IMG/VR virus record: IMGVR_UViG_3300045988_042791
Location: 1 to 39,227 of that record
DNA length: 39,227 nucleotides
From: a virus
Direction: 5' to 3' (one strand)
Part shown: positions 1 through 39,227 of the stretch, piece after piece
Numbering within the stretch: the stretch's first letter is position 1
Layout: each line of letters opens with the position of its first letter
Made by a program: the position numbers and the translations under genes
The notes under the pieces: generated by a model
Databases searched by the model: none
The model's input: only the letters and a program-made list of their open reading frames with translations
What the model was told of the DNA's origin: nothing

Positions 1-41
1 TCTGGCGGTTTCCAAAAGTGCCTCCAGCGGGACTCGAACCC
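1..41. repeat. attL core: 41-bp direct repeat identical to 39187-39227 (may extend beyond the window edges)
   Basis: Exact 41/41 match read at both ends. It carries a tRNA T-arm plus acceptor 3' half on the minus strand (GGGTTCGAGTCCCGCTGGAGGCA). Confidence 0.9.
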
Positions 42-55
42 ACCGGCGAAAAGCC

Positions 56-1225
56 TCAGACACCAACCGTTTCAACGGTTCCATCGACACCTTGCGTCGC
101 TTTTGCCCACATTTTGCCCACATTCTGCGAAAAAAGCAAACCGCCCATCCTCTCCGACAAATCGTCCAGATCATCGTCGAAGAGATCGGCGTAAACATCC
201 AATGTCATGGCGGCCGACTTGTGCCCCAACTGCCTTTGCACGGTCTTGACGTTAGCGCCGGACTGCACCATGAGACTAGCGGCCGTATGGCGTAGATCGT
301 GAATCGTCATGTGGCCACGGTCCACGCCCGCGCGACGAAGAGCCACCGCGAACCACCCATCGCTTCGCGTCGGATTCCAGCCGTTTCCCATCGGCTCGTC
401 CAAAGGCTCGCCGGGAGCAGTGAAAAGGAAATCGGACGACCTGCGCCCCTCGCATTGCCTGGCGAGCAGTGGACGCAACACCAGTGGGAACATCACCGAA
501 CGTCCATCATGAGTTTTCGGGTCGGTCTCCACCAGCCTGCTGGAAAGACGCGTGATGCTCCTATATATATGCAGCCGACAGCGTTGCAGATCGACATCCT
601 CGACACGGAGCGCCACAAGCTCACCCCACCTCATTCCGCACAGGCCCAAGGTCAGCACGATCGGCTCACGCCAACCGCACTGCATCGCCACACGCGACAA
701 TTCGTCAGCCGAGAGATAGACATGCTTCCGCACCTGCTTGCGCGGCAGCTCGATGCCGTCGCATGGATTGTCGTGGATGCACCGATCGGCCTTTGCCCTC
801 TCCATGAGGCTGCGAAGCAGATTCTCGGCGCGAATCGTCACCGACGCACTGCGTCGTCCGGCCAGATCGGTGACCCACCGCTGCACTTCGTCGCGCGTGA
901 TTGACTGCATCTCCCTCATGCCCCACTGCGGCTCCACATGCACGCGCCAAGCGTCTTCCAGCGACTTGATGTAGCTTGGCTTCGCCTTGGTCTTCTTGGC
1001 GGCCAGCCACGGCTCCCAGAAGTCCTCCACGAGCCTGCGCCCGGCCTGTGGGTCGATGTAGGCTCCGACGCTTTTCGCGGTGGTCACATTGGCCGCTCCC
1101 CACGCATCGGCGTCCATCTTGCGCTTGAAGCCACGCCTTCCGGTGGACGACCCGTCGGGCTTGCGGTAGCGCACCTCGTAGCGTTTGCCGGATTTTGTCG
1201 TGTATTGGCGGATTGTGTAGGCCAT
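56..1225 (-). CDS. int: Tyrosine-type phage integrase
   Basis: 389 aa. C-terminal HDLRHTAAS...LGHKSAAMTLDVYADLF fits the R..HxxR..Y catalytic signature. GAAGGGG RBS. Lies next to attL. Confidence 0.95.
   Translation of the reverse strand: MAYTIRQYTTKSGKRYEVRYRKPDGSSTGRRGFKRKMDADAWGAANVTTAKSVGAYIDPQAGRRLVEDFWEPWLAAKKTKAKPSYIKSLEDAWRVHVEPQWGMREMQSITRDEVQRWVTDLAGRRSASVTIRAENLLRSLMERAKADRCIHDNPCDGIELPRKQVRKHVYLSADELSRVAMQCGWREPIVLTLGLCGMRWGELVALRVEDVDLQRCRLHIYRSITRLSSRLVETDPKTHDGRSVMFPLVLRPLLARQCEGRRSSDFLFTAPGEPLDEPMGNGWNPTRSDGWFAVALRRAGVDRGHMTIHDLRHTAASLMVQSGANVKTVQRQLGHKSAAMTLDVYADLFDDDLDDLSERMGGLLFSQNVGKMWAKATQGVDGTVETVGV
104..121. promoter_or_regulatory. Tandem 11-bp GCCCACATTTT motif; candidate arm-type integrase binding sites (partner pair at 39080-39097)
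   Basis: The 18-nt string TGCCCACATTTTGCCCAC occurs only near the two prophage ends, in the same orientation, 60-100 bp from the core. Confidence 0.45.
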
Positions 1226-1297
1226 GCTCGCCCCTTCGTTTGCGTGGCATCAAGTCTATCAATCCGTTGATTTTTTCTCTGTTTTTTGTGTTTCGGC

Positions 1298-1326
1298 TTG
1301 CAATACTTTATTTACTATGCTAATAT
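1298..1326 (+). promoter_or_regulatory. Sigma70-like promoter (TTGCAA - 17 nt - TAATAT)
   Basis: Near-consensus -35 and -10 boxes in an AT-rich gap between int and the plus-strand small-ORF operon. Confidence 0.6.
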
Positions 1327-1353
1327 AGTTTATATCAAGGAAAGGAGGTGAAC

Positions 1354-1473
1354 ATGACACCATCGGAGATAATCACCAGCATCTCGCTTCTCGTCGCAAG
1401 CATCGCGGCCCTCATCAAAGCAGTGACCGGACTCATCAAGGAGATGAGACGGAAACCGAAGAAGAGGAAGTGA
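1354..1473 (+). CDS. 39-aa single-TM peptide with a polybasic tail (MTPSEIITSISLLVASIAALIKAVTGLIKEMRRKPKKRK); type I toxin-like or exclusion-peptide-like
   Basis: Strong SD (AAGGAAAGGAGG) 5 nt before the ATG. Hydrophobic helix followed by RRKPKKRK. Too short for the ORF track. Confidence 0.6.
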   Translation: MTPSEIITSISLLVASIAALIKAVTGLIKEMRRKPKKRK

Positions 1474-1477
1474 GCAA

Positions 1478-1508
1478 GGGTTCCGGCCAGACCTAGGGGC
1501 CGGAACCC
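1478..1508 (+). other. Perfect 11-bp GC-rich hairpin (GGGTTCCGGCC / GGCCGGAACCC, 9-nt loop) between the two small ORFs
   Basis: Arms read directly from the sequence. No U-tract follows on either strand. Confidence 0.7.
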
Positions 1509-1521
1509 CATATCTCCGATT

Positions 1522-1677
1522 ATGCCATGGAACATCATGAGAACGGAATCGATAGTCAGCGCGGTGTTCGCGCTCGGAACCGCCGCCAGCGCATGGTTCG
1601 GCTGGCCGTTCGCGCTCACCGCCGGATGCGCCGTCGTCAGCGCCGTATTCGCGCTCATCGCCGGAAGGAAGGACTGA
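1522..1677 (+). CDS. 51-aa putative double-TM membrane protein
   Basis: Hydrophobic translation MPWNIMRTESIVSAVFALGTAASAWFGWPFALTAGCAVVSAVFALIAGRKD. It ends 1 nt before the next ATG. The RBS is weak. Confidence 0.4.
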   Translation: MPWNIMRTESIVSAVFALGTAASAWFGWPFALTAGCAVVSAVFALIAGRKD

Positions 1678-1678
1678 C

Positions 1679-1882
1679 ATGACCATCGAATACCTGAGCG
1701 TCACCGACGTGTCCAAGCGCCTCGGCATCAGCACAGCCGCCGTCAGCGCCTACAAGCTCCCCCAACCGGACGCCCTAATAGGCCGCACGCGCGGCTGGCT
1801 GCCAGAGACCATCGACCAATGGAACGCCAGCCGCCCTGGCCGAGGCGTCGGCGGCGGACGTCCGCGCAAACACGCCGAATAA
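1679..1882 (+). CDS. Excisionase/MerR-family HTH DNA-binding protein (candidate recombination directionality factor)
   Basis: 67 aa. LSVTDVSKRLGISTAAVSAY...GRTRGWLPETIDQWNASRPGRG matches the HTH pattern common beside actinobacterial integrases. GGAAGGAAGGA RBS. Confidence 0.75.
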   Translation: MTIEYLSVTDVSKRLGISTAAVSAYKLPQPDALIGRTRGWLPETIDQWNASRPGRGVGGGRPRKHAE

Positions 1883-1891
1883 CAAGAAAAC

Positions 1892-1924
1892 GCCCCTCCC
1901 CCAGCATCATGCTGAGAGAGGGGC
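1892..1924 (-). terminator. Hairpin terminator between the convergent HTH and methyltransferase genes
   Basis: GCCCCTC...GAGGGGC stem. On the minus strand it is followed by GTTTTCTTGTTATT. Confidence 0.5.
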
Positions 1925-1929
1925 AATGT

Positions 1930-2646
1930 TTAACCGAGTTTTCCGATGATCTGTTTTTCTTTATCGTTGAGAGGCCATACGGTCACATCCTCCGCAGCCT
2001 TCAGTTCCGCAGCCTTCAGTTCCGCAGCCTTCAGTTCCGCAGCCTTCAGTTCCGCAGCCTTCAGTTCGCTCATCAGATAGCCGCCGCCGAAGATGGACTT
2101 CTTCACGGCCTTCTGCGAAGCGAGCCTAGGCGTGAATGCCACGTCCGAAGCCTTGACGCGAAAATCCACGCCAGCCTTGCCGACCTTATTCAGTCGTGTG
2201 ACGGTCAACAATTCCGGCGGATACGCATACTTCGGCAGATGTTTCCTGCTTTCGCGCCTGACTCGTTTCGCCGTATCGTTGACCAGCTTCGTCAGATCCG
2301 GTGCGGTGCGGATCAGATCATCGCCGAAACTCGTCACGAAGCTGGTGTTGACGATGGCGCCGTTGGCGTATTCGATCGCGCAATCAGTGACCAGCATATG
2401 CGCGCCGTTGCGCGACGTGCTGTTGAAAATCGTGAGGTTCGGCGCGAACAGGAAGAACGGAATACCACGGTCACGATAGAACGTGCATATCTTCGACAGA
2501 ATCGAGAACGGCGGATTATCCACCACCACCTTGCCGTCCGAATAGTCGAAACTCTCGTAGTCGCCGCCCGGATAGAATGGTCGCACCACCTTGCTGGGTT
2601 CGATGCCATACTCACGGCATGCCCAGTCCTTTATCGCCTCATACAC
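1930..2646 (-). CDS. N6-adenine-type DNA methyltransferase, main body (out of frame with its N-terminus)
   Basis: VVVDNPPFS is the (D/N)PP(Y/F) catalytic motif. The first residues, VYEAIKDW, continue the upstream CYTPP fragment if one C is added. Confidence 0.85.
   Translation of the reverse strand: MYEAIKDWACREYGIEPSKVVRPFYPGGDYESFDYSDGKVVVDNPPFSILSKICTFYRDRGIPFFLFAPNLTIFNSTSRNGAHMLVTDCAIEYANGAIVNTSFVTSFGDDLIRTAPDLTKLVNDTAKRVRRESRKHLPKYAYPPELLTVTRLNKVGKAGVDFRVKASDVAFTPRLASQKAVKKSIFGGGYLMSELKAAELKAAELKAAELKAAELKAAEDVTVWPLNDKEKQIIGKLG
1992..2066. repeat. Perfect 15-bp tandem repeat x5 (CCGCAGCCTTCAGTT), encoding (ELKAA)5 in the methyltransferase
   Basis: Five identical units read directly. 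The unit length is a multiple of 3. Confidence 0.95.
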
Positions 2647-2741
2647 TGCGGGGGGGTATAGCAGTCATCCGTGGTCTTCTTCGGTTTGAATTTCTCCACG
2701 AACGCACCGTAATCGTCAATCGTCTGCTGTCTGATGCCCAT
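2631..2741 (-). CDS. N-terminal fragment of the same methyltransferase (MGIRQQTIDDYGAFVEKFKPKKTTDDCYTPP...)
   Basis: It ends 5 codons after the C7 tract. The TTDDCYTPP motif is typical of the N-terminus of small phage adenine methylases. Confidence 0.7.
   Translation of the reverse strand: MGIRQQTIDDYGAFVEKFKPKKTTDDCYTPPQCMRR
2650..2656. repeat. G7 (C7 in coding sense) homopolymer at the methyltransferase frameshift point
   Basis: Counted directly in the sequence cactgcGGGGGGGtat. Confidence 0.9.
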
Positions 2742-2762
2742 TTTGAAAGTCCTAAAAATAAA

Positions 2763-2789
2763 GCCCCTCCTCCATGATGGAGAAGGGGC
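2763..2789 (-). terminator. Rho-independent terminator ending the late/lysis operon
   Basis: 12-bp stem with one mismatch (GCCCCTTCTCCAT / ATGGAGGAGGGGC). On the minus strand it is followed by TTTATTTTT. Confidence 0.7.
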
Positions 2790-2879
2790 AAATGTTAAAA
2801 AACGGGTGTAAAAAATTCCACGGACACTACAGTGCCGCAAATTTTTCCACACCCGAGTTTGAGTCTCACGCCAGAAAAA

Positions 2880-3158
2880 TCAATCACGGCGCAGCGGATT
2901 GTAGGCCACGCCGAGACCGCTGGCGATGAAGCCGGCCACAGTCGAAATGTAGCCTCCGACCGCAGCGTCGCCGAAGGTCATGAAACCCAAGCCGACGCAT
3001 GAAGCGATGAGACCGGCAACGTAGACCACGGTGCGCACGCCCTTGGAAAAGACGGGCGTGTAAGCCGTCGGCGGCTGGTTGTCCTGACCATCCTCGCACT
3101 CGTTGGTCAGGTTGTTGACGGTGGTTTCCAAAGTCGTTGGCGCTGCATGTTGAGCCAT
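2880..3158 (-). CDS. Putative holin (two TM segments)
   Basis: 92 aa with two hydrophobic helices in the C-terminal half. Lies immediately downstream of the endolysin. AAGGGGGG RBS. Confidence 0.6.
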   Translation of the reverse strand: MAQHAAPTTLETTVNNLTNECEDGQDNQPPTAYTPVFSKGVRTVVYVAGLIASCVGLGFMTFGDAAVGGYISTVAGFIASGLGVAYNPLRRD

Positions 3159-3170
3159 ATTAAACCCCCC

Positions 3171-3971
3171 TTAGAATCGGTTTTGATTGAGTGCCGTCTG
3201 CAAGGCCCGAGCCGTACCAGGACCGAATGATGCGTCCTGCGCCAAGCCGTAGTGCGCTTGGATGGCGCGAATGGTGGCAGGGCCAAGCAGACCATCAACA
3301 CCACAGCCCAGGCGACGCTGCACGGCGCGGATCAGATCACTGCCGCCAGCACCGTAGCGAACCACGCTCGAATCGATTGCCGGACGCGCGTAAGTCCTGC
3401 CGTCAGGCACCTGCTGGCCGCTGATGACGCCATCCACCGAAGTACCCATCACCTGCTGCCAACGGCGCACCGTGGCCGGGCCGACATTGCCATCCACTGC
3501 GATGGCACCGGAATTTGCGGCTGGAGCGGAAGACTGGGCGCCCTGGTATCGCAGATAGCAATTCCACGGATAGTTGTAGTAGGCGCGGATGTTGGTTTCG
3601 CGGCCAGTCTGGTCACCAGCCCTGCCATACGCGGTGCCACGCTCGCTGATGGACGCCTGCGCGAGCTTGCCGCCGCCAAGATAGACGGCCACGTGGTGCA
3701 CGTCGTTGAGCAGGATGTCGCCCGGCTGCGGACTGCCGTTCGCGGGCAGACGGGTCCAGCCGCGACGGGTCAGATTGCCGCTCAGATTGCCGGTGTAGGT
3801 GGCCGTGCCGGTGTCGAAGCCCGCCTCACGCAGGCAGTGGATCACCAGACTGGAGCAGTCGCAATTACCCGCCGAAGCGTTGAAATTCCAACGGTCGGAC
3901 TGGCTGTAGCCGAGATTGGCGACTGCGCACCAGTAGCGCATGCGATTGATGAAAGTGCTTACGCTTGCCAT
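3171..3971 (-). CDS. Endolysin: NlpC/P60- or CHAP-like cysteine peptidase plus tandem peptidoglycan-binding repeats
   Basis: CDCSSLV...HHVAVYLGGG Cys/His pattern. C-terminal GPATVRRWQQVMG / GPATIRAIQAHYG / GPGTARALQTAL repeats resemble PG_binding_1. Confidence 0.85.
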   Translation of the reverse strand: MASVSTFINRMRYWCAVANLGYSQSDRWNFNASAGNCDCSSLVIHCLREAGFDTGTATYTGNLSGNLTRRGWTRLPANGSPQPGDILLNDVHHVAVYLGGGKLAQASISERGTAYGRAGDQTGRETNIRAYYNYPWNCYLRYQGAQSSAPAANSGAIAVDGNVGPATVRRWQQVMGTSVDGVISGQQVPDGRTYARPAIDSSVVRYGAGGSDLIRAVQRRLGCGVDGLLGPATIRAIQAHYGLAQDASFGPGTARALQTALNQNRF

Positions 3972-3972
3972 G

Positions 3973-4092
3973 TCAGTCCTCCAATCCTTCGACGGCCTTG
4001 GCCGCGTCCTCCTCGGACACGACTTGAATGGTTTCGGGCGGCATCGAATCGCCCTGCGGTGTCATTTCCGGCGTCATGGTCACATCGATCAC
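3973..4092 (-). CDS. 39-aa acidic small ORF upstream of the endolysin
   Basis: GTG start 6 nt after GGAAAGGAGG. The stop lies 1 nt before the endolysin ATG. No recognisable family. Confidence 0.3.
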   Translation of the reverse strand: MIDVTMTPEMTPQGDSMPPETIQVVSEEDAAKAVEGLED

Positions 4093-4129
4093 GACCGCCT
4101 CCTTTCCGCCTCTTTCGAGGCAAACGAAA

Positions 4130-4153
4130 GGGCCACCACTGAAGTGATGGCCC
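4130..4153 (-). terminator. Intrinsic terminator inside the late operon, just upstream of the lysis genes
   Basis: Minus sense reads GGGCCATCAC-TTCA-GTGGTGGCCC followed by TTTCGTTTG. Confidence 0.6.
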
Positions 4154-4165
4154 TGAAAATCGGTG

Positions 4166-4252
4166 TCAGCGCATGTGAGCGCCGTGATTAAAAATGAGAA
4201 TGAGCGCGAGGAGAATCAGGTAGGCTCCTCCCGCGATGGCGAGGTGTGTCAT
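4166..4252 (-). CDS. 28-aa hydrophobic peptide (MTHLAIAGGAYLILLALILIFNHGAHMR)
   Basis: ATGA start/stop overlap with the upstream gene. Single TM helix. Too short for the ORF track. Confidence 0.35.
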   Translation of the reverse strand: MTHLAIAGGAYLILLALILIFNHGAHMR

Positions 4253-4638
4253 TGCCGTTCCTCCAAGTATTTTTCGGCGGCGTTGACTATCCAGCATTGC
4301 GCGTCGAGTTTTTCGAGCTTAGCCAGCTCGTATCGGACGGCCTCACTGTGGTCGTGGCTTTGGTCGCCGTAGATCAGGGAAATCAGCGTGTTTTTTATGG
4401 TGTCGCGGCAGAGTTCGTCCATGCGCTCGTCAAAGCGTTCCGTCCGCTCGCCTAATTGGCGGGTTTTGGCGAAATGCTGGGAAAGCACACTGTTATACGG
4501 CAAGCGCTCAGGATTGACGTGGGCATAAAGACCAGTAGCCAATGATTCGAGCGCCCCCGGCCAGATTTTGAGACATAGTGTGATTACCGCGCACGCGCCG
4601 CCCACACCACCAAACCCTGCTAGAAACGTTTGAAACAC
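4249..4638 (-). CDS. Membrane-anchored protein of unknown function (N-terminal TM plus helical soluble domain)
   Basis: 129 aa. The N-terminal GFGGVGGACAVITLCL segment is hydrophobic. Lies between the cassette array and the lysis genes. Confidence 0.65.
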   Translation of the reverse strand: MFQTFLAGFGGVGGACAVITLCLKIWPGALESLATGLYAHVNPERLPYNSVLSQHFAKTRQLGERTERFDERMDELCRDTIKNTLISLIYGDQSHDHSEAVRYELAKLEKLDAQCWIVNAAEKYLEERQ

Positions 4639-4659
4639 ATCACATCTCCTTGAAATCGT

Positions 4660-5052
4660 TTAATCTTTTGGCATGGTGTCGCCATCGAAATAATTGCCCG
4701 GCAATCCCAACGAGACGAGCTGCTGCCACTGGTCTTGAGGCACGCACAAGCCCTTGCTCAGATTGACCGTGCAATTGTTCAGCCCGACGAGAATGCCGTG
4801 AGTGGTGCTGGCGGCGGTGAAGACGTAATCCACGCGACCATTCGAACTGACCAGCCCACTATCACTGCCATTGGTGGTGAGACGCAAGCGCGGATTGTCG
4901 CCACTCGTGGACAGCATGTAACAGACGACGCTCACATGGTATTTCACGCCCGCCGTCAACCCCGTGAACGTGATGTCCGATGGTGTCGTGTTCGTCGTCT
5001 TGACGCTCACACCGTCTTTCGGCATGACGCAGGAATTCACGATGAAACTCAT
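4660..5052 (-). CDS. Cassette A: small beta-rich CBM-like or receptor-binding-like protein ending ...NYFDGDTMPKD
   Basis: 130 aa. GGGGGTGA RBS. Shares N-terminal xN(L/S)(C/W)xxP and C-terminal F-x-GDTMP motifs with cassettes B and C. Confidence 0.75.
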   Translation of the reverse strand: MSFIVNSCVMPKDGVSVKTTNTTPSDITFTGLTAGVKYHVSVVCYMLSTSGDNPRLRLTTNGSDSGLVSSNGRVDYVFTAASTTHGILVGLNNCTVNLSKGLCVPQDQWQQLVSLGLPGNYFDGDTMPKD

Positions 5053-5071
5053 GCCATCACCCCCGTAAGGG

Positions 5072-5440
5072 TTAGGCGAGCGGCATCGTGTCCCCGGTGA
5101 AATATCCGATGCTGTCGAGCAGGGTCTTGTTCGCCTGGTATTCGTCCCACGTGCAGATGAGCATGTTCGTCACTGTGACGGTCGGACTGCCTGACTTGAC
5201 GTGATAACTCATTGATATCGGATGGGAATTGTTGATGAGCATCTTGTAGCTGACACGTTGTCTTGCGTTGATGTCGCCATCCGCTCCGATTATCGAGATA
5301 GTGCCGCCTGTGACGTTCACCTCGACGCTGATCTGATATGTCGCCCCATTCACGCTCGGAAGGGTCGTGATATTCACCCACTTGTCGGCTTTCAGGGTGA
5401 TGGTCGAGGATGGGCTCGTGCATAGGTTCGTGACCATCAT
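5072..5440 (-). CDS. Cassette B: paralogous small CBM-like protein ending ...GYFTGDTMPLA
   Basis: 122 aa. This frame gives a beta-strand-like composition, whereas the overlapping 5049-5450 frame is Arg/His-rich. Confidence 0.75.
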   Translation of the reverse strand: MMVTNLCTSPSSTITLKADKWVNITTLPSVNGATYQISVEVNVTGGTISIIGADGDINARQRVSYKMLINNSHPISMSYHVKSGSPTVTVTNMLICTWDEYQANKTLLDSIGYFTGDTMPLA

Positions 5441-5467
5441 CGGACATCACCCGCCCGACGAATCGCC

Positions 5468-5896
5468 TTAATCGCGTGGCATCGTGTCGCCCGTGAAGAA
5501 GCCCGGAAGCCCCCCCCCGAGCGCCGCGTCATACGTGTCGGCGGCTTCCACGCTCAATTCGCTGATGGCCATACCGGAGGGGACGGCCAGGCGCGTGTCA
5601 TTGGCGGTCGGGGTGAAGCGGATCGTATGTTTCCCGACCGTCTGGGCACTTGGGTGTTCGCTCGTGCCGCCGGAAAAGATGCCGATGCTTTTATTCGTCG
5701 TATCGTTGCTGACGATCCTGAACGTGCACACGTATTCCACGCCGACCTCGCACGCGAAAGGCAGGTCGATGTATTCGCCTCTGGTGTTGGCCAGCGTGCC
5801 ACCGGTCATGTACTTCGATATGTCGCCGCCCTTTTTGACGACATGGAAGCCGGTGGGGTCGAACTTTGGGTTCAGCCACAGGTTAATCCTCTGCAT
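5468..5896 (-). CDS. Cassette C: paralogous small CBM-like protein ending ...GFFTGDTMPRD
   Basis: 142 aa. The N-terminus INLWLNPKFDPTG resembles the NLxxNPSFE start of actinophage minor-tail CBM-like domains. GGGAG RBS. Confidence 0.75.
   Translation of the reverse strand: MQRINLWLNPKFDPTGFHVVKKGGDISKYMTGGTLANTRGEYIDLPFACEVGVEYVCTFRIVSNDTTNKSIGIFSGGTSEHPSAQTVGKHTIRFTPTANDTRLAVPSGMAISELSVEAADTYDAALGGGLPGFFTGDTMPRD
5510..5518. repeat. C9 (G9 in coding sense) homopolymer inside cassette C, encoding GGG
   Basis: Counted directly in gaagCCCCCCCCCga. It lies 13 codons before the stop, just upstream of the conserved tail. Confidence 0.9.
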
Positions 5897-6053
5897 TCTC
5901 GTCTCCCTTCACGCTTTCGAGCACGTCGGCGGGAATCAATTTCATGGCCGCGTTGAGCTGACTGGTCAGGATTGCGATTTGCTTGTTGAGAGTGCCGATT
6001 TGCGCGGAAAGCGTGTCGATGACGTCGTTCGCGTCGGCTGGAATCTGAGTCAA
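5883..6053 (-). CDS. 56-aa coiled-coil-like small protein
   Basis: TTG start 5 nt after AAGGAGA. Heptad-like sequence TLSAQIGTLNKQIAILTSQLNAAMK. Its end overlaps the start of cassette C. Confidence 0.4.
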   Translation of the reverse strand: MTQIPADANDVIDTLSAQIGTLNKQIAILTSQLNAAMKLIPADVLESVKGDENAED

Positions 6054-6124
6054 AATGTCTCCTTAAATACGAAACCCCCGCAATCCGCGTGGATTGCAGG
6101 GGTTGAAAAAATTGGAATGCTGGA

Positions 6125-6427
6125 TTAGTCGGCGGCGGTCATCGTGTCGATACGAGTAACCGCCTTCAATTCGTCCAAGGTGAGGGTGCGGCCGAGATTC
6201 GTCTTCACGTCCGTCAACGTGACGGACGTGCCGGAATCGTCGAACGTGGCGAGCACGCCACGCTGGTAGTCGCGCCACGATTCGGCGGTGCCGTCAGCGC
6301 TGGAAAACTCCAATCCCAAACGGCACAATTCCGCTCGCACCGACTCCTTCGGCGGACGCAAATCAAGCACGCCAGACAGCTCGGCAGGCGTGGTATCGGT
6401 AGTGGTCTCAGTGGTCACATCGGCCAT
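6125..6427 (-). CDS. Hypothetical protein (100 aa, acidic, Thr-rich N-terminus)
   Basis: The ATG at 6427 is preceded by AAGGAG. The longer ORF-track start lacks an RBS. Confidence 0.6.
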   Translation of the reverse strand: MADVTTETTTDTTPAELSGVLDLRPPKESVRAELCRLGLEFSSADGTAESWRDYQRGVLATFDDSGTSVTLTDVKTNLGRTLTLDELKAVTRIDTMTAAD

Positions 6428-6438
6428 AATCAATCTCC

Positions 6439-7023
6439 TTATTGTTGGTTGTTTTGAGGTCGTGGCATGAGGGATTGGTAAAATCTCTCCTCGCACTCGT
6501 CCAGATTTGATTGACTGGACTCGTCATTGAGGAAATCGTCCAATCCCTCAATGTCCTTGGTCACGGTCACGTCAATGCCACTCGACGGCTCCTCATCGGA
6601 GTCATCAGCCGCCAGTGTGGCAATGAGATTCGCGTCCGTCTCATTCGACATGACCGGCAGGTTCATGCCCTCACGCGCCTTATTCCGCGCGGCGGTAAGC
6701 GGGTCATTCAACACTTCCCCATCAGCCGCAAGCATGCTCACGCCGGTGGCGGAATCATTCAGCGCCGATTCAAGCGCCTCATACGCGCCTGTCCATACGC
6801 CGCGCCCCGTTTTCGGGTCGTACCGGCTCGTGTCCTCCTTGCCCTGCATGATTGCGGCGATCGCTTCACGGGTCGAAGCAAGGCCGAGCAGCGCCTTCCA
6901 CGAGACGAGCACGTCGATCGTGAACACGAAACTGTCCGACCCGTTTATGGGCGGATTGCAGCGGATAATGCAAAGCCCACTGTTCTCATCCGTTTCGAAA
7001 GTCGCAGACAAGATTTCCTCCAA
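6439..7023 (-). CDS. Hypothetical acidic protein downstream of the fibre gene (possible fibre assembly or accessory protein)
   Basis: 194 aa. Abuts the stop of the 1629-aa tail gene. No motif recognised. Confidence 0.7.
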   Translation of the reverse strand: MEEILSATFETDENSGLCIIRCNPPINGSDSFVFTIDVLVSWKALLGLASTREAIAAIMQGKEDTSRYDPKTGRGVWTGAYEALESALNDSATGVSMLAADGEVLNDPLTAARNKAREGMNLPVMSNETDANLIATLAADDSDEEPSSGIDVTVTKDIEGLDDFLNDESSQSNLDECEERFYQSLMPRPQNNQQ

Positions 7024-10000
7024 TCACTTGACCAAATAAGCCAGGAATTCCGCGTAAACATCCACCGGGCAAGGCTGGTCGGCGTTATACAGCTTCAATG
7101 TGAAGCCGCTCTGGCCGCCCGTGTTCATCGGGTGCGCGATGATGCCCGCCCATTGTGAATCCGCGTTCGCGACGACGTAATAGTGGCCGTATTTCGTCGG
7201 GCTGAACGTGCAATCGACTTGCATGGAAGCGCCGGTCGCAATCTTCGAGCCGGGATTCGGATACCACGCCTTCCACGCAGCCTGGGCATGGAACGTAAAA
7301 CGGTTCGCGATGCCGCCAAGATAGCCGCCGAGATACACGTATCCGGTGCCGATGTTCGCGCCGACTCCGACCTCGCCGTTCGCGTCTTGCGCTTCGAGCC
7401 AGCACTCCGAACCGTTCGCGCTATCGCCGGACAGAGTGAGGAAAGCGCTGCTTTTCTTGCTCTCGTCCGCCTCGTCGTAATCCGTGTTCGCCACGGCATG
7501 CACTCTGGATGTGACGCCGCCGCTGCCGGTACCGCCTTTCTTGCGCGGCTTCGATCTGAGAGACATGAACGCGGCAGGGTCGTTCTTGCTCACGTGTCCG
7601 CTCCACAAGTCCAGTTCGCCCATCGCGCCGACCTGATTCGACTGGATGACAGAAGCGATGGCCGGATGCGAAAAGTAGGCGGTGGACCCGTTGTAAGCGG
7701 GGAATTCGATGCCATCACCGGTGAAAGTCTCAGATCCGCCGATGATGTAGGTCTGATAATCCGGGCTGATGCGCACCCTGTGCCCGCTCGTGCGGGTTTG
7801 GAACGTGCCAGTCAGCAGATTCGACTTGCCTTCGCCGTCAAGATAGACGGTGCGATTGTGGTTGCTGTCCCACATTTGCAATGCGGTGCCGTTGAGCTTC
7901 ATGCCGGTGTTCTCGGCCTCGGAGCTTTGGAAGACGGCGCCTGTAAAGACGTAGCCTTTGAACTGGCCTGCCGCCACCTTGTCGGACGTGATGGTGCCAG
8001 CCGCGATCTTGACGGCCGTCACACTGTTTGCCGCGAGCTTGTCGGCGGTGATGGCACCAGTGACAATCTTGGACGCATTGACCGAATTAGCAGCCAATTT
8101 ATCCGCGTCCACCGCGCCAGCCGCCAAGGCAGCAGTGGTCACGGCATTAGCCGCAATCTCTCCGGCCTGAATCTTGTGGACGGTGAGCAGCGCCACGGTC
8201 ATATCCTCCGTGACCTTCAGCTTGCCCGTGGTCACGGAATTGGCTGCAATCTTGTCGGACGTGATGGCCAGTGCGACGATATTCCGCGCCTGCACCGAAT
8301 CAGCCGCCAATTTGCCAGCGGTCACCGCATCGGAAACCAGCTTCTCGGTCGTGACCGAGTTTGCCGCCAGCTTGTCCGCCGTGATGACATTGGCCTTGAC
8401 CTTTTCGGCGGTCACGGAATCCACGGCGAGATGCTTCGCGGCCACCGTGCCAGCAGCGAGGATGTTGTTCGCCACGAGGTCGAATGGCTCGAATCTCGTA
8501 CCGTCCCACGTCAGGACTTCCACCACACGATCGGACAAGGGCACCAAGACGCTCGGACTGTTGTTCGGAGCGCCCTGCCAGTAGGTGTAGAAGTCGGCCA
8601 AGAGGCTCGGTGAGTTGTTTTTCTCGCCTTTCCACCTCGTCCAATACTTCTGCGTGCGCCACCACATGTCACCCGGCTTCAAACCATCATGATTCGGTTC
8701 GTCCGGGCCACGGTAGATGAGATTCTTTCCGTCAGCAGTGGTCTGCGCCTTCTTCGCGGCGGCCTGCGCCTGATTCGCCTGCGCGGCGGCGTTGGCGGCT
8801 GTGGTCTGAGCCTTGTCAGCCGTTGATTGCGCCGTCTGCGCGGCAGCATGTGCCTTGACAGCGGCGTTGGCGGCATCGGTGGCCGCCTTGTCCGTCACCG
8901 CCACCCATGTGCTGCCGTTCCACCGTTTCGGCGTGTTAGCGCCACCGGTGGTGTCGATCCACAAGGTAGTCGGCTTGCGCATCGAAGCGTCCGGCGCAGT
9001 GGACTGGATGAGCACGTCGGCCTTGCCGTTAGCCACGCCAGCGGCGGCGGCAGCAGCCGTATTCGCCTTCCTCGCGGCATTGGCCGCGTCCGTGGCGGAC
9101 TGTGCCGCACTGTCGGCGGTGGCTTTCGCCTGCGTGGCCACACTCGACGCATTCGAGGCGGTGGCCTTGGCGTTGGCCGCATCGGTCTTCGCGGTGGAAG
9201 CGTCCGATTTGGCGGCATTGGCCGAAGCATTGGCCGTGTTCGCCAGTGTCTCGGCATTGCCAGCGGTCTTCTTCGCGCTCTCGGCGGCGGTCTGCGCGGC
9301 GTCGGCGGCGCTCTTCGCCTGACCTGCGGTCGCGGTCGCGCTCTTGGCGGCAGCGGTAGCCGCATTGGCGGTATCCTGCGCGGTCTTCGCCGCACCATTG
9401 GCCGTGTCAGCTGTGCCTTGAGCGTTCTTGGCGGCGGCAGCGGCATTCTCGGCGGTCTTCTTGGCGTCGGTGGTCTTCGCGGCGTTATCCGCGATGTCGG
9501 ACTTCGCCTGAGCGATTTCGTCGGCATTGCGCTCCACGTCGGCATAGCCCATGTGGTTCCACGCGGAGCCATCCCAGACAAGCGTCTCAATCACGCGATC
9601 CGACAGCGGCACGAGCGCGGAAGGAGAATTATTGGCTTCGCCCTGCCAGTAGGTGTAGAAGTCGGCCAAGAGGCTCGGGCTGTTGTTTTTCTCGCCTTTC
9701 CACCTCGTCCAATATTTCTGCGTCTTGAGCCACAGGTCGCCGACGATCAGATTGTCCTTCGGCTCGTCAGGCCCACGGAAAGTGTGATTCTTTGAGTGGG
9801 CTTCGGCATACGCTTGAGCCGCCGACTCCTTCGCCTTGCTGATCTCGCCATTCGCGGTGGTCAGGTCGCTCTTGGTCTGCGCGATATCCTTCCGGGCCTG
9901 CGTCAGGTCGGTCTTGGCTTGAGCGAGCGTCTGATTCGCCGCGTCGAGATTAGACTTGTTGGCTTGGATGTCCTTCTGCGCCTGCGTCAGCTTCGCCGCA

Positions 10001-11913
10001 TTGTCCTTCAACGCCGTCTGATTGTCAGCCAAATCCTTTTGAATCTGCTTGACCTCATCAGGCGAGACGGCGGAAGCCACGGTCACAGTGGCAATCGCAG
10101 ACCAGTCAGACTTATTGCCAGCATGGTCCACGGAGCGCAGCGCATAAGAGTGCTGTGAGCCAGCCGTCAAACCGGTGACGACGTAAGCGCCCTGCCCCGA
10201 CTGATTGGCGCTGATGACCTGCATTCCAGCGGCATTGACGCCCTCGCACACCTCGATATGGTCGAAATCCGATTCCATCGACGCGCCAGTGGATGTCTTG
10301 CCGTCCCAGTGGACGGTCACCACGCCTAGCTTGGATGAGACTGTCGGCTTGGAGGGCACTGAGCACGGCGTCGTATCGGATTCGACGGTGGCCACGACGA
10401 TGCTCGACCATTCGCCAAGCTTGTCCGAATACGTCGGCACAGCCCTGACGCGCACCTCGATTTGTGTGCCACAGTCAAGACCGCCGAAGCCGAGCTGCGT
10501 CTTATCGGTCGTGCCCGCCGAATGCCACGGCGCACCATCCACATGCTTGCGCCACTCGATGGCGTAATTGCTGATTTCGATGGCCGTGTTATTCGTGGCT
10601 TCGGTCACAGCAGACCACATGGCGGTGGCCAAGCCGTGTGCGAAACCGTCCGAGCCAATGTAGGCGTCGGTCTGCACGACCAGACCCTGCGGCGCCTTCG
10701 GCACGCGATGATCATGGTCAGTGGAGACAGTGGTTCCGCTCTCACTGCCGGCCAATGCCGCGCCACCGGTGATGCCCTTGATTTTCTTCGCCTGACGCAC
10801 CGAAGCGTCATACTTAATATCATTCAGAGCGATTGAGCAGGATAGGCCCTCGTTCTGGCGCATGCTCAGGTCGATTTCCTGCACGCGCACCTTCTCGCCG
10901 TGAGCCACGGTAGGGGCGGTAATCCAGTCACCGGCGTGATAGTCAATGAGCGGCAGATTATCCACATTCGCGGTCACCAGATCGCGCGTGTACTGGCCAC
11001 GCACTCGCGCCGCGTCATCCAAAGTGCTCTGCATGAATGCCTGGGCGGTGTCCTTATCTGACACGCCGCCCTGGCTGCTGTAGCTTTCCCACTTGCCCCA
11101 CGGAGTCGGCGCGGCCGGATTATCCATGCGGAAGAGCAGGTTATTGTCTCCCTCGACGAGGATGGTGGACGCGAGGTCAGCGATGGACTCCTCGAAGGGT
11201 GCTTCGCTGATGTCACGCGCAAGCTGCAGCACAATACTCTTGCTCAGGTCGCGGCTCAAGGCGGTGCTGTCGGCATTCCACAGCTTGAGCGTCCTGCCGG
11301 ACGTGCGCCAGTCGCAGCCGCCACCATTGACGAGAGCACTCAGGATGGTCTGCAGATCCGTGCCAAGAGAATAATAGAGCGTGTACTTTTTCGCCCATGC
11401 CGCGCCGCCTGCGTCCTTGGCGGTGCCGAAGCCCAAGGTCAGACCAGTGGCCACGCCACCACGCGCCCGGTTTTCGTCAAGCAGGGTCTTGAGAATCGTG
11501 CCCGGATTGGACGAATAAAATGGCCTTTTACCCTTGTTATCGCCATCGGCGATGAGGTGCGAGGAATCATTGTTTTCCGCCTTTGACAGCAGCCAGCCAA
11601 TCGACTGGCCACTGTAGGTGACGGTCTTGGTGCGGTCATCCGTCTTACCGGAGCGGCCCGTGATGACGAATCGCGCATTATCCGGCTCCCTGAAGCCACT
11701 ACCGTCCGAGACTTCCACTGCCACTTCGAGGCCGTCCGTAAGCTCGCGGTCGAAAGCCTGAGCGTCACCGGACAGCAGCGAGTATTCGATGCTGATTGCG
11801 CCATCATCATTGTGGAGCATGGACGCGCTGAAGCTCACCGGCTCGGCCAGCACACCGAGTCGGTCACCGAATGGACGATAGGCCACGAGACGCGCGTGCA
11901 AAGTCTTTGCCAT
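7024..11913 (-). CDS. Tal-like tail tip/fibre protein (1629 aa) with FN3-like, Ala-rich coiled-coil, duplicated module and fibre-repeat regions
   Basis: Positioned after Dit. Long Ala/Thr/Gln coiled-coil tracts. ANSVT-x-x-K(L/I) fibre-type repeats. An internal 75-aa module is present twice. Confidence 0.9.
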   Translation of the reverse strand: MAKTLHARLVAYRPFGDRLGVLAEPVSFSASMLHNDDGAISIEYSLLSGDAQAFDRELTDGLEVAVEVSDGSGFREPDNARFVITGRSGKTDDRTKTVTYSGQSIGWLLSKAENNDSSHLIADGDNKGKRPFYSSNPGTILKTLLDENRARGGVATGLTLGFGTAKDAGGAAWAKKYTLYYSLGTDLQTILSALVNGGGCDWRTSGRTLKLWNADSTALSRDLSKSIVLQLARDISEAPFEESIADLASTILVEGDNNLLFRMDNPAAPTPWGKWESYSSQGGVSDKDTAQAFMQSTLDDAARVRGQYTRDLVTANVDNLPLIDYHAGDWITAPTVAHGEKVRVQEIDLSMRQNEGLSCSIALNDIKYDASVRQAKKIKGITGGAALAGSESGTTVSTDHDHRVPKAPQGLVVQTDAYIGSDGFAHGLATAMWSAVTEATNNTAIEISNYAIEWRKHVDGAPWHSAGTTDKTQLGFGGLDCGTQIEVRVRAVPTYSDKLGEWSSIVVATVESDTTPCSVPSKPTVSSKLGVVTVHWDGKTSTGASMESDFDHIEVCEGVNAAGMQVISANQSGQGAYVVTGLTAGSQHSYALRSVDHAGNKSDWSAIATVTVASAVSPDEVKQIQKDLADNQTALKDNAAKLTQAQKDIQANKSNLDAANQTLAQAKTDLTQARKDIAQTKSDLTTANGEISKAKESAAQAYAEAHSKNHTFRGPDEPKDNLIVGDLWLKTQKYWTRWKGEKNNSPSLLADFYTYWQGEANNSPSALVPLSDRVIETLVWDGSAWNHMGYADVERNADEIAQAKSDIADNAAKTTDAKKTAENAAAAAKNAQGTADTANGAAKTAQDTANAATAAAKSATATAGQAKSAADAAQTAAESAKKTAGNAETLANTANASANAAKSDASTAKTDAANAKATASNASSVATQAKATADSAAQSATDAANAARKANTAAAAAAGVANGKADVLIQSTAPDASMRKPTTLWIDTTGGANTPKRWNGSTWVAVTDKAATDAANAAVKAHAAAQTAQSTADKAQTTAANAAAQANQAQAAAKKAQTTADGKNLIYRGPDEPNHDGLKPGDMWWRTQKYWTRWKGEKNNSPSLLADFYTYWQGAPNNSPSVLVPLSDRVVEVLTWDGTRFEPFDLVANNILAAGTVAAKHLAVDSVTAEKVKANVITADKLAANSVTTEKLVSDAVTAGKLAADSVQARNIVALAITSDKIAANSVTTGKLKVTEDMTVALLTVHKIQAGEIAANAVTTAALAAGAVDADKLAANSVNASKIVTGAITADKLAANSVTAVKIAAGTITSDKVAAGQFKGYVFTGAVFQSSEAENTGMKLNGTALQMWDSNHNRTVYLDGEGKSNLLTGTFQTRTSGHRVRISPDYQTYIIGGSETFTGDGIEFPAYNGSTAYFSHPAIASVIQSNQVGAMGELDLWSGHVSKNDPAAFMSLRSKPRKKGGTGSGGVTSRVHAVANTDYDEADESKKSSAFLTLSGDSANGSECWLEAQDANGEVGVGANIGTGYVYLGGYLGGIANRFTFHAQAAWKAWYPNPGSKIATGASMQVDCTFSPTKYGHYYVVANADSQWAGIIAHPMNTGGQSGFTLKLYNADQPCPVDVYAEFLAYLVK
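8571..8655. repeat. Copy 1 of an 85-bp near-identical direct repeat inside the Tal gene
   Basis: Matches 9639-9723 with 4 mismatches. The offset is exactly 1068 bp (356 codons). Confidence 0.85.
9639..9723. repeat. Copy 2 of the 85-bp direct repeat inside the Tal gene
   Basis: See 8571-8655. Both copies encode KYWTRWKGEKNNSPSLLADFYTYWQG. Confidence 0.85.
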
Positions 11914-11916
11914 GAA

Positions 11917-12822
11917 TCACTCCCAGGATTGCAAAAACCGGCAGACCACCTTGTCGGCGCTGCCGGTCTGTTTGATTGCGAGGCGATAATCGCCAGAATC
12001 GATCGCGGGCCACACTTGCAATGGATCCGTGGTCCAGTCGATGCCATTCGACGCATCCGTACCACCGGACCATGCGTCGGCATTGGCCGCCGTCCACGCC
12101 TTGCGATTAGCCACATCGACGAAAAGATAAGGACGCGAGGCGTCACGTTTGCCGCCCCACAGCAGATTCGTGCCACTCACCGGGTCACTGATGGTCACAC
12201 CAGTGACTGCGCCGAAACGCAAGACCAGTATGCCGATTGGCGCATTGGACAGCCAGCCGTCCGGCATGATGTCGAAAAGCTCGGAAGGACTGGCGTTAGG
12301 CAATCCCTGCCAGCGCGTCCAATACCCCTTGCTACTCGGCTTGGAGACCCCGCCCGGCAGCAGCCTGCCGCCCGACGCGGCCAACGTCGCCTCCTGCCAC
12401 TGCACGCCACGCCAAAACACGTCCGGCAATTGGAAAACTGCGGTCATGACACGCAGGTCGCTGGACGGCCTCTCATCATCGTCCGGCTCGCAGGACGTGC
12501 ACACGACGCGAGTGACCATGCTGCGCGAATAGCCGCTCTCCGTTGTCTCCGTTCTGCCGAGCGTGAGCTTCGCGGCAGACAGGCACATGGCACGGAAACG
12601 CGCGATCAGCGAATCGGAATCAGCACCCCACGCCGCGACCTTGACTGTCAGCTCCGGAGCATCCAACACCGGAATGGACGAGCCGACGATGACGCCATGC
12701 CGTCCAGGCACCTGCACGGTGTCCACGATCGGCGACAGCGCCGTGTAGTGCGTCGTGCCTACAAGCACGCGCATCCGCTCGGAATCGAGCGGCTGGCCGT
12801 TGAGAGAATAGCTGACCTTCAT
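11917..12822 (-). CDS. Distal tail protein (Dit)-like baseplate protein
   Basis: 301 aa. Positioned between the tape measure and Tal, as in siphophages. Confidence 0.7.
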   Translation of the reverse strand: MKVSYSLNGQPLDSERMRVLVGTTHYTALSPIVDTVQVPGRHGVIVGSSIPVLDAPELTVKVAAWGADSDSLIARFRAMCLSAAKLTLGRTETTESGYSRSMVTRVVCTSCEPDDDERPSSDLRVMTAVFQLPDVFWRGVQWQEATLAASGGRLLPGGVSKPSSKGYWTRWQGLPNASPSELFDIMPDGWLSNAPIGILVLRFGAVTGVTISDPVSGTNLLWGGKRDASRPYLFVDVANRKAWTAANADAWSGGTDASNGIDWTTDPLQVWPAIDSGDYRLAIKQTGSADKVVCRFLQSWE

Positions 12823-12837
12823 CCGGATTCCTTCCGA

Positions 12838-15615
12838 TTACCATTGCGGCATGGCCGCTGTCTGCAGCTTCTGCTGCGTGGAAATGCTCGTCGGCGCGAT
12901 GGCCGGATAGTTGAACGTCTGCGTGATGTTCGTCACGCTCCCCCCATTGCCGTAGGAGGCAGCGTTAACGCCACGCGAGGCGTTGGCGACGCCGACGGAA
13001 TACGAGGCGTCCTGCGAAGGTAGAATGCCAGTCAATCGTCCGGCAGCCTTCCTCACCTTCGACGCGCTCTCGTCGATGCCGACCGCCATGCCCTCGCCGA
13101 TCATCTCACCGACCTGATCGCGGAACACGCGTGACGGAGAATGGATGCCAAGCTTGCGTTTCACCCAATCCAACGCGTTCGTGGCCGCGTTGACTGCGGC
13201 GGTCACGAGTCTGCCTGCCGCGCCTGCGATGCCGGTCGCGATACCCGTGATGATATTCAGGCCGACGCTCCCCCAGTTAACCGATGTGAAACCGCGCATG
13301 ATCTGGCCGACCATGCCGGGGATGGCGCCGATAAGCCGTGGAACCGACGAAATGAAACCGTTGGCCAGTGCGAAGAGCAGCTGTACGCCAGCCTGCAGGA
13401 TCTGCGGGAGACGATTGATGATGCCACCGACCAGTTGTCCGATAAGGATCGGAGCCTTGCCTACCAAGTCCGGCATGGCGTTGATGAGGCCCTGCGCCAG
13501 TCCGAGGATAAGCTTCAAACCGCTGTCGATGATCTGCGGCAGGTTGTTGAGGATGCCTTGCACGAGGTTAAGGACGGCGTTGATGCCGATAGGGATGAGC
13601 TGCGGCAACTGGGCCGACAATCCATCCAGCAGCGTCGTCAGCACGGTCACCGCCGTGGACGCGATCTGAGGCAATGCCTGCACGATGCCCTGCAAGAGGT
13701 TCGTGACCATCGTCAATCCGGTTTGCAAAAACGACGGCAGGGTCGACGTGACCCACAATTGGAACTGGGCGAGCAGCTGGGGCAGGCTCGTCGAGATCCA
13801 TGTCATCGCGCTGGTCAGCAGCATCGTGCCGAGCTGTCCCAACGCTCCGAGCACTGGCGGAAGAATCTGCATGACCAGTGCCGGCAGCGTGCTGCCCAAT
13901 GAGGAGAACAGTTGTGGCAGTGCGGCGGTGATGCCGGTGATGATCTGCGCGATGCGCGGACCCACGTTCTCGATGACCGTGCCGACCGAATCTACCAGCT
14001 GCTTGGTCAATCCGTTGATGTCGGCATTGTCCTTGCCGAGCTCCGCCAGCCAGTTCTGCCATGCGGCCTTCATCATGCCGACAGAGCCCTCGATGGTTGT
14101 CGCGGCCTCCTTGGCGGTGGTGCCGCTGATGCCCATCTGCTCCTGCATGATGTGGATCGCCTGCACCACGTCGGAGAACTTGTCGATGGACAGGTCGCCC
14201 ATCTCCCCGTTCGCCTGCTTGACCTTGTTCGCGTCCTGGATCAGACGCTCCATCTCGGATTTCGTTCCGCCGTAGCCGAGCTTCAGATTGTCGAGCATGG
14301 CGTAGTTGCCGCGCGCCAGAGACTGGTAGGTCTGCTGGATGGACTCGATGTCGGTGCCCATCTTGTTGGCGTTGTCCGACATGTCGACCATGGCGGTGTT
14401 GCCGAGTTCCGCGGCCTTCGCAGTGTCGCCGCCGAGCGAGCTGATCAGCGAGGCGGAAAAGCTCGTGACCTGCGTCATGTACTCGTTGGCGCTCACTCCG
14501 GCTGTCCGGTACGCTTCCGCCGCGTATTTCTGCACGGTGCCCGAAGCGTCCTTGAACAGCGTGTCCACGCCGCCGACGGCCTGCTCGTATGTCGCGTATG
14601 CGTCGAGAGCGCTCTTGCCGACGCCTGCCAAAGCCGCGACGGCGGTGCCAACGCCTGCAAGTCCGACAGTGGCAACACCCTTCAACGCGCCGACGGCCTT
14701 GCCAGACATGGAGCTGATCGCATTCCATGCGGTGTCGGCTCCGCTTTTGAGCTTGGAGCCTATCGCAGACGCGACACTGCCGGCGGCTCCGGGAATCTGC
14801 GAAAGCACGCCGCCGACCGCGCCGCCGACGTTGCCGAGATAGCCGCCGATGGCATTGCTGACGTTTTTGAAAGGCGCTGGGATCCTTGCCGCGATGGCCG
14901 AGCTCATCGCGGAGAACTTCGCAGACAATGGCGCGGTAAGACGTGACGCGGTGGATTGCATGGCAGCGCCGGCAGCGCTCATGCCGTCGCGGGCTTTCGT
15001 GGCGATGCCGGAGAACGCCGACGTTGCCGCGTTTTTGACCCGTCCGAACGCGCCGGAGACCGGCTGGATTATCGCCGAACCAAGATTCTTGAACGCCGAT
15101 CCAAGCGAACCACTGCTGGAAGCGAGATTGTCCTGCGCGTCCTTGAGCGCCTTCTGCGCATCCTTCAACCGGTTCTCGGCCTGCGTCGCCCGGTCGGTCA
15201 TGGTGGACAGCTTCAGCCGCGCCTGTTCGAGTCTGATGGTCGCGGCCTCGGCCTGCGTGCTGCCCTCGCCGTGCTTGGCGACGGCATTGGCGACGCTTTC
15301 CTCGGCGGCACGCACCTGATTCGCCGCGGCCTTCTGCTGGAGCATGGACTGACGGTATGCGGCCGTGGATTTCGCCACGTCACGCTCATAGGATTTCAGC
15401 ACGTCCGCGCCGAACGCGTTCGCCGACTGTTTGAACCCGTTTTTGAACGCGCGTCCGAACAGTCCGCCGCTTTTGCCGCCGTTCATGCTCGAATCGAAGG
15501 TCTTCGACGCGGCCTTGCCGCTCGCGCCGACCTCCTTGTTGACCGTGCTGCGGAAACCCTTCATGGAAGGGAACACGCTGATATGCGCGGAACCAAGTTC
15601 GCTGCCGAACGCCAT
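12838..15615 (-). CDS. Tape measure protein
   Basis: 925 aa. Ala/Gly-rich helical protein with hydrophobic central repeats. Lies downstream of the G/G-T chaperones. Confidence 0.9.
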   Translation of the reverse strand: MAFGSELGSAHISVFPSMKGFRSTVNKEVGASGKAASKTFDSSMNGGKSGGLFGRAFKNGFKQSANAFGADVLKSYERDVAKSTAAYRQSMLQQKAAANQVRAAEESVANAVAKHGEGSTQAEAATIRLEQARLKLSTMTDRATQAENRLKDAQKALKDAQDNLASSSGSLGSAFKNLGSAIIQPVSGAFGRVKNAATSAFSGIATKARDGMSAAGAAMQSTASRLTAPLSAKFSAMSSAIAARIPAPFKNVSNAIGGYLGNVGGAVGGVLSQIPGAAGSVASAIGSKLKSGADTAWNAISSMSGKAVGALKGVATVGLAGVGTAVAALAGVGKSALDAYATYEQAVGGVDTLFKDASGTVQKYAAEAYRTAGVSANEYMTQVTSFSASLISSLGGDTAKAAELGNTAMVDMSDNANKMGTDIESIQQTYQSLARGNYAMLDNLKLGYGGTKSEMERLIQDANKVKQANGEMGDLSIDKFSDVVQAIHIMQEQMGISGTTAKEAATTIEGSVGMMKAAWQNWLAELGKDNADINGLTKQLVDSVGTVIENVGPRIAQIITGITAALPQLFSSLGSTLPALVMQILPPVLGALGQLGTMLLTSAMTWISTSLPQLLAQFQLWVTSTLPSFLQTGLTMVTNLLQGIVQALPQIASTAVTVLTTLLDGLSAQLPQLIPIGINAVLNLVQGILNNLPQIIDSGLKLILGLAQGLINAMPDLVGKAPILIGQLVGGIINRLPQILQAGVQLLFALANGFISSVPRLIGAIPGMVGQIMRGFTSVNWGSVGLNIITGIATGIAGAAGRLVTAAVNAATNALDWVKRKLGIHSPSRVFRDQVGEMIGEGMAVGIDESASKVRKAAGRLTGILPSQDASYSVGVANASRGVNAASYGNGGSVTNITQTFNYPAIAPTSISTQQKLQTAAMPQW

Positions 15616-15639
15616 GCGGAACCTCCACTATTCAGTTAT

Positions 15640-16385
15640 TCAGTCTTCGTAAAGAGTCCGGAATACCGGGCTCATGCCCTTGGTCTGTTCGCGCAGCCGC
15701 TCACGCTCGGCCTTCTCCCTGTCCGCCCGCAATCGTTTCGCAAGCGAATCGAAAGGTTTCGGATACTCTTCGCCGCCCAGCGCGTAGATGACCAGCATCT
15801 CGCCCCAACGGGCCGGATAGTCCAGGCCGTTGAGCTCCGCGCCTGTGTAGGTTGACGGGTCTCCAATGAGCTGTTCGAGCAGCGCTATCGCGTCGCCGTA
15901 GCGGAGCCTGCCGCCAAGGTCGGTTTGCAGGCTCCAGCCACGTGCCGTGAAATCGGCTCGGATCACGCTCCCGTGGTCGGCGAGCTGGCGGGCGAACCAT
16001 TGGATTTTCCCAGTGAGGCTCCCTGCGCGCGCACTACCGCGTCGCCGTAGTCGGACAGGAGGTTGAACACCACCTGCACCGGTTCGCCGTTCAGCGCTTT
16101 CGCCTGTTTGTCGCCAGCGAAGGCGCTTAGAATGCGTTTGAGCTGTTCGACGCTCTCCGTATCGTCGGACGTGTTCGACAGTTTGGTGAAATCGTCGATG
16201 CTCATCGACAGTGGAAGCTTGTACGTGCGTCCGCCAGGCACGAGCGCCCAATACACATCGCCCTTGATGATGTGGCGCACCTTGTAGTTCTGCGCAATGG
16301 AGGCGAACGCCTCCTCATCGTTTTTCTCCGTCCACTGGTCGAAATCCTCGACGGTCGGCTTGAAGTCGGTGGAAGTTGAAGTCAT
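15640..16385 (-). CDS. Tail assembly chaperone G-T fusion made by programmed -1 frameshift
   Basis: The -1 frame after G_GGA_AAA (16005-16011) stays open to 15640 and has a protein-like composition. Confidence 0.65.
15963..16385 (-). CDS. Tail assembly chaperone (gpG-like)
   Basis: 140 aa, acidic. Positioned between the major tail protein and the tape measure. Contains a GGGAAAA slippery site near its end. Confidence 0.8.
   Translation of the reverse strand: MTSTSTDFKPTVEDFDQWTEKNDEEAFASIAQNYKVRHIIKGDVYWALVPGGRTYKLPLSMSIDDFTKLSNTSDDTESVEQLKRILSAFAGDKQAKALNGEPVQVVFNLLSDYGDAVVRAQGASLGKSNGSPASSPTTGA
16005..16011 (-). other. Slippery heptamer GGGAAAA (X_XXY_YYZ) for the G/G-T frameshift
   Basis: Read in the zero frame as CTG GGA AAA TCC; the -1 frame reads ACT GGG AAA ATC. 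Confidence 0.65.
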
Positions 16386-16487
16386 TGTCTTGTCCTATCT
16401 GCTTTTCGCCTGCCTGCCGTGAAAAAAGAAGTCACGGACCGCGCAGACAGGCGAGATGGGCGGTCCGGGAAGATTTTCGTCCGCCGG

Positions 16488-17359
16488 TCAGGCGGCGCGT
16501 GTGGTGACGGTGACCGTCAGATCTGGTGAGGTCACGCCGTCATATGTGGCGTTGAGCCTCGCGCTTCCGGCCTTGACGGCGGTTAGCGTGCCTCCCTCGA
16601 CGGTCGCCACGCCTGCATCCTTGGACTTGAATGTGGCCTGTCCGGTCACGTCCACGGTGGTCTTGTCCACATGTGTGGCGACGGCCTTGAGCGCGAGCTT
16701 CGCGCCTTGGACGACCGACGGCTTCGTGTTGCCGTCAGCCGAGGTCACGGCCACCGCCGTCACGCTTTTGGGTCGTACCAGCTTTCGATCCAGCGGGTGT
16801 TCGGATGCTCCGCATCCACATACAGCGGATCCTTCATCCATTCGACGGTCAATGCGCGGCCGGTGACCGAGCCACGCTCCTGCTGGTCCGGCTCGTTGCC
16901 GGTGACCTGCATGACGCCGGCACGACGGTGGACGCGCCCGGTGTCGAACGTCTCCTCTTCGTACACCATCCATTTCGCGTCCTGGATGATGTCGGCCACG
17001 TGGTAGACGCCCTGCGCGTCCGGCTCGCCGATGGTGATCTTGCGGGTCAGCGCGTTGTTTTCGGCCGGACTGAACGTCTGCGTGAGGCTGGTCGCCAACG
17101 GCAGCTTCTTGTAACCGTCCTGCAAAAACTCCAGCGGGTCGTCGCCGTCGCGCGAATCCTGATTGCCGCCGTCGGACTTGACGAGTCCGATGCATGCGGT
17201 CGACCGATTGTAGGCGGCCGGAAGTTCCGGCGTTGCATTGCTTGATGCGATCATCTCCGGCGTGATTTTGTTTTCGGTGGAGTACGGGACGATCATGATG
17301 GCGGCGGTGACGAGCGCCTCCACCTGTCCCAGATCCATGCCCTGACTGTCTTTGGCCAT
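16488..17359 (-). CDS. Major tail protein with a C-terminal Big_2 Ig-like domain made by -1 frameshift at CCCAAAA
   Basis: The slippery heptamer C_CCA_AAA (16766-16772) lies 2 codons before the stop. The -1 frame encodes a Big_2-like domain (ATFKSKDAGVATVEGGTLTAVKAGSARLNATYDG). Confidence 0.55.
16760..17359 (-). CDS. Major tail protein
   Basis: 199 aa. Positioned after the tail terminator and before the chaperones. Confidence 0.8.
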   Translation of the reverse strand: MAKDSQGMDLGQVEALVTAAIMIVPYSTENKITPEMIASSNATPELPAAYNRSTACIGLVKSDGGNQDSRDGDDPLEFLQDGYKKLPLATSLTQTFSPAENNALTRKITIGEPDAQGVYHVADIIQDAKWMVYEEETFDTGRVHRRAGVMQVTGNEPDQQERGSVTGRALTVEWMKDPLYVDAEHPNTRWIESWYDPKA

Positions 17360-17371
17360 GGCGTTTCCTTT

Positions 17372-17803
17372 CTATGGTTGTCTGATTCCGGCCGTCGAAT
17401 ATTCGACGGTCATGTAGTAGCGGCACCATGCCGCGTCCTCGCCGACCGGGTACGGGCCGTTGCATCCGTCAGACACGACGGCGCAGATGCGGCTGCCTTC
17501 GGCGAATCCGATGAGGATGCCGGGCTCGCCGGTCAGCAGCCCGTACACGCGGGCCGCCAGATCACGGCATGGTTTCGTATCGTTGCGCGTCCATCCGAGC
17601 ACGTTGACGCCTATCGACCTGTCGAACGTCACACGGTCGGCGGATTGCGTGCCGCCGTCATCACGCACGACCACGAGCGGATAGGAACCGTCGTAACCAT
17701 CCGGAATGCGGTTTCCGACCTGCAGGCCCGCGACGTCCGTGATGTTGGAGCGCAGCCATCCGGTAAGGAACAGCTCAAGGTCTGGTGGAATGACGCTTGC
17801 CAT
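17372..17803 (-). CDS. Tail terminator/tail completion protein
   Basis: 143 aa. Position, plus a pattern typical of DUF3168-like tail completion proteins. Confidence 0.65.
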   Translation of the reverse strand: MASVIPPDLELFLTGWLRSNITDVAGLQVGNRIPDGYDGSYPLVVVRDDGGTQSADRVTFDRSIGVNVLGWTRNDTKPCRDLAARVYGLLTGEPGILIGFAEGSRICAVVSDGCNGPYPVGEDAAWCRYYMTVEYSTAGIRQP

Positions 17804-18090
17804 CAGACCCTCGCCTTCCTCAACGCCTTGGCCAGATTGCCGGTCCGCGACTCCACGAGCAGGGTCTTAGAGTCGTGGCCGACGACCATGACGGTCGTTC
17901 GGTGCTCCCTTTTAACCTCCTCGATTCCAAGGCCGTCGCGGTATGCGCCGGTATCTACCGGAGCTGACGCCTTCGCGTAGGCGAGTGCCCTGTCCGCAGC
18001 CAGCGTGGTGAGCGACTTGACTCCGGCGCTGTTGAGAATCTCGTCGAAGAATTTCTGGTTGAAGTTGACCGATATCCTGCTTTTCGCCAT
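17803..18090 (-). CDS. HK97 gp10-like head-tail joining protein
   Basis: The MAKSRISVNFNQKFFDEILNS... start fits synteny. The longer ORF-track N-terminus is Arg-rich and overlaps the upstream gene. Confidence 0.65.
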   Translation of the reverse strand: MAKSRISVNFNQKFFDEILNSAGVKSLTTLAADRALAYAKASAPVDTGAYRDGLGIEEVKREHRTTVMVVGHDSKTLLVESRTGNLAKALRKARV

Positions 18091-18092
18091 TG

Positions 18093-18491
18093 TCAGCCCT
18101 TTCTTTCCGTCAGACGGCATTCCAAGGTCGGACGCCAGCCGGTGAACGCGTTCGCGTCCTTCGAGGGGAATCCGTCGACTTCCCACAAGCGTCCGTCGTC
18201 GGGGTCTGCGCGGATCCGGTCGCCGATTTTCACGTCGGCTGTCGAATCCGGGATGGTGAGGTACGCTGTGGATGCGGTTCGTGTGTCGAGCGTGTCCGGC
18301 GTGCGCATGCTGGAGCTGGAGGCGAGGGCGCCCGTGATGGCTAGCTCGTCCGGAGGCACGCTCCAGTCTGGCTCGTTCTGCGCCGAATTGTACGGATTGG
18401 CCTTGCGTTTGGCGCGCAGTCGAATAAAGCGCGTGGCCCCAGCCATGGCGGAAACGCCGACAGCGGAGTTCAGGTCGTCGATCAGGCTCAC
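18093..18491 (-). CDS. Head closure/head-tail adaptor protein
   Basis: 132 aa. Assigned by synteny within the connector module. Confidence 0.65.
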   Translation of the reverse strand: MSLIDDLNSAVGVSAMAGATRFIRLRAKRKANPYNSAQNEPDWSVPPDELAITGALASSSSMRTPDTLDTRTASTAYLTIPDSTADVKIGDRIRADPDDGRLWEVDGFPSKDANAFTGWRPTLECRLTERKG

Positions 18492-19003
18492 GGCAACCCT
18501 CCAAGCTTGTAGGGTTTGAGCTTGTCCCGTTCCTCCTGCATGAGCGACACGACGTCGAAACTCGCGCTGCTGCCATTCGTTGACTGCGAGGTGATAAGCC
18601 CAAGCGGACTCATGCCGGCACGTTTCGCGGCGCTGATAAGCACCGACTGCACGTCCGGCGCGTCATCATAGCCCGCGTGAATCTCGTAGCGGATGGCCGC
18701 AATGCCAGCGGGAAAGCCGCCAGACAAGGACTCCACAAGACCAGTATCAGGATCATAGGCATAAGCCAGCTTGTTGCCATCACGGTCGGTCAATGATTCG
18801 ATGCTCGTCACATGACGGGCGGGCAGCCGAATCACCATGCCGCCACGCGAGTTGAGCACGCCGGACAATTCCGTGTTCGGCATGACATGCCAACCACACT
18901 CACGCCTAATCGCCGCCTGAGCAGCCTTAAGCCTGAAAGCCGCGTCGTCCTCGAAAGCCGAAGGGTCGGCAATCATGTCAGGAATCACATTCACTTCACT
19001 CAT
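18488..19003 (-). CDS. Head-tail connector (gp6/gp15-like) protein
   Basis: 171 aa. Assigned by synteny downstream of the capsid genes. Confidence 0.65.
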   Translation of the reverse strand: MSEVNVIPDMIADPSAFEDDAAFRLKAAQAAIRRECGWHVMPNTELSGVLNSRGGMVIRLPARHVTSIESLTDRDGNKLAYAYDPDTGLVESLSGGFPAGIAAIRYEIHAGYDDAPDVQSVLISAAKRAGMSPLGLITSQSTNGSSASFDVVSLMQEERDKLKPYKLGGLP

Positions 19004-19017
19004 GCCGACCTCCCGTC

Positions 19018-19368
19018 TCAGCTCGTCTTCACCACGCCAGCAGCCACAAGACCAGCCACAAGAGCATTGACACGCTTCGCCAAATCGTTGTACGCGGCCA
19101 CGAGCGCGTCATGCTCGGCCTTGGTCGGCACATCGCCAGCGGCTACACCCACAGCGGCATTGGCATTACCAGCCGAAGCGACATTAGCCAGCTTCACACC
19201 GCCGAGAGCGTTCTCGGCGGCAGCGGGAAGCACATACGGCGCGGCGGCAGAACCACCAATGTCGGTCGGCTTGCCCTTCGCATCCACGAAGATCACATCC
19301 GCCACGGCGGCGTTCGGGTCAAGCTTCGCGGAAGCGACCGGAATCACTCGAAACTGTCGAGCCATCAT
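19018..19368 (-). CDS. Ala-rich head fibre/decoration-like protein
   Basis: 116 aa. Lies immediately after the major capsid gene. Confidence 0.5.
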   Translation of the reverse strand: MMARQFRVIPVASAKLDPNAAVADVIFVDAKGKPTDIGGSAAAPYVLPAAAENALGGVKLANVASAGNANAAVGVAAGDVPTKAEHDALVAAYNDLAKRVNALVAGLVAAGVVKTS

Positions 19369-19374
19369 TCCTCC

Positions 19375-20577
19375 TTACTTCAAGGTCAGGGTGACGAAAG
19401 CCTTCGGAATGCGCACGGCCAACGCCACGCGCTCCTTAGCACGAATAGTCACCAGATCGGCAATGAAGTCGGTGTCATTGGAGTTGGTGGCCTCCACAGC
19501 GACACCGCCCTTGCGATAGAAAGTCGCGGCACGCTTGAAAGCACCCACAACGGCGGTGCCCTTGGCGACTGCCGGGGATACGACAGTGTTCATACCCCAC
19601 AGAGACGGTGTGATGTTCACCGCACCGCCATTGATGCCATAGAAAGGACCACCGCCAAGGTACGCACCATTGTTGTCCTTCTTTTCACGAAGAGCCTCAT
19701 AGTCTGCCGGATTGATGACCAGAGCGTCAGGCATCATGCCGGTCTCGGTGGAAATCATGGTCTGCGCGTGCAGAATAGCGACATCATTACCAGCGTCGGT
19801 AGCCGTGTATGTCTGGATGCCGTCGCGATGCAGCAGGCCCTTGATGTTCTTGCCGGTGCCGTCGCCGTTGAGCAGCTGCTGCTCCTCCTTGATGCTCAGA
19901 CTGTAAAGCAGACGGCCATCGATGTCGGACTTCAAGAAGGCGAGGTCGGTGATCATGTCACCGGACTCCTTGATGAAGCCAGCGATGGTGGACAATGCGT
20001 CGGTGTGCTCGGTCGCATTGGCATAATGAATCTGACCGAATTCCTCGCCTTCGCCGACGGTCTTAAAATCGCCTTCCTGAGCACCTTCCACGAAGTAGGT
20101 GATGGCCTGTCCACTAATAGCGCCGACACCGAAGAGGTTGGTGATGGTCGGACGGCGGTAGCCTTCCACGAAATTCGGGTCAACATATGTCAGCAGAGAG
20201 CCATACGCGCCGGACGGACCACCGGTCACCTGAGTGTCGGTGTTGGCCTTGCGGTTCGGCAGCCATTCAGGCGTGGCGATGGAAGCGCCGGACACGCCCT
20301 TCATCTTCACCAGCTGCTCGCCGATGCTCTTCACGACGAAATCGCCAAGAGACTGATGGGCGACACCGCTCTTCTGAGTGTCCGTCAGATTATCGGTCAG
20401 ACCCTCGAAGCGCTTGTGCACGGTGTCCAGCGTCTCGATGGAATCCTGCAGTTCATGCGCCTCGGCGTTCAGACCCTTCAGCTTCTCGATGTCGGAAGCG
20501 TCGAGATTATCCTCGCCCTTGGCCAGCACCGCTTCGATGGCGGCCTTGGTCTTGGCGAGACGATCATTGAAACTCAT
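19375..20577 (-). CDS. Major capsid protein (HK97 fold family)
   Basis: 400 aa with an N-terminal coiled delta-like region. Follows the prohead protease. Confidence 0.9.
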   Translation of the reverse strand: MSFNDRLAKTKAAIEAVLAKGEDNLDASDIEKLKGLNAEAHELQDSIETLDTVHKRFEGLTDNLTDTQKSGVAHQSLGDFVVKSIGEQLVKMKGVSGASIATPEWLPNRKANTDTQVTGGPSGAYGSLLTYVDPNFVEGYRRPTITNLFGVGAISGQAITYFVEGAQEGDFKTVGEGEEFGQIHYANATEHTDALSTIAGFIKESGDMITDLAFLKSDIDGRLLYSLSIKEEQQLLNGDGTGKNIKGLLHRDGIQTYTATDAGNDVAILHAQTMISTETGMMPDALVINPADYEALREKKDNNGAYLGGGPFYGINGGAVNITPSLWGMNTVVSPAVAKGTAVVGAFKRAATFYRKGGVAVEATNSNDTDFIADLVTIRAKERVALAVRIPKAFVTLTLK

Positions 20578-21341
20578 TTGGTCTCCTTGTTGTCCTTGCC
20601 GCCAGTGACCAATTCACGGGCGGATTTGATTACATTCAGGCGCTCGGCCTTCTCGGCCTCAGCGTCCTTGCCCTCATCGGGGTCAAGCTTCTTATCGTCC
20701 GGCCTCTCGCCGGTCTTGGAATCATCCGCCTTATCCTCGTCGGAAGCGGAATTATCGGAATCGATGCCGTCAAGCGCCTCGTTCAGCGAGGCCAGCGCGG
20801 CACGCAGCTTCTCCTCGTTGGCGGAGCTGATGGCACGACCCGACTTCACGGCCAGGATCTCGGCCTGCTGGTTCGCGGCCACCGGCACCACGCTGATCTC
20901 GAAAAGCTTGATCTGCTGGAATTCGGAATGGCCACCCCACGGGCCATCGCCCTTCTCCGTGATCCACGCGGTCTTCGTCGGAACGAAGCCGATGCTCATC
21001 TGATGAACCCTGCCATCCTTGAGCAGGTCGTAAGCCTGCTGGGCGGTCGGATTATCCTCGATGTCAAGCTGGGCCGAGATGAGCAGACCCTTCTCGTCCT
21101 CGACGGCGCTCAAGGTGCGTCCGATGATGTCGGTCGGCTTGCCGTCCTGATGGTTCCAATGGATCGGGATACCGGCGCCGCCGTTGTAATCCTTCTCCAA
21201 GGTCTCCGCGAAAGCGCCATTGGCGATCACGTCGCCCTGCAGATCCTTGTTGCCGAAAGTGCTGGCATAGCCGCTGAAAACGCCTTCGCCAGCCGAATCG
21301 TCCAAGGATTTCACGTTGAATCTGAGCTGTTTGAGATTCAC
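20574..21341 (-). CDS. Prohead protease (HK97/S78 family)
   Basis: FSGYASTFGNKDLQGDVI...HWNH...QMSIGF pattern. Acidic C-terminal tail. Confidence 0.9.
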   Translation of the reverse strand: MNLKQLRFNVKSLDDSAGEGVFSGYASTFGNKDLQGDVIANGAFAETLEKDYNGGAGIPIHWNHQDGKPTDIIGRTLSAVEDEKGLLISAQLDIEDNPTAQQAYDLLKDGRVHQMSIGFVPTKTAWITEKGDGPWGGHSEFQQIKLFEISVVPVAANQQAEILAVKSGRAISSANEEKLRAALASLNEALDGIDSDNSASDEDKADDSKTGERPDDKKLDPDEGKDAEAEKAERLNVIKSARELVTGGKDNKETK

Positions 21342-22621
21342 TGTCCTTCTCCGTTCACTGGATTGTTCTGTTGCGCGTTCTGCGTCCTGCCGCCATCCTG
21401 CGGGCTGGGCTGGCCGCCTGTCGCGACGTTCAATGGCGTCACCAGATCGTCACCGCCATCGAGCTTCGGATAGTTCAGGATGCGCCGCGCCTCGTTCGTG
21501 GTCATGAAACTGCGCCCCGTGGCAGTGCTGAGCGCCTGATACTGCTCGGAGAACGTGCCGCGCAGCTTCGCATCCACATTCGCTTCGATGTAGGCGTCCG
21601 GCTGTCCGAGCGCGTCAGGCAGCAGCAAATTGAGCGACTGTTCGAAAGCCACGATGTACGGCATCAATTCCACATTCCACATCTGCTCCTTGAAGGAAGC
21701 GATGTTGGAATTCGTGCCACTGCGAAAGCCAAGATTCTCCGGCGCGATATGGAAAGCGTTGGCCACGTCTATGCGAATCCTGTCCCTCGCATCAATGTCC
21801 TGCATGTCAATCGGCTTGAACGCGTCCACGGTCTTGATTTCCATGCCGTCGTTGAGCAGGGGCCAGCCACCGGCAAGATTGCCTCCAGCCTTGTAATTGC
21901 GCATGCCCTGCACGAATTCGTCCTGCGCCTCCTGCGACGGCCACGGCATCTCCTTCGGACGCGAGATGTACGCCGGAATCTGACCGCCGTTCTTCGCTAT
22001 CGCACGCCGATATTCGGCCATCTCACGCGCCTCCGCCAAAAGCGGTGCGAGAGTGCCGGACACCGGAGAACCGCCGATGCCGGACGTGCTGTACCCCACA
22101 TCAAGCAGAATCTGCGGGTCTGGCAGTTTGAAATACTGGCTGCCTTCCGGCTGTCCGGTACTGATCTGCACGCCGGTGATCTCATCAAGAGTATTGCCGG
22201 AAAGCGTGAAATTCTGCACCGGAATACGCCGCAGCCACAATCTGCCGGACTGCTTGTCGGCATCCAACAGACAGAGCCACCGATCATTGAGCAGGCCATC
22301 GCAGAGCAGCGAGTAGAAGAATCGGTAACGTGTCATGCCAGGAAGCACACTCGGCTTGGCCATCAATTGCGCCAACGGGCTTGTGGTATCCTCCACACGG
22401 TCACCGTCAGGCTGGCGAGTGTAAACCTTGAACGGCATGCTGGCGATATTCCGCGCGATATGGTCAATGACGGTACGCACCGCAGCCTCACGATCATAAA
22501 CGCCAGCGCCGAACCAATCGATCGGCAGCTGCGCGACCTGCGAAATGTTCACTGGCGATTCGGAGAACTTCTGGGCCACAGATACCGGGCTTTTCTTGAG
22601 CCATCTGGAAAAGAACCCCAT
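21338..22621 (-). CDS. Portal protein (HK97 family)
   Basis: 427 aa. Positioned between TerL and the protease. Confidence 0.9.
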   Translation of the reverse strand: MGFFSRWLKKSPVSVAQKFSESPVNISQVAQLPIDWFGAGVYDREAAVRTVIDHIARNIASMPFKVYTRQPDGDRVEDTTSPLAQLMAKPSVLPGMTRYRFFYSLLCDGLLNDRWLCLLDADKQSGRLWLRRIPVQNFTLSGNTLDEITGVQISTGQPEGSQYFKLPDPQILLDVGYSTSGIGGSPVSGTLAPLLAEAREMAEYRRAIAKNGGQIPAYISRPKEMPWPSQEAQDEFVQGMRNYKAGGNLAGGWPLLNDGMEIKTVDAFKPIDMQDIDARDRIRIDVANAFHIAPENLGFRSGTNSNIASFKEQMWNVELMPYIVAFEQSLNLLLPDALGQPDAYIEANVDAKLRGTFSEQYQALSTATGRSFMTTNEARRILNYPKLDGGDDLVTPLNVATGGQPSPQDGGRTQNAQQNNPVNGEGQ

Positions 22622-22638
22622 GAAACCTCCTCACTGGG

Positions 22639-24252
22639 TCATACGACTGCGAAATGGGTCACGCTCGGCGCATATTTCGGTTTTTCGTTTTCGACTTGCA
22701 TGGTCTCCAACGCGTAAAGCGCCTGCGATTCGGCCACTAGGCCGCTGATCTGCAGTGCTGATTTCGTCCTGTCCCACACCTCGACTTCGCCGAGCCGCCG
22801 GGATACTGCCACGCTCACCTGCTGTTCGATGGCGGGCTGCGGGAGATGCCGTAGCTTGCCCTCACGCACACGATCATGGAAACGACCACAGCACGCGCCC
22901 AACCGGAAGCCTTCGATGAGATGCACCGTCCACCCTTTTTCGATCAAAGGGTCGATGAAATCCACGGCAGGACAGCCCTTGCCCTGCACGGCGATCTCCG
23001 TGATATGCGGCCAACGCTCCTGCAGCAGGTCGAGATAATGCGGCACCCACAGCATGCCGTCACGACGAGCTATCAACTCCACATGCGGCAAACCGTCCGC
23101 ACGCATTCCGGCAGCGGCCACATACGTGGTCTTACGGTCCGCGCTCGTGTCCACGGACAGCACGACGCGATTACAGTCAGGAATCGTGGAACGCGAGTCG
23201 ATGCCGCTGGCCCACATTTTCGGGTTGATAAAAGGAATGATGTCAGCCGTGACCCACTGGCACAGGACTTCCGTACGGAACGCGGCCTCGGTCATGCCGT
23301 CAATATCGGAACGAACCGACATGACAGTCATCGGACCGTAGCCGAGCGACGGATTCGCCTGACGAATAGCGTCGGCATCATCCACCGGACACTTGTCAGG
23401 CGCAGACCATTCGAAATATCCGAAAGAGCCGTCCTGCTCGCCGGACATGAACACGTCGGCCGGATTGCCCCCGTCGGCGCTCAGACGAGTCCACTCGTCA
23501 ACAAGCTTGCGGCCCTTGTCCACCTGCTTGCGAAGCGCGACGCTGCGATAATCGCCCGCATTGCTGATGCCCCATAATTGGCTCGACCAGACCGCCTTCG
23601 TGGTCTGGCTGACGGCATTCCAGCCATCGTCAGTATGCTGTTCACGAAGCTCATCGAACACCACACGTGCAGCGCTCTTCGCGCGGATATTCTTATCCGC
23701 GCGGACGATATACCGGGCTTTCGAGCGGGTGATGATCGCCTCCTCGCCGTTAGTGTTGACGAATTTCTGGGTCATCGCGGCGAGATCCGGAATGACCAGA
23801 TCTTCTTCCTCATCGGTAGAAGGCTGAGGATTGCACCACTCCTTGACCTGATTGTACGGGCCCTTGGCGTTGTCCAATGTCTGCGCTGCGCCGACCACCA
23901 GGAACTTCACGGGCGGCACACGGTCGGGATGCTTGTTGGAATCGACGAACAGCCACCATGCTGCCAAAACGCCCATAAGCGTGGTCTTGCCATTCTGACG
24001 GGCCACAAGCACAATCACCTTGCGAAAGCGATAGCTGCCATCTTCAAGCAATTCCAAAGCATGGACGAGCAGCCACTGCTGCCACGGATACAAATGCACG
24101 TGCAGCATGATTTCCGCGAACGCGATCACCGCGAAACCATTACTCGTCTCCCTCGTCAACGGACGAAGCGGCGGCGTAAAGATACGCGGCAACGTAACAC
24201 CATGCAGGTCGTCATCGATGGCGCCGAAAACACTCAAATCTTCCGACACCAT
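22639..24252 (-). CDS. Terminase large subunit
   Basis: 537 aa. Walker A-like VLVARQNGKTT motif and a C-terminal nuclease region. Confidence 0.95.
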   Translation of the reverse strand: MVSEDLSVFGAIDDDLHGVTLPRIFTPPLRPLTRETSNGFAVIAFAEIMLHVHLYPWQQWLLVHALELLEDGSYRFRKVIVLVARQNGKTTLMGVLAAWWLFVDSNKHPDRVPPVKFLVVGAAQTLDNAKGPYNQVKEWCNPQPSTDEEEDLVIPDLAAMTQKFVNTNGEEAIITRSKARYIVRADKNIRAKSAARVVFDELREQHTDDGWNAVSQTTKAVWSSQLWGISNAGDYRSVALRKQVDKGRKLVDEWTRLSADGGNPADVFMSGEQDGSFGYFEWSAPDKCPVDDADAIRQANPSLGYGPMTVMSVRSDIDGMTEAAFRTEVLCQWVTADIIPFINPKMWASGIDSRSTIPDCNRVVLSVDTSADRKTTYVAAAGMRADGLPHVELIARRDGMLWVPHYLDLLQERWPHITEIAVQGKGCPAVDFIDPLIEKGWTVHLIEGFRLGACCGRFHDRVREGKLRHLPQPAIEQQVSVAVSRRLGEVEVWDRTKSALQISGLVAESQALYALETMQVENEKPKYAPSVTHFAVV

Positions 24253-24262
24253 CGAACGCCTC

Positions 24263-24610
24263 CTAGCCGAAACGCTTCATGAAATCTTCCATCTGCACAA
24301 CCTTGTCGCTCTTACGCGCCTCCGGCTTAGATTCAACCTTCGGCTTCGCAGGACGACCAACCTTAGCCGGAGCATCAACCGTCAAACCCAAGCTCTGGCA
24401 ATACTTCAGGAACGTCGGCAGCGACACGTTGTCGAGCTTGCCGTTCTCATCGACAAAACCGGAAAACGTCAGATAATCGATACGCTCAGCCAACACGCGA
24501 GCCGCAGCGACAACAGCAGAATTCACAGCCTTGAGGTCAGCGTTCTTCAACGAACGCTCCAACGCCTCCGCCACATTCCGACTCGGAAACTTCGCACTCA
24601 TCGAAAACAC
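24263..24610 (-). CDS. Terminase small subunit (the true start may be the ATG at 24601)
   Basis: 115 aa. Helical N-terminal domain and a basic tail. Lies directly upstream of TerL. Confidence 0.7.
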   Translation of the reverse strand: MFSMSAKFPSRNVAEALERSLKNADLKAVNSAVVAAARVLAERIDYLTFSGFVDENGKLDNVSLPTFLKYCQSLGLTVDAPAKVGRPAKPKVESKPEARKSDKVVQMEDFMKRFG

Positions 24611-24746
24611 CCCCTAATCTGCCGTCGCGCGCGACCCGCCAACAATTTCACTTGTCGGGGAGAGGAAGACCAACCACGCGGGCAGTCGGTCGGTCTTCGT
24701 TGGTTTTCAGGATTTCACCGCCCCTATCCCTTTGGTGGTTGATGTT

Positions 24747-25055
24747 TTAGTCGTTTGTGTTGATCCATTGTCGGCTTAGTGTGCCGATGGGCGTTGGTGG
24801 GTCTTGGTTGCTTCTGAGTCGGTTGCAGCTGGTGTGGCTTGGTCGGAAGCCTGCCGGGTCGAACTGCAGTTCGGGGTGCTTCGAGACGGGATAGAGGTGA
24901 TCGAGATTGAATGAATCATCAGTGGTGTTCTTCGGCGCCTCGTAGTCTATCGGCATTCCGCAGAGCCAGCAGACCGCATGGCTTGCCTTGCACTTTGTGA
25001 AGAATGCGGCTTTGTCTTTTTCGAATTGGCGTGTGGTCTTGCGGATTCTTGGCAT
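24747..25055 (-). CDS. HNH endonuclease (packaging-associated)
   Basis: CWLCG...DHLYPVSKHPE...SHTSCN fits the HNH/zinc pattern. Sits next to the terminase genes, as in cos phages. Confidence 0.85.
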   Translation of the reverse strand: MPRIRKTTRQFEKDKAAFFTKCKASHAVCWLCGMPIDYEAPKNTTDDSFNLDHLYPVSKHPELQFDPAGFRPSHTSCNRLRSNQDPPTPIGTLSRQWINTND

Positions 25056-25072
25056 GTGGTCACCGCCTTGTG

Positions 25073-25223
25073 TGGTGCTTCGGGTGGGAGTCGAACCCAC
25101 GACTTTGAGGAGGACACTGTTTCTTATGACGGGCATTCAAAGAATCATGGAGCCATGGCCGGTTTGGTATCCGTCCCTGGTATCTGTGCCGTCCTTTACG
25201 CTCTGCCGTTGAGCTACCGAAGC
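25073..25223 (-). ncRNA. 151-nt tRNA-like element with canonical acceptor stem, D-arm, T-arm and encoded CCA, but 98 nt in place of the anticodon arm and variable loop
   Basis: GCUUCGG/CCGAAGC is a 7-bp acceptor stem. D-arm is GCUC-AACGGCA-GAGC. T-arm is GUGGG-UUCGACU-CCCAC, followed by A-CCA. A manual scan found no 5-7-5 anticodon hairpin. Confidence 0.6.
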
Positions 25224-25233
25224 TGGATATGAA

Positions 25234-25267
25234 AAATGGTCCAAACCATTTTCTGGCTGGACCATTT
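25234..25267 (-). terminator. Terminator hairpin immediately downstream of the candidate late promoter
   Basis: Minus sense reads AAAUGGUCCA-14 nt-UGGACCAUUU followed by UUCAU. An alternative AAAUGGU-UUGG-ACCAUUU hairpin shares the same 3' arm. Confidence 0.6.
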
Positions 25268-25286
25268 CATTTTACAAACATACGAC

Positions 25287-25314
25287 AGTATAGCATTTTA
25301 ATTGTGACAGTCAA
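25287..25314 (-). promoter_or_regulatory. Candidate late promoter: TTGACT - 16 nt - TGcTATACT (extended -10)
   Basis: Read on the minus strand. It overlaps the last codons of the upstream regulator gene. It is the only strong promoter-like site ahead of the 21-kb late operon. Confidence 0.6.
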
Positions 25315-26050
25315 GCATGGCGGTTATTTCTCCGAGGTTGAACACGTACTCTCCTTTGTGTTTTGTCGGCGTGGCGTGCAGTTTGCCTCTGGTGAGCCAT
25401 TGGCGGATCTGGTCGCTGGTGCAGTGGATGTCCATTTTGGCGAGGTAGCGTGCGACTTCGACTGGTTTTCCGGTGTATTCGAGTTGCCAGAGTTTGTTGT
25501 CGCGTTCGGCTTTGATGGCTTGGACTCCGCCTTGCCATTTGCAGTCTGGGCATGTCCATGTTTCGGCTTGTGGCGTGCTGGTGGCTTGGTAGTCGCATTT
25601 TGGGCAGGTGCCGATGATGACCATGGCTTCTTCCGGGGTCAACGCTTGTTCGTTGCGTCGGACGATGTGTTCCAGGGCGGCGTAGTCATCGGCGGCGGTG
25701 CTCATCGCCAATATGGTGTGCCGGTTGCTGATGATGGCGTACCATGCTTTCCGCCAGTCGAATCCAGCGTATGCCGTTCTGATTTTCCCTGCCTGTTCGG
25801 CCAGCCAGGCTTCAGAATCTGCGATGAGGTCTTGAGCGTGGGTGTCGATTGGCAGTGGCGCGTTGCCTCGGCTTGGCGTGTGTGTTGTGGTGCCGATGCG
25901 GGCCTGACGGAGCATGATGCTGCGCAGGGCGGGCAGTTGGACGTGGCCGAGTTGGCGGATCAGCTGCCAGTAGGTTTCGCGGCAGCTGGCGCAGAGCAGA
26001 TTCGCGGCGATCGGCTTCATTGGCTTCTGGCAGTGTTTGCAGTTGGTCAA
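25298..26050 (-). CDS. Zinc-ribbon (x2) plus C-terminal HTH protein; candidate late-gene regulator/antiterminator
   Basis: TTG start overlapping the upstream stop (TTGA). Contains CKHC..CASC and CPKC..CPDC pairs and a C-terminal VARYLAKMDIHCTSDQIRQWLTRGKL HTH. It is the last early gene. Confidence 0.65.
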   Translation of the reverse strand: MTNCKHCQKPMKPIAANLLCASCRETYWQLIRQLGHVQLPALRSIMLRQARIGTTTHTPSRGNAPLPIDTHAQDLIADSEAWLAEQAGKIRTAYAGFDWRKAWYAIISNRHTILAMSTAADDYAALEHIVRRNEQALTPEEAMVIIGTCPKCDYQATSTPQAETWTCPDCKWQGGVQAIKAERDNKLWQLEYTGKPVEVARYLAKMDIHCTSDQIRQWLTRGKLHATPTKHKGEYVFNLGEITAMLDCHN

Positions 26051-26190
26051 AGTCGGGGCTCCTTGTCGTGCTGCTGGATTATGGCTTCGATTTCGGCTTT
26101 TGGCACTTGCGGCACGAGTGGCGCGATCTCGTCGAGGCTGTATCCGGCCTGATGCCACTTGATGATCATGTTTTCGAGTATTTTCTTCAT
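26047..26190 (-). CDS. 47-aa small protein
   Basis: AAGGAAA RBS. ATGA overlap upstream and TTGA overlap downstream. Confidence 0.5.
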   Translation of the reverse strand: MKKILENMIIKWHQAGYSLDEIAPLVPQVPKAEIEAIIQQHDKEPRL

Positions 26191-26411
26191 TTGCTTTTCC
26201 TTGGTTCGATGGTCTTAATGATTCGCTGCGAGGTATCGCAGGTTGCGAGCACCTCGTATGGCCTGTGGTGGGAGTCGGCGCGCTCCTGTGCCACATCCGA
26301 TGCCTCTTGGAGCGTTTCGTACATTCGTAATGTATACCGTCTCATATCACCCTTCGGCCGGATGAGGTAGCCGGCCCAGATGCTTGTGTCCAACGTGTCC
26401 ACGCCGTTCAC
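26187..26411 (-). CDS. Hypothetical protein (74 aa)
   Basis: GTG start in a GTGA overlap, preceded by GGAGGAG. Confidence 0.55.
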   Translation of the reverse strand: MNGVDTLDTSIWAGYLIRPKGDMRRYTLRMYETLQEASDVAQERADSHHRPYEVLATCDTSQRIIKTIEPRKSK

Positions 26412-26620
26412 CGGTACTCCTCCACCGTGTCGCAGCCGATGGTCGTGCCACGGTCGGTCAGACAGACCCATGTCACGTCGCCGGTCTTGACCGTCGTCAT
26501 GCCGTAATCGGGATGCGTGCCTAGATACCAGCCCTCATAGATGCTTAAGCCAAGCATGGCGAACGCCACGACGCCTAATATCACCAGTGAGATAATCAGC
26601 TTGTCCAATCCGTCCATCAT
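26408..26620 (-). CDS. Small membrane protein (70 aa)
   Basis: N-terminal TM segment LIISLVILGVVAFAMLGL. Confidence 0.6.
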   Translation of the reverse strand: MMDGLDKLIISLVILGVVAFAMLGLSIYEGWYLGTHPDYGMTTVKTGDVTWVCLTDRGTTIGCDTVEEYR

Positions 26621-26793
26621 TCACCTTCCTTTTCGATTTTGACGGTCTCCTTGTATGGGTTTTCGCTTGTATACTGCGGAAAATCGCATTCCTGGTCTTT
26701 CCATCCGGCCGCGTAGCCTTCTCGCCATGCCTTGGCCATGCGTCGGTGGTATTCGGCGTCTGTGAGATGGTAGATGAGTTTGGGTTCTATCAT
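26617..26793 (-). CDS. Hypothetical protein (58 aa)
   Basis: ATGA overlap with the upstream gene. The longer track ORF overlaps the replication gene. Confidence 0.5.
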   Translation of the reverse strand: MIEPKLIYHLTDAEYHRRMAKAWREGYAAGWKDQECDFPQYTSENPYKETVKIEKEGE

Positions 26794-27587
26794 TGTGTGT
26801 TCTGCTCCTTGTTGAGTCGTTCTGCGAGTTGGCAGGCTTGTTGGTCTGGTGTGGCGGTTTCCTTGTCGCGTCCGAGCGCTTCGAGCACGTGAGAGCATTT
26901 CCACGTGTGCACGTGGCGTTTCGAGGGTGGTATGCCGCTCATTTTGGCTCTGCGTTGGCACCAGCCCTTCCACAGGCGCGTCCAGTCGGCTATCGTGCGG
27001 TTTTCGCCATAATGTCGGCTTAAGAATGCGTTCCACGCGTCTGACAGGTCGAGATTCGGGTAATCGCGGATTATGGCGGCATTGGCGTGGGCTTTCTCAC
27101 TGACCAGCTCGAAGTCGTTCAGCCCGATTTCTTTGGAGAAAGAAGAAGAATATTCTTCTTTCTCTTTCTTTTGGGTTCTGGTGTTCTGGTGTTCTGGTGT
27201 TTGTCCCGATTCTGTTTCGATTCTGCCGGCAGTCTGCGCAATTTCTGCCGGCAGACTGCCAGCAGAATACCGGTCATGCTCACGCTTGCGCTTGGCCATC
27301 ACCTGCTGACGGCTCCGATTATGTTCGAGATAATCGTGGATGACATAGCCGCCATCCACGGCCTCGATCAATCCGACCTGCTGCAAAGCGTCAAGCTCCT
27401 GCGTGGTGATGTCGAGCACGAATTCCGCCGTGTCCGAGTCCACGAAGCCGTCCGTGAGGTTGTCACCGCAGTAGGAAAGCATGACGACGAACGCACTGAC
27501 GGCAGAGGGCATGGTGCGACGCAACCGGCGTACCTTCCGGTTGAGATAGAAGCCATTGGCCAATTGCACGTAACCGCGCCTTGCCAT
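26790..27587 (-). CDS. Replication organiser/initiator-like protein (N-terminal wHTH, low-complexity linker, C-terminal domain)
   Basis: ATG at 27587 follows GGGGAGGA. The domain layout, with DNA repeats inside the linker region, resembles lambda O-type initiators. Confidence 0.7.
   Translation of the reverse strand: MARRGYVQLANGFYLNRKVRRLRRTMPSAVSAFVVMLSYCGDNLTDGFVDSDTAEFVLDITTQELDALQQVGLIEAVDGGYVIHDYLEHNRSRQQVMAKRKREHDRYSAGSLPAEIAQTAGRIETESGQTPEHQNTRTQKKEKEEYSSSFSKEIGLNDFELVSEKAHANAAIIRDYPNLDLSDAWNAFLSRHYGENRTIADWTRLWKGWCQRRAKMSGIPPSKRHVHTWKCSHVLEALGRDKETATPDQQACQLAERLNKEQNTQ
27144..27254. repeat. Origin-like repeat cluster inside the replication gene
   Basis: A 16-bp perfect palindrome AGAAGAATATTCTTCT; TTCTGGTG x3 in tandem; GATTCTG x2; and TTCTGCCGGCAG x2 spaced 22 bp apart. 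Confidence 0.45.
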
Positions 27588-27763
27588 CAATCCTCCCCTC
27601 TTGTGATGCCGTTGAATTCCATCCAGATTGCCTCCTGCCGTGGCGTGGTGACCGGCAGCCCGTCGTAGCTGAAGACGATGCCGCTCCCCCAATGTGGTTT
27701 CGCCATCGCATCCAGGGCTTCGGCAATCTCCACCAAGTCCGGTGGCGGGTCAAGCGTCACCAT
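27587..27763 (-). CDS. 58-aa small protein
   Basis: Coupled starts and stops on both sides. Below the ORF-track length cutoff. Confidence 0.4.
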   Translation of the reverse strand: MVTLDPPPDLVEIAEALDAMAKPHWGSGIVFSYDGLPVTTPRQEAIWMEFNGITRGED

Positions 27764-27891
27764 GACAAACCCATCATTACGGCTTGCTTCGCGTCCACCA
27801 GCCGATACCCGCAGTAAGGGCAGGTGACGTAATAGCTGCCCACCGTCTCACCGCAGTGGGCGCACTCGACATATCGGATTGCCTTGCTCAT
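27757..27891 (-). CDS. 44-aa zinc-ribbon protein (CAHC...CPYC)
   Basis: ATGA overlap with the upstream gene. Two CxxC pairs. Confidence 0.45.
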   Translation of the reverse strand: MSKAIRYVECAHCGETVGSYYVTCPYCGYRLVDAKQAVMMGLSW

Positions 27892-28208
27892 TCGTTTACC
27901 GCCTTCCGTGCGATTTCGAGCATTTCCTTGGCCTGTCTGATATATTCCTCATGGAAGCCGGGAATCTCACCGGCATAATTCCATGCGTCATCTTCGTCCT
28001 TCGCCACACAGTCGCTTTCGATGCCATCACACTTCTTGCAGCTTCGCCACAGCAGTCTTTTCGCCACGGCCTCAATCTCGGCGGCAGTTGGCGGCGCGGT
28101 ACGTCCAGCCATGTACGCTGTACCGGCAAGCTCTCGAACCGTCTGAAAAGTCAAATCATCATCCATGCCACGCTCGTAAGCGTCGGCCTCGTCCAGCAGG
28201 ATGCTCAA
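27888..28208 (-). CDS. Hypothetical protein (106 aa)
   Basis: ORF track. Coupled to its neighbours. No motif recognised. Confidence 0.6.
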   Translation of the reverse strand: MSILLDEADAYERGMDDDLTFQTVRELAGTAYMAGRTAPPTAAEIEAVAKRLLWRSCKKCDGIESDCVAKDEDDAWNYAGEIPGFHEEYIRQAKEMLEIARKAVNE

Positions 28209-28690
28209 TTCGTCCTCTTTCCGTTCGCTTCGATCATGGCGTACAGCATCTCACTCGCCGGACGCCGCCTGTAGCTATTCCGCTTGTCTCCATAGGACAC
28301 GTCGTACAGGCATCTGAGCTTGTCCCCTTTGGCCGTGGGCACCAACACTTGGTCGATGTCTCGCGGAATCTGATGGCTCACACGCAGTTCATCCGCAAGC
28401 TCAGGCGTGGTGACTAGATAGTTTTCGTCACCGTAGAACGTCAGCCCGTGACCCGATTTGAAATCAGCCATGCATGACTTGATTTCATAGCAGGAGAAAG
28501 TGCCGAGTTCCACACTGCTTGGTTCGAGCACGTAGCCGGGCGTGAAAGGCTTGAATCCGATGTAGTCGATGCGCCTGTTCCGTGGTGTTCCAAGGTCGAA
28601 GTTAACCTCGCTAGCCCAATAGCTCACGCGATTCTTCAACCTCTTCTCGACCAGCTTGGACAGCATGGCGGTGGTTTCAGCCCTGCTCAT
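28205..28690 (-). CDS. PD-(D/E)XK-like nuclease (MmcB-like)
   Basis: IDYIGF...CYEIKSCMADFKSGHG resembles a D...ExK nuclease core. Confidence 0.6.
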   Translation of the reverse strand: MSRAETTAMLSKLVEKRLKNRVSYWASEVNFDLGTPRNRRIDYIGFKPFTPGYVLEPSSVELGTFSCYEIKSCMADFKSGHGLTFYGDENYLVTTPELADELRVSHQIPRDIDQVLVPTAKGDKLRCLYDVSYGDKRNSYRRRPASEMLYAMIEANGKRTN

Positions 28691-28938
28691 TTCTTCCTCC
28701 TGAAGTACTTGTATTCATCGTGATGGAACAGGAACAGGTGAAGTCTCCACACCTTGACTGCCAACAGGCCCTTGAGTGTGATCGCATACCCGCCATGGAC
28801 ACGCTTCATGAGCTTCCTGTCGGCCAATGATTCAAGTATTCGGGGAAGCTCTTGGTTCCTTCGTTGTTGCCAGATGTAGTTCATCCCCTCAGCGATATAC
28901 AGGCAACACATGTCCTTGTCGTATTGGCTAATCATCAT
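28687..28938 (-). CDS. Small wHTH-like protein
   Basis: GGGAGG RBS before ATGATG. Contains a GGYAITLKGLLAV wing-like segment. Confidence 0.5.
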   Translation of the reverse strand: MMISQYDKDMCCLYIAEGMNYIWQQRRNQELPRILESLADRKLMKRVHGGYAITLKGLLAVKVWRLHLFLFHHDEYKYFRRKK

Positions 28939-29134
28939 TAGCCTCCCTCTCAAGGATGTAGACGTTCGTCGCGGTGACGGCGTTATCACGCAATTCCGTT
29001 GGCGGCATGGTATCCACCCGCAGAATCTGCCAACCCTCGTTCAGCAACTCTTCAAACACACCCATATTCATCAAGGTGCGCTCATCGCCGTAATCACTCC
29101 AAAAAAGTGGGCAAACCTTGTACCGTTTATTCAT
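28928..29134 (-). CDS. Hypothetical protein (68 aa)
   Basis: ORF track. Lies in a locally AT-richer patch. Confidence 0.55.
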   Translation of the reverse strand: MNKRYKVCPLFWSDYGDERTLMNMGVFEELLNEGWQILRVDTMPPTELRDNAVTATNVYILEREANDD

Positions 29135-29370
29135 TTCGCGTCCTCGCTTTGGTTAGGCACCTCGGAAGGCATGGAGCCGGAATAGCCGAGCAGGGACTGG
29201 CAGTAATTGATTACATGCTCGTAAGCCGTCGTCATTCCGTCGTAAAAGTCGTACTTCAGCACTTCTTCGTCTGGATTATCAGAAGCGTTATTAGCTGCAT
29301 TCCACTCTTTTTGCAGAAAGTCGATGACCTCTTGCAGTGTCTTGTCTTTCTCAGTCACGTTCGTCGCCAT
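29131..29370 (-). CDS. Hypothetical acidic protein (79 aa)
   Basis: ORF track. Lies in a locally AT-richer patch. Confidence 0.55.
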   Translation of the reverse strand: MATNVTEKDKTLQEVIDFLQKEWNAANNASDNPDEEVLKYDFYDGMTTAYEHVINYCQSLLGYSGSMPSEVPNQSEDAK

Positions 29371-29372
29371 GA

Positions 29373-29765
29373 TTAGTGTTCTTCCTCTTCGATTCGGATG
29401 GTGATGTGGTAGACGCCTTTTTCTGCGCTTGGCTCGCCTAACCGGTAGTCCGGGCCGACCACGTATCTGGCGTTATCGTCCGGCCAGAAATCGGCTTGTG
29501 TGATGGCGTCCAAGATTGCCTTGACCATCGGCGCCGCGTTCTCGGGGTCGAATCTGCCGTGTGTCAAGGGGTGGATGATGGCGGTCACGTGCACCGGCCA
29601 TTTGGTGGGCGGCTTGAGTTTGCCGCTGTTGATGAGACTGCGGTAGGTGAGGTAGGCGCATCTTTTCACGACGCTGGTGCGCCGGTATTTCGCCCGCCAG
29701 TCTCCACGCTTGTTCTGGGTCCACCAGTAGGCCTTCTGCACGTCGATGGTGGTTTCCTGCGTCAT
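29373..29765 (-). CDS. RusA-like Holliday junction resolvase
   Basis: 130 aa from MTQETT. The VHVTAIIHP...RFDPENAAPMVKAILDAI pattern is typical of RusA. Confidence 0.75.
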   Translation of the reverse strand: MTQETTIDVQKAYWWTQNKRGDWRAKYRRTSVVKRCAYLTYRSLINSGKLKPPTKWPVHVTAIIHPLTHGRFDPENAAPMVKAILDAITQADFWPDDNARYVVGPDYRLGEPSAEKGVYHITIRIEEEEH

Positions 29766-29929
29766 TCGTCCTCCAAAATCCAAATGTCGGCATCGCCAAT
29801 GTCCGCGTAATGGTCTTCGCTTTCGGCCTCACATTCGGGGCATGGTATGGTGCGCGCCGGATACAGCGCGCACCCATGTTTTGGACATACCGGCAGCACG
29901 TCCGGCGGCTCAATCCACTCACGCATCAT
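29762..29929 (-). CDS. 55-aa zinc-ribbon protein (CPKHGC...CPEC)
   Basis: Start overlaps the SSB stop and the stop overlaps the RusA start. Confidence 0.45.
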   Translation of the reverse strand: MMREWIEPPDVLPVCPKHGCALYPARTIPCPECEAESEDHYADIGDADIWILEDE

Positions 29930-30417
29930 CAGAAGTCAGGCTCTCCAGCCGGAGCGCCCCACGGATCATCGGCCGGAGCCTGCGACTGCTGCTGCGCCTG
30001 CTGCGGCTGCTGATAGCCGCCATTGGCGTTGCCGCCCTGGTATGAGCCTGACTGCATCTTCTGCACCTGAGCCGTCGCATACTTGAGCGACGGGCCGATC
30101 TCGTCCACCTGCAATTCGATGACCGTGCGGTTGGAACCGTCCTGCGCCTGATAGGAACGCTGCTGCAACCGGCCCTGCGCGATGACGCGCATGCCCTTGC
30201 GGAGCGTCTGGGCGCAATGCGAGGCGAGGTCACGCCAGGCCGAGCAGCGGAGGAACAGCGCCTGACCGTCCTCCCACTGGTTGGCCTGGCTGTTGTATAC
30301 GCGTGGCGTGGACGCGATGGTGAAGTTCGCCACCGTGCCGCCATTGCTCAAAGTGCGAATCTCAGGGTCGGCGGTCAGATTGCCGACGATCGTGATAACG
30401 GTCTCCCCCGCCATCAC
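29929..30417 (-). CDS. ssb: Single-stranded DNA-binding protein
   Basis: OB-fold N-terminus (ITIVGNLTADPEIR), Gly/Gln-rich linker and an acidic ...GEPDF tip. Confidence 0.9.
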   Translation of the reverse strand: MMAGETVITIVGNLTADPEIRTLSNGGTVANFTIASTPRVYNSQANQWEDGQALFLRCSAWRDLASHCAQTLRKGMRVIAQGRLQQRSYQAQDGSNRTVIELQVDEIGPSLKYATAQVQKMQSGSYQGGNANGGYQQPQQAQQQSQAPADDPWGAPAGEPDF

Positions 30418-31277
30418 TCACCGTCCTTCGCATCGGCCTGCTGCTCGGAGTCGGCTTCGGTGTCCATGACCTCGGCAGTCACGTCATCAGTCGAATCGGT
30501 GATTACCGGCTGGAACACGTCGCTGTAATCCGGTGTGGTCTCGTTCACGCTCGCGGCCTTCTTCGCCTCGATGTTGACCGGCAGATATTTGAAACTGCGA
30601 CGGATGATGGTCTTCTTCGCCATCTCCACGAAATTCTTCACCCACGGTCCGGTGATCTGACGGCTGCGATTGCGTGGCGCGTACTTCTCGCGGTATTCGA
30701 GCAGGTCGCGTTTCGACATGTAGTCGGCGTAGCGTCCGCCATTCGGCAGCTGGACAGAGAGGTACACGAATTTCAGCTTGTCCTCGCTGTGGTCGGCGTC
30801 CACGTTCACCTCGTCCGGGCATTCGATGGTCGGCACGCCATTTTCGTCAAGCTTGAGCTTGATGTTGTCATCCTCGTAGACGGCTCTCGGCTGCGCGTAG
30901 ATGCCGCTGTTCTCCAACAGTTTCAGCATGCCCTTGTAGCCGATGACGAAGGTGGCCTGCTTCTCCCCCGTGGCATAGTTCTTGTTGCCATAGGGCAGGA
31001 TGTACGCCTGTCCCAATCCATCCACGTCGGATGGGCGCAAGCCAAGTGCCGCGCACTGCATGAAGCAGGAAAGGACGCTGACCGGCGTGCAGTCGGCCAA
31101 GGCGGGTGTGCGGTTGATGCTGCTGATGCACATCTGCAACAGCGCCTCGCTGTCGAGGTTGCCGCCGATGACACGCGCGATCTGCGGCCATGAATGCTCC
31201 ACGAGCTGCTTGAGCTTGCCCTTCGGATTGAGTGGCTGCAACTGCTGGCCTTGTGCCTGCTGTGCGATTGCTCCCAT
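30414..31277 (-). CDS. recT: RecT-family single-strand annealing protein
   Basis: Begins MGAIAQQ. Contains the typical ...SVLSCFMQCAALGLRP...AYILPYGN core. Paired with an exonuclease. Confidence 0.85.
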   Translation of the reverse strand: MGAIAQQAQGQQLQPLNPKGKLKQLVEHSWPQIARVIGGNLDSEALLQMCISSINRTPALADCTPVSVLSCFMQCAALGLRPSDVDGLGQAYILPYGNKNYATGEKQATFVIGYKGMLKLLENSGIYAQPRAVYEDDNIKLKLDENGVPTIECPDEVNVDADHSEDKLKFVYLSVQLPNGGRYADYMSKRDLLEYREKYAPRNRSRQITGPWVKNFVEMAKKTIIRRSFKYLPVNIEAKKAASVNETTPDYSDVFQPVITDSTDDVTAEVMDTEADSEQQADAKDGE

Positions 31278-31279
31278 TT

Positions 31280-32242
31280 TTATTGCTCCTTGTCTTCGAT
31301 GGTTTTGAGTGCGAATTTGCGGTAGGTGGTGGCTTTGACGGTGTATTCCTTGCGGGTCATCGGCTTGTAGGTGGCTTGCAAATTCCCGCACTTGATGCCG
31401 GTGTGCGAGCCGATGCGCAGAATGATCTGCTCCTGCAATTCCTTCTGAGCGGCCTTCATGTCATTCAGCATTCCGGTGGCGCTCTCGTATCTTGCGAGCA
31501 GGTCGTACAGGTCGTCATCGTCGCTTTCGTCCACGATGTCCGGCGTGGGTTCGGGGAACGCCTTCTGCACATCCCCGCCGGTAAGCTGTGGTGGAGTACC
31601 CGTGGTGACGAAATGCCAGAAGTCGGCGGCGGCCTTGTCGATCGCGGACATATCCTCCACGTCCGCCTGGAACGGGATCTCTACCGGCTCATCGTCTCCG
31701 ATGGCCGCGTACACGTAGCCCCACGTCCATCCAGTGACGAGCGCGTAGAATTCGACCTGAGCGAGATAGTAAGGCGGAATACGGAGGTTGCCGTCCTCGT
31801 CATGCCAGTCCCCCGCTCGGCGATTACCCGCCGTCTTGATTTCGAGGATTCCGAAGCTTCCGTCTTCCTTTTGCAGGATGCCGTCAAGGGAAGCGCGCAG
31901 GTATGTCTTCTCGCGGCTGATGAACTGCTTGTCGGTGCCGTCTGTGACGATCATTTCCGGATGCTGCGCGCGGAAACGCTTACGAAGCTCGTTTTCCAGG
32001 GCATTGCCCTTGACGATCGCCCACTTGTCGGAAATGTCCTCCGGTTCCACGCGTCCGGTCTTCTCCAACCACAATTCGTAAGGCGTTTTGAACGCGTTAA
32101 GGCCGAGAATCGTGCTCATGTCGGAACCGCCCACACCGGCCTTACGGCTCTTCAGCCAGGCAAGATGACGTTCGGCCTGCTTGCACTGCTTGAAACGCTC
32201 GATCTGATAGCGTTCCGTATCCTTGAGTGGAATACGCTTCAT
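31280..32242 (-). CDS. YqaJ/lambda-Exo-like recombination exonuclease
   Basis: GVGGSDMSTILGLNAFKTPYELWLEKTG is the YqaJ N-terminal signature. Confidence 0.85.
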   Translation of the reverse strand: MKRIPLKDTERYQIERFKQCKQAERHLAWLKSRKAGVGGSDMSTILGLNAFKTPYELWLEKTGRVEPEDISDKWAIVKGNALENELRKRFRAQHPEMIVTDGTDKQFISREKTYLRASLDGILQKEDGSFGILEIKTAGNRRAGDWHDEDGNLRIPPYYLAQVEFYALVTGWTWGYVYAAIGDDEPVEIPFQADVEDMSAIDKAAADFWHFVTTGTPPQLTGGDVQKAFPEPTPDIVDESDDDDLYDLLARYESATGMLNDMKAAQKELQEQIILRIGSHTGIKCGNLQATYKPMTRKEYTVKATTYRKFALKTIEDKEQ

Positions 32243-32243
32243 T

Positions 32244-32420
32244 TCAGGCTCCCTGCTGATTGCTTGGCTTGTTTATGTCTGCTTTGATGATGTCGGCGTC
32301 GAAATAATCGACCAGCAGATTGGCGATGCCCAACGCGGACGTCCTGAGCTTGGTGATCTCCGCCTCGGACTCTGGCTCGATGGTGAAAACGCCGCTCTCG
32401 CTATCGAAATGGAGCTTCAC
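32244..32420 (-). CDS. 58-aa small protein
   Basis: GTGA overlap with the upstream stop. It ends 1 nt before the exonuclease ATG. Confidence 0.4.
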   Translation of the reverse strand: MKLHFDSESGVFTIEPESEAEITKLRTSALGIANLLVDYFDADIIKADINKPSNQQGA

Positions 32421-33055
32421 TTCGCCACATCCTTGCTGTAGTTGGCTTTGATGTCCATCAATTCGCCGGTGAGCAGTTTCGTGGCGAATCCGTAGACGAC
32501 TTTGTCGTTGGATTGGAACGCGGTTCGCTGCAATGCGCTGATGGCGTCGAAAATGCCGGTCAATGCGTTGGAGATGATGGTGCGTGGGTCGGCTGTGGCT
32601 TGTGGCTTGACGTTGATGGTTCCGGTGGTGACGTCGTTTACCGTGAGCTTCGATTCGGTGACGTCGGCTGCTGTGATTTTCGATGTGGTGGTCATGGTTT
32701 CTTTCTTCTTTCCGCTTGTGGTTGTTTTCTGTGCTTTGCTGCGTGGCGAGTGCTTGTCGAAGGCCGGCAATAGTCCCTCCTTGCGGAGTTGACTGATGAT
32801 GTTGCCGACTGTTTTCTGGCTCATGCCGAGCGCTTCGGCTGTTTCCTTGCCGTCGAACGTTTGTCCTTGGTCGATGCGGTTTTGGCAGTGCGCGAGGATG
32901 AGGTCTCGTTTCGACGGTTTCTCCGGCAGGTCCTGCGTGAGGAGTCCGGCCTTGCGTAACGCCCGCATTTCCGTGACGTCGAGACCGGCTTCGCCTGACT
33001 CGTCGTAGATGCTTTTCAGTTCGGCGAGTTCGTCGCCCGTGTATTCGTGTTTCAA
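32417..33055 (-). CDS. HTH-domain protein (212 aa)
   Basis: TTG start in a TTGA overlap after AAGGGA. Central ETAEALGMSQKTVGNIISQLRKEG HTH. Confidence 0.55.
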   Translation of the reverse strand: MKHEYTGDELAELKSIYDESGEAGLDVTEMRALRKAGLLTQDLPEKPSKRDLILAHCQNRIDQGQTFDGKETAEALGMSQKTVGNIISQLRKEGLLPAFDKHSPRSKAQKTTTSGKKKETMTTTSKITAADVTESKLTVNDVTTGTINVKPQATADPRTIISNALTGIFDAISALQRTAFQSNDKVVYGFATKLLTGELMDIKANYSKDVAK

Positions 33056-33231
33056 CGTGTTCCCTTTCTGAGGTTTTCGATGAGCGTGTGGTTTTCGCGG
33101 ATGAACGTGTCCACGTCGATTCCCTGCTGCGTGAGGGTCGGCTTGCCGTCTGCGACGCGTGCCTTCCCGTCGCTTGTGACGTTTGGATGGCTTTTGCACT
33201 GTGTCGCCGGAACGAACATTCCGTTTCTCAT
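33052..33231 (-). CDS. 59-aa small protein
   Basis: ATGA overlap with the upstream gene. Confidence 0.4.
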   Translation of the reverse strand: MRNGMFVPATQCKSHPNVTSDGKARVADGKPTLTQQGIDVDTFIRENHTLIENLRKGTR

Positions 33232-33449
33232 CTCGCCACCGTCCTCCGGTACTCGTGCGCCAAAGCCCACCGTTCCACGATTTGACGCTGGTAGCGGACT
33301 TTGCGCCTGTCCTGATGGCCTTCCGGCGGTTCCACGCCGATTTTCAGATATGGCGGGCCCTTGCCGGTCGACCGCCAGTTGGCGAGGGTGCGTGGACTCA
33401 TGCCGAGCATGACGGCCAGTTCGGTTGGCGTAAGCAGATCGTCACTCAT
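33228..33449 (-). CDS. Excisionase-family HTH DNA-binding protein
   Basis: LTPTELAVMLGMSPRTLANWRSTGKGPPY pattern. Confidence 0.7.
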   Translation of the reverse strand: MSDDLLTPTELAVMLGMSPRTLANWRSTGKGPPYLKIGVEPPEGHQDRRKVRYQRQIVERWALAHEYRRTVAR

Positions 33450-34206
33450 GGTCGTCTGGGCAGTAGCGGCTGATGAAGTATGTCTGGCCTTTGCCGGTGA
33501 CCTTCGCGGTGCGGTTGATGGTCACGTGGCCGTCCGAATGGGTGATGGCGGTTTCCTTGATTCGGAACAGTCCCAAGTCCATGGCCTTCTGGGTCGGCAC
33601 GTTGCGGTTCGAGCCGGTCTTGCCCAAGTAGCCGTCCTGTCGGAGAATCTCGAAAAGGCGGTTCTGGCCGATGTCCAAACCGTTCTGGCGTAGCATCTTC
33701 GCCAGTTCTCCGATCAGGCAGGTGCCGTCCGACGCGGCCACGGCGTCCGCGAACCGGGCTTTCGGCTCCAATTCATTGATGTGTGATTCCTGCGCGGCGA
33801 TGCGACGCTTCTGCTCCTCCATGGTGCGTTGGCCGATCATCACGGCCTTCGCCAGGATGGTCATGTCATCGTCCTCGTCCGTGGTGGGAATGTAACCGCC
33901 GGTCTTGCGGATCTGCGGCAGCACATCATGCGTCACCCAACGTTTGAACTCGTGAGCTTCCGGCTTGCGGGAGCCAAGCACGAGCACGTAGAGGCCGGCT
34001 TCGTTGACGATGTTTGTCTCACCCTGACGCCCTAAGTTGGACTTAGACCGTTCGTCATCATCGAGACGATCAAGCGCCATGCTCACGTTTGAGTGGCCAA
34101 GGATGTCGCACACGTCCTTGGCGACGAACCATGGTTCGCCATTCTCGTCGGTCAGGGTGCGCAGTGCCGCGCCCTTGAACTCGAATCGCTGGATTTCAGT
34201 GCTCAT
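33442..34206 (-). CDS. Antirepressor (BRO-N domain plus KilAC/ANT C-terminal domain)
   Basis: FEFKGAALRTLTDENGEPWFVAKDVCDILG is the BRO-N signature. AAAGGAAA RBS before the ATG at 34206. Confidence 0.85.
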   Translation of the reverse strand: MSTEIQRFEFKGAALRTLTDENGEPWFVAKDVCDILGHSNVSMALDRLDDDERSKSNLGRQGETNIVNEAGLYVLVLGSRKPEAHEFKRWVTHDVLPQIRKTGGYIPTTDEDDDMTILAKAVMIGQRTMEEQKRRIAAQESHINELEPKARFADAVAASDGTCLIGELAKMLRQNGLDIGQNRLFEILRQDGYLGKTGSNRNVPTQKAMDLGLFRIKETAITHSDGHVTINRTAKVTGKGQTYFISRYCPDDHE

Positions 34207-34648
34207 TGTTTTTCCTTTGCTTGTTGCAAGTTGTGTGCCCCACCCTGACGAGTGGATGGGGCTGAGTGGCTGGCGTCGGAGTCGGACCGATGCCGTCCGT
34301 GGATTCCGAGCGCCCCTTTGACTGTTGGAGCATGACCTGAACATGCTGGCGGCCGGTGGCGTGGCCGACGGCGATGGAAGCCGTCAGGCAGACTTTGAAA
34401 GGGTTTGCAAGCACCGGAGTGCCTGCGTTTTTGATAGAGAGAGAAGAGATTGGAATCCGTGGACGGGCGAACCGTCGCCCAGCCGAGTGCGCCGACAGTG
34501 TATGTGAAGCAGGATGTGGTCGGCGCGTGGATAATAATCGATATTCAGTTATATGTGTCCCCGCCAGCCGACTGGTGAACGTGGATGTCCGCGAAAACAT
34601 CCCGGATTTGGTTTTGTTTCGTTGGACTGTCGGCTGGTGGGAAGTCTT

Positions 34649-34879
34649 TTAGTCGCGTGGCGCGAATCTGACGATCAGCCACAATGCGGTGGCGATGTAC
34701 ACGCCTTCCACCATGAGCGCGGCGGTGGTGCTGCCGCCATGCCATGTGAGCATGATGGTCAGGCTGGAGATGAGGCCGATGCTGACGATGGCGAAGAGGA
34801 TGCGGCGGCGCGTGTAGTTCGGCTTCTTCCGTTTTTTCATTGCTTGCATGTCTTCAAGCCGGTAATCATGGTCAGTCAT
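34649..34879 (-). CDS. Small membrane protein (two TM)
   Basis: 76 aa with hydrophobic segments. Confidence 0.6.
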   Translation of the reverse strand: MTDHDYRLEDMQAMKKRKKPNYTRRRILFAIVSIGLISSLTIMLTWHGGSTTAALMVEGVYIATALWLIVRFAPRD

Positions 34880-35228
34880 CGTCGCTCCCAGTGTTCACTC
34901 GCTTGAGTGGGAATGCTTCAGGCGGGAGCGTTTCGCAGACTTCCGGCCACTTTGCATACTGTCTATTGCCATTCCAGATGGGATCAGTCGAGTCATCACA
35001 TGTGCGTGCCGACCAGTCATCATCGATGTCCTTAAGCAGGAGCCGACCATCATTCGCGGTGACATAGAAGCCCCGCTCCTTCGGTTCTTCGGGCAGTGGC
35101 TTCTGTTCGGCTGACTTGTCGAGTTCCGTGAGTTGATTGAGCAGGTGGTTGGTTTTCTCTTCGTCGTGTTCCCTGTATGCTTCGATGAGGTCTGCGAGGA
35201 TTTGTTCTCGCTGTTGGAAGATGTTCAT
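34872..35228 (-). CDS. Hypothetical acidic protein (118 aa)
   Basis: ORF track. Coupled to its neighbours. Confidence 0.6.
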   Translation of the reverse strand: MNIFQQREQILADLIEAYREHDEEKTNHLLNQLTELDKSAEQKPLPEEPKERGFYVTANDGRLLLKDIDDDWSARTCDDSTDPIWNGNRQYAKWPEVCETLPPEAFPLKRVNTGSDDD

Positions 35229-35419
35229 TTCTTGTCCTTCTTCTGGTTGAGTTCTTTGAGTGTTCGTCCGATTTCGCGGCGGAGGTTCATGAGGTCGGTT
35301 TTGTTGAGCATGTGTTCCTGGTATCCGTCTGCCATGTCGAATCTGAGTCCGATGAGGCAGCTGTGGTCACTGCTGTGCGTGCCGTCCTCGATGATTCGCA
35401 GTTCGAATGATTGGCTCAT
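35225..35419 (-). CDS. Hypothetical protein (64 aa)
   Basis: ORF track. ATGA-type coupling. Confidence 0.55.
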   Translation of the reverse strand: MSQSFELRIIEDGTHSSDHSCLIGLRFDMADGYQEHMLNKTDLMNLRREIGRTLKELNQKKDKK

Positions 35420-35643
35420 CGCATGTTCCCCAAGTCGTCGTTGAGGCTGTAGGCGAAGTTGTCGAGGGCGCTTTCAGGGATGTCCGCAAGGACTTCCTCG
35501 CCGTCCGCGTGAAGCTCGATGAGTTGGCCGCTCTTGTCTTCCTGGATGCGGATGGCGTAGCCGGTGGTGCCGATGAGTTCGATTCGTGGTTTCATGGTTT
35601 TCCTCGATTCCGGTGGTTTCGGCGGGTTAAGCAACTGGCTCAT
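35416..35643 (-). CDS. Hypothetical protein (75 aa)
   Basis: The ATG at 35643 is preceded by AAGGAAAC. Confidence 0.55.
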   Translation of the reverse strand: MSQLLNPPKPPESRKTMKPRIELIGTTGYAIRIQEDKSGQLIELHADGEEVLADIPESALDNFAYSLNDDLGNMR

Positions 35644-35653
35644 TTCGGTTTCC

Positions 35654-35902
35654 TTAGGCTTTGAATTGTTTGATACTGTCAATCGGCTGGATGAGGAGCA
35701 TGACGAGGTTTTCTGGTTCCATGTCGAGCATGGATGCCGCTTTTTCGATTTCGTCTGTCGAGAGTGGCGTGCGGCCTTTGAGCCTGTTGTTTACGGCTCT
35801 GATTTCGAGGTCCCATGCTTTCGCTAGGTCTTTCGGTGTCTTGTCGTGTCTTGCGAGTTCCGCTTTGAGGTTTCTGCTGGCCGTTTCCGTCAGACCGGCC
35901 AT
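35654..35902 (-). CDS. Cro-like XRE-family HTH regulator
   Basis: 82 aa. Contains KTPKDLAKAWDLEIRAVNNRLKG. Divergent from the repressor gene. Confidence 0.75.
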   Translation of the reverse strand: MAGLTETASRNLKAELARHDKTPKDLAKAWDLEIRAVNNRLKGRTPLSTDEIEKAASMLDMEPENLVMLLIQPIDSIKQFKA

Positions 35903-36049
35903 TCATCCTCCTCGATTCCCTGTTTGGTGAGGCATGCGCGCCAGTCGTGCCAGCCGGGGCCGCGCATGTGGCCGCACGGGTAGTGGTCGGGGGTCTTGGT
36001 CTTCTTCGTGCTCAACATCTCGGTTTTCCTTTCGACGGTTTTTAATATA

Positions 36050-36083
36050 CGTAATTACGAAGTTTCTTGTATTCGTAATTACG
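36050..36083. promoter_or_regulatory. Two operator palindromes CGTAATTACG (36050-36059 and 36074-36083) in the cI/cro intergenic region
   Basis: Two perfect 10-bp palindromes. The 14-bp contexts TACGTAATTACGAA and TTCGTAATTACGTA are exact reverse complements, with centres 24 bp apart. Confidence 0.6.
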
Positions 36084-36123
36084 TAGTCTTCACGATTTAT
36101 GCACATATGACTACGCAATTAGC

Positions 36124-36129
36124 TATAAT
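36124..36129 (+). promoter_or_regulatory. TATAAT -10 box 7 nt upstream of the repressor ATG (implies a leaderless repressor mRNA)
   Basis: Reads gcTATAATttgaagcATG. There is no SD sequence. Confidence 0.45.
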
Positions 36130-36136
36130 TTGAAGC

Positions 36137-36499
36137 ATGGGAAGAAAAGCACAGGAGGTCACGCATTTCGCCAAGCAGGTCATGGACGAATGCGTCAGGC
36201 TCCAAAAGCAAAGCGGCATGACCATCAAGGAATTCGCCAAGGCCTGTGGCTTCGGCGAGGTCTATTGGTACACGAGGGCAAATTACAGCCTCCCGCTCAA
36301 TCTGAGTGACCTTGAGCGCATTAGCGAAGTGACCGGCGTATCCATCGGAGACATCGTGATGGACTCCAAGCGCCATGCCGTCGAAGCCGCCGAGAGGAAA
36401 GCGCAGGCAGGCGGTTATGGTCTTGCCGCCTATAACGCTCAGGGCAAGCAGGAGGCGATCGATGGAGAGGCTGGGCCGGATTACGACGAGCCTGCCTGA
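36137..36499 (+). CDS. CI-like XRE-family repressor
   Basis: 120 aa. Contains MTIKEFAKACGFGEVYWYTRAN. Paired with an ImmA-like protease. Confidence 0.85.
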   Translation: MGRKAQEVTHFAKQVMDECVRLQKQSGMTIKEFAKACGFGEVYWYTRANYSLPLNLSDLERISEVTGVSIGDIVMDSKRHAVEAAERKAQAGGYGLAAYNAQGKQEAIDGEAGPDYDEPA

Positions 36500-36950
36500 C
36501 CTGCCGATCGACCGGCGCATGACCTACGGTGCCATGCGCCGCGCCATTGTCGGACTGCCTGTCACCGTGTCCAGCGCCATCCTGCCGGACGGATTATGGG
36601 GCTGCTACGACGCCTCCACAGACGTAATCCTCATCGACCGGCGACTCACGTATACCGCGAAAAGATGCGTGCTCACGCATGAGCTGCTGCACTGGAAGCA
36701 TGGCGACACCGGTTGTTCGAACGATCGTTCGAAGCAGGAGCGACGGGCGCGAACGCAGACCGCCCTCACGCTCGTCGATCCTGCTGAGCTTGCATTGCTC
36801 GAACACATGTACGACGATGACCTATGGTCGATAGCAGACGAGCTGAACGTGACCATGCAGGTGCTTGCGGACTACCAAGCCACGCTCAACGTCTCACCTA
36901 ACGGACGAATCACCTTTAGCGATACCAAAGAAAAGGTTTTCAATGCGTAA
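36462..36950 (+). CDS. ImmA/IrrE-family zinc metallopeptidase
   Basis: HELLH is the HExxH motif. GGAGG RBS. Overlaps the repressor 3' end. Confidence 0.85.
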   Translation: MERLGRITTSLPDLPIDRRMTYGAMRRAIVGLPVTVSSAILPDGLWGCYDASTDVILIDRRLTYTAKRCVLTHELLHWKHGDTGCSNDRSKQERRARTQTALTLVDPAELALLEHMYDDDLWSIADELNVTMQVLADYQATLNVSPNGRITFSDTKEKVFNA

Positions 36951-37530
36951 AAAAATCATTGCCATCACAGCTGCGACGCTTCTCCTGGCGACGGCCTGTA
37001 GCTGCGGAAGCCAGCAGGAGCCGGATTCCACGACGGCCAAGACGCCGGGCGTCAGCACGCAGCAGTCGAAGCCACAACAACAGGAAGACGAGAAGACGGC
37101 GCAGAGCTTTGTGGACGAGTTCAACGCGAACTCCTCGACGCAGATAACCGACGTCGAGAAATTCACGCCGAGCGATTCGACCGGCCCCTATTATCGGACG
37201 GAGTATCGCACCGGCGCTTTCTCCGACGCGGACGCTCTCCACGGGAGACTGGGCCAATCGTCAGTGGACGTGCTGGTCTACGGGGCAGTGCTCGGATACG
37301 GGGAGAACGATATGATCCGCGTCTACGTCGATGGGCCACATGATGAGATCGACAGCGTATTCCCCATCATGGCGAAGATTCTTGACCCGTCGCTTTCCGA
37401 TCAGGACATCCAAAGTCAGATGGCGAAGGAGTATCCGTCCAACGATCTGCTTTACGCCGATACGCATGAGTTGATCGAGCGGGCTTATGTCGATGGCGAT
37501 CATGCGTTTCTCGATGCAAAAATCGGCTAG
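36943..37530 (+). CDS. Secreted lipoprotein (candidate superinfection-exclusion protein)
   Basis: MRKKIIAITAATLLLATAC is a signal peptide with a lipobox-like Cys. Confidence 0.75.
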   Translation: MRKKIIAITAATLLLATACSCGSQQEPDSTTAKTPGVSTQQSKPQQQEDEKTAQSFVDEFNANSSTQITDVEKFTPSDSTGPYYRTEYRTGAFSDADALHGRLGQSSVDVLVYGAVLGYGENDMIRVYVDGPHDEIDSVFPIMAKILDPSLSDQDIQSQMAKEYPSNDLLYADTHELIERAYVDGDHAFLDAKIG

Positions 37531-37681
37531 GCGCTCTTGAAAAGAATGTACAGATGATTCCGTGCCAACATGATGAACTCGACATAACGACACAAGTCCT
37601 CGGAGACTTCCGGCAAGTCATGGCCGAGCGTGTCAGCATCGTCTGAAGCATAGAATCAGAGGAAAGCAAAGGAGAATGATC

Positions 37682-37972
37682 ATGGCGAAGAGACCACAGC
37701 CCGCGCCGGGCGCGATCTACGAGTGCGAAAGGCTTGACGATCCGTTGTTTATGGGTATCCGCCTGTATGCGAATCGGCTGGAATTGGATGTCTGCACGAC
37801 GTACCTGCACCGGTATAAGAAGACCGAAGCTTACAAGGTGTCTGATTTGCAGGGCGTGACGATCAAGAAGCGTACCGTCACGTGGAGGTACAGTGCGTTG
37901 CGCTCCTTGCCCCTGAAATTCAAGAAGGCCGAGGACGCGCAGGAATTCTACAATGCGGTGAACAGCCTCTGA
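37682..37972 (+). CDS. Hypothetical protein (96 aa)
   Basis: AAGGAG lies 9 nt before the ATG at 37682. Followed by a terminator. Confidence 0.6.
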   Translation: MAKRPQPAPGAIYECERLDDPLFMGIRLYANRLELDVCTTYLHRYKKTEAYKVSDLQGVTIKKRTVTWRYSALRSLPLKFKKAEDAQEFYNAVNSL

Positions 37973-37980
37973 AACGAACG

Positions 37981-38002
37981 AAGCCCCACTATTGTGGGGC
38001 TT
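37981..38002. terminator. Bidirectional rho-independent terminator
   Basis: AAGCCCCAC-TATT-GTGGGGCTT followed by TTATATT. Lies between convergent genes. Confidence 0.75.
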
Positions 38003-38031
38003 TTATATTGCCTTATAAGTCTTTATAAAGC

Positions 38032-38262
38032 TTATATTTGCTTCAGGCGCTCGAATACCTGTGCCGTCTGTGCGGCATCGTCGGCGGCCCTATGACGCTC
38101 CGTCTTGGCGATGCCGAAATAGCGGATGAGGTCGAGCAGCCTATGGCGGTCAAGCTGCGGCAGGAGTGTCTGAGAGATTTCCAAAGTGTCGTAGAAGCTG
38201 ACGTCCGGCATGCCGGAGATTGCGCACAGCACGGATAGCACGAGGTAAATCAGTTTCTTCAT
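38032..38262 (-). CDS. 76-aa chimeric ORF: hydrophobic N-terminus fused to the Exo III motif region of a DEDDh (DnaQ-like) exonuclease
   Basis: LLDLIRYFGIAKTERHRAADDAAQTAQVF fits the H-x4-D Exo III motif context. Exo I and Exo II are absent. GGGGAG RBS. Confidence 0.55.
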   Translation of the reverse strand: MKKLIYLVLSVLCAISGMPDVSFYDTLEISQTLLPQLDRHRLLDLIRYFGIAKTERHRAADDAAQTAQVFERLKQI

Positions 38263-38360
38263 TGTCTCCCCTTCTCATCTTTGCTTCAAGCTACCGCAGA
38301 TGTGGATTGGACGTGCTGATTTTTTCTTTTTTTGGCACATTGCCCCTATAAAAAGAATGT

Positions 38361-38472
38361 TACCAATCTATATATTACTTATATAGATGGTACATATAAG
38401 TATTGGTTTCGGTATTTATACGTACTGCCAGTTGGTACTTATTTGTCTACTACCAATGGTACAAATAAGTAC
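38361..38472. repeat. AT-rich array of inverted repeats (A(T/A)ATAAGTA core and CCAAT/ATTGG boxes)
   Basis: TACTTATAT (38376-84) pairs with ATATAAGTA (38394-402). GTACTTATTTGT (38435-46) pairs with ACAAATAAGTAC (38461-72). TACCAAT occurs at 38361 and 38451. Confidence 0.7.
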
Positions 38473-38573
38473 AGGTAAAGAAAAGCCCCTCCGGCGCTGT
38501 CACACCGAAGGGGATGAAGAAAAGCGCGAGCATTTCTCCACTTGCCAATTTACCAGCAGGTGGGGAGGAAGAC

Positions 38574-39074
38574 ATGGAAAAAATGGGCTACCGTAACTTC
38601 AACGCAATCCGTCAGCTCGGTCAAATGGGCAAGTTCTCCAAGATGAGGGCTGACGGCACTCTCTCCACAAGCAACTCGGCACTGCTGCTGCTCACCTACA
38701 TGGCCAGCGTCACCTATGACTGGGACACGGAACGTAACTGCCCAACCCCTGACGCAAAAGCCAAGGGCTACCCATGCCGATACTACAAGCGCGGAGCCGA
38801 AACATTCGCCTACGACTACGGCAAGCTAGGCATATCGCCAGAGCAGGCCATGAGCGAAAACGCCCAGGAATACATCGAAAAGCGGAAAGGCGCTGCAAAC
38901 CAAGAATTCAAACGCTCAATCACCACCTTGAAGGACTGGGGCGTAATCAAGCAGCTGGAACATGCGAAGAACGGAAACCCCGCCGGATACTTGTTGCTGC
39001 TTGGCGACGACGAGGAGAATCGTGCCGTGGAACGGTGGGCGCGCCAATGCCTCGGACTGCCGATGGTCTGGTGA
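38574..39074 (+). CDS. wHTH-like DNA-binding protein of unknown role (166 aa)
   Basis: GGGGAGGAAG RBS before the ATG at 38574. C-terminal TLKDWGVIKQLEHAKNGNPAGYLLL is wing-like. Confidence 0.65.
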   Translation: MEKMGYRNFNAIRQLGQMGKFSKMRADGTLSTSNSALLLLTYMASVTYDWDTERNCPTPDAKAKGYPCRYYKRGAETFAYDYGKLGISPEQAMSENAQEYIEKRKGAANQEFKRSITTLKDWGVIKQLEHAKNGNPAGYLLLLGDDEENRAVERWARQCLGLPMVW

Positions 39075-39079
39075 TTCCG

Positions 39080-39097
39080 TGCCCACATTTTGCCCAC
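39080..39097. promoter_or_regulatory. Tandem GCCCAC(A/G)TTTT motif; candidate arm-type Int sites (partner at 104-121)
   Basis: The same 18-nt string as at 104-121. Confidence 0.45.
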
Positions 39098-39120
39098 GTT
39101 TTGTAGAGAAATGGCGTGAT

Positions 39121-39140
39121 TTGGAGTGAATTGGAGTGAA
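39121..39140. repeat. Perfect 10-bp tandem repeat TTGGAGTGAA x2 (candidate Xis/RDF site)
   Basis: Read directly. Lies between the arm-type motif and the att core. Confidence 0.5.
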
Positions 39141-39175
39141 TTAGGAAAGTCTGAAAACCGTTGGAAATAAAAGGA

Positions 39176-39197
39176 AAACCGCCATTTCTGGCGGTTT
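39176..39197 (-). terminator. Rho-independent terminator of the tRNA gene, half phage DNA and half att core
   Basis: Minus sense reads AAACCGCCA-GAAA-UGGCGGUUU followed by UCCUUUUAUUU. Confidence 0.7.
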
Positions 39198-39227
39198 CCA
39201 AAAGTGCCTCCAGCGGGACTCGAACCC
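39187..39227. repeat. attR core (identical to 1-41)
   Basis: Exact 41-bp match. Confidence 0.9.
39204..39227 (-). tRNA. 3' end of a host tRNA gene (T-arm and acceptor 3' strand); the body lies beyond the window
   Basis: GGGTTCGAGTCCCGC-TGGAGGC-A on the minus strand. Isotype cannot be determined from this fragment. Confidence 0.6.

Follow-up and report, generated by a model that had tools for sequence, protein, structure and literature searches.

We conclude that a cargo gene of this prophage, predicted to encode a DNA methylase, is best read as a slipped-strand ON/OFF switch, and we assign this reading a probability of about 0.78. The gene (positions 1930 to 2741, minus strand, of the window, by which we mean the whole 39,227-nucleotide stretch that was analyzed) is frameshifted at a run of 7 C. 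Otherwise-intact alleles, tract differences between identical alleles, parsimony, and dN/dS together make both decay and assembly error unlikely. In the mechanism that we propose, codons 29 to 31 (Thr-Pro-Pro) are written ACC CCC CCC and, with the first base of the next codon if this is C, would give an 8-C run that could gain or lose one C by slipped-strand mispairing during replication. A tract of 8 C would yield the full 270-aa enzyme (ON), while 7 C, as in the prophage analyzed here, 9 C, or 6 C would lead to termination after 33 to 36 residues (OFF). Because the length change would be reversible, lysogen and phage populations would be ON/OFF mixtures. Slippage is the mechanism that we infer from the pattern of tract lengths, and switching within a clone and its reversibility are extrapolated from a comparison between samples.

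The window is a complete 39.2-kb prophage with 41-nt att repeats at both ends, positions 1 to 41 being identical to positions 39187 to 39227. Its tyrosine integrase (56 to 1225, minus strand) is an exact match to a Bifidobacterium adolescentis integrase, and this exact integrase is present on 679 contigs. The host is the B. adolescentis group and the phage is temperate. The methylase gene lies between the lysis cassette and int/att, with terminator-like hairpins on both sides, and is a moron-position cargo gene. Upstream of it are a lysin gene (3171 to 3971, minus strand) and, immediately adjacent, a 92-aa ORF (2880 to 3158, minus strand) that had no family match and that, by position only, is possibly a holin. 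The neighbor on the other side is an excisionase-like HTH DNA-binding protein (1679 to 1882, plus strand). The hairpin and T-run just upstream of the methylase ribosome-binding site and ATG (2763 to 2789, minus strand) are conserved in the clade, and the hairpin downstream of the gene (1891 to 1925, minus strand) resembles the upstream one in sequence. The ribosome-binding site, AGGA (2750 to 2753, minus strand), stands 8 nt before the ATG and is conserved in alignment A3. A consensus scan found no promoter in front of the gene. A TATTTT element is located between the upstream hairpin and the ribosome-binding site, and alternative cargos of the slot have TAGAAT at this position. The slot is exchangeable, and prophages with the identical integrase carry other cargo genes in it (L097, L104, and L101). 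No nuclease-like family matched among the called neighbors of the gene, no res, hsdR, or hsdS was found in the prophage, and the (D/N/S)PP(Y/F/W) motif is absent from the other real-looking ORFs of ≥90 aa in the prophage. The methylase is a single orphan gene that belongs to neither a Type III (mod) nor a Type I (hsdM/S) restriction-modification (R-M) system, in agreement with a preliminary description of this DNA, which had called it an orphan in the moron zone. PHROG searches with three small tail-region ORFs gave no matches, and a distant search of a phage collection with the region recovered only the excisionase neighbor and one unannotated contig.

The ATG at 2741 opens MGIRQQTIDDYGAFVEKFKPKKTTDDCYTPP, after which come QCMRR and, at 2631, a stop codon. 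This 5' fragment (2631 to 2741, minus strand) comprises 31 native residues before QCMRR and carries the FVEKFKPKKTTDDCYTP block that is invariant in the family. The 3' fragment (1930 to 2646, minus strand) is a 238-aa ORF opening at a GTG; this 238-codon remainder supplies the rest of the protein, including the catalytic-type motif in VVVDNPPFS, without the invariant N-terminal block. Human gut metagenome contig ERZ918349 k127_30856 encodes exactly the same 3'-fragment protein. The poly-C tract at the junction (C7, minus strand, or G7 on the plus strand; 2650 to 2656) spans codons Thr29-Pro30-Pro31. Translation at tract lengths of 6 to 10 C gives an uninterrupted 270-codon frame at 8 C, a stop after 3 more codons at 6 or 9 C, and a stop after QCMRR at 7 or 10 C. 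The product at 6, 7, or 9 C is 33 to 36 aa long, and the same toggle is seen in 60 relatives. When repaired to 8 C, the protein aligns with PHROG 21498 over its full length (E = 1e-83) and shares 98% identity with P0001 (270 aa), which bears out the earlier claim that the gene is split at C7 and currently OFF. The idea that the tract is a statistical anomaly was dropped, since a C7 run is at chance expectation in this DNA (4 overlapping matches at 2 loci versus 4.3 expected from dinucleotide shuffles). What makes the tract significant is its location within a conserved ORF, together with the comparison of alleles, and not the C7 run itself.

The gene product is probably an orphan N6-adenine DNA methylase, a prediction made from sequence and structure models, as are its methylase activity and the existence of a target. 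It belongs to a large phage family, PHROG 21498, with about 1,700 clusters at 50% identity. The DNPPF at residues 75 to 79 (2506 to 2520, minus strand) conforms to (D/N)PP(Y/F), motif IV of amino-methyltransferases, and among 149 family representatives D75 and N76 are invariant and P77, P78, and F79 are ≥90% conserved. There is a small chance that the protein has an activity other than DNA methylation, for example by methylating RNA or protein or by binding DNA without catalysis, in which case the switch would control something else. No Pfam or NCBIfam model matched at threshold (for the repaired protein, the repeat region alone matched), and a PDB sequence profile search found nothing meaningful. 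Fold searches of the PDB with two models (pLDDT 73 and 92) gave weak methylase-type matches, which for the pLDDT-92 model were led by the rRNA methylase KsgA and included PacII and T4Dam, all at E > 0.04. In that model, only the beta4-to-beta7 half is recognizable, and the N-terminal half is without the canonical Rossmann-type SAM-binding sheet; candidate sites for AdoMet motif I are RPFYPGGD (54 to 61) and IFGGG (217 to 221). Since the PDB matches of both models are weak, fold could not settle the identity. In favor of a DNA methylase, however, in addition to the conservation of the NPPF motif, weak matches to DNA adenine methylase families recur among the 149 representatives: 14 have sub-threshold matches to EcoRI_methylase (best E = 0.0019), and 6 have weak matches to N6_Mtase (HsdM type). 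ParB_N fusions, a typical feature of DNA methylases from phages and plasmids, number 25 among the same representatives. In BFVD, annotated phage adenine methylases are matched by fold with a probability of 1.0, and homologs carry a depositor annotation of methyltransferase. The adenine methyltransferase of the preliminary description is thus supported by the motif, the weak family matches, and the BFVD folds, but not by a curated family at threshold.

We compared the tract, between samples, in 65 alleles of the close clade, most of which come from short-read metagenome assemblies. The tract is C8, and in frame, in 26 alleles, C7 in 22, C9 in 11, C6 in 1, and interrupted in 5; 34 of the 60 uninterrupted tracts (57%) are out of frame. 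A single tract correction restores a long ORF in all 34 OFF alleles, 33 of them to the normal length of 245 to 284 aa. The exception, L070, has a further frameshift downstream of the tract. Three pairs of alleles (L025/L051, L017/L035, and L025/L053) have 0 mismatches over 780 to 795 nt, yet have 8 versus 9 C, and pairs with 1 to 2 mismatches have 8 versus 7 C and 9 versus 7 C. Fitch parsimony on a neighbor-joining tree of the 65 tips gives a minimum of 22 ON/OFF changes and 29 changes in length. The dN/dS ratio is about 0.19 in ON-ON, OFF-OFF, and ON-OFF pairs alike, at a mean dS of 0.45. Ten B. adolescentis prophages that have the identical integrase include two with 8 C, two with 9 C, three with 7 C, and three with other cargo. 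The NCBI genome assembly GCA_040917965.1 has 9 C and is OFF (its OFF protein, P0079, is named B. adolescentis by NCBI), and the strain-designated record "Bifidobacteriaceae bacterium MCC01943" has an OFF-type ORF. Three features of contingency loci are present, namely, a simple sequence repeat within an ORF, a length that toggles the frame, and, in a gene that is otherwise intact, polymorphism in both directions that is far above the substitution background. The preliminary description had proposed a phase-variable gene and a comparison of tract lengths in related prophages, naming as adverse outcomes a tract of uniformly 8 C or one of uniformly 7 C with other lesions. Neither is what we find: lengths of 6, 7, 8, and 9 C occur in otherwise intact alleles.

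One possible complication is that the OFF state is leaky. CCC-N sites are prone to frameshifting, and, judging from the tract itself, tRNA-Pro would re-pair perfectly in both directions on CCC CCC C. Ribosomal slippage of −1 or +1, or transcriptional slippage, could then produce some full-length protein from OFF alleles, and the tract would tune the level of expression. However, the in-frame C8 is the commonest single length, which suggests that having 8 C matters, and we regard leaky expression as improbable, although it deserves to be kept in mind.

A somewhat smaller probability goes to a hypermutable hotspot that has no selected role in switching. The run would then be a mutational liability in a useful gene, and the deleterious OFF alleles would be short-lived, lost to selection or by reversion. 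Hypermutability and purifying selection are both evident from the comparison of alleles, but an adaptive role of switching is beyond what such data can show, and synonymously broken tracts do exist (ACA CCC CCC in L023 and L028 and ACA CCC CCA in L049). However, this synonymous escape, which is only one mutation away, is seen only in a different genomic context. The tract also consists of rare codons: outside it, 7.3% of Pro codons are CCC and 75% are CCG, the expected frequency of ACC-CCC-CCC is ~0.002, and homologs at ≤59% identity have ACG CCG CCN at these codons. It has been kept through a dS of ~0.45. OFF alleles account for about half of the sample, a proportion that would be surprising if the OFF state were strongly deleterious. 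Finally, a C13 run is present at the same codons in an unrelated lineage, L089; a search of viral contigs for relatives of L089 found only L089 itself.

That the true tract is always 8 C, with 7 and 9 C being homopolymer miscalls of sequencing or assembly, is very improbable. Such an artefact would be favored by the metagenomic origin of most of the data and by the caution that database G/C tract lengths deserve, as they can be wrong (PMC9187656). In addition, the prophage has just one further G/C run of ≥7 nt, a G9 tract (5510 to 5518), which also varies in length, leaving no stable long-homopolymer control. However, an out-of-frame fraction of 57% is far above any plausible consensus error for a run of 7 to 9 nt, the same tract states recur in NCBI genome assemblies, and +1 and −1 states are both common. 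The 6-nt runs of the same loci, which are too short to be a fair control, are mostly stable, with one intergenic run varying from 6 to 8. Simple decay, that is, a dying pseudogene broken at the tract by chance, is equally hard to sustain: some decay does occur, given the second lesions in a few alleles (extra frameshifts in L070 and L049 and a 5' deletion in L092), and the slot can hold other cargo, but one correction restores every OFF allele to a long ORF, OFF-OFF pairs have the same dN/dS as ON-ON pairs, and ON and OFF states interleave among near-identical alleles.

The same gene contains a second repeat, a perfect 15-bp tandem repeat of 5.1 copies (1991 to 2067, minus strand), which encodes (ELKAA)5 within a predicted long helix (residues 226 to 249 of the AF2 model). 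The ELKAA copy number varies from 2 to 7 among relatives and remains in frame. The HsdS subunits of EcoR124 and EcoR124/3 have a helical spacer in which a 4-residue repeat is present in 2 or 3 copies, and a change in this number changes the spacer length that is recognized. Both are short in-frame peptide repeats that vary in copy number within a helix of a protein belonging to a methylase system, but ELKAA is a pentapeptide present in 2 to 7 copies in what is predicted to be a single-chain orphan enzyme, and any effect of it on specificity is pure conjecture by analogy. A broader reading, which we put forward tentatively and consider doubtful, is that these prophages of the B. adolescentis group, which are widespread in the human gut, have contingency loci of their own, comprising the poly-C switch of the methylase, tuning by ELKAA, and a second poly-G switch. 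The lysogen epigenome and the methylation of progeny phage would then be heterogeneous, amounting to a prophage-encoded phasevarion or an antirestriction bet-hedge; the (ELKAA)2-7 helix repeat might adjust the enzyme, perhaps in its specificity or in the geometry of its oligomers; and the second poly-G switch would act in a tail-region gene. If this were true, it would be the first description, in an actinobacterial gut commensal, of a mobile epigenetic system that is phase variable and carried by a phage.

Returning to the slipped-strand switch of the methylase gene, we prefer bet-hedging as its presumed benefit. Methylated progeny or host DNA would escape classical restriction, while unmethylated DNA would escape methylation-dependent restriction or avoid epigenetic costs. 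By analogy with phasevarions, the switch might also influence the expression of host genes. Mucosal pathogens are known to use phase-variable methylases for epigenetic bet-hedging, and the same logic would operate here in a dominant commensal of the human gut, in which this temperate phage is very common. Should the switch prove real, methylomes of B. adolescentis strains would differ from cell to cell owing to the prophage, and the phage would release a mixture of methylated and unmethylated progeny. Both effects would bear on the host range of the phage, on horizontal transfer, on metagenome binning that relies on methylation, and on how readily bifidobacteria can be manipulated genetically. 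A large phage protein family that is without a curated model also gains a testable function. Our literature searches found no report of a phase-variable prophage or phage methylase or of a Bifidobacterium phasevarion, and nothing on mismatch repair (NucS/MutS) in bifidobacteria. The remark in the preliminary description that such a switch seemed undescribed appears to hold for the prophage methylase setting, which appears to be the only new element, but not for G/C-tract slippage as such, which is known (PMC9187656; 10.1101/717272; PMC10334774).

The closest precedent in the same host genus is found in B. breve UCC2003, in which replication slippage at intragenic G tracts switches the sortase-dependent pilus genes bbr_0113 and bbr_1889 (PMC9187656). 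There, as here, the length of a G/C homopolymer decides whether two ORF fragments are fused, and populations there are mixed in tract length, as we propose for the prophage. The pilus tracts, however, are G10 to G12, lie in chromosomal genes for surface structures, and were established by error-corrected sequencing, whereas the prophage tract is C7 to C9, lies in a cargo gene for a predicted DNA-modifying enzyme, and draws its support from comparison only. In Mycobacterium tuberculosis, glpK undergoes phase variation at a 7C tract (10.1101/717272; PMC10334774). This, too, is a 7C coding tract in a high-GC Gram-positive organism, and its reversible frameshifts were detected as homoplasic indels across isolates. 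In contrast to the prophage gene, glpK serves metabolism, lies on the chromosome, and does not encode a methylase. PamA, an orphan Dam-like methylase of a Staphylococcus aureus prophage (Ulrich et al. 2025, as cited in PMC13076061), resembles the gene described here in being a prophage cargo methylase that has no nuclease partner. Such phage orphan methylases can methylate host DNA and alter host phenotype, or shield phage DNA from restriction; PamA differs in belonging to the classical Dam family and is not reported to be phase variable. Finally, the phasevarions of Haemophilus, Neisseria, Helicobacter, Moraxella, and Streptococcus depend on phase-variable Type III mod or Type I hsd methylases (PMC13076061). 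They share with the prophage gene a simple sequence repeat in a methylase ORF, with ON/OFF expression that for the prophage gene is a proposal, and the expected consequence, a methylation motif present or absent genome-wide, would be the same. In contrast to these systems, which are chromosomal, belong to recognized R-M types, often alongside a cognate res or hsdR gene, and are found for the most part in Firmicutes or Gram-negative pathogens, the gene described here is an orphan of an uncurated family, carried by a temperate phage of a gut actinobacterium.

The methylase-like gene, on the minus strand of the window from 2741 to 1930, is split at a run of 7 C in coding sense (G7 at 2650-2656 on the plus strand), where the minus strand reads ...GAT GAC TGC TAT ACC CCC CCG CAG TGT ATG AGG CGA TAA. 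The 5′ ORF starts at the ATG at 2741, which has AGGA 8 nt upstream of it, and encodes MGIRQQTIDDYGAFVEKFKPKKTTDDCYTPP, then QCMRR and a stop. The 3′ ORF, also on the minus strand, starts at the GTG at 2646, ends at 1930, and encodes 238 aa that include VVVDNPPFS. When alternative lengths of the run are translated, 8 C gives a single 270-codon ORF, 6 or 9 C gives a stop after three further codons, and 10 C has the same outcome as 7 C. All that the preliminary description stated as fact, including the split ORFs, the C7 junction, and the 270-codon frame at 8 C, is correct. A C7 run on its own is not unusual in the window (2 loci, compared with 4.3 overlapping matches expected from dinucleotide shuffles), and the case for a switch rests on context and comparison.

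The comparison drew on GTDB species representatives (9 loci) and IMG/VR (80 loci); isolate and metagenome loci were added later. In the close clade (72 to 98% protein identity; 65 alleles, window included), the tract, read after GAY GAY TGY TAY A, is C8 in 26 alleles, C7 in 22, C9 in 11, C6 in 1, and interrupted in 5 (CCCACCCC twice, CACCCCCC twice, and CACCCCCA once). The length that keeps the frame open (ON) is 8 C, except in a sub-lineage with CAA as the next codon, where it is 9 C; in this sub-lineage, allele L026 is out of frame (OFF) at 7 C and L093 is ON at 9 C. Correcting the tract alone gives an ORF of at least 245 aa in 34 of the 34 out-of-frame alleles. An extra C-terminal frameshift is present in one out-of-frame allele (L070) and one interrupted allele (L049), and a deletion in locus L092 (1480-1510) has removed the methylase 5′ end and brought the 3′ portion of the 92-aa ORF, the upstream neighbour, directly against the C8 tract. 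Some decay exists, but it is exceptional. The C8 tract of L092 is itself the deletion endpoint. The CCCACCCC tract, found in L001 (B. ruminantium DSM 6489) and L011, near 6110, is in frame and changes the nearly invariant Pro30 to His; to judge from this substitution, the allele may be locked or inactivated.

In three allele pairs (L025/L051, L017/L035, and L025/L053, all 8 versus 9 C), tract length is the sole difference, with zero mismatches over 780 to 795 aligned nt, and pairs with 1 or 2 mismatches have tracts of 8 versus 7 and 9 versus 7. Of ten prophages that share both the integrase sequence and the site, two have 8C, two have 9C, and three have 7C; the other three hold different cargo. 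On a neighbour-joining tree of 65 tips, the minimum under Fitch parsimony is 29 changes of length and 22 between ON and OFF. CCC is rare among Pro codons, with a share of 7.3% in this gene when the tract is left out and 9.3% in long ORFs of the prophage (CCG, 64 to 75%), and the combination ACC-CCC-CCC has an expected frequency of about 0.2%. The three third positions of the tract are nearly invariant in the clade, with pi of 0 to 0.09, compared with a mean of 0.205 at fourfold sites.

It is very improbable that the off-frame lengths are sequencing or assembly artefacts. G-tract lengths in databases can be unreliable (PMC9187656), and the other long G/C run of the prophage is variable too, so there is no stable internal control, but an artefact would need a 57% consensus error at a run of 7 to 9 nt, which is not credible. 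The 9C tract is present in NCBI genome assembly GCA_040917965.1, whose OFF protein, P0079, carries the NCBI organism name B. adolescentis; the OFF product of that assembly is on four contigs, and an OFF-type ORF is present in the strain-designated record 'Bifidobacteriaceae bacterium MCC01943'. Long-term pseudogenes are ruled out, since dN/dS is 0.19 alike for ON-ON, OFF-OFF, and ON-OFF pairs (pairwise, first 215 codons; mean dS 0.45), which means that alleles now OFF have been subject to purifying selection of the same strength as ON alleles. We put at roughly 0.78 the probability that a prophage cargo gene, which most likely encodes a DNA adenine methylase, really carries a hypermutable ON/OFF tract. 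The proposal of a phase-variable gene that is OFF in the window is thus supported by the tract census, the ON/OFF changes on the tree, and the dN/dS of OFF pairs, and the comparison of related prophages that it called for yields lengths of 6 to 9 C and identical alleles that differ at the tract only.

The repaired protein has no family match in Pfam or NCBIfam except in its repeat region, and the family as a whole is without a Pfam model. PHROG 21498 ('unknown function') is matched over the whole length of the protein (E = 1e-83), and the family is large, with about 8,000 word-index hits scored and 1,723 representatives at E up to 0.001 in an exhaustive search of 50%-identity cluster representatives. 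Among 149 diverse representatives, R54, P55, F56, Y67, V73, D75, and N76 are invariant, and T23-T24-D25-D26-C27, T29-P30, and P77-P78-F79-S80 are at least 90% conserved. NPPF is motif IV of gamma-type and HsdM-type N6-adenine methylases. An N-terminal ParB_N domain is fused to the methylase-like module in 25 of the 149 (about 1 in 6; family proteins P0121-P0268; each representative was scanned individually), and there are weak matches to EcoRI_methylase in 14 (best E, 0.0019) and to N6_Mtase in 6. Depositors named homologs 'DNA N-6-adenine-methyltransferase', 'methyltransferase', and 'type I R/M methyltransferase subunit'. The AF2 model from a deep alignment is confident (pLDDT 92.4, pTM 0.79) and its PDB neighbours are all weak (KsgA, PacII, RlmG, and T4Dam, all E > 0.04); a first structure model gave probability 1.0 matches to predicted structures of phage 'adenine-specific methyltransferase' proteins. 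We read the protein as quite probably a minimal, divergent N6-adenine DNA methylase. The original assignment as an adenine methyltransferase is probable: the conserved DNPPF and the weak family and predicted-fold matches favor it, and the missing Pfam/NCBIfam match does not.

The gene has a second, in-frame hypervariable element, a perfect 15-bp × 5.1 tandem repeat (1991-2067, minus strand) that encodes (ELKAA)5 and forms a long helix in the AF2 model (residues 226 to 249). Its copy number in relatives is 2 to 7, always in frame, and differs between near-identical alleles. A candidate second switch, proposed from the sequences compared, is in a tail-region gene: C9 on the plus strand at 5510-5518 is G9 in coding sense near the 3′ end of a 142-aa ORF (5468-5896, minus) with no PHROG match. 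In eleven relatives this run is 7, 8, 9, 10, or 11 G, and the conserved C-terminus ...GFFTGDTMPRD is kept at 9 only. This ORF is one of three small tandem ORFs (142, 122, and 130 aa; 4660-5896, minus) between the tail and lysis genes, which match no known family and have only a C-terminal (Y/F)F(T/D)GDTMP in common.

Homologs of the methylase-like protein with at most 59% identity retain Thr-Pro-Pro but encode it as ACG CCG CCN, so the protein motif needs no C run. In the homolog L089/L095 (IMGVR_UViG_3300045988_087156; 44% identity, 53% GC, unrelated phage lineage), the same codons, near 4210 of L089, contain C13, which breaks the frame; lengths of 11 or 14 C would restore it. This may be convergent evolution; among viral contigs, no relatives of this homolog were found for comparison. 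L023, L028, and L049 (gene at 6001), whose tract is synonymously broken by an ACA codon, belong to a different phage type, in which the gene has no upstream hairpin and lies between a portal/MuF-like gene and a protease-capsid gene. A long variable tract accompanies the cargo-slot context.

The prophage is 39.2 kb long and fills the window; 1-41 and 39187-39227 are identical 41-nt direct repeats (att core), exactly at both ends, with a sequence like the 3′ end of a tRNA. The integration site in B. adolescentis adjoins a serine dehydratase gene. The integrase (56-1225, minus), directly after the left att, is identical residue for residue to 'site-specific integrase [Bifidobacterium adolescentis]' and is on 679 contigs, complete genomes among them; the window also matches a 105.7-kb contig from human gut metagenome ERZ918349. 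Beyond three small ORFs come the gene for an excisionase-like HTH protein (1679-1882, plus) and the methylase-like gene; after it are a 92-aa ORF (2880-3158), which matches no family and is possibly a holin by position, and the lysin (3171-3971). A T6 run (1271-1276; A6 on minus) in the intergenic stretch that separates the integrase from the small ORFs has 6, 7, or 8 nt in relatives. The methylase-like gene is flanked by two terminator-like hairpins, one just upstream (2789-2763) and one just downstream (1925-1891), that have AACATT(T)GCCCCT...GGGGAGGGGC in common, which suggests that a cargo cassette was inserted via duplication of, or recombination at, the late terminator. Some prophages that have the identical integrase and share the chromosomal site hold other cargo in the slot that the late terminator and the excisionase gene enclose: a gene for a 233-aa protein (L097 and L104, 1579-2280) or a 53-aa ORF (L101, 2135-2296; complete genome CP198973.1). 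Each follows a similar hairpin and has TAGAAT 7 to 9 nt before its ATG, and these cargos look leaderless. The slot is an exchangeable cargo (moron) slot, in agreement with the moron-zone location first proposed. All other real-looking ORFs of at least 90 aa in the window lack an amino-methylase motif, and no neighbour matches a nuclease family, so the gene is an orphan, as described.

The comparison shows that the frame depends on tract length, that alleles identical elsewhere differ in this length, and that selection maintains the gene. Slipped-strand mispairing in replication would add or remove one C, reversibly; ON cells would produce the enzyme and OFF cells a 33- to 36-residue peptide. 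The 238-codon ORF downstream does not include the invariant block of the N-terminus and, even if translated, would be expected to have no activity. OFF could be leaky if tRNA-Pro slips by -1 or +1 at a low level on the C run, or if slippage occurs in transcription. A hairpin and T-run stand just before the ribosome-binding site, so transcription of the gene may rely on read-through out of the late lysis operon, a timing that would suit the methylation of progeny genomes. It may instead be driven by a weak promoter after the hairpin, where the methylase-like gene has TATTTT and the alternative cargos have TAGAAT at that position. The consensus promoter scan gave no match upstream of the gene. 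The hairpin-free context and broken tract of L023, L028, and L049 fit an ancestral self-methylation role in lytic growth; the long variable tract would then belong to the version in the cargo slot. As the benefit of switching we prefer bet-hedging, in which methylated DNA would escape classical restriction and unmethylated DNA would escape methylation-dependent restriction or an epigenetic cost. A phasevarion-like effect on host genes would be the alternative.

The mechanism is the classical one of contingency loci. Slippage switching has been established experimentally for G10-G12 tracts of pilus genes in Bifidobacterium, the host genus of this prophage (PMC9187656), and for 7C tracts such as that of glpK in M. 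tuberculosis, like the prophage host a high-GC Gram-positive (10.1101/717272; PMC10334774). Methylases that vary in phase (phasevarions) are familiar too; those described are chromosomal Type III or Type I systems, for the most part of pathogens (PMC13076061), whereas the gene described here is an orphan cargo gene. S. aureus PamA, cited in that paper, is a prophage orphan methylase that reprograms its host; neither it nor other prophage orphan methylases of this kind are reported as phase-variable. Literature searches of open-access papers turned up neither a Bifidobacterium phasevarion nor a phage or prophage methylase switched by an SSR, consistent with the view that such a gene had not been described.

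Follow-up and report, generated by a model that had tools for sequence, protein, structure and literature searches.

A three-slot array of putative lectin-like tail-module proteins with a candidate slipped-strand phase-variation tract in a Bifidobacterium prophage

Among the described systems closest to the locus reported here are the following three. Campylobacter phages of the Fletchervirus group carry hypermutable polyG tracts (Sorensen et al. 2021, Cell Rep 35:109214, after the account in PMC10877375). In Bifidobacterium, replication slippage at G tracts provides an ON/OFF switch of sortase-dependent pilus genes (Penno et al. 2022, PMC9187656). Prophages of B. breve and B. longum contain the Rin shufflon (Mavrich et al. 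2018, PMC6109161), in which a flanking tyrosine invertase and 11-bp rix sites (TTCCCTAACCC) located upstream of promoterless Rv segments allow these, through inversion, to be fused to a constant gene, Rc.

The locus analysed here lies in a window of 39,227 nt, corresponding to the full length of IMG/VR virus record IMGVR_UViG_3300045988_042791. It consists of three small genes in tandem, designated cassettes C, B and A, which occupy slots 1, 2 and 3 of an array, respectively (Table 1). As in Fletchervirus, a G run is found inside a gene of a phage host-recognition region and its length shifts the reading frame, phenotypically mixed phage populations being described there. The present case differs by its Gram-positive actinobacterial host, a temperate siphovirus and an unrelated protein family. 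Moreover, the tract is located at the extreme 3' end of the gene, where only a 13-aa conserved tail is lost, and within a three-cassette array in which the shifted frames terminate at the start codons of the following cassettes. The assignment of the slot-1 gene to host recognition follows from its position in the tail module and from the fold class of its product, which suggest a receptor-binding protein of the virion.

The pilus switch involves the same host genus and an intragenic G tract (G10-12 in the pilus genes) that decides the frame, with pilus-tract lengths that are heterogeneous in clonal cultures; in the pilus genes, production of the surface structure depends on that frame. However, that tract lies near the 5' end of a chromosomal pilin gene, whereas the tract described here lies at the 3' end of a gene of a prophage tail module, and its lengths were compared between contigs. 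With the Rin shufflon, the array shares the occurrence of tandem, small and diverged genes in the tail module of a bifidobacterial prophage, the short repeats at their boundaries, and the interpretation of their products as variable receptor-binding parts. Unlike the Rv segments, the cassettes are complete genes with their own starts, co-oriented in more than 100 loci, with neither invertase, rix enrichment nor inverted repeats. We hold with moderate confidence that the array encodes exchangeable lectin-like proteins of the tail module, and that its slot-1 member is under slipped-strand phase variation.

Layout of the cassette array

The window represents a whole prophage, with att repeats, integrase and lysis cassette present. 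The best explanation makes the array the distal portion of a host-recognition (tail-tip) module in a siphovirus prophage of the Bifidobacterium adolescentis group. It is flanked by the 1629-aa fibre gene on one side and by lysis genes on the other, and this gene order is repeated in independent contigs of relatives, in which the fibre/Tal-like position is likewise filled. The 129-aa protein found after the array is 95% conserved in one related locus (L120) and occurs in the same order in relatives. The region in common with Bifidobacterium phage PMBT6 is limited to that of the 129-aa gene.

The three cassette ORFs on the minus strand were recovered at the coordinates reported in the initial annotation, with the N- and C-terminal peptides quoted there. 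Each protein ends two residues past TMP (F-x-GDTMP-xx), and a G-rich Shine-Dalgarno-like sequence precedes every start codon, in agreement with the individual ribosome-binding sites previously assigned to the cassettes. The same annotation had counted two unknown genes after the fibre gene; three ORFs, encoding proteins of 194, approximately 100 and 56 aa, are in fact present between the 1629-aa gene and cassette C. The 56-aa protein features weak LPP-like coiled-coil matches and is 89-95% identical across lineages whose cassettes differ, and is a candidate for the common partner of the cassettes. The C-terminal sequence of the approximately 100-aa protein prompted its consideration as a fourth member of the cassette family, which was rejected at an hhalign probability of 0.4%.

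Table 1. Coordinates of the cassette array, its sequence motifs and the surrounding genes in the window.
Feature	Position	Strand	Remarks
Integrase	56-1225
Holin-like gene	2880-3158		beyond endolysin
Endolysin	3171-3971		beyond 129-aa gene
129-aa protein	4249..4638	minus	hydrophobic N-terminus; comes after the array
Slot-3 cassette A, 130 aa	4660..5052	minus	NYFDGDTMPKD tail
Tail-coding repeat copy 3	4670..4683	minus	GDTMP of slot 3
Stop-free alternative (+2) frame spanning all of slot 2	5049..5450	minus	long OFF: entered from slot 1 when the run exceeds an ON length by one G or falls short of it by two
Slot-2 cassette B, 122 aa	5072..5440	minus	predicted beta-sandwich, two short helices, YFTGDTMPLA tail
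Tail-coding repeat copy 2	5082..5095	minus	GDTMP of slot 2
TGA of short-OFF frame (152-153 aa)	5437..5439	minus	overlaps slot-2 ATG as ATGA
Slot-1 cassette C, 142 aa	5468..5896	minus	ORF and translation; ON frame in this window
Tail-coding repeat copy 1	5478..5491	minus	GDTMP of slot 1
Poly-G tract, 9 G on coding strand (GGG GGG GGG)	5510..5518	minus	putative slipped-strand phase-variation site; directly upstream of slot-1 tail
Constant 56-aa protein	5883..6053	minus	coiled-coil-like; 3' end overlaps slot-1 start by 14 nt
Constant protein, ~100 aa	6125..6427	minus	C-terminus RIDTMTAAD
Constant 194-aa protein	6439..7023	minus
1629-aa tail fibre/Tal-like protein	7024..11913	minus	directly upstream of module; weak fn3 and coiled-coil matches

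Paralogy, fold and exchange of the cassettes

Profile comparison identified the three cassettes as true paralogues, as had been proposed from their ends (hhalign of slot 3 against slot 2, 98.9% probability, E = 3e-17; slot 1 against slot 2, 95.9% probability, E = 6e-9). Their interiors, initially described as unalignable by eye, are indeed strongly diverged, but do align as profiles with hhalign. Conserved in the family are a first strand (I-T/V-N-L..P), a C-terminal helix and, after it, a flexible Y/F-F-x-G-D-T-M-P tail, the core being variable. A profile search of 1.84 billion (1.84e9) representatives yielded only 43 clusters at 50% identity, nearly all of stand-alone proteins of 115-153 aa. 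At 90% identity, 1412 proteins related to slots 2 and 3 and 1298 related to slot 1 were obtained, almost solely stand-alone proteins of 115-170 aa from Bifidobacterium prophages, and the names carried by family members are those of hypothetical proteins from Bifidobacterium or uncultured phage, and no others. When 50,697 phage records were searched by tblastn with cassettes C and B, only the unannotated faecal contig MT836445 was matched, and no cultured phage with a member of the family emerged. About 2700 clusters (90% identity) make up this newly defined protein family, which is as yet unnamed and is characterised by a conserved C-terminal GDTMP peptide.

The NLxxNP...YFDG frame of the cassettes had been taken as the signature of a domain that large minor tail proteins of actinophages contain. 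By sequence, this signature was not detected in such proteins among the 1.84e9 representatives. The family was found there in small proteins only, plus one weak match to fn3 repeats, and its assignment by sequence as a domain of large minor tail proteins was rejected. Scans of the three cassettes against Pfam and PHROGs gave no matches, and nothing usable for their neighbours. The three window proteins also failed to match Pfam CBM_4_9 (PF02018) even at E <= 1, and six of 128 slot-1 relatives match it at E <= 0.01 (best value 4.1e-6).

The AF2 model of cassette B (mean pLDDT 81.9, pTM 0.71) is a beta-sandwich. Its best structural matches, which are weak (TM-scores of 0.4-0.49 against the PDB and up to 0.57 against BFVD, mostly with E of approximately 1e-4 to 1e-3), are CBM4/6/22/29, lectin PLTL, PRD1 P5, and CBM-like domains in the tail or receptor-binding proteins of Gram-positive phages, actinophage minor tail proteins among them. 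The model of cassette C in slot 1 is of low confidence (mean pLDDT 57.5) and usable only as a "beta-rich core". The CBM-like beta-sandwich of the initial annotation is in keeping with the model of cassette B and its weak matches to CBM, lectin and phage tail domains, although the three window proteins fall below any Pfam threshold. The family is predicted to adopt a beta-sandwich fold weakly resembling the carbohydrate-binding modules of phage tail proteins. Modules of the CBM4_9/CBM6 type and CBM-like domains in tail and receptor-binding proteins of Gram-positive phages are of the beta-sandwich class predicted for the cassettes and display the same N-terminal N-L/W-x-x-N/D-P motif. However, such modules are domains of large proteins, whereas the cassettes are stand-alone proteins of 120-170 aa, with a C-terminal helix and a GDTMP tail for which there is no counterpart in these modules.

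At the DNA level, the 14-nt direct repeat previously noted at the three tail positions is present in exactly three copies: the motif GGCATSGTGTCSCC has three matches in the window (Table 1) and none elsewhere in it, compared to a chance expectation of about 0.12 matches, and three copies were reached in none of 100 shuffles. The repeat represents the codons for G-D-T-M-P, preferred ones, and nothing more. In the monomer model of cassette B, the GDTMP tail is without structure, with low confidence in this part. An unstructured tail of this kind is what a docking peptide would look like, and the GDTMP C-terminal peptide may be a portable docking tag.

Cassette number and order were compared in related prophages, and exchange between prophages was evident. 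These prophages feature the three-slot array with cassettes swapped independently, such that nine, four and four types for slots 1, 2 and 3, respectively, occur in 14 combinations, slot 3 being the most often swapped slot after slot 1. The nine cores of the slot-1 types are joined to one constant 3' end, ADTYDxAxGGG-LPGFF[TS]GDTMPxx. In two loci (L127 and L128), slot 2 is missing through a deletion between repeat copies 1 and 2, the junction of which falls inside the tail repeat, and this natural loss of the middle cassette bears out the suggestion that the repeats could permit cassette loss.

The earlier view that the array is not a shufflon also holds. Inverted copies of the 14-nt repeat are lacking in the window, and the arrays have a single orientation in all of the more than 100 loci. 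No site-specific invertase lies beside the cassettes, which are bordered by the genes of the 56-aa and 129-aa proteins and by the lysis genes, and the sole recombinase identified among the ORFs examined is the integrase. For the Rin shufflon in particular, the rix motif TTCCCTAACCC has four matches at up to 2 mismatches, compared to 4.9 expected, and this candidate was rejected. So was a target of a diversity-generating retroelement (DGR), there being no template/variable repeat pair and no long near-identical repeat involving the cassettes.

The poly-G tract and the reading frames of slot 1

Apart from the nine-G homopolymer of slot 1, which the initial annotation did not mention, every G/C run in the window is shorter than 8. 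All nine slot-1 core types carry a pure G run in this position. With 6.7% of the Gly codons, GGG is the least used of them here, so that three consecutive GGG codons have a probability of approximately 3e-4. Among relatives, the length of the run varies from 7 to 12 G, all lengths being taken from assembled Illumina contigs. The tract is in the ON frame in 29 of 70 distinct loci from IMG/VR, in the short-OFF frame in 27 and in the long-OFF frame in 14, i.e. 59% of loci are out of frame. In 12 pairs of loci, at most 2 mismatches were detected in 600 nt of flanking sequence, yet tract lengths differ. Loci L117 and L119 are identical over 6271 nt save for G9 versus G8, and between loci L072 and L073, 5.7 kb contain 4 mismatches in addition to a tract of G9 versus G10. 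Proteins of the two OFF frames form large clusters (549 and 691 members), and slot 1 is in the OFF state in the isolate B. ruminantium DSM 6489. A pattern scan of genome contigs retrieved 3 loci only, one of them a chance match in an unrelated MAG. Three features of simple-sequence contingency loci, namely an intragenic tract of about seven or more bases, length polymorphism between near-identical sequences, and an intact or altered product depending on length, were found here, and the poly-G run appears to switch the slot-1 tail on and off. For reversible, high-frequency switching within a clonal population, the precedent is that of the host pilus genes (PMC9187656).

Depending on the frame, the products of slot 1 are of 142/143 aa with the tail, of 152/153 aa without it, or of 281-283 aa by read-through. 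Frame 0 terminates 24 nt before slot 2, the short-OFF frame ends on the slot-2 start codon, and the TGA of the long-OFF frame (5049-5051) overlaps the ATG of slot 3 (ATGA). A fixed placement of all three frame ends relative to the starts that follow is seen in all slot types. In 66 distinct slot-2 sequences, which belong to three types approximately 45% identical, the +2 frame is free of stops, and it is open in essentially all relatives. Slots 1 and 3 contain 0.9-7.3 stops per 100 codons in the corresponding frame, and a 135-aa cassette displays 5-6 stops in that frame whenever it is last in the array. Synonymous shuffling of slot 2, a control that does not keep codon-boundary dinucleotide bias, predicts 2.4-3.7 stops in the +2 frame (P 0.003-0.07 per sequence). 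The ORF in the alternative frame of slot 2 was judged unlikely to be an independent gene, its peptide looking non-coding. This ORF has its own ATG, which comes immediately behind the Shine-Dalgarno-like sequence and 10 nt before the ATG of slot 2.

It is tempting to speculate that the tract frame sets the relative output of all three cassettes, as a translational selector with three states. The second frame, by stopping on the slot-2 ATGA, would couple slot 2, and the third would read through slot 2, occluding it, and couple slot 3 at its ATGA. The +2 frame would be held stop-free by selection, and slippage would set which cassette proteins a particle carries. The order of frame ends relative to the next starts in all slot types speaks for such a device, as do the lack of stops in the +2 frame of slot 2 against the number predicted and against slots 1 and 3, and the stops of the 135-aa cassette in last position. 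Nevertheless, we regard it as rather unlikely. Each cassette has its own Shine-Dalgarno-like sequence, so that translational coupling may be irrelevant, and the slot-2 types are related, so that the open +2 frame may be partly inherited. In addition, the shuffle null ignores codon-boundary dinucleotide bias, and the read-through peptide resembles a translation of non-coding sequence.

It seems to us decidedly improbable that the array is a static set of interchangeable receptor-binding heads, as put forward in the initial annotation, in which the G run would be a mere Gly3 linker and its variation without role. Such a set would accord with the paralogy, the fold class, the conserved tail, and the exchange and loss of cassettes. 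However, a pure G run has been kept across nine unrelated-looking cores despite the use of the rarest Gly codon, most loci are out of frame (59%), and the tract can be the sole difference between otherwise identical contigs.

Exchangeable lectin-like tail-module proteins with a phase-variable slot 1, the reading that we favour, could operate as follows. The array is ordered, each of its three slots holding one stand-alone single-domain protein, a beta-sandwich by prediction, with a variable core that would form the surface. The cassettes would be lectin-like accessory or receptor-binding proteins of the virion that bind glycan, and they would attach via their conserved ends to one constant virion partner, docking by the tail. 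Slow diversity would arise as whole cassettes are swapped or lost by recombination at the conserved ends. Fast diversity would arise at the hypermutable poly-G tract before the slot-1 tail, as replication slippage alters its length, with the effect of keeping the tail (ON) or removing it (OFF). If slippage keeps or removes the tail in this manner, a clonal lysogen should release mixed particles, with and without a dockable slot-1 protein. Switching of the tract would then occur within a single population, and switching of the slot-1 tail probably varies host-cell recognition by the particle. A slot-1 protein devoid of its tail might still function, in which case ON/OFF would be the wrong description.

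Other possible roles and significance

The cassette genes lie directly downstream of the fibre gene, and their small size and variability recall the Tfa cassettes of Mu and P1, which are likewise small and variable. They could encode tail-fibre assembly chaperones or transient caps, like Tfa of Mu/P2, instead of receptor-binding parts of the mature particle. This is very unlikely, given that there are three paralogues and not one, that the CBM-like beta-sandwich fold matches binding domains of phage tail proteins, and that no similarity to Tfa or any other chaperone family was found in Pfam or PHROGs.

Slightly less credible still are non-structural accessory proteins expressed late or from the prophage, with roles in superinfection exclusion, host-surface modification or as lysis accessories. 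The proximity of the lysis cassette and a high turnover, as in accessory genes, would fit such proteins, as would the putative nature of the link to the virion. However, the cassette sequences show neither a signal peptide nor a membrane segment, their genes have the orientation of the tail genes, with which they are closely packed or overlap, and the fold matches are mostly to tail and receptor-binding domains.

Least probable of all, differences in G-run length could be sequencing or assembly artefacts at a homopolymer, since G tracts are error-prone in sequencing, Illumina artefacts at such tracts are documented (PMC9187656) and the data are assembled contigs throughout, but lengths of 7-12 G extend over many independent assemblies and sources and one isolate genome, protein clusters are large for each frame, the run is conserved against codon bias, and the alternative frames are ordered.

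With a poly-G switch in slot 1, the array would go beyond a fixed collection of heads, and the range of phages with slipped-strand phase variation of recognition proteins would grow from those of Campylobacter to include temperate phages of actinobacteria in the human gut. A three-frame arrangement, if functional, would represent a novel means by which a single repeat tract controls several genes translationally. The tract also offers a testable handle, since mutants with a locked G run can be built. Bifidobacteria are key commensals of the gut, their phages resist laboratory propagation, and plaque-forming hosts are rarely found. If the proposed scheme is true, the joint action of cassette exchange and a mutational ON/OFF switch built into the module would lead to heterogeneous particles, and could help explain the erratic infectivity of these phages.

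Prophage frame and cassette region

The window begins and ends with the same 41-nt sequence as a direct repeat; the two copies include a tRNA T-arm-like GGGACTCGAACCC and most likely represent attL and attR, so that the window would correspond to exactly one prophage; no complete tRNA was detected inside it by ARAGORN. Between the integrase and lysis genes, a 15-nt motif is perfectly repeated five times in tandem (1991-2067), near a second homopolymer, a run of seven G (2650-2656). Since the translation of the plus-strand ORF at 1819-2661 is Arg-rich and unlike a protein, the minus-strand ORF at 1930-2646 is probably the real gene at this repeat, which would there encode a 5-aa repeat. The long late operon, on the minus strand, includes a 1629-aa fibre/Tal-like gene with a 155-nt internal duplication (8519-8673 and 9587-9741, 79% identity). 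A '...YWTRWKGEKNNSPSLLADFYTYWQG...' module is thereby encoded twice, once on either side of a long Ala/Thr/Lys-rich, coiled-coil-like stretch, and the two modules could be repeated docking sites.

Features of the Bifidobacterium prophage and its cassette region
Feature	Position	Strand	Description
Direct repeats, two ends of window	1-41 and 39187-39227		41 nt, identical
Tyrosine integrase	56-1225
Endolysin	3171-3971
A (slot-3 cassette)	4660-5052	-	130 aa
B (slot-2 cassette)	5072-5440	-	122 aa
C (slot-1 cassette)	5468-5896	-	142 aa
Poly-G tract	5510-5518		9 G; no other G/C run in the window reaches 8
56-aa protein	5883-6053	-	coiled-coil-like; overlaps C start by 14 nt
~100-aa constant protein	6125-6427	-	ends RIDTMTAAD; upstream of cassettes

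The three minus-strand cassette ORFs were recovered with the coordinates and termini given in the initial annotation. The 14-nt pattern GGCATSGTGTCSCC, which encodes G-D-T-M-P with preferred codons, is present in three copies and nowhere else in the window (~0.12 expected; 0 of 100 shuffled sequences reached three). The stretch between the fibre gene and C, described as holding two unknown genes, actually contains three ORFs, of 194, ~100 and 56 aa. The smallest of the three products keeps 89-95% identity across lineages with completely different cassettes, and is therefore a candidate for their constant stalk or adaptor; the 129-aa protein encoded after slot 3 is 95% identical in lineages with other cassettes. 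At its C-terminus the ~100-aa protein is similar to the tails of the cassettes, which follow GDTM[PT]xx and in one slot-3 type read GDTMTRA. As hhalign gave no homology between this protein and the cassette family (0.4% probability), the likeness may be due to chance or to a shared docking peptide.

Protein family, predicted fold and cassette exchange

No matches to C, B or A were found in Pfam or PHROGs. A profile of the three cassettes, compared with 1.84 billion representatives, retrieved only 43 clusters. Apart from a frameshift fusion of 282 aa and a weakly matching fn3-repeat protein, these consist of free-standing proteins, nearly all 115-153 aa long. The family is thus not detectable at the sequence level inside large actinophage tail proteins, where its signature had been claimed to occur. 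Paralogy of the three cassettes, also proposed initially, is borne out by profile-profile comparison (slot 3 versus slot 2, probability 98.9%, E = 3e-17; slot 1 versus slot 2, 95.9%, E = 6e-9), and a whole-length alignment of the family was obtained with 20 diverse members. At 90% clustering, relatives number 1412 for slots 2/3 and 1298 for slot 1; those with names are called hypothetical protein, from Bifidobacterium or uncultured phage, and no cultured phage records with cassette proteins were found. In P0122, a representative-library cluster of the slot-3 (A-type) protein, a frameshift near the C-terminus removes the GDTMP tail, and the sequence reads on in the frame of the window ORF at 4640-4774, with no evident homopolymer at the shift.

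An AlphaFold2 model of B (126 sequences; pLDDT 81.9, pTM 0.71) comprises a beta-sandwich (residues 12-97), two short helices (98-111) and a low-confidence tail. Foldseek matched it to CBM4, CBM6, CBM22 and CBM29 modules, the TNF-like lectin PLTL and the PRD1 P5 head in the PDB (TM 0.4-0.49), and to CBM-like domains of tail and receptor-binding proteins of Gram-positive phages in BFVD (TM up to 0.57), including minor tail proteins of Rhodococcus, Arthrobacter and Streptomyces phages. These matches of a predicted structure are weak but consistent, and agree with the CBM-like fold class suggested at the outset. Pfam CBM_4_9 is matched by 6/128 slot-1 relatives (best E = 4e-6), and the model of C is poor (pLDDT 57.5).

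The relatives compared (39 + 80 IMG/VR loci plus several ENA/Logan contigs) all share the gene order fibre, ~190 aa, ~100 aa, 56 aa, slot 1, slot 2, slot 3, 129-aa protein, lysin, holin. Clustering at 60% identity gave 9, 4 and 4 types for slots 1, 2 and 3, observed in 14 combinations, so that cassettes assort independently. Two contigs (L127, L128) have a two-cassette array whose junction lies within the tail repeat GGGGA[CT]ACGATGCC, and slot 2 has therefore been deleted, a loss at repeats of the kind predicted. Operation as a Rin-type shufflon, the invertase-driven system of bifidobacterial prophages (PMC6109161), was rejected, since all arrays in the relatives are co-oriented and neither inverted repeats nor an invertase nor rix-like sites were found; a DGR-type repeat pair was likewise not found.

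Several IMG/VR viral contigs (L028, L037, L038-L040) stop within slot 1, three of them 54 nt past its start, at the constant/variable boundary, and one ~15 nt before the G run; such breaks would be expected in assemblies where one sample contains several variants side by side. In genome_contigs (L125 and L126), the 3' segment of slot 1 also occurs on a contig assigned to an uncultured Collinsella MAG, probably through faulty binning or because the host range is wider, and a 21-nt chance match lies between unrelated flanks in a 'Deltaproteobacteria' MAG.

The poly-G tract of slot 1

Homologues of C occur in three C-terminal versions that split exactly at Gly-Gly-Gly. The constant 3' segment ADTYDxAxGGG-LPGFF[TS]GDTMP is kept by 9/9 slot-1 core types, every one with a pure G run at the same position, although no Gly codon is rarer in the prophage than GGG (6.7%; three in a row, P ~3e-4). 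Run lengths in the relatives range from 7 to 12; all were read from assemblies, and sequencing is error-prone at G tracts. On the same assembly-derived basis, the tail is in frame (ON) in 29 of 70 distinct loci; it is lost through a short frame (short OFF) in 27 and through a long one (long OFF) in 14. Loci L117 and L119 (G9 versus G8) show no other differences over 6271 aligned nt; L072 and L073 (G9 versus G10) have 4 further mismatches over 5.7 kb, and L011 and L031 (G9 versus G12) 11 over 7.3 kb. OFF-state protein clusters are large (549 and 691 members), and an OFF length is found in the isolate B. ruminantium DSM 6489. Replication slippage in G tracts is an established ON/OFF mechanism in Bifidobacterium (PMC9187656), which slot 1 resembles in that G-run length sets the frame. 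PolyG tracts are also used by Campylobacter phages (Sorensen 2021, cited in PMC10877375), the likeness being a polyG tract in a phage gene. The initial annotation, with its static heads, missed the putative poly-G switch and erred on the sequence signature in large tail proteins; its paralogy, fold class, cassette exchange and loss at the repeats, and absence of a shufflon stand.

Shifted frames and translation of the array

The short OFF frame stops at a TGA overlapping the slot-2 ATG (ATGA, 5437-5440), and the long OFF frame crosses all of slot 2 (window ORF 5049-5450) to a TGA overlapping the slot-3 ATG. This long-OFF frame is free of stops in essentially every distinct slot-2 sequence, across three types that share ~45% identity; synonymous-codon shuffling predicts 2.4-3.7 stops (P 0.003-0.07 for each sequence). 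Stops per 100 codons in that frame amount to 0-0.04 in slot-2 types, 2.2-7.3 in slot-1 types and 0.9-3.9 in slot-3 types, and wherever the 135-aa cassette occupies the last place in the array it contains 5-6 stops. This pattern suggests that the slot-2-specific open frame is under selection; as the read-through peptide resembles translated non-coding sequence, selection would act on openness as such. In a three-state translational hypothesis, the selected open frame would let the G run act on translation of the array, in keeping with the position-specificity of openness and with the short and long OFF frames ending on the ATGA of slot 2 and slot 3, respectively. Each cassette is nevertheless preceded by its own Shine-Dalgarno-like site, and the shuffling null model is imperfect, for which reasons we consider this hypothesis unlikely.

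The searchable literature yielded no description of the cassette family, nor any of polyG switching in prophages of bifidobacteria; both ingredients are known elsewhere, and the multi-gene translational twist is possibly new. The best-supported reading is that the three slots form an exchangeable array, that its products are lectin-like proteins of the tail module with a conserved flexible C-terminal peptide, and that slot 1 is phase-variable by strand slippage. Such proteins would be associated with the virion, dock by their own C-terminal tail and bind a ligand, and slot 1 would switch within populations.

What the first reader, a model, noticed from the sequence alone, without database searches (positions are those of the whole stretch)
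25073..25223. 151-nt tRNA-like RNA with perfect acceptor, D and T arms and an encoded CCA, but no anticodon arm
On the minus strand the element reads GCUUCGG-UA-GCUC-AACGGCA-GAGC-G-[98 nt]-GUGGG-UUCGACU-CCCAC-CCGAAGC-A-CCA. The 7/7 acceptor pairing, the GG-containing D-loop and the UUCGACU T-loop are canonical. A normal tRNA has about 22 nt (anticodon arm plus variable loop) where this element has 98. I scanned every 5-7-5 hairpin register in the insert. The best hit (UUUGA-AUGCCCG-UCAUA) has a U-U mismatch, a C at position 37, and is not adjacent to the T-arm. A simple anticodon-loop intron therefore does not explain the insert. The insert contains a near-duplication (GGACGGCACAGAUACCA / GGACGG-AUACCA) and a CCAUGG palindrome. 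It is not tmRNA-like, because it has a true D-stem and U3-A70 rather than G3-U70. It sits 10 nt after a terminator hairpin in the leader of the late operon, directly upstream of HNH. Possibilities are an RNase P/Z processing handle for the late transcript, a tRNA gene carrying an unconventional intervening sequence, a decoy for tRNA-targeting host or phage factors, or a degenerate relic.
Basis: partly seen in the sequence, partly recalled or inferred. Interest (0 to 1): 0.7.

Follow-up and report, generated by a model that had tools for sequence, protein, structure and literature searches.

The report
tRNA-shaped RNA gene in Bifidobacterium prophages
A conserved 150-base gene in the late-gene leader of Bifidobacterium prophages encodes an RNA that folds like a tRNA, except that a branched extra domain replaces the anticodon arm; I found no published description of this phage RNA family, and it is probably cut out of the late transcript by the host's tRNA-processing enzymes for a job that is still unknown.

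Summary
Window 25073-25223 (minus strand) has a 7-bp acceptor stem, a 4-bp D arm, a 5-bp T arm with a UUCGACU loop, and ACCA. About 98 nt sit where the anticodon arm should be. Rfam's tRNA model scores it at 42.9 bits (E 6e-8) only by skipping 91 nt; ARAGORN finds nothing.

It is not a one-off. I collected 73 distinct close variants (type I) and 21 of a diverged sister form (type II), all in Bifidobacterium-type prophages and all in the same slot: late promoter, terminator hairpin, element, HNH, terminase. No relative carries an ordinary tRNA there.

The T stem and the base of the long arm show compensatory changes. Blocks of the insert are far less variable than HNH third codon positions, and the reading frame is not conserved. 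The insert forms a roughly 10-bp helix that ends in a three-way junction with two hairpins.

Best reading: a functional phage non-coding RNA on a natural tRNA scaffold, released from the late leader by RNase P and tRNA 3'-end enzymes. Its partner is unknown. The processing and the mode of action are inferred, not shown. It is dispensable: about 35% of the closest relatives lack it or carry deletions. I reject an intron-containing tRNA, tmRNA, Y RNA, a coding extension and a cos site. New variant of a known kind.

The parts
25287..25314 (-). Late-type sigma-70-like promoter: TTGACT, 16 nt, TG-extended TATACT. It overlaps the stop codon of the upstream 332-aa ORF.
   Evidence: 10 of 12 consensus matches. 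Both hexamers are nearly invariant among 101 distinct homologous regions (pi about 0.002). P. freudenreichii phage B3 has the same promoter-terminator-HNH layout.
25229..25270 (-). Leader hairpin followed by UUUUU (intrinsic-terminator-like), ending 5 nt before the element.
   Evidence: dG -19.9 kcal/mol, z -4.2. Some homologues (L010, L011) carry a quite different but fully paired stem.
25073..25223 (-). The tRNA-shaped RNA gene (type I, 151 nt).
   Evidence: The family model R1 scores it 139.8 bits and finds only this one full-length copy in the window.
25217..25223 (-). Acceptor stem, 5' strand (GCUUCGG).
   Evidence: Paired with 25077-25083 in all 73 type I variants except for two mismatches at pair 6-67.
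25200..25214 (-). D arm: GCUC-AACGGCA-GAGC, with G18 and G19.
   Evidence: 98.9% of cells paired.
25186..25195 (-). Long-arm base helix P1, 5' strand (AGGA-C-GGCAC), at the position of the anticodon stem.
   Evidence: Compensatory changes occur in this helix across the family.
25153..25180 (-). Hairpin 1 (CCAGGGACGG-AUACCAAA-CCGGCCAUGG). The stem is conserved in types I and II; the terminal loop and the internal loop vary.
25118..25147 (-). Hairpin 2. Its stem differs between subtypes; its loop GAAUGCCCGU (25129-25138) is nearly invariant in type I.
   Evidence: The loop is absent from type II.
25108..25117 (-). Long-arm base helix P1, 3' strand (GUGUC-C-UCCU).
25084..25100 (-). T arm: GUGGG-UUCGACU-CCCAC.
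   Evidence: The T stem occurs as GUGGG/CCCAC, GCUGG/CCAGC and GCCGG/CCGGC across the family.
25073..25083 (-). Acceptor 3' strand CCGAAGC, discriminator A, and encoded CCA.
   Evidence: ACCA is present in 66 of 73 type I variants and NCCA in 11 of 21 type II variants.
24747..25055 (-). HNH endonuclease gene, first gene of the packaging/late operon; TerS, TerL and portal follow.

Best explanation
The element is a functional, non-coding RNA gene carried as an accessory module by temperate phages of Bifidobacterium. The RNA folds like a tRNA: a 7-bp acceptor stem, a D arm, a T arm, the elbow nucleotides, and usually an encoded CCA. The anticodon stem is extended into a helix of about 10 bp that opens into a three-way junction with two hairpins, so there is no anticodon and it cannot decode.

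The gene sits after the terminator of the late-promoter leader and has no terminator of its own. It is therefore made as part of the late HNH/terminase transcript when the terminator is read through.

Inferred mechanism: the tRNA-like shell is recognised by host RNase P at the 5' end. At the 3' end it is recognised by the tRNA 3'-end machinery, either exonucleolytic trimming to the encoded CCA or, in CCA-less variants, RNase Z plus the CCA-adding enzyme. This would release a stable RNA of about 150 nt. In effect it is a natural 'tRNA scaffold' that presents the inserted domain, which carries the specific activity by binding a protein or RNA partner not yet identified.

Shown here: the fold, the family, purifying selection, the non-coding nature and the genomic position. 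Inferred: the processing, the stability and action in trans.
For: - **tRNA model hit.** 42.9 bits, E 6e-8.
- **A real family.** 73 type I and 21 type II distinct variants, always in the same slot.
- **Structure supported.** 93% of pair cells are paired, against 38% or less when the partners are slid. Five pairs show changes on both sides, including T-stem pair 143-156 as UA, CG and GC. Covariation score is 0.096 against 0.049 in shuffles, 0 of 500 shuffles as high.
- **Hairpin 2.** Its stems differ between subtypes around a nearly invariant loop.
- **Purifying selection.** In type I, 64 of 97 insert positions have pi below 0.05. Mean pi is 0.055 for the core and 0.13 for the insert, against 0.29 at HNH third codon positions. 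Type II has mean pi 0.052 against 0.23.
- **Not coding.** The distance to the HNH ATG is spread evenly over the three frames, and the frame is open through the element in only 13 of 91 type I and 4 of 24 type II regions.
- **Insert confined to this context.** The 69 other metagenome pattern matches are unrelated sequences.
- **Clean module boundary.** It falls exactly at the 3' end of the acceptor stem in recombinants that have a different downstream gene.
- **A second cargo.** Another RNA of about 175 nt in the same slot also ends in an 11-bp terminal stem followed by CCA.
- **Precedent.** M. smegmatis YrlA, a tRNA-like Y RNA, is cleaved by RNase P and receives CCA in vivo (PMC4201824).
Against: - No expression, processing or stability data exist for this RNA.
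- The minimum-free-energy fold is not unusually stable for its composition (z -1.5).
- Covariation rests on few independent events, because all sequences are close relatives. The effective sequence number of the model is 1.3.
- Type II has a C at position 55, an A-A or A-G mismatch at pair 7-66, and lacks CCA in 10 of 21 variants. It no longer scores as tRNA even at E<=10. Canonical tRNA recognition may therefore not be essential.
- The most conserved type I loop (GAAUGCCCGU) is not shared with type II.
- The element is dispensable. Of the 80 closest HNH loci, about 19 lack it and about 10 carry deletions.
- No partner was found. There is no extra complementarity to the HNH start region or elsewhere in the prophage.
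Confidence: 0.5

Rival explanations
1. A purely cis-acting element of the late mRNA. The tRNA-like fold would act as 'punctuation': an RNase P or RNase Z/E cleavage site that separates the terminator-containing leader from the HNH-terminase message. Alternatively it would stay attached as a 5' structure that stabilises the mRNA or shields the long leader from Rho. No free RNA would have a function of its own.
For: - It always lies 9-33 nt upstream of the first late gene's ribosome-binding site, with no terminator after it.
- It is absent from related phages that keep the same promoter-terminator-HNH layout, so it modifies the operon rather than creating it.
- A Propionibacterium MAG phage has a tRNA 3' end plus CCA 13 nt before its HNH ATG.
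Against: - A processing handle needs only the acceptor-T minihelix. That does not explain selection on about 64 insert positions, the three-way junction, or the nearly invariant 10-nt loop.
- Element type does not track the HNH variant or the upstream-gene variant.
- There is no extra pairing potential with the HNH start region.
Confidence: 0.2
2. A decaying tRNA pseudogene. A phage tRNA gene was hit by an insertion in its anticodon loop, and the apparent conservation only reflects recent common ancestry.
For: - All known copies are close relatives.
- About 10 of the 80 closest loci carry internal deletions, and 7 keep only the last 12 nt.
- Several variants have mismatches in the acceptor stem, the T stem (L026) or the base of the long arm.
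- Type II has lost the canonical T loop.
Against: - Diversity in the element is 2- to 5-fold lower than at adjacent third codon positions, in both subtypes, and is near zero in blocks flanked by highly variable stretches.
- Compensatory pairs occur in the T stem and in P1.
- Type II is uniform and fully paired across 21 variants.
- No relative with the uninterrupted parent tRNA was found.
Confidence: 0.1
3. A Y-RNA-like partner of a Ro60 (Rsr) protein. The tRNA-like module would be joined to a protein-binding helix at the anticodon-stem position, as in YrlA, but with unpermuted connectivity.
For: - The overall design is the same as YrlA (PMC4201824).
- An unrelated phage contig (L037) has an unpermuted tRNA-like RNA with a 68-nt replacement of the anticodon arm directly after a TROVE + vWA_Ro60 gene.
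Against: - None of the 26 window ORFs scanned (16 of them also against Pfam or by name) matched a TROVE or Ro60 family; the ORFs checked span the replication, packaging, lysis and integration regions but not every ORF.
- There is no Rfam YrlA or Y_RNA hit even at E<=10.
- No GNCGAAN0-1G motif lies near the 5' end (read directly from the sequence).
- Whether Bifidobacterium encodes Ro60 could not be tested here.
Confidence: 0.05
4. A real decoding tRNA interrupted by an intron that is spliced out.
For: The canonical acceptor, D and T arms, the elbow nucleotides and the CCA.
Against: - No conserved anticodon-loop halves. The nucleotides flanking the insert differ between variants: window AGGAC|GGCAC, most others GAGGG-AUA-GCAC, type II GGAAU-A-GCGC. 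The helix register also shifts.
- At 98 nt the insert is far below the size of a group I intron, and no intron or ribozyme family matches at E<=10.
- Bacteria lack the archaeal/eukaryal tRNA splicing endonuclease (established knowledge).
Confidence: 0.03
5. A DNA-level site (cos, terminase-binding or attachment site), or an N-terminal coding extension of HNH as annotated in public records.
For: - The element lies next to the packaging genes.
- Public HNH proteins of 129-175 aa run through it.
- One IMG/VR contig appeared to break inside the conserved loop.
Against: - Compensatory changes that preserve a cloverleaf argue for selection on the RNA.
- The reading frame is not conserved.
- The apparent contig break is a storage-chunk boundary between two loci of one contig (L019 and L216), not a genome end.
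- In the related Propionibacterium phage B3 the genome end lies downstream of HNH.
- The window's attachment repeats are at 1-41 and 39187-39227.
Confidence: 0.03

Closest known systems
YrlA-type bacterial and phage Y RNAs (Rfam RF02553; Chen et al. 2014, PMC4201824)
   Same: A non-decoding RNA with a tRNA-like module: T arm, D arm, acceptor-like stem and elbow. A functional helix takes the place of the anticodon stem. The family also occurs in phages. M. smegmatis YrlA is cut by RNase P and receives CCA.
   Different: YrlA is circularly permuted: its ends lie in the 'anticodon' helix and its acceptor stem is capped by a loop. It lies next to a Ro60/TROVE gene and carries a GNCGAAN0-1G motif. 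Here the ends are in the acceptor stem, no TROVE gene was found among the window ORFs scanned, and the model does not hit.
tmRNA tRNA-like domain
   Same: An acceptor stem plus T arm plus CCA, with a long helix leaving from the anticodon-stem position into a large functional domain. Processed by RNase P.
   Different: tmRNA has G3:U70, no D stem, pseudoknots and a tag reading frame. Here the third pair is U3-A70, there is a true 4-bp D stem, there is no conserved ORF, and ARAGORN finds no tmRNA.
Engineered 'tRNA scaffold' for recombinant RNA expression
   Same: The same design: a foreign structured RNA is inserted in place of the anticodon loop, so that the chimera is processed and stabilised like a tRNA.
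   Different: That is a laboratory construct. This would be a natural counterpart, and its processing has not been shown.
C4 (P1/P7) and CI (P4) phage antisense RNAs processed by RNase P from an operon leader
   Same: A small RNA encoded in the leader of a phage operon, with a terminal stem followed by NCCA, released by RNase P.
   Different: Those RNAs are about 77-80 nt, not cloverleaf-like, and their loops pair with sites downstream in the same transcript. Here there is no Rfam hit and no excess complementarity to the downstream start region.
Ordinary phage tRNA genes
   Same: The acceptor, D and T sequences are typical. The same 5' half occurs in normal Asn, Phe, Arg and Ile tRNAs and in a CUA-anticodon tRNA of unrelated phages.
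   Different: There is no anticodon stem-loop, the RNA is 145-162 nt long, and tRNA finders do not detect it.

Membership tests
tRNA (RF00005) | Acceptor stem (7 bp), D arm and T arm in cloverleaf order, with the conserved elbow nucleotides (U8, A14, G18G19, U54-U55-C56, A58) | tested here: met
   (42.9 bits against a gathering score of 29). The T loop is UUCGACU in 69 of 73 type I variants.
tRNA (RF00005) | Anticodon arm: a 5-bp stem closing a 7-nt loop with U33 and an anticodon | tested here: not met
   The model alignment skips 91 nt in place of 15 positions. ARAGORN finds no tRNA. No loop halves are conserved across variants.
tRNA (RF00005) | Aminoacylation and use in translation | not testable with these tools
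   Needs acid-gel or periodate assays. A73 and U3-A70 give no anticodon-independent identity that I can assign.
tmRNA | G3:U70, no D stem, and a tag ORF ending in a stop codon within a pseudoknot-rich body | tested here: not met
   Third pair is U3-A70 and there is a 4-bp D stem. ARAGORN finds no tmRNA. No conserved frame. No match to the Rfam tRNA/tmRNA clan other than tRNA.
YrlA / Y RNA | Encoded next to, and on the same strand as, a Ro60 (TROVE) gene | tested here: not met
   No TROVE or Ro60 match among the 26 window ORFs scanned against PHROGs and, for six of them, Pfam. Not every ORF was scanned. By contrast, L037 has this arrangement.
YrlA / Y RNA | Match to the YrlA covariance model; permuted order T arm, acceptor-like hairpin, D arm; GNCGAAN0-1G near the 5' end | tested here: not met
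   No hit at E<=10. The arm order is that of a normal tRNA. The motif is absent (read from the sequence against PMC4201824).
YrlA / Y RNA | Binds Ro60 | not testable with these tools
tRNA with a group I intron | An intron of about 200 nt or more with a P1-P9 catalytic core, inserted in an otherwise intact anticodon loop | tested here: not met
   The insert is 98 nt. There is no Intron_gpI or ribozyme hit at E<=10. No intact loop halves are present.
C4/CI-type RNase P-processed phage antisense RNA | Loops complementary to target sites downstream in the same operon | tested here: not met
   Natural hybrid energies between the insert and the HNH start region average -24.3 kcal/mol. Shuffled controls average -25.9 and -25.0. 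There is no match to the loop complement elsewhere in the prophage beyond chance.
C4/CI-type RNase P-processed phage antisense RNA | Terminal stem plus NCCA, located in an operon leader, cleaved by RNase P | tested here: inconclusive
   The position and the stem plus ACCA are present. Cleavage has not been tested. There is no Rfam C4 hit.

The most novel reading that the evidence does not exclude
Bifidobacterium phages use the tRNA fold as a natural expression scaffold. A slot just after the late-promoter terminator holds exchangeable structured RNA 'cargo': type I, type II, and an unrelated RNA of about 175 nt that also ends in a stem plus CCA. The host tRNA-maturation enzymes would excise and stabilise this cargo during lytic growth. 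The branched domain would then bind or sequester a host factor, for example an RNA-decay, translation or anti-phage defence protein. This would make it an RNA-based accessory or counter-defence gene of a kind not yet described.
Probability: 0.3. Interest if true: 0.8.

Novelty: new variant of a known kind. Interest (0 to 1): 0.6.

Why it matters
tRNA-like non-coding RNAs such as tmRNA, YrlA and mascRNA show that the tRNA fold is reused as a handle for processing, stability or protein recruitment. A natural RNA with normal tRNA connectivity, in which a branched domain simply replaces the anticodon loop, would be the natural counterpart of the engineered 'tRNA scaffold'. I found no description of this family in Rfam 15 or in the paper searches I ran.

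The family is common in prophages of a major human-gut genus, and at least one isolate genome carries it (B. ruminantium DSM 6489), so it is directly testable.

There is also a practical point. tRNA finders miss the element, and public annotations translate through it, producing spurious N-terminal extensions of the HNH protein (129-175 aa instead of about 102). If the cargo domain proves to target a host factor, it would add an RNA-based accessory gene class to temperate gut phages.

Tried and rejected
1. **Cos site or genome end inside the conserved loop.** The only 'cut' copy (L019/L216) is a storage-chunk boundary within one IMG/VR contig. Rejected.
2. **Antisense regulation of HNH translation.** Hybrid energies are no better than shuffled controls.
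3. **A target for the loop GAAUGCCCGU elsewhere in the prophage.** Matches are at chance level.
4. **The insert as an independent or mobile motif.** All 69 other metagenome pattern matches are unrelated sequences, many apparently coding.
5. **An ordinary tRNA ancestor in relatives.** The same 5' half occurs only in normal tRNAs of unrelated phages. None of the 80 closest HNH loci has a plain tRNA.
6. **Known RNA families.** Nothing but tRNA matches at E<=10. Type II and the alternative cargo match nothing.
7. **A coding N-terminal extension.** The frame is not conserved.
8. **Two 'tRNA-like' stretches upstream of HNH in B. platyrrhinorum (L045).** Neither ARAGORN nor Rfam confirms them.
9. **By-eye resemblances** of parts of the insert to 5S rRNA loop C, the sarcin-ricin loop, the 16S decoding site (GCCCGUCA), C/D-box UGAUGA and the Ro60 motif. 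None is conserved across variants, so I treat them as chance.
10. **The upstream 332-aa zinc-ribbon protein (phrog_908) as a Q-like antiterminator.** It has no sequence match in the PDB, so its role as late regulator remains an inference.
11. **Literature searches** for a described Bifidobacterium phage tRNA-like RNA found nothing specific. A catalogue of about 10,000 unnamed phage RNA candidates (PMC10690425) may contain it, but its supplementary tables were not available.
Full report
**1.

On the minus strand, 25223-25073 reads GCUUCGG-UA-GCUC-AACGGCA-GAGC-G-[98 nt]-GUGGG-UUCGACU-CCCAC-CCGAAGC-A-CCA.

- ARAGORN reports no tRNA or tmRNA in the window.
- A whole-window Rfam scan at gathering thresholds reports nothing.
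- A sensitive scan of 24950-25400 gives RF00005 (tRNA) at 42.9 bits (gathering score 29), E 6.4e-8. It covers model positions 1-71, with a 91-nt insertion replacing 15 anticodon-arm positions. No other family matches at E<=10.
- The minimum-free-energy fold keeps the acceptor, D and T arms. It turns the insert into a helix (AGGA/UCCU, a C-C mismatch, GGCAC/GUGUC) topped by a three-way junction with two hairpins. The overall energy is not exceptional (z -1.5).

**2. Genomic context**

The window is a complete prophage.

- It is bounded by identical 41-nt direct repeats at 1-41 and 39187-39227. These repeats are the 3' part of a tRNA gene without an encoded CCA.
- It encodes an integrase (56-1225), tail, head, TerL, TerS and HNH genes, and a replication/recombination module.
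- HNH relatives are named from Bifidobacterium pseudocatenulatum, B. breve and others.
- The isolate genome of B. ruminantium DSM 6489 carries the element (L040). So does one MAG labelled Collinsella (L042). A second Collinsella-labelled MAG (L041) has a close HNH relative (91% identity) but no element upstream of it.

Reading the minus strand upstream to downstream, the layout is as follows.

- The stop codon of a 332-aa zinc-ribbon ORF (phrog_908) overlaps a near-consensus promoter, TTGACT-16-TG-TATACT, at 25314-25287.
- A strong hairpin with a U-tract follows at 25270-25229 (dG -19.9 kcal/mol, z -4.2).
- The element starts 5 nt later.
- The HNH ATG (25055) lies 17 nt after the CCA, with no terminator between them.

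The promoter-terminator-HNH arrangement without any element is found in B. imperatoris and B. saguini prophages and in Propionibacterium phage B3. The layout resembles a lambda pR'-tR' late leader. That the element is transcribed by terminator read-through is an inference from position.

**3. It is a family, not a one-off**

Pattern scans of IMG/VR, one metagenome scan, one genome scan and a protein-guided scan gave 73 distinct close variants (type I). They are 145-162 nt long and always sit in the same slot.

I also found 21 distinct variants of a diverged sister form (type II) in the same slot. Type II differs as follows.

- It keeps the cloverleaf, the base helix and hairpin 1.
- Its T loop is UCCGACU (C at position 55).
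- Pair 7-66 is an A-A or A-G mismatch.
- Hairpin 2 is different.
- CCA is absent in 10 of 21 variants.
- It no longer scores as tRNA even at E<=10.

Among the 80 IMG/VR loci with the closest HNH genes:

| State of the slot | Loci |
|---|---|
| Full type I | 23 |
| Full type II | 25 |
| Internally deleted or truncated copies | about 10 |
| Different upstream module, only the last 12 nt of the element kept | 7 |
| No element | 12 |
| A different RNA | 1 |
| Cut by a contig end | 2 |

No locus has an ordinary tRNA there. The shared 5' half occurs in normal tRNAs only in unrelated phages. The insert motif never appears outside this context. A covariance model built from both types finds only one full-length copy in the window and none in the element-less relatives.

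**4. Structure and selection**

I counted pairs on a 94-sequence alignment using a structure I specified: acceptor, D, T, base helix P1 and hairpin 1.

- 93% of pair cells form standard pairs, against 26-38% when the 3' partners are slid by 1-3 columns.
- Five pairs show changes on both sides. These are T-stem pairs 142-157 (CG/UA) and 143-156 (UA/CG/GC), and P1 pairs 31-130 (a single sequence), 32-129 (GC/AU) and 38-124 (AU/GC).
- The covariation score is 0.096 against 0.049 in shuffles (0 of 500 as high).
- The events are few, because the sequences are closely related. The effective sequence number is 1.3.

Other structural points:

- Hairpin 2 has different stems in different subtypes (UUCUU/AAGAG; CUUUA+AUC / GAU+UAAAG; UCUUUG/CAGAGA). 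These surround a nearly invariant loop, GAAUGCCCGU.
- Hairpin 1 varies only in its terminal loop and its internal loop.
- The base of the long arm uses at least three registers, and several variants have mismatches there.

Nucleotide diversity supports purifying selection.

| Set | Region | Mean pi |
|---|---|---|
| 101 distinct type I regions | Promoter hexamers | about 0.002 |
| | tRNA-like core | 0.055 |
| | Insert | 0.13 (64 of 97 positions below 0.05, in blocks) |
| | HNH third codon positions | 0.29 |
| 25 distinct type II regions | Element | 0.052 |
| | HNH third codon positions | 0.23 |
| | HNH first and second codon positions | 0.06-0.09 |

The distance from the element to the HNH ATG is spread evenly over the three frames. 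An open frame through the element is rare. The longer 'HNH' proteins in public data (129-175 aa) are therefore over-extensions through the element.

**5. What it is not**

- **An intron-containing tRNA.** No anticodon-loop halves are conserved. The insert is 98 nt and matches no intron or ribozyme family.
- **tmRNA.** The third pair is U3-A70, there is a D stem, and there is no tag frame.
- **A member of the YrlA/Y RNA family.** No TROVE gene was found among the window ORFs scanned, the model does not hit, the arm order is unpermuted and the Ro60 motif is absent.
- **A C4/CI-like antisense RNA against the downstream start region.** Hybrid energies are no better than shuffled controls.
- **A cos site.** The one apparent break is a storage artefact. 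In the related phage B3 the genome end lies downstream of HNH.

**6. Most likely mechanism**

What is shown: a selected, structured, non-coding element with a tRNA-like shell and a branched domain, placed in the late leader. It has a clean module boundary at the 3' end of the acceptor stem, seen in recombinants that carry a different downstream gene and no CCA.

What is inferred: after terminator read-through, RNase P cuts at G1. The 3' end is made by trimming to the encoded CCA, or in CCA-less variants by RNase Z plus CCA addition. The mixed CCA+/CCA- state is what one sees for ordinary tRNA genes in many Gram-positive bacteria (established knowledge). The host tRNA gene at the attachment site itself lacks an encoded CCA. 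The released RNA of about 150 nt would be stabilised by the tRNA fold and would act through the inserted domain.

Support by analogy:

- M. smegmatis YrlA is cleaved by RNase P and receives CCA in vivo (PMC4201824).
- A second, unrelated RNA of about 175 nt occupies the same slot in six contigs. It also ends in an 11-bp terminal stem followed by CCA.

The partner of the inserted domain is unknown. Type I and type II differ most in hairpin 2, which suggests a type-specific ligand or an exchangeable part.

The main rival is a purely cis-acting processing or stability element for the late mRNA. A decaying pseudogene is unlikely for the window's copy, but it does describe the truncated copies.

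**7. Novelty**

The kind is known: a non-decoding tRNA mimic that presents another domain (YrlA, tmRNA, the engineered tRNA scaffold). This family, its unpermuted architecture, its three-way-junction cargo and its position in a phage late leader are not in Rfam 15. I also did not find them in the papers I could search. I therefore rate it a new variant of a known kind, of moderate to high interest. The main uncertainty is that all functional steps are inferred.

Noticed in passing
L280:538-685 and 20 other loci (for example L274, L276, L283-L287): A diverged sister family (type II) of the element sits in the same slot. Its T loop is UCCGACU, pair 7-66 is mismatched, hairpin 2 is different, and half the variants lack CCA. 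Rfam's tRNA model does not recognise it, yet it evolves about four times more slowly than HNH third codon positions.
   Followed up: yes
L318:~505-690; L353-L358: In six Bifidobacterium phage contigs the same slot holds an unrelated structured sequence of about 175 nt. It has its own TATAAT box and an 11-bp terminal stem (UGUCCGGCAUG/CAUGCCGGACA) followed by CCA. It matches no Rfam family.
   Followed up: partly
L037:1271-3042: A phage contig encodes a Ro60 orthologue (TROVE + vWA_Ro60) directly followed by two tRNA-like RNAs. One (2913-3039, tRNA model 47 bits) has normal tRNA connectivity and a 68-nt replacement of the anticodon arm. It may be an unpermuted kind of Y RNA.
   Followed up: partly
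L033:5064-5165 (minus strand): A sub-threshold YrlA (Y RNA-like) match of 39 bits (gathering score 69) in a 62-kb viral contig, with T arm, acceptor-like hairpin and D arm in the permuted order.
   Followed up: no
L036:2654-2779 (minus strand): A viral tRNA (49.9 bits) with a normal anticodon arm (loop CUCAAAA) and a variable arm of about 55 nt, far longer than in class II tRNAs.
   Followed up: no
L233:5507-5583; L253: A phage tRNA with anticodon CUA (amber-reading; ARAGORN labels it tRNA-Pyl). Its acceptor stem and T stem are identical to those of the window element.
   Followed up: no
L199:~323 and L203:~116: A tRNA 5' half identical to a phage tRNA-Asn (GCUUCGGUAGCUCAGAGGCAGAGCAUCUGACUGU) is interrupted right after GU of the anticodon by a long AT-rich insertion. 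This may be a group I intron. ARAGORN does not call it.
   Followed up: no
window 1-41 and 39187-39227: Identical 41-nt direct repeats bound the window. Their reverse complement is the T arm and acceptor 3' strand of a tRNA (GGGUUCGAGUCCCGC-UGGAGGC-A) with no encoded CCA. These are the attachment sites of the prophage, and the integrase gene lies at 56-1225.
   Followed up: partly
window 25283-25320 (minus strand): The late promoter carries a direct repeat of ACTGTC, next to the -35 hexamer and overlapping the -10 hexamer (TTGACTGTCAC ... TATACTGTCGT). It is invariant in about 100 homologues and follows a zinc-ribbon ORF of unknown function (phrog_908). Together with the downstream terminator this looks like a Q-type antitermination unit.
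   Followed up: partly
Public proteins P0001, P0004, P0010, P0031; window ORF 24747-25136: Gene callers extend the HNH ORF upstream through the RNA element and even through the terminator hairpin. This gives 129-175-aa 'hypothetical proteins' in place of the HNH protein of about 102 aa.
   Followed up: yes
L059:1-75: In a Propionibacterium MAG, a tRNA-like 3' part ends 13 nt before the ATG of a related HNH gene. It has a stem-loop CCAGC-CUCAAUGA-GCUGG with an 8-nt loop, a T arm and ACCA. The contig is cut, so the 5' part is unknown.
   Followed up: no
L281, L293, L304, L306, L310; L296/L297; L356/L357: Deletion and chimeric derivatives of the element. Their junctions fall at short repeats: CGGTC within the element, and GGTCGGACC against the terminator's GGTTGGACC. 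This suggests frequent microhomology-mediated rearrangement in this leader.
   Followed up: partly
window 1991-2067: A perfect tandem array of a 15-nt unit (TCCGCAGCCTTCAGT), about five copies, inside an ORF near the integrase end of the prophage.
   Followed up: no

Follow-up and report, generated by a model that had tools for sequence, protein, structure and literature searches.

A conserved promoter and leader hairpin behind a phrog_908 gene as a candidate late-gene control module in phages of Actinobacteria

The window, by which we mean the whole stretch of 39,227 nucleotides analysed here, comes from a Bifidobacterium phage and contains an early operon on the minus strand, the final gene of which encodes a protein of 250 amino acids (26050..25298), here called the regulator candidate. 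The gene starts with a TTG codon that overlaps the stop codon of the upstream gene (TTTGA), and its 3' end overlaps a sigma-70-type promoter predicted at 25314..25287. Further downstream on the same strand are an RNA hairpin, which we refer to as tL (25267..25234), an unannotated tRNA-like RNA of 151 nt (25223..25073), and the late operon, in which the first protein gene encodes an HNH endonuclease (25055..24747; phrog_338, E 3.7e-27). Located 3' of the HNH gene are a TerS-like gene (24610..24263) and the gene for TerL (24252..22639; phrog_9 terminase large subunit, E 5e-70).

The translation and an AlphaFold2 model (pLDDT 92.9) bore out the original prediction of a 250-amino-acid reading frame with two CxxC...CxxC ribbons and a C-terminal helix-turn-helix (HTH). 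The cysteines were located at C4/C7/C20/C23 and C149/C152/C167/C170, with ribbon strands modelled at both clusters, and the domain order was an N-terminal zinc ribbon, a helical middle domain, a second zinc ribbon, and a C-terminal winged HTH similar to BldC and Xis. The last 55 residues or so matched BldC (PDB 6ama) by sequence profile with an E-value of 1.1e-3, and their fold matched 6ama and Xis (4j2n) with a Foldseek probability of 0.91, a TM-score of about 0.6, and an rmsd of 3.1 to 3.4 Å. This domain, the only one in which a winged HTH was recognized, contained the RGKL...Y.F motif of the HTH_17/excisionase domains, and matches to HTH_17 or MerR_1 were obtained for family members. It thereby resembles the BldC/Xis/MerR proteins (6ama, 6amk, 4j2n) in both sequence profile and fold. 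However, BldC and Xis are single-domain proteins of 50 to 70 amino acids that bind to direct repeats, whereas the winged HTH described here is the tail of a 250-amino-acid protein, in which the helical core and up to 2 zinc ribbons are without a solved relative. The ribbons showed weak matches to zinc-ribbon RNA-binding proteins. Judging from the model, the C-terminal winged HTH is the only domain that can be assigned with confidence, and it is of a DNA-binding type.

A search against PHROGs placed the protein in phrog_908, which is annotated as “unknown function” (E 4e-23), and its homologues comprised 102 cluster representatives among 1.84 billion proteins. No similarity to the Q proteins of lambda and phage 82 had been seen at first inspection, in agreement with our sequence, profile, and fold searches: Q family similarity was found neither in Pfam nor among the matches listed in the PDB sequence and profile searches, and in Foldseek against PDB nothing matched at E≤0.001, nor did the top 50 contain a Q entry. 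The Pfam search gave no significant match, and at E≤10 it returned only zinc-ribbon noise. Homology to Q, N, RinA/ArpU, sigma factors, and DksA-like proteins was considered and rejected, as searches of Pfam, PHROGs, NCBIfam, PDB (sequence and profile), and Foldseek gave nothing other than a generic zinc ribbon and the BldC/Xis-type HTH.

In addition to the window protein, phrog_908 includes Bbif-1 BBP_0951, BFK20 gp54, phi673 gp56, and B3 gp56, with further relatives in phages of Mycobacterium, Gordonia, Rothia, and Arthrobacter. Not every family member has both zinc ribbons: the N-terminal ribbon is missing from B3 gp56, and the central ribbon is missing from the alignment of BFK20 gp54. The gene was always the last before the packaging genes, as seen in the window, Bbif-1, BigBern1, B3, Anatole, BFK20, phi673, PFR1, and the metagenomic lineages. 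The order of gene stop and promoter, terminator, HNH, and terminase was kept in distant members, and the isolated phages with this layout included BFK20 and phi673 of Corynebacterium and B3, Anatole, and PFR1 of Propionibacterium. The promoter preceded the terminator in at least 10 lineages, and the predicted promoter-terminator layout was identified in BFK20, phi673, B3, L087, L088, L092, and L094, of which L092 contained a separate terminase gene (Terminase_6). Scanning viral contigs for peptide patterns of distant members yielded next to nothing. As far as the compared sequences indicate, the architecture is conserved family-wide over 3 host genera. The module was not mentioned in the literature consulted on bifidoprophages, P. 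freudenreichii phages, or actinophage late promoters, in which experimental work on a member of the family was not found either.

The promoter, TTGACT-16-TGcTATACT, had been predicted to overlap the final codons of the gene, and was confirmed on the minus strand, where it consists of a -35 element (TTGACT, 25314..25309), a 16-nt spacer, a TG extension (25295..25294), and a -10 element (TATACT, 25292..25287), with the TAA stop codon of the regulator candidate (25300..25298) inside the spacer. With 10 of 12 consensus positions and an extended -10, it was the sole TG-extended site in the window, and transcription is predicted to start at 25281/25280. The promoter string was identical in 80 of 80 related viral loci, whereas the flanking codons varied. 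Furthermore, 9 of 17 independent lineages with protein identities of 24% to 42% had a site with a score of at least 10/12 that started no more than 20 nt from the stop codon. At a background of 2.3e-4 per nt, this corresponds to a binomial p of about 5e-12, and it held whatever the C-terminal codons. Protein variants with different sequences flanking the HTH retained the same promoter and leader, and no co-variation of the HTH variants with the promoter-proximal DNA was seen. By its sequence, this promoter should be recognized unaided by the host sigma-A RNA polymerase, and the near match to the consensus implies that a downstream block is needed rather than an activator. We also asked whether the strong F1 promoter of BFK20 is the promoter downstream of gp54, which would have meant that constitutive activity had been shown for the latter, but this was rejected because the primers published for F1 lie at 33091-33176, on the opposite strand.

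The hairpin and U-run that had been noticed about 15 nt past the predicted start were confirmed at 25267..25234. The sequence is AAATGGTCCAGCC-AGAAAAT-GGT(T)TGGACCATTT, with T's to 25232 followed by CATATCC, and it folds into a stem of 13 to 14 bp with one bulge, a GAAA-type loop, and a T-run. Its energy in the window is -15 to about -20 kcal/mol (about -20 with the leader), followed by UUUUU, and an RNA terminated here would be about 50 nt long. The program scan for terminators left the hairpin unflagged, which we attribute to the bulge and the long loop. The discriminant score was +7.5, in the range of the other terminators in the window, according to an in-house implementation with modern energy parameters for which the threshold is only approximate. 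In the alignment of leader variants, 94% of the cells were paired as compared with 90.4±0.6 in shuffled alignments, and 0 of 500 shuffles reached 94%. Three pairs changed on both sides in a compensatory manner, and frequent G·U pairs were possible only on the minus strand. These patterns argue that the hairpin, a predicted intrinsic terminator, is an RNA-level and strand-specific feature. A second 5' arm, which had been proposed as an alternative partner for the same 3' arm, does exist in the window (-7.5 kcal/mol), but it is not conserved: it was present in about half of the 27 variants and weak or absent in the rest. A search of the leader against Rfam gave chance-level matches only. The tail motif CATATC/TTCGCAT was considered as a special conserved element and rejected, since the other terminators of the window carry the same TTCGT-type tails, so that it seems to be what ordinarily follows a terminator in these genomes.

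Most close relatives have TTATT, TTCTT, or TTATC as the T-run, with scores of -11 to -1 that are borderline for terminators, and L083, L088, and PFR1 have no T-run; judged by the rules for E. coli, many of these hairpins would be poor terminators. The terminator of BFK20 is canonical, GGCAAGGG-CACGAT-CCCTTGCC-TTTTCTTTAT, with a score of +19.9. Loops across the variants were GAAA, GAGA, and GAAAA, along with ATAATGAT in L005, AACCA in L087, GTTT in L089, and CACGAT in BFK20, whereas the upper stem and loop CCAGCC-nGAAAn-GGnTGG was common to the window lineage and L088, despite a protein identity of only 30%. This shared element could suggest that the protein acts on RNA, with the zinc ribbons binding the GNRA-like loop of the hairpin or the tRNA-like RNA, so that folding of the terminator is blocked, as for BglG/LicT, or the protein is delivered to RNA polymerase, as for N at nut. 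The GAAA, GAGA, and GAAAA loops recall boxB, and the weak matches of the ribbons to RNA-binding proteins point in the same direction. We nevertheless regard RNA-directed antitermination as improbable, given the different loops in L005, L087, L089, and BFK20, the lack of zinc ribbons in BFK20 gp54 in spite of its having the clearest cassette, the DNA-binding type of the sole confidently assigned domain, and the frequent occurrence of GNRA loops in stable hairpins of any kind. HK022 put and lambda N-nut boxB likewise present a conserved stem-loop just past a promoter, and a GNRA-like loop occurs in many variants here. The module differs from them in the U-rich tail after the hairpin, in a loop that is not kept from lineage to lineage, and in the dedicated protein gene that is found with every cassette, and it showed no boxA-like motif.

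Between the predicted start and the hairpin, a -10-like hexamer, TAAAAT (25274..25269), was identified from the leader alignment as a candidate sigma-dependent pause element. The pattern TA(A/G)AAT was found at about +8 to +13 in 26 of 27 leader variants, the 5 nt upstream of it varied, and the unpaired GTA of the hexamer region (G12, T13, and A14 of leader alignment A4) was invariant or nearly so. Outside the window lineage it was seen in L092 only, as CAGAAT, and it was not evident in BFK20, phi673, or B3. A -10-like element is required for the sigma-dependent pause of the Q type.

The hexamer could also be read as a true -10 element. According to such an explanation, the protein activates initiation, either at the mapped promoter, if this is repressed or less active in vivo than its sequence suggests, or at a second start inside the 5' arm of the hairpin, served by TA(A/G)AAT, so that the terminator cannot form. 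With the common short leader (GTAGAATGGTTCAGCC), transcripts beginning 7 nt past TAGAAT would lose most of the 5' arm, but in the long leaders, including that of the window, a start 7 nt past TAAAAT leaves a stem of 9 to 10 bp with its U tail. The hexamer has no -35 partner, as would be expected of an activator-dependent promoter, whereas the mapped promoter, near-consensus and with a TG extension, is the opposite of one. RinA, ArpU, LtrC, and TP901-1 Alt, the presumed switches for packaging and lysis genes in Gram-positive phages, are likewise encoded by the last early gene, directly before terS/HNH, and they are activators. Unlike the module described here, in which a near-consensus promoter is followed by a terminator, they act on weak promoters, and no homology to them was detected in Pfam or PHROGs. 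The RefSeq label “sigma-70 family RNA polymerase sigma factor” on the homologs in Anatole, Doucette, B22, and G4 would fit activation of initiation, but no sigma region 2 or region 4 domain was detected with Pfam and NCBIfam in the window protein, B3 gp56, Anatole gp54, or BFK20 gp54, and sigma domains were also absent from the top families of 63 members. Activation of initiation does not explain the read-through of the internal terminators described below, and we consider it quite unlikely.

The first element transcribed past the hairpin is the tRNA-like RNA, which matched the Rfam tRNA model RF00005 with 42.9 bits (gathering score 29), with 91 nt replacing 15 model positions. It has a canonical acceptor stem, D arm, T arm, and ACCA end, but a conserved, branched insert of about 75 nt takes the place of the anticodon loop. 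There were 44 distinct versions in 67 loci, and the T arm and the equivalent of the anticodon stem covaried in the consensus fold. A full tRNA cloverleaf was not found at 25223..25073, where a 7-nt anticodon loop is lacking, and ARAGORN reported no tRNA there with default settings or in intron mode. At an 80% threshold the program forced a tRNA-Asp(GUC) in which a 75-nt “intron” lies outside the canonical position, and the implied anticodon varied among variants that had one common acceptor stem. This RNA, which lies between the hairpin and the HNH gene, was missed in the original prediction. In the Stx phages, an RNA of tRNA type is similarly situated between terminator and late genes; in 933W, tRNA genes follow tR' and precede the late genes.

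The slot before the HNH gene was variable in its contents, which were a tRNA-like RNA of type A or B, a different cassette of about 240 nt, a deletion, or hicA(B). The alternative cassette folded no better than shuffled sequences, and Rfam gave chance-level matches only for this cassette and for the tRNA-like insert. In Bbif-1, L084, and L091, the same promoter led straight into hicA without a hairpin, and by its placement it behaves as an ordinary constitutive promoter in these lineages.

Such variability would fit a collection of independent parts, in which the hairpin ends the early operon, a constitutive “cargo slot” promoter expresses the tRNA-like RNA, hicAB, or other cassettes in the lysogen, and the late genes are transcribed by leak-through or through another factor. 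The DNA-binding protein would then have another role, such as a packaging/cos accessory or a recombination directionality factor. The promoters that reach hicA with no hairpin in between and the many hairpin variants that score as weak terminators and may leak are consistent with this explanation, as is the resemblance of the C-terminal domain to Xis (4j2n) and BldC. Winged HTH domains of the MerR-like type are also found in small terminase subunits, but the window contains a separate TerS-like gene, and the gene for the regulator candidate is located about 24 kb away from the integrase. Moreover, a terminator of the early operon predicts a promoter downstream of the hairpin, whereas the promoter-then-hairpin order was kept in at least 10 lineages, even in BFK20, phi673, and L087, which have nothing between the hairpin and the HNH gene. 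Since it also leaves the expression of the lysis genes behind 2 terminators unexplained, we hold that the parts are unlikely to be independent.

Two terminators precede the lysis genes on the late strand. One, at 6104..6073, has a 14-bp stem and the tail TCGTATTT (score +15.6), and the other is located at 4154..4129 (score +12.2), 160 nt upstream of the endolysin gene (3971..3171), while a strong terminator at 2789..2763 (score +36.4) closes the late/lysis operon. The terminators already recognized at 4130-4153 and 2763-2789 were thus both recovered, and the one at 6104..6073 was added. The endolysin and holin genes sit behind 2 good terminators, and no promoter-like site was found after 6104..6073, nor between 4154..4129 and the endolysin gene. 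The earlier observation that the co-oriented late genes extend over about 21 kb without another obvious promoter also held, in that only chance-level 9/12 matches were present on the late strand. The presence of these 2 terminators before the lysis genes, neither of them followed by a promoter, favours a processive mechanism. Four ORFs of about 130 amino acids in this region (5896..4249) were considered as shufflon-like paralogous cassettes, which was rejected on pairwise identities of 15% to 31% and no conserved columns.

The arrangement is most readily compared with that of the lambdoid Q systems (Q-lambda, Q21, and Q82; PR'-tR'). In both, the gene for the regulator directly precedes a late promoter with a strong sequence, a short leader RNA ends at a terminator, and further terminators are found inside one long co-oriented late operon; the window lineage also has a -10-like hexamer in the initially transcribed region. 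The short constitutive RNA predicted here is reminiscent of lambda 6S or StxS (PMC7547250). Unlike the lambdoid systems, the leader is only about 50 nt with a hairpin from +15, the U-tract is often degenerate, the host is actinobacterial, and the protein resembles neither a Q family nor another known antiterminator in sequence or fold. A Q-binding element was not identified at the window promoter. The architecture of the proposed lambda PR'-tR'-Q logic was found, but the lack of Q similarity, the degenerate T-runs, and the hicA lineages without a hairpin weaken this plausible reading.

From these comparisons, the module is real and conserved and is likely to include a late-gene regulator. The 250-amino-acid protein would be that regulator, and the cassette directly behind its gene the late control point. 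That the protein acts by antitermination, following the Q/PR'/tR' logic through a protein unrelated to Q, is the reading we tentatively prefer, while giving it somewhat less than an even chance. During lysogeny and the early phase of infection, the leader hairpin would stop most transcripts from the promoter as well as read-through from the early operon. Once accumulated, the protein would bind near the promoter through its BldC/Xis-like winged HTH and engage an RNA polymerase held at a sigma-dependent pause by TA(A/G)AAT at +8 to +13. This may turn the polymerase into a terminator-resistant form, which would read past the hairpin in the leader, through the tRNA-like RNA and both internal terminators (6104..6073 and 4154..4129), and so reach the lysis genes. 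A broader proposal, which we put forward as rather doubtful, is that phrog_908 represents a fourth, structurally unrelated family of promoter-proximal-loading processive antiterminators and a general late switch in the HNH-cos siphophages of Actinobacteria, with a cassette that also yields a constitutive RNA of about 50 nt and gates a new tRNA-like RNA.

No account was found in the literature of how the late genes are switched on in temperate phages of the Actinobacteria Bifidobacterium, Propionibacterium, and Corynebacterium, and the same gap probably holds for the phages of Mycobacterium and Gordonia. The module offers a concrete and testable candidate, with one uncharacterised family that is always found beside a consensus promoter and a terminator before the packaging genes. 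BFK20, which has the cleanest version of the cassette, and its host Corynebacterium glutamicum provide a tractable system. If the protein is an antiterminator, it would solve the Q problem with a new kind of protein and would modify the actinobacterial RNA polymerase in a way not seen before. The tRNA-like RNA, which the proposed switch would gate, belongs to an undescribed class of RNA. In gut bifidobacteria, the switch would control the output of prophage induction, and it could serve as a tight expression switch.

The window derives from a temperate siphophage of Bifidobacterium, whose nearest isolates at the protein level were the Bifidobacterium phages Bbif-1 and BigBern1, and which was 84% identical over the region to a human-faecal contig named 'Bacteriophage sp.'. 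Almost all genes were located on the minus strand. The early and replication genes (RecT-like, replication initiator) occupied roughly 37.8 to 26 kb (-) and were followed by the gene for a 250-aa protein, here called the regulator (26050..25298, -), an HNH gene (25055..24747, -), a TerS-like gene and TerL, the head and tail genes, the endolysin gene (3971..3171), a strong terminator (2789..2763) and, last in this order, the integrase gene (1225..56). The TTG start codon of the regulator gene overlapped the termination codon of a 46-aa ORF that precedes it (TTTGA, 26047..26050, -), so the last part of the early operon may be translationally coupled.

Two very small ORFs (4165..4251 and 3973..4091, -) were located on either side of a terminator at 4154..4129, just ahead of the endolysin gene; one encoded a 28-aa hydrophobic peptide (MTHLAIAGGAYLILLALILIFNHGAHMR) and the other had 39 codons and a GTG start, and both are possible lysis accessory peptides. 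Four consecutive ORFs of about 130 aa and of unknown function were located between two internal terminators (4249..5896, -), with no match in PHROG or Pfam. As they were mutually only 15% to 31% identical, they do not obviously correspond to the shufflon cassettes known from dnaJ2-integrated bifidoprophages.

The ORF, promoter and hairpin of the original prediction were all recovered where it had placed them, and the ORF, which starts at a TTG, had the 250 amino acids and the two four-cysteine clusters attributed to it. The regulator had no significant Pfam family and was assigned to phrog_908 ('unknown function') in PHROGs. Some of its 290 close homologs were named 'PhnA protein' at NCBI, evidently after the N-terminal ribbon, a name given there to Bifidobacterium homologs. 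Four homologs in Propionibacterium phages were labeled 'sigma-70 family RNA polymerase sigma factor' in RefSeq (NC_041890, Anatole gp54; NC_041893; NC_041891; NC_041895) and 'hypothetical protein' in GenBank; Pfam and NCBIfam gave no support to either the sigma-70 or the PhnA label. When 1.84 billion representatives were searched in full with HMMER, only 102 clusters were retrieved at E≤0.001, mostly of proteins of about 250 aa.

An AlphaFold2 model built from 68 sequences was confident (pLDDT 92.9, pTM 0.74). Foldseek searches against the PDB identified no relative of the whole protein and no Q protein; the last 55 or so residues alone matched BldC (6ama, 6amk; probability ~0.9) and the Xis protein of mycobacteriophage Pukovnik (4j2n), placing the C-terminal domain in the BldC/Xis/MerR-type HTH class. 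A profile search, as originally suggested, concurred. Among predicted viral structures, every significant match with a named host was a phage of Actinobacteria, namely Mycobacterium phages Collard, Pumpkin and HC, Gordonia phage Eyre, Propionibacterium phage E6, Corynebacterium phage BFK20 (gp54), Rothia phage Spartoi and Arthrobacter phage Pumancara, the remainder being uncultured viruses or unnamed entries. The B3 gp56 protein (hhalign probability 96.9%) had no N-terminal ribbon and the alignment to BFK20 gp54 (84%) did not include the central ribbon, which argues that the conserved core is the helical domain and the HTH, not the ribbons.

The predicted promoter (25314..25287, -) consisted of a -35 element TTGACT (25314..25309), a 16-nt spacer containing the regulator stop codon, a TG at 25295..25294 and a -10 element TATACT (25292..25287), and with a score of 10/12 it was the sole TG-extended site in the window. 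Other promoter-like matches in the window did not rise above shuffled expectation (10 vs 8.3±2.8; 5 vs 5.6±2.3), in agreement with the earlier claim of no other obvious promoter along the 21 kb downstream. In a comparison set of 80 related viral contigs, with regulator proteins 83% to 92% identical, the 28-nt promoter string was the same in 80/80, and the adjoining codons varied. Transcription is predicted to start at 25281/25280, which would put the first base of the hairpin near +15 and yield a terminated RNA of about 50 nt.

The initially transcribed region of the window lineage contained TA(A/G)AAT at +8 to +13, the GTA of which was invariant or nearly so despite being unpaired, and the five preceding bases were variable. 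CAGAAT occupied the equivalent position in the L092 lineage. Such a hexamer has the form expected of a sigma-dependent pause element, but no counterpart was evident in B3 or in the corynephages. The regulator could also be an initiation activator, possibly with this -10-like hexamer directing a second start from which the hairpin is avoided, which would be feasible for short leaders but fails for long ones such as that of the window; we consider this unlikely.

The leader hairpin (25267..25234, -, with T's continuing to 25232) was examined among the approximately 40 distinct leaders downstream of the promoter in the 80 contigs. In an alignment of 27 leaders, 94% of the cells were paired, compared with 90.4±0.6 in shuffles, a value reached by 0 of 500, and three pairs had changed on both sides. 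Two positions were mostly G·U, which is sensible only in RNA of the late-gene sense strand. Because of the excess pairing, the double-sided changes and the strand-specific G·U pairs, we conclude that the hairpin is a selected RNA structure. The alternative 5' arm described originally was present in the window (-7.5 kcal/mol), but about half of the variants lacked it or had it only in weak form, and in no case did it approach the stability of the main hairpin; we regard it as incidental to the AATGG repeat.

Terminators were scored with a d'Aubenton-Carafa-type discriminant in our own script with modern energies. The zero point of this scale is approximate. The window hairpin (+7.5) fell within the range of the other convincing terminators in the window (-0.6 to +36.4). 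Most close relatives, in which the stem was followed by TTATT, TTCTT or TTATC, scored -11 to -1. Since the tails (TTTCGCAT-like) were similar to those of the other terminators in this genome, the hairpin looks to be an ordinary terminator of the actinobacterial type, which is often weak, and not a special motif.

The 3' flank of the gene was also read in 17 independent lineages, with proteins 24% to 42% identical to that of the window or more distant. In 9 of the 17 lineages, a consensus site of at least 10/12 started no more than 20 nt from the stop codon, regardless of the last codons (GCT-TGA-CA in L092, AAG-GCT-TGA-CGG in Bbif-1, TAG-C-TTGACA in BFK20). Such sites occurred on this strand of these loci at a background rate of 2.3e-4 per nt, or a chance of about 0.018 per lineage for 81 nt. 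The match was only partial in several further lineages, for example TTGCGC-17-TGgTATGAT in L088 and TGcTATGGT in PFR1. The strong biotechnology promoter 'F1' of BFK20 was checked as the promoter downstream of the regulator and rejected, and no treatment of any family member was found in the accessible literature.

A G+C-rich hairpin followed the promoter within about 120 nt in 12 to 13 lineages. The tails ranged from canonical, with scores on the approximate-zero scale of +19.9 in BFK20 (TTTTCTTTAT), +13.7 in B3 (TTTTCGCATG) and +4.8 in phi673, to U-poor in L083, L088 and PFR1. In three lineages (Bbif-1, L084 and L091), hicA directly followed the promoter instead, and in Bbif-1 and L084 the hicA promoter was the sole promoter-like site on its strand ahead of the terminase genes. 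Here, hicA or hicAB, driven by the conserved promoter, replaced the hairpin and the tRNA-like RNA that follows it in the window (Bbif-1 [L081], 4768-5378; L084, 3262-3874; L091, 1179-1403), which makes this slot, bordered by the regulator gene and by the packaging genes, a cargo-exchange hotspot. The parts might be independent, the hairpin terminating the early operon, the promoter constitutively expressing cargo and the protein doing something else. However, the hairpin adjoined the HNH gene with nothing between them in BFK20, phi673 and L087, and because these empty slots keep the promoter-then-terminator order, cargo cannot account for it; we find independent parts rather unlikely.

Two good terminators were located inside the late region (6104..6073 and 4154..4129), with no promoter-like site between them and the endolysin gene; the further terminators claimed at 4130-4153 and 2763-2789 correspond to 4154..4129 and 2789..2763. 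To express the lysis genes from the one upstream promoter, the polymerase would thus have to pass three terminators, which favors a processive rather than a local mechanism. Our tentative interpretation is that the regulator is a late regulator, most likely one that would make RNA polymerase pass the leader terminator and then the later terminators. Variants divergent around the HTH (68% to 70% identity overall) had an unchanged promoter and leader, so no protein-site co-variation was seen by which the protein could be tied to the DNA. Antitermination by binding of the regulator to RNA seems improbable to us.

The lambdoid Q/PR'/tR' late switch, with its antiterminator, late promoter and leader terminator, is functionally the closest system. 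In phage 933W, tR' is followed by tRNA genes. The proposed lambda-Q-like module was found in its layout, and Q-like logic is the reading that we tentatively prefer, but the regulator is not a member of the Q families by homology. Stx phages have a constitutive late promoter, immediate termination and a short RNA product (PMC7547250). The regulator shares its genomic position with late activators of Gram-positive phages but differs from them in homology and promoter type.

Starting 8 to 10 bases past the T-run, we identified an unannotated tRNA-like RNA of 151 nt (25223..25073, -), with canonical acceptor, D and T arms, an ACCA end and a conserved branched insert of about 75 nt replacing the anticodon loop. 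It matched the Rfam tRNA model with 42.9 bits in a sensitive search with permissive filters, where 91 nt took the place of the anticodon arm; no tRNA was called here by ARAGORN or by Rfam at default settings. An intron-containing tRNA is a weak reading, as ARAGORN needs a lowered threshold, the position is non-canonical and variants that share an acceptor stem would differ in anticodon. There were 44 distinct versions in 67 related loci, including L089, where the regulator is only 30% identical. The consensus fold retained the acceptor, D and T arms, with covariation in the T stem and the anticodon-stem equivalent, and had an extended helix (GGGAU/AUCCC, GGAAU/AUUCC, AGGAC/GUCCU) opening into two more helices in place of the anticodon loop.

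Of the 80 close relatives, about 12 had a different non-coding cassette of about 240 nt in place of the tRNA-like RNA (L025, 3818-4020; similarly in L033, L038, L044, L046, L050, L052, L056, L059, L060, L079 and L080). This cassette opened with GCTGCAGTCGCTATAAT, which includes a perfect TATAAT, was followed by a different HNH gene, had no Rfam match and folded no better than shuffles. Two relatives, L057 and L058, had a clean deletion about 60 nt past the hairpin, which joined GCTTCGATAGCCCAACGGTCAGCACAGATACC, the first 20 or so nt of the tRNA-like RNA, to the ribosome-binding site of the HNH gene and shows that phage propagation can dispense with this RNA.

The implied anticodon differed between variants with identical acceptor stems, and because a consistent anticodon is absent, a decoding function of the RNA is improbable. 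The RNA may represent a new class of tRNA-like RNA, perhaps a decoy, a processing signal or a primer. Whatever its role, the leader hairpin would gate its expression.
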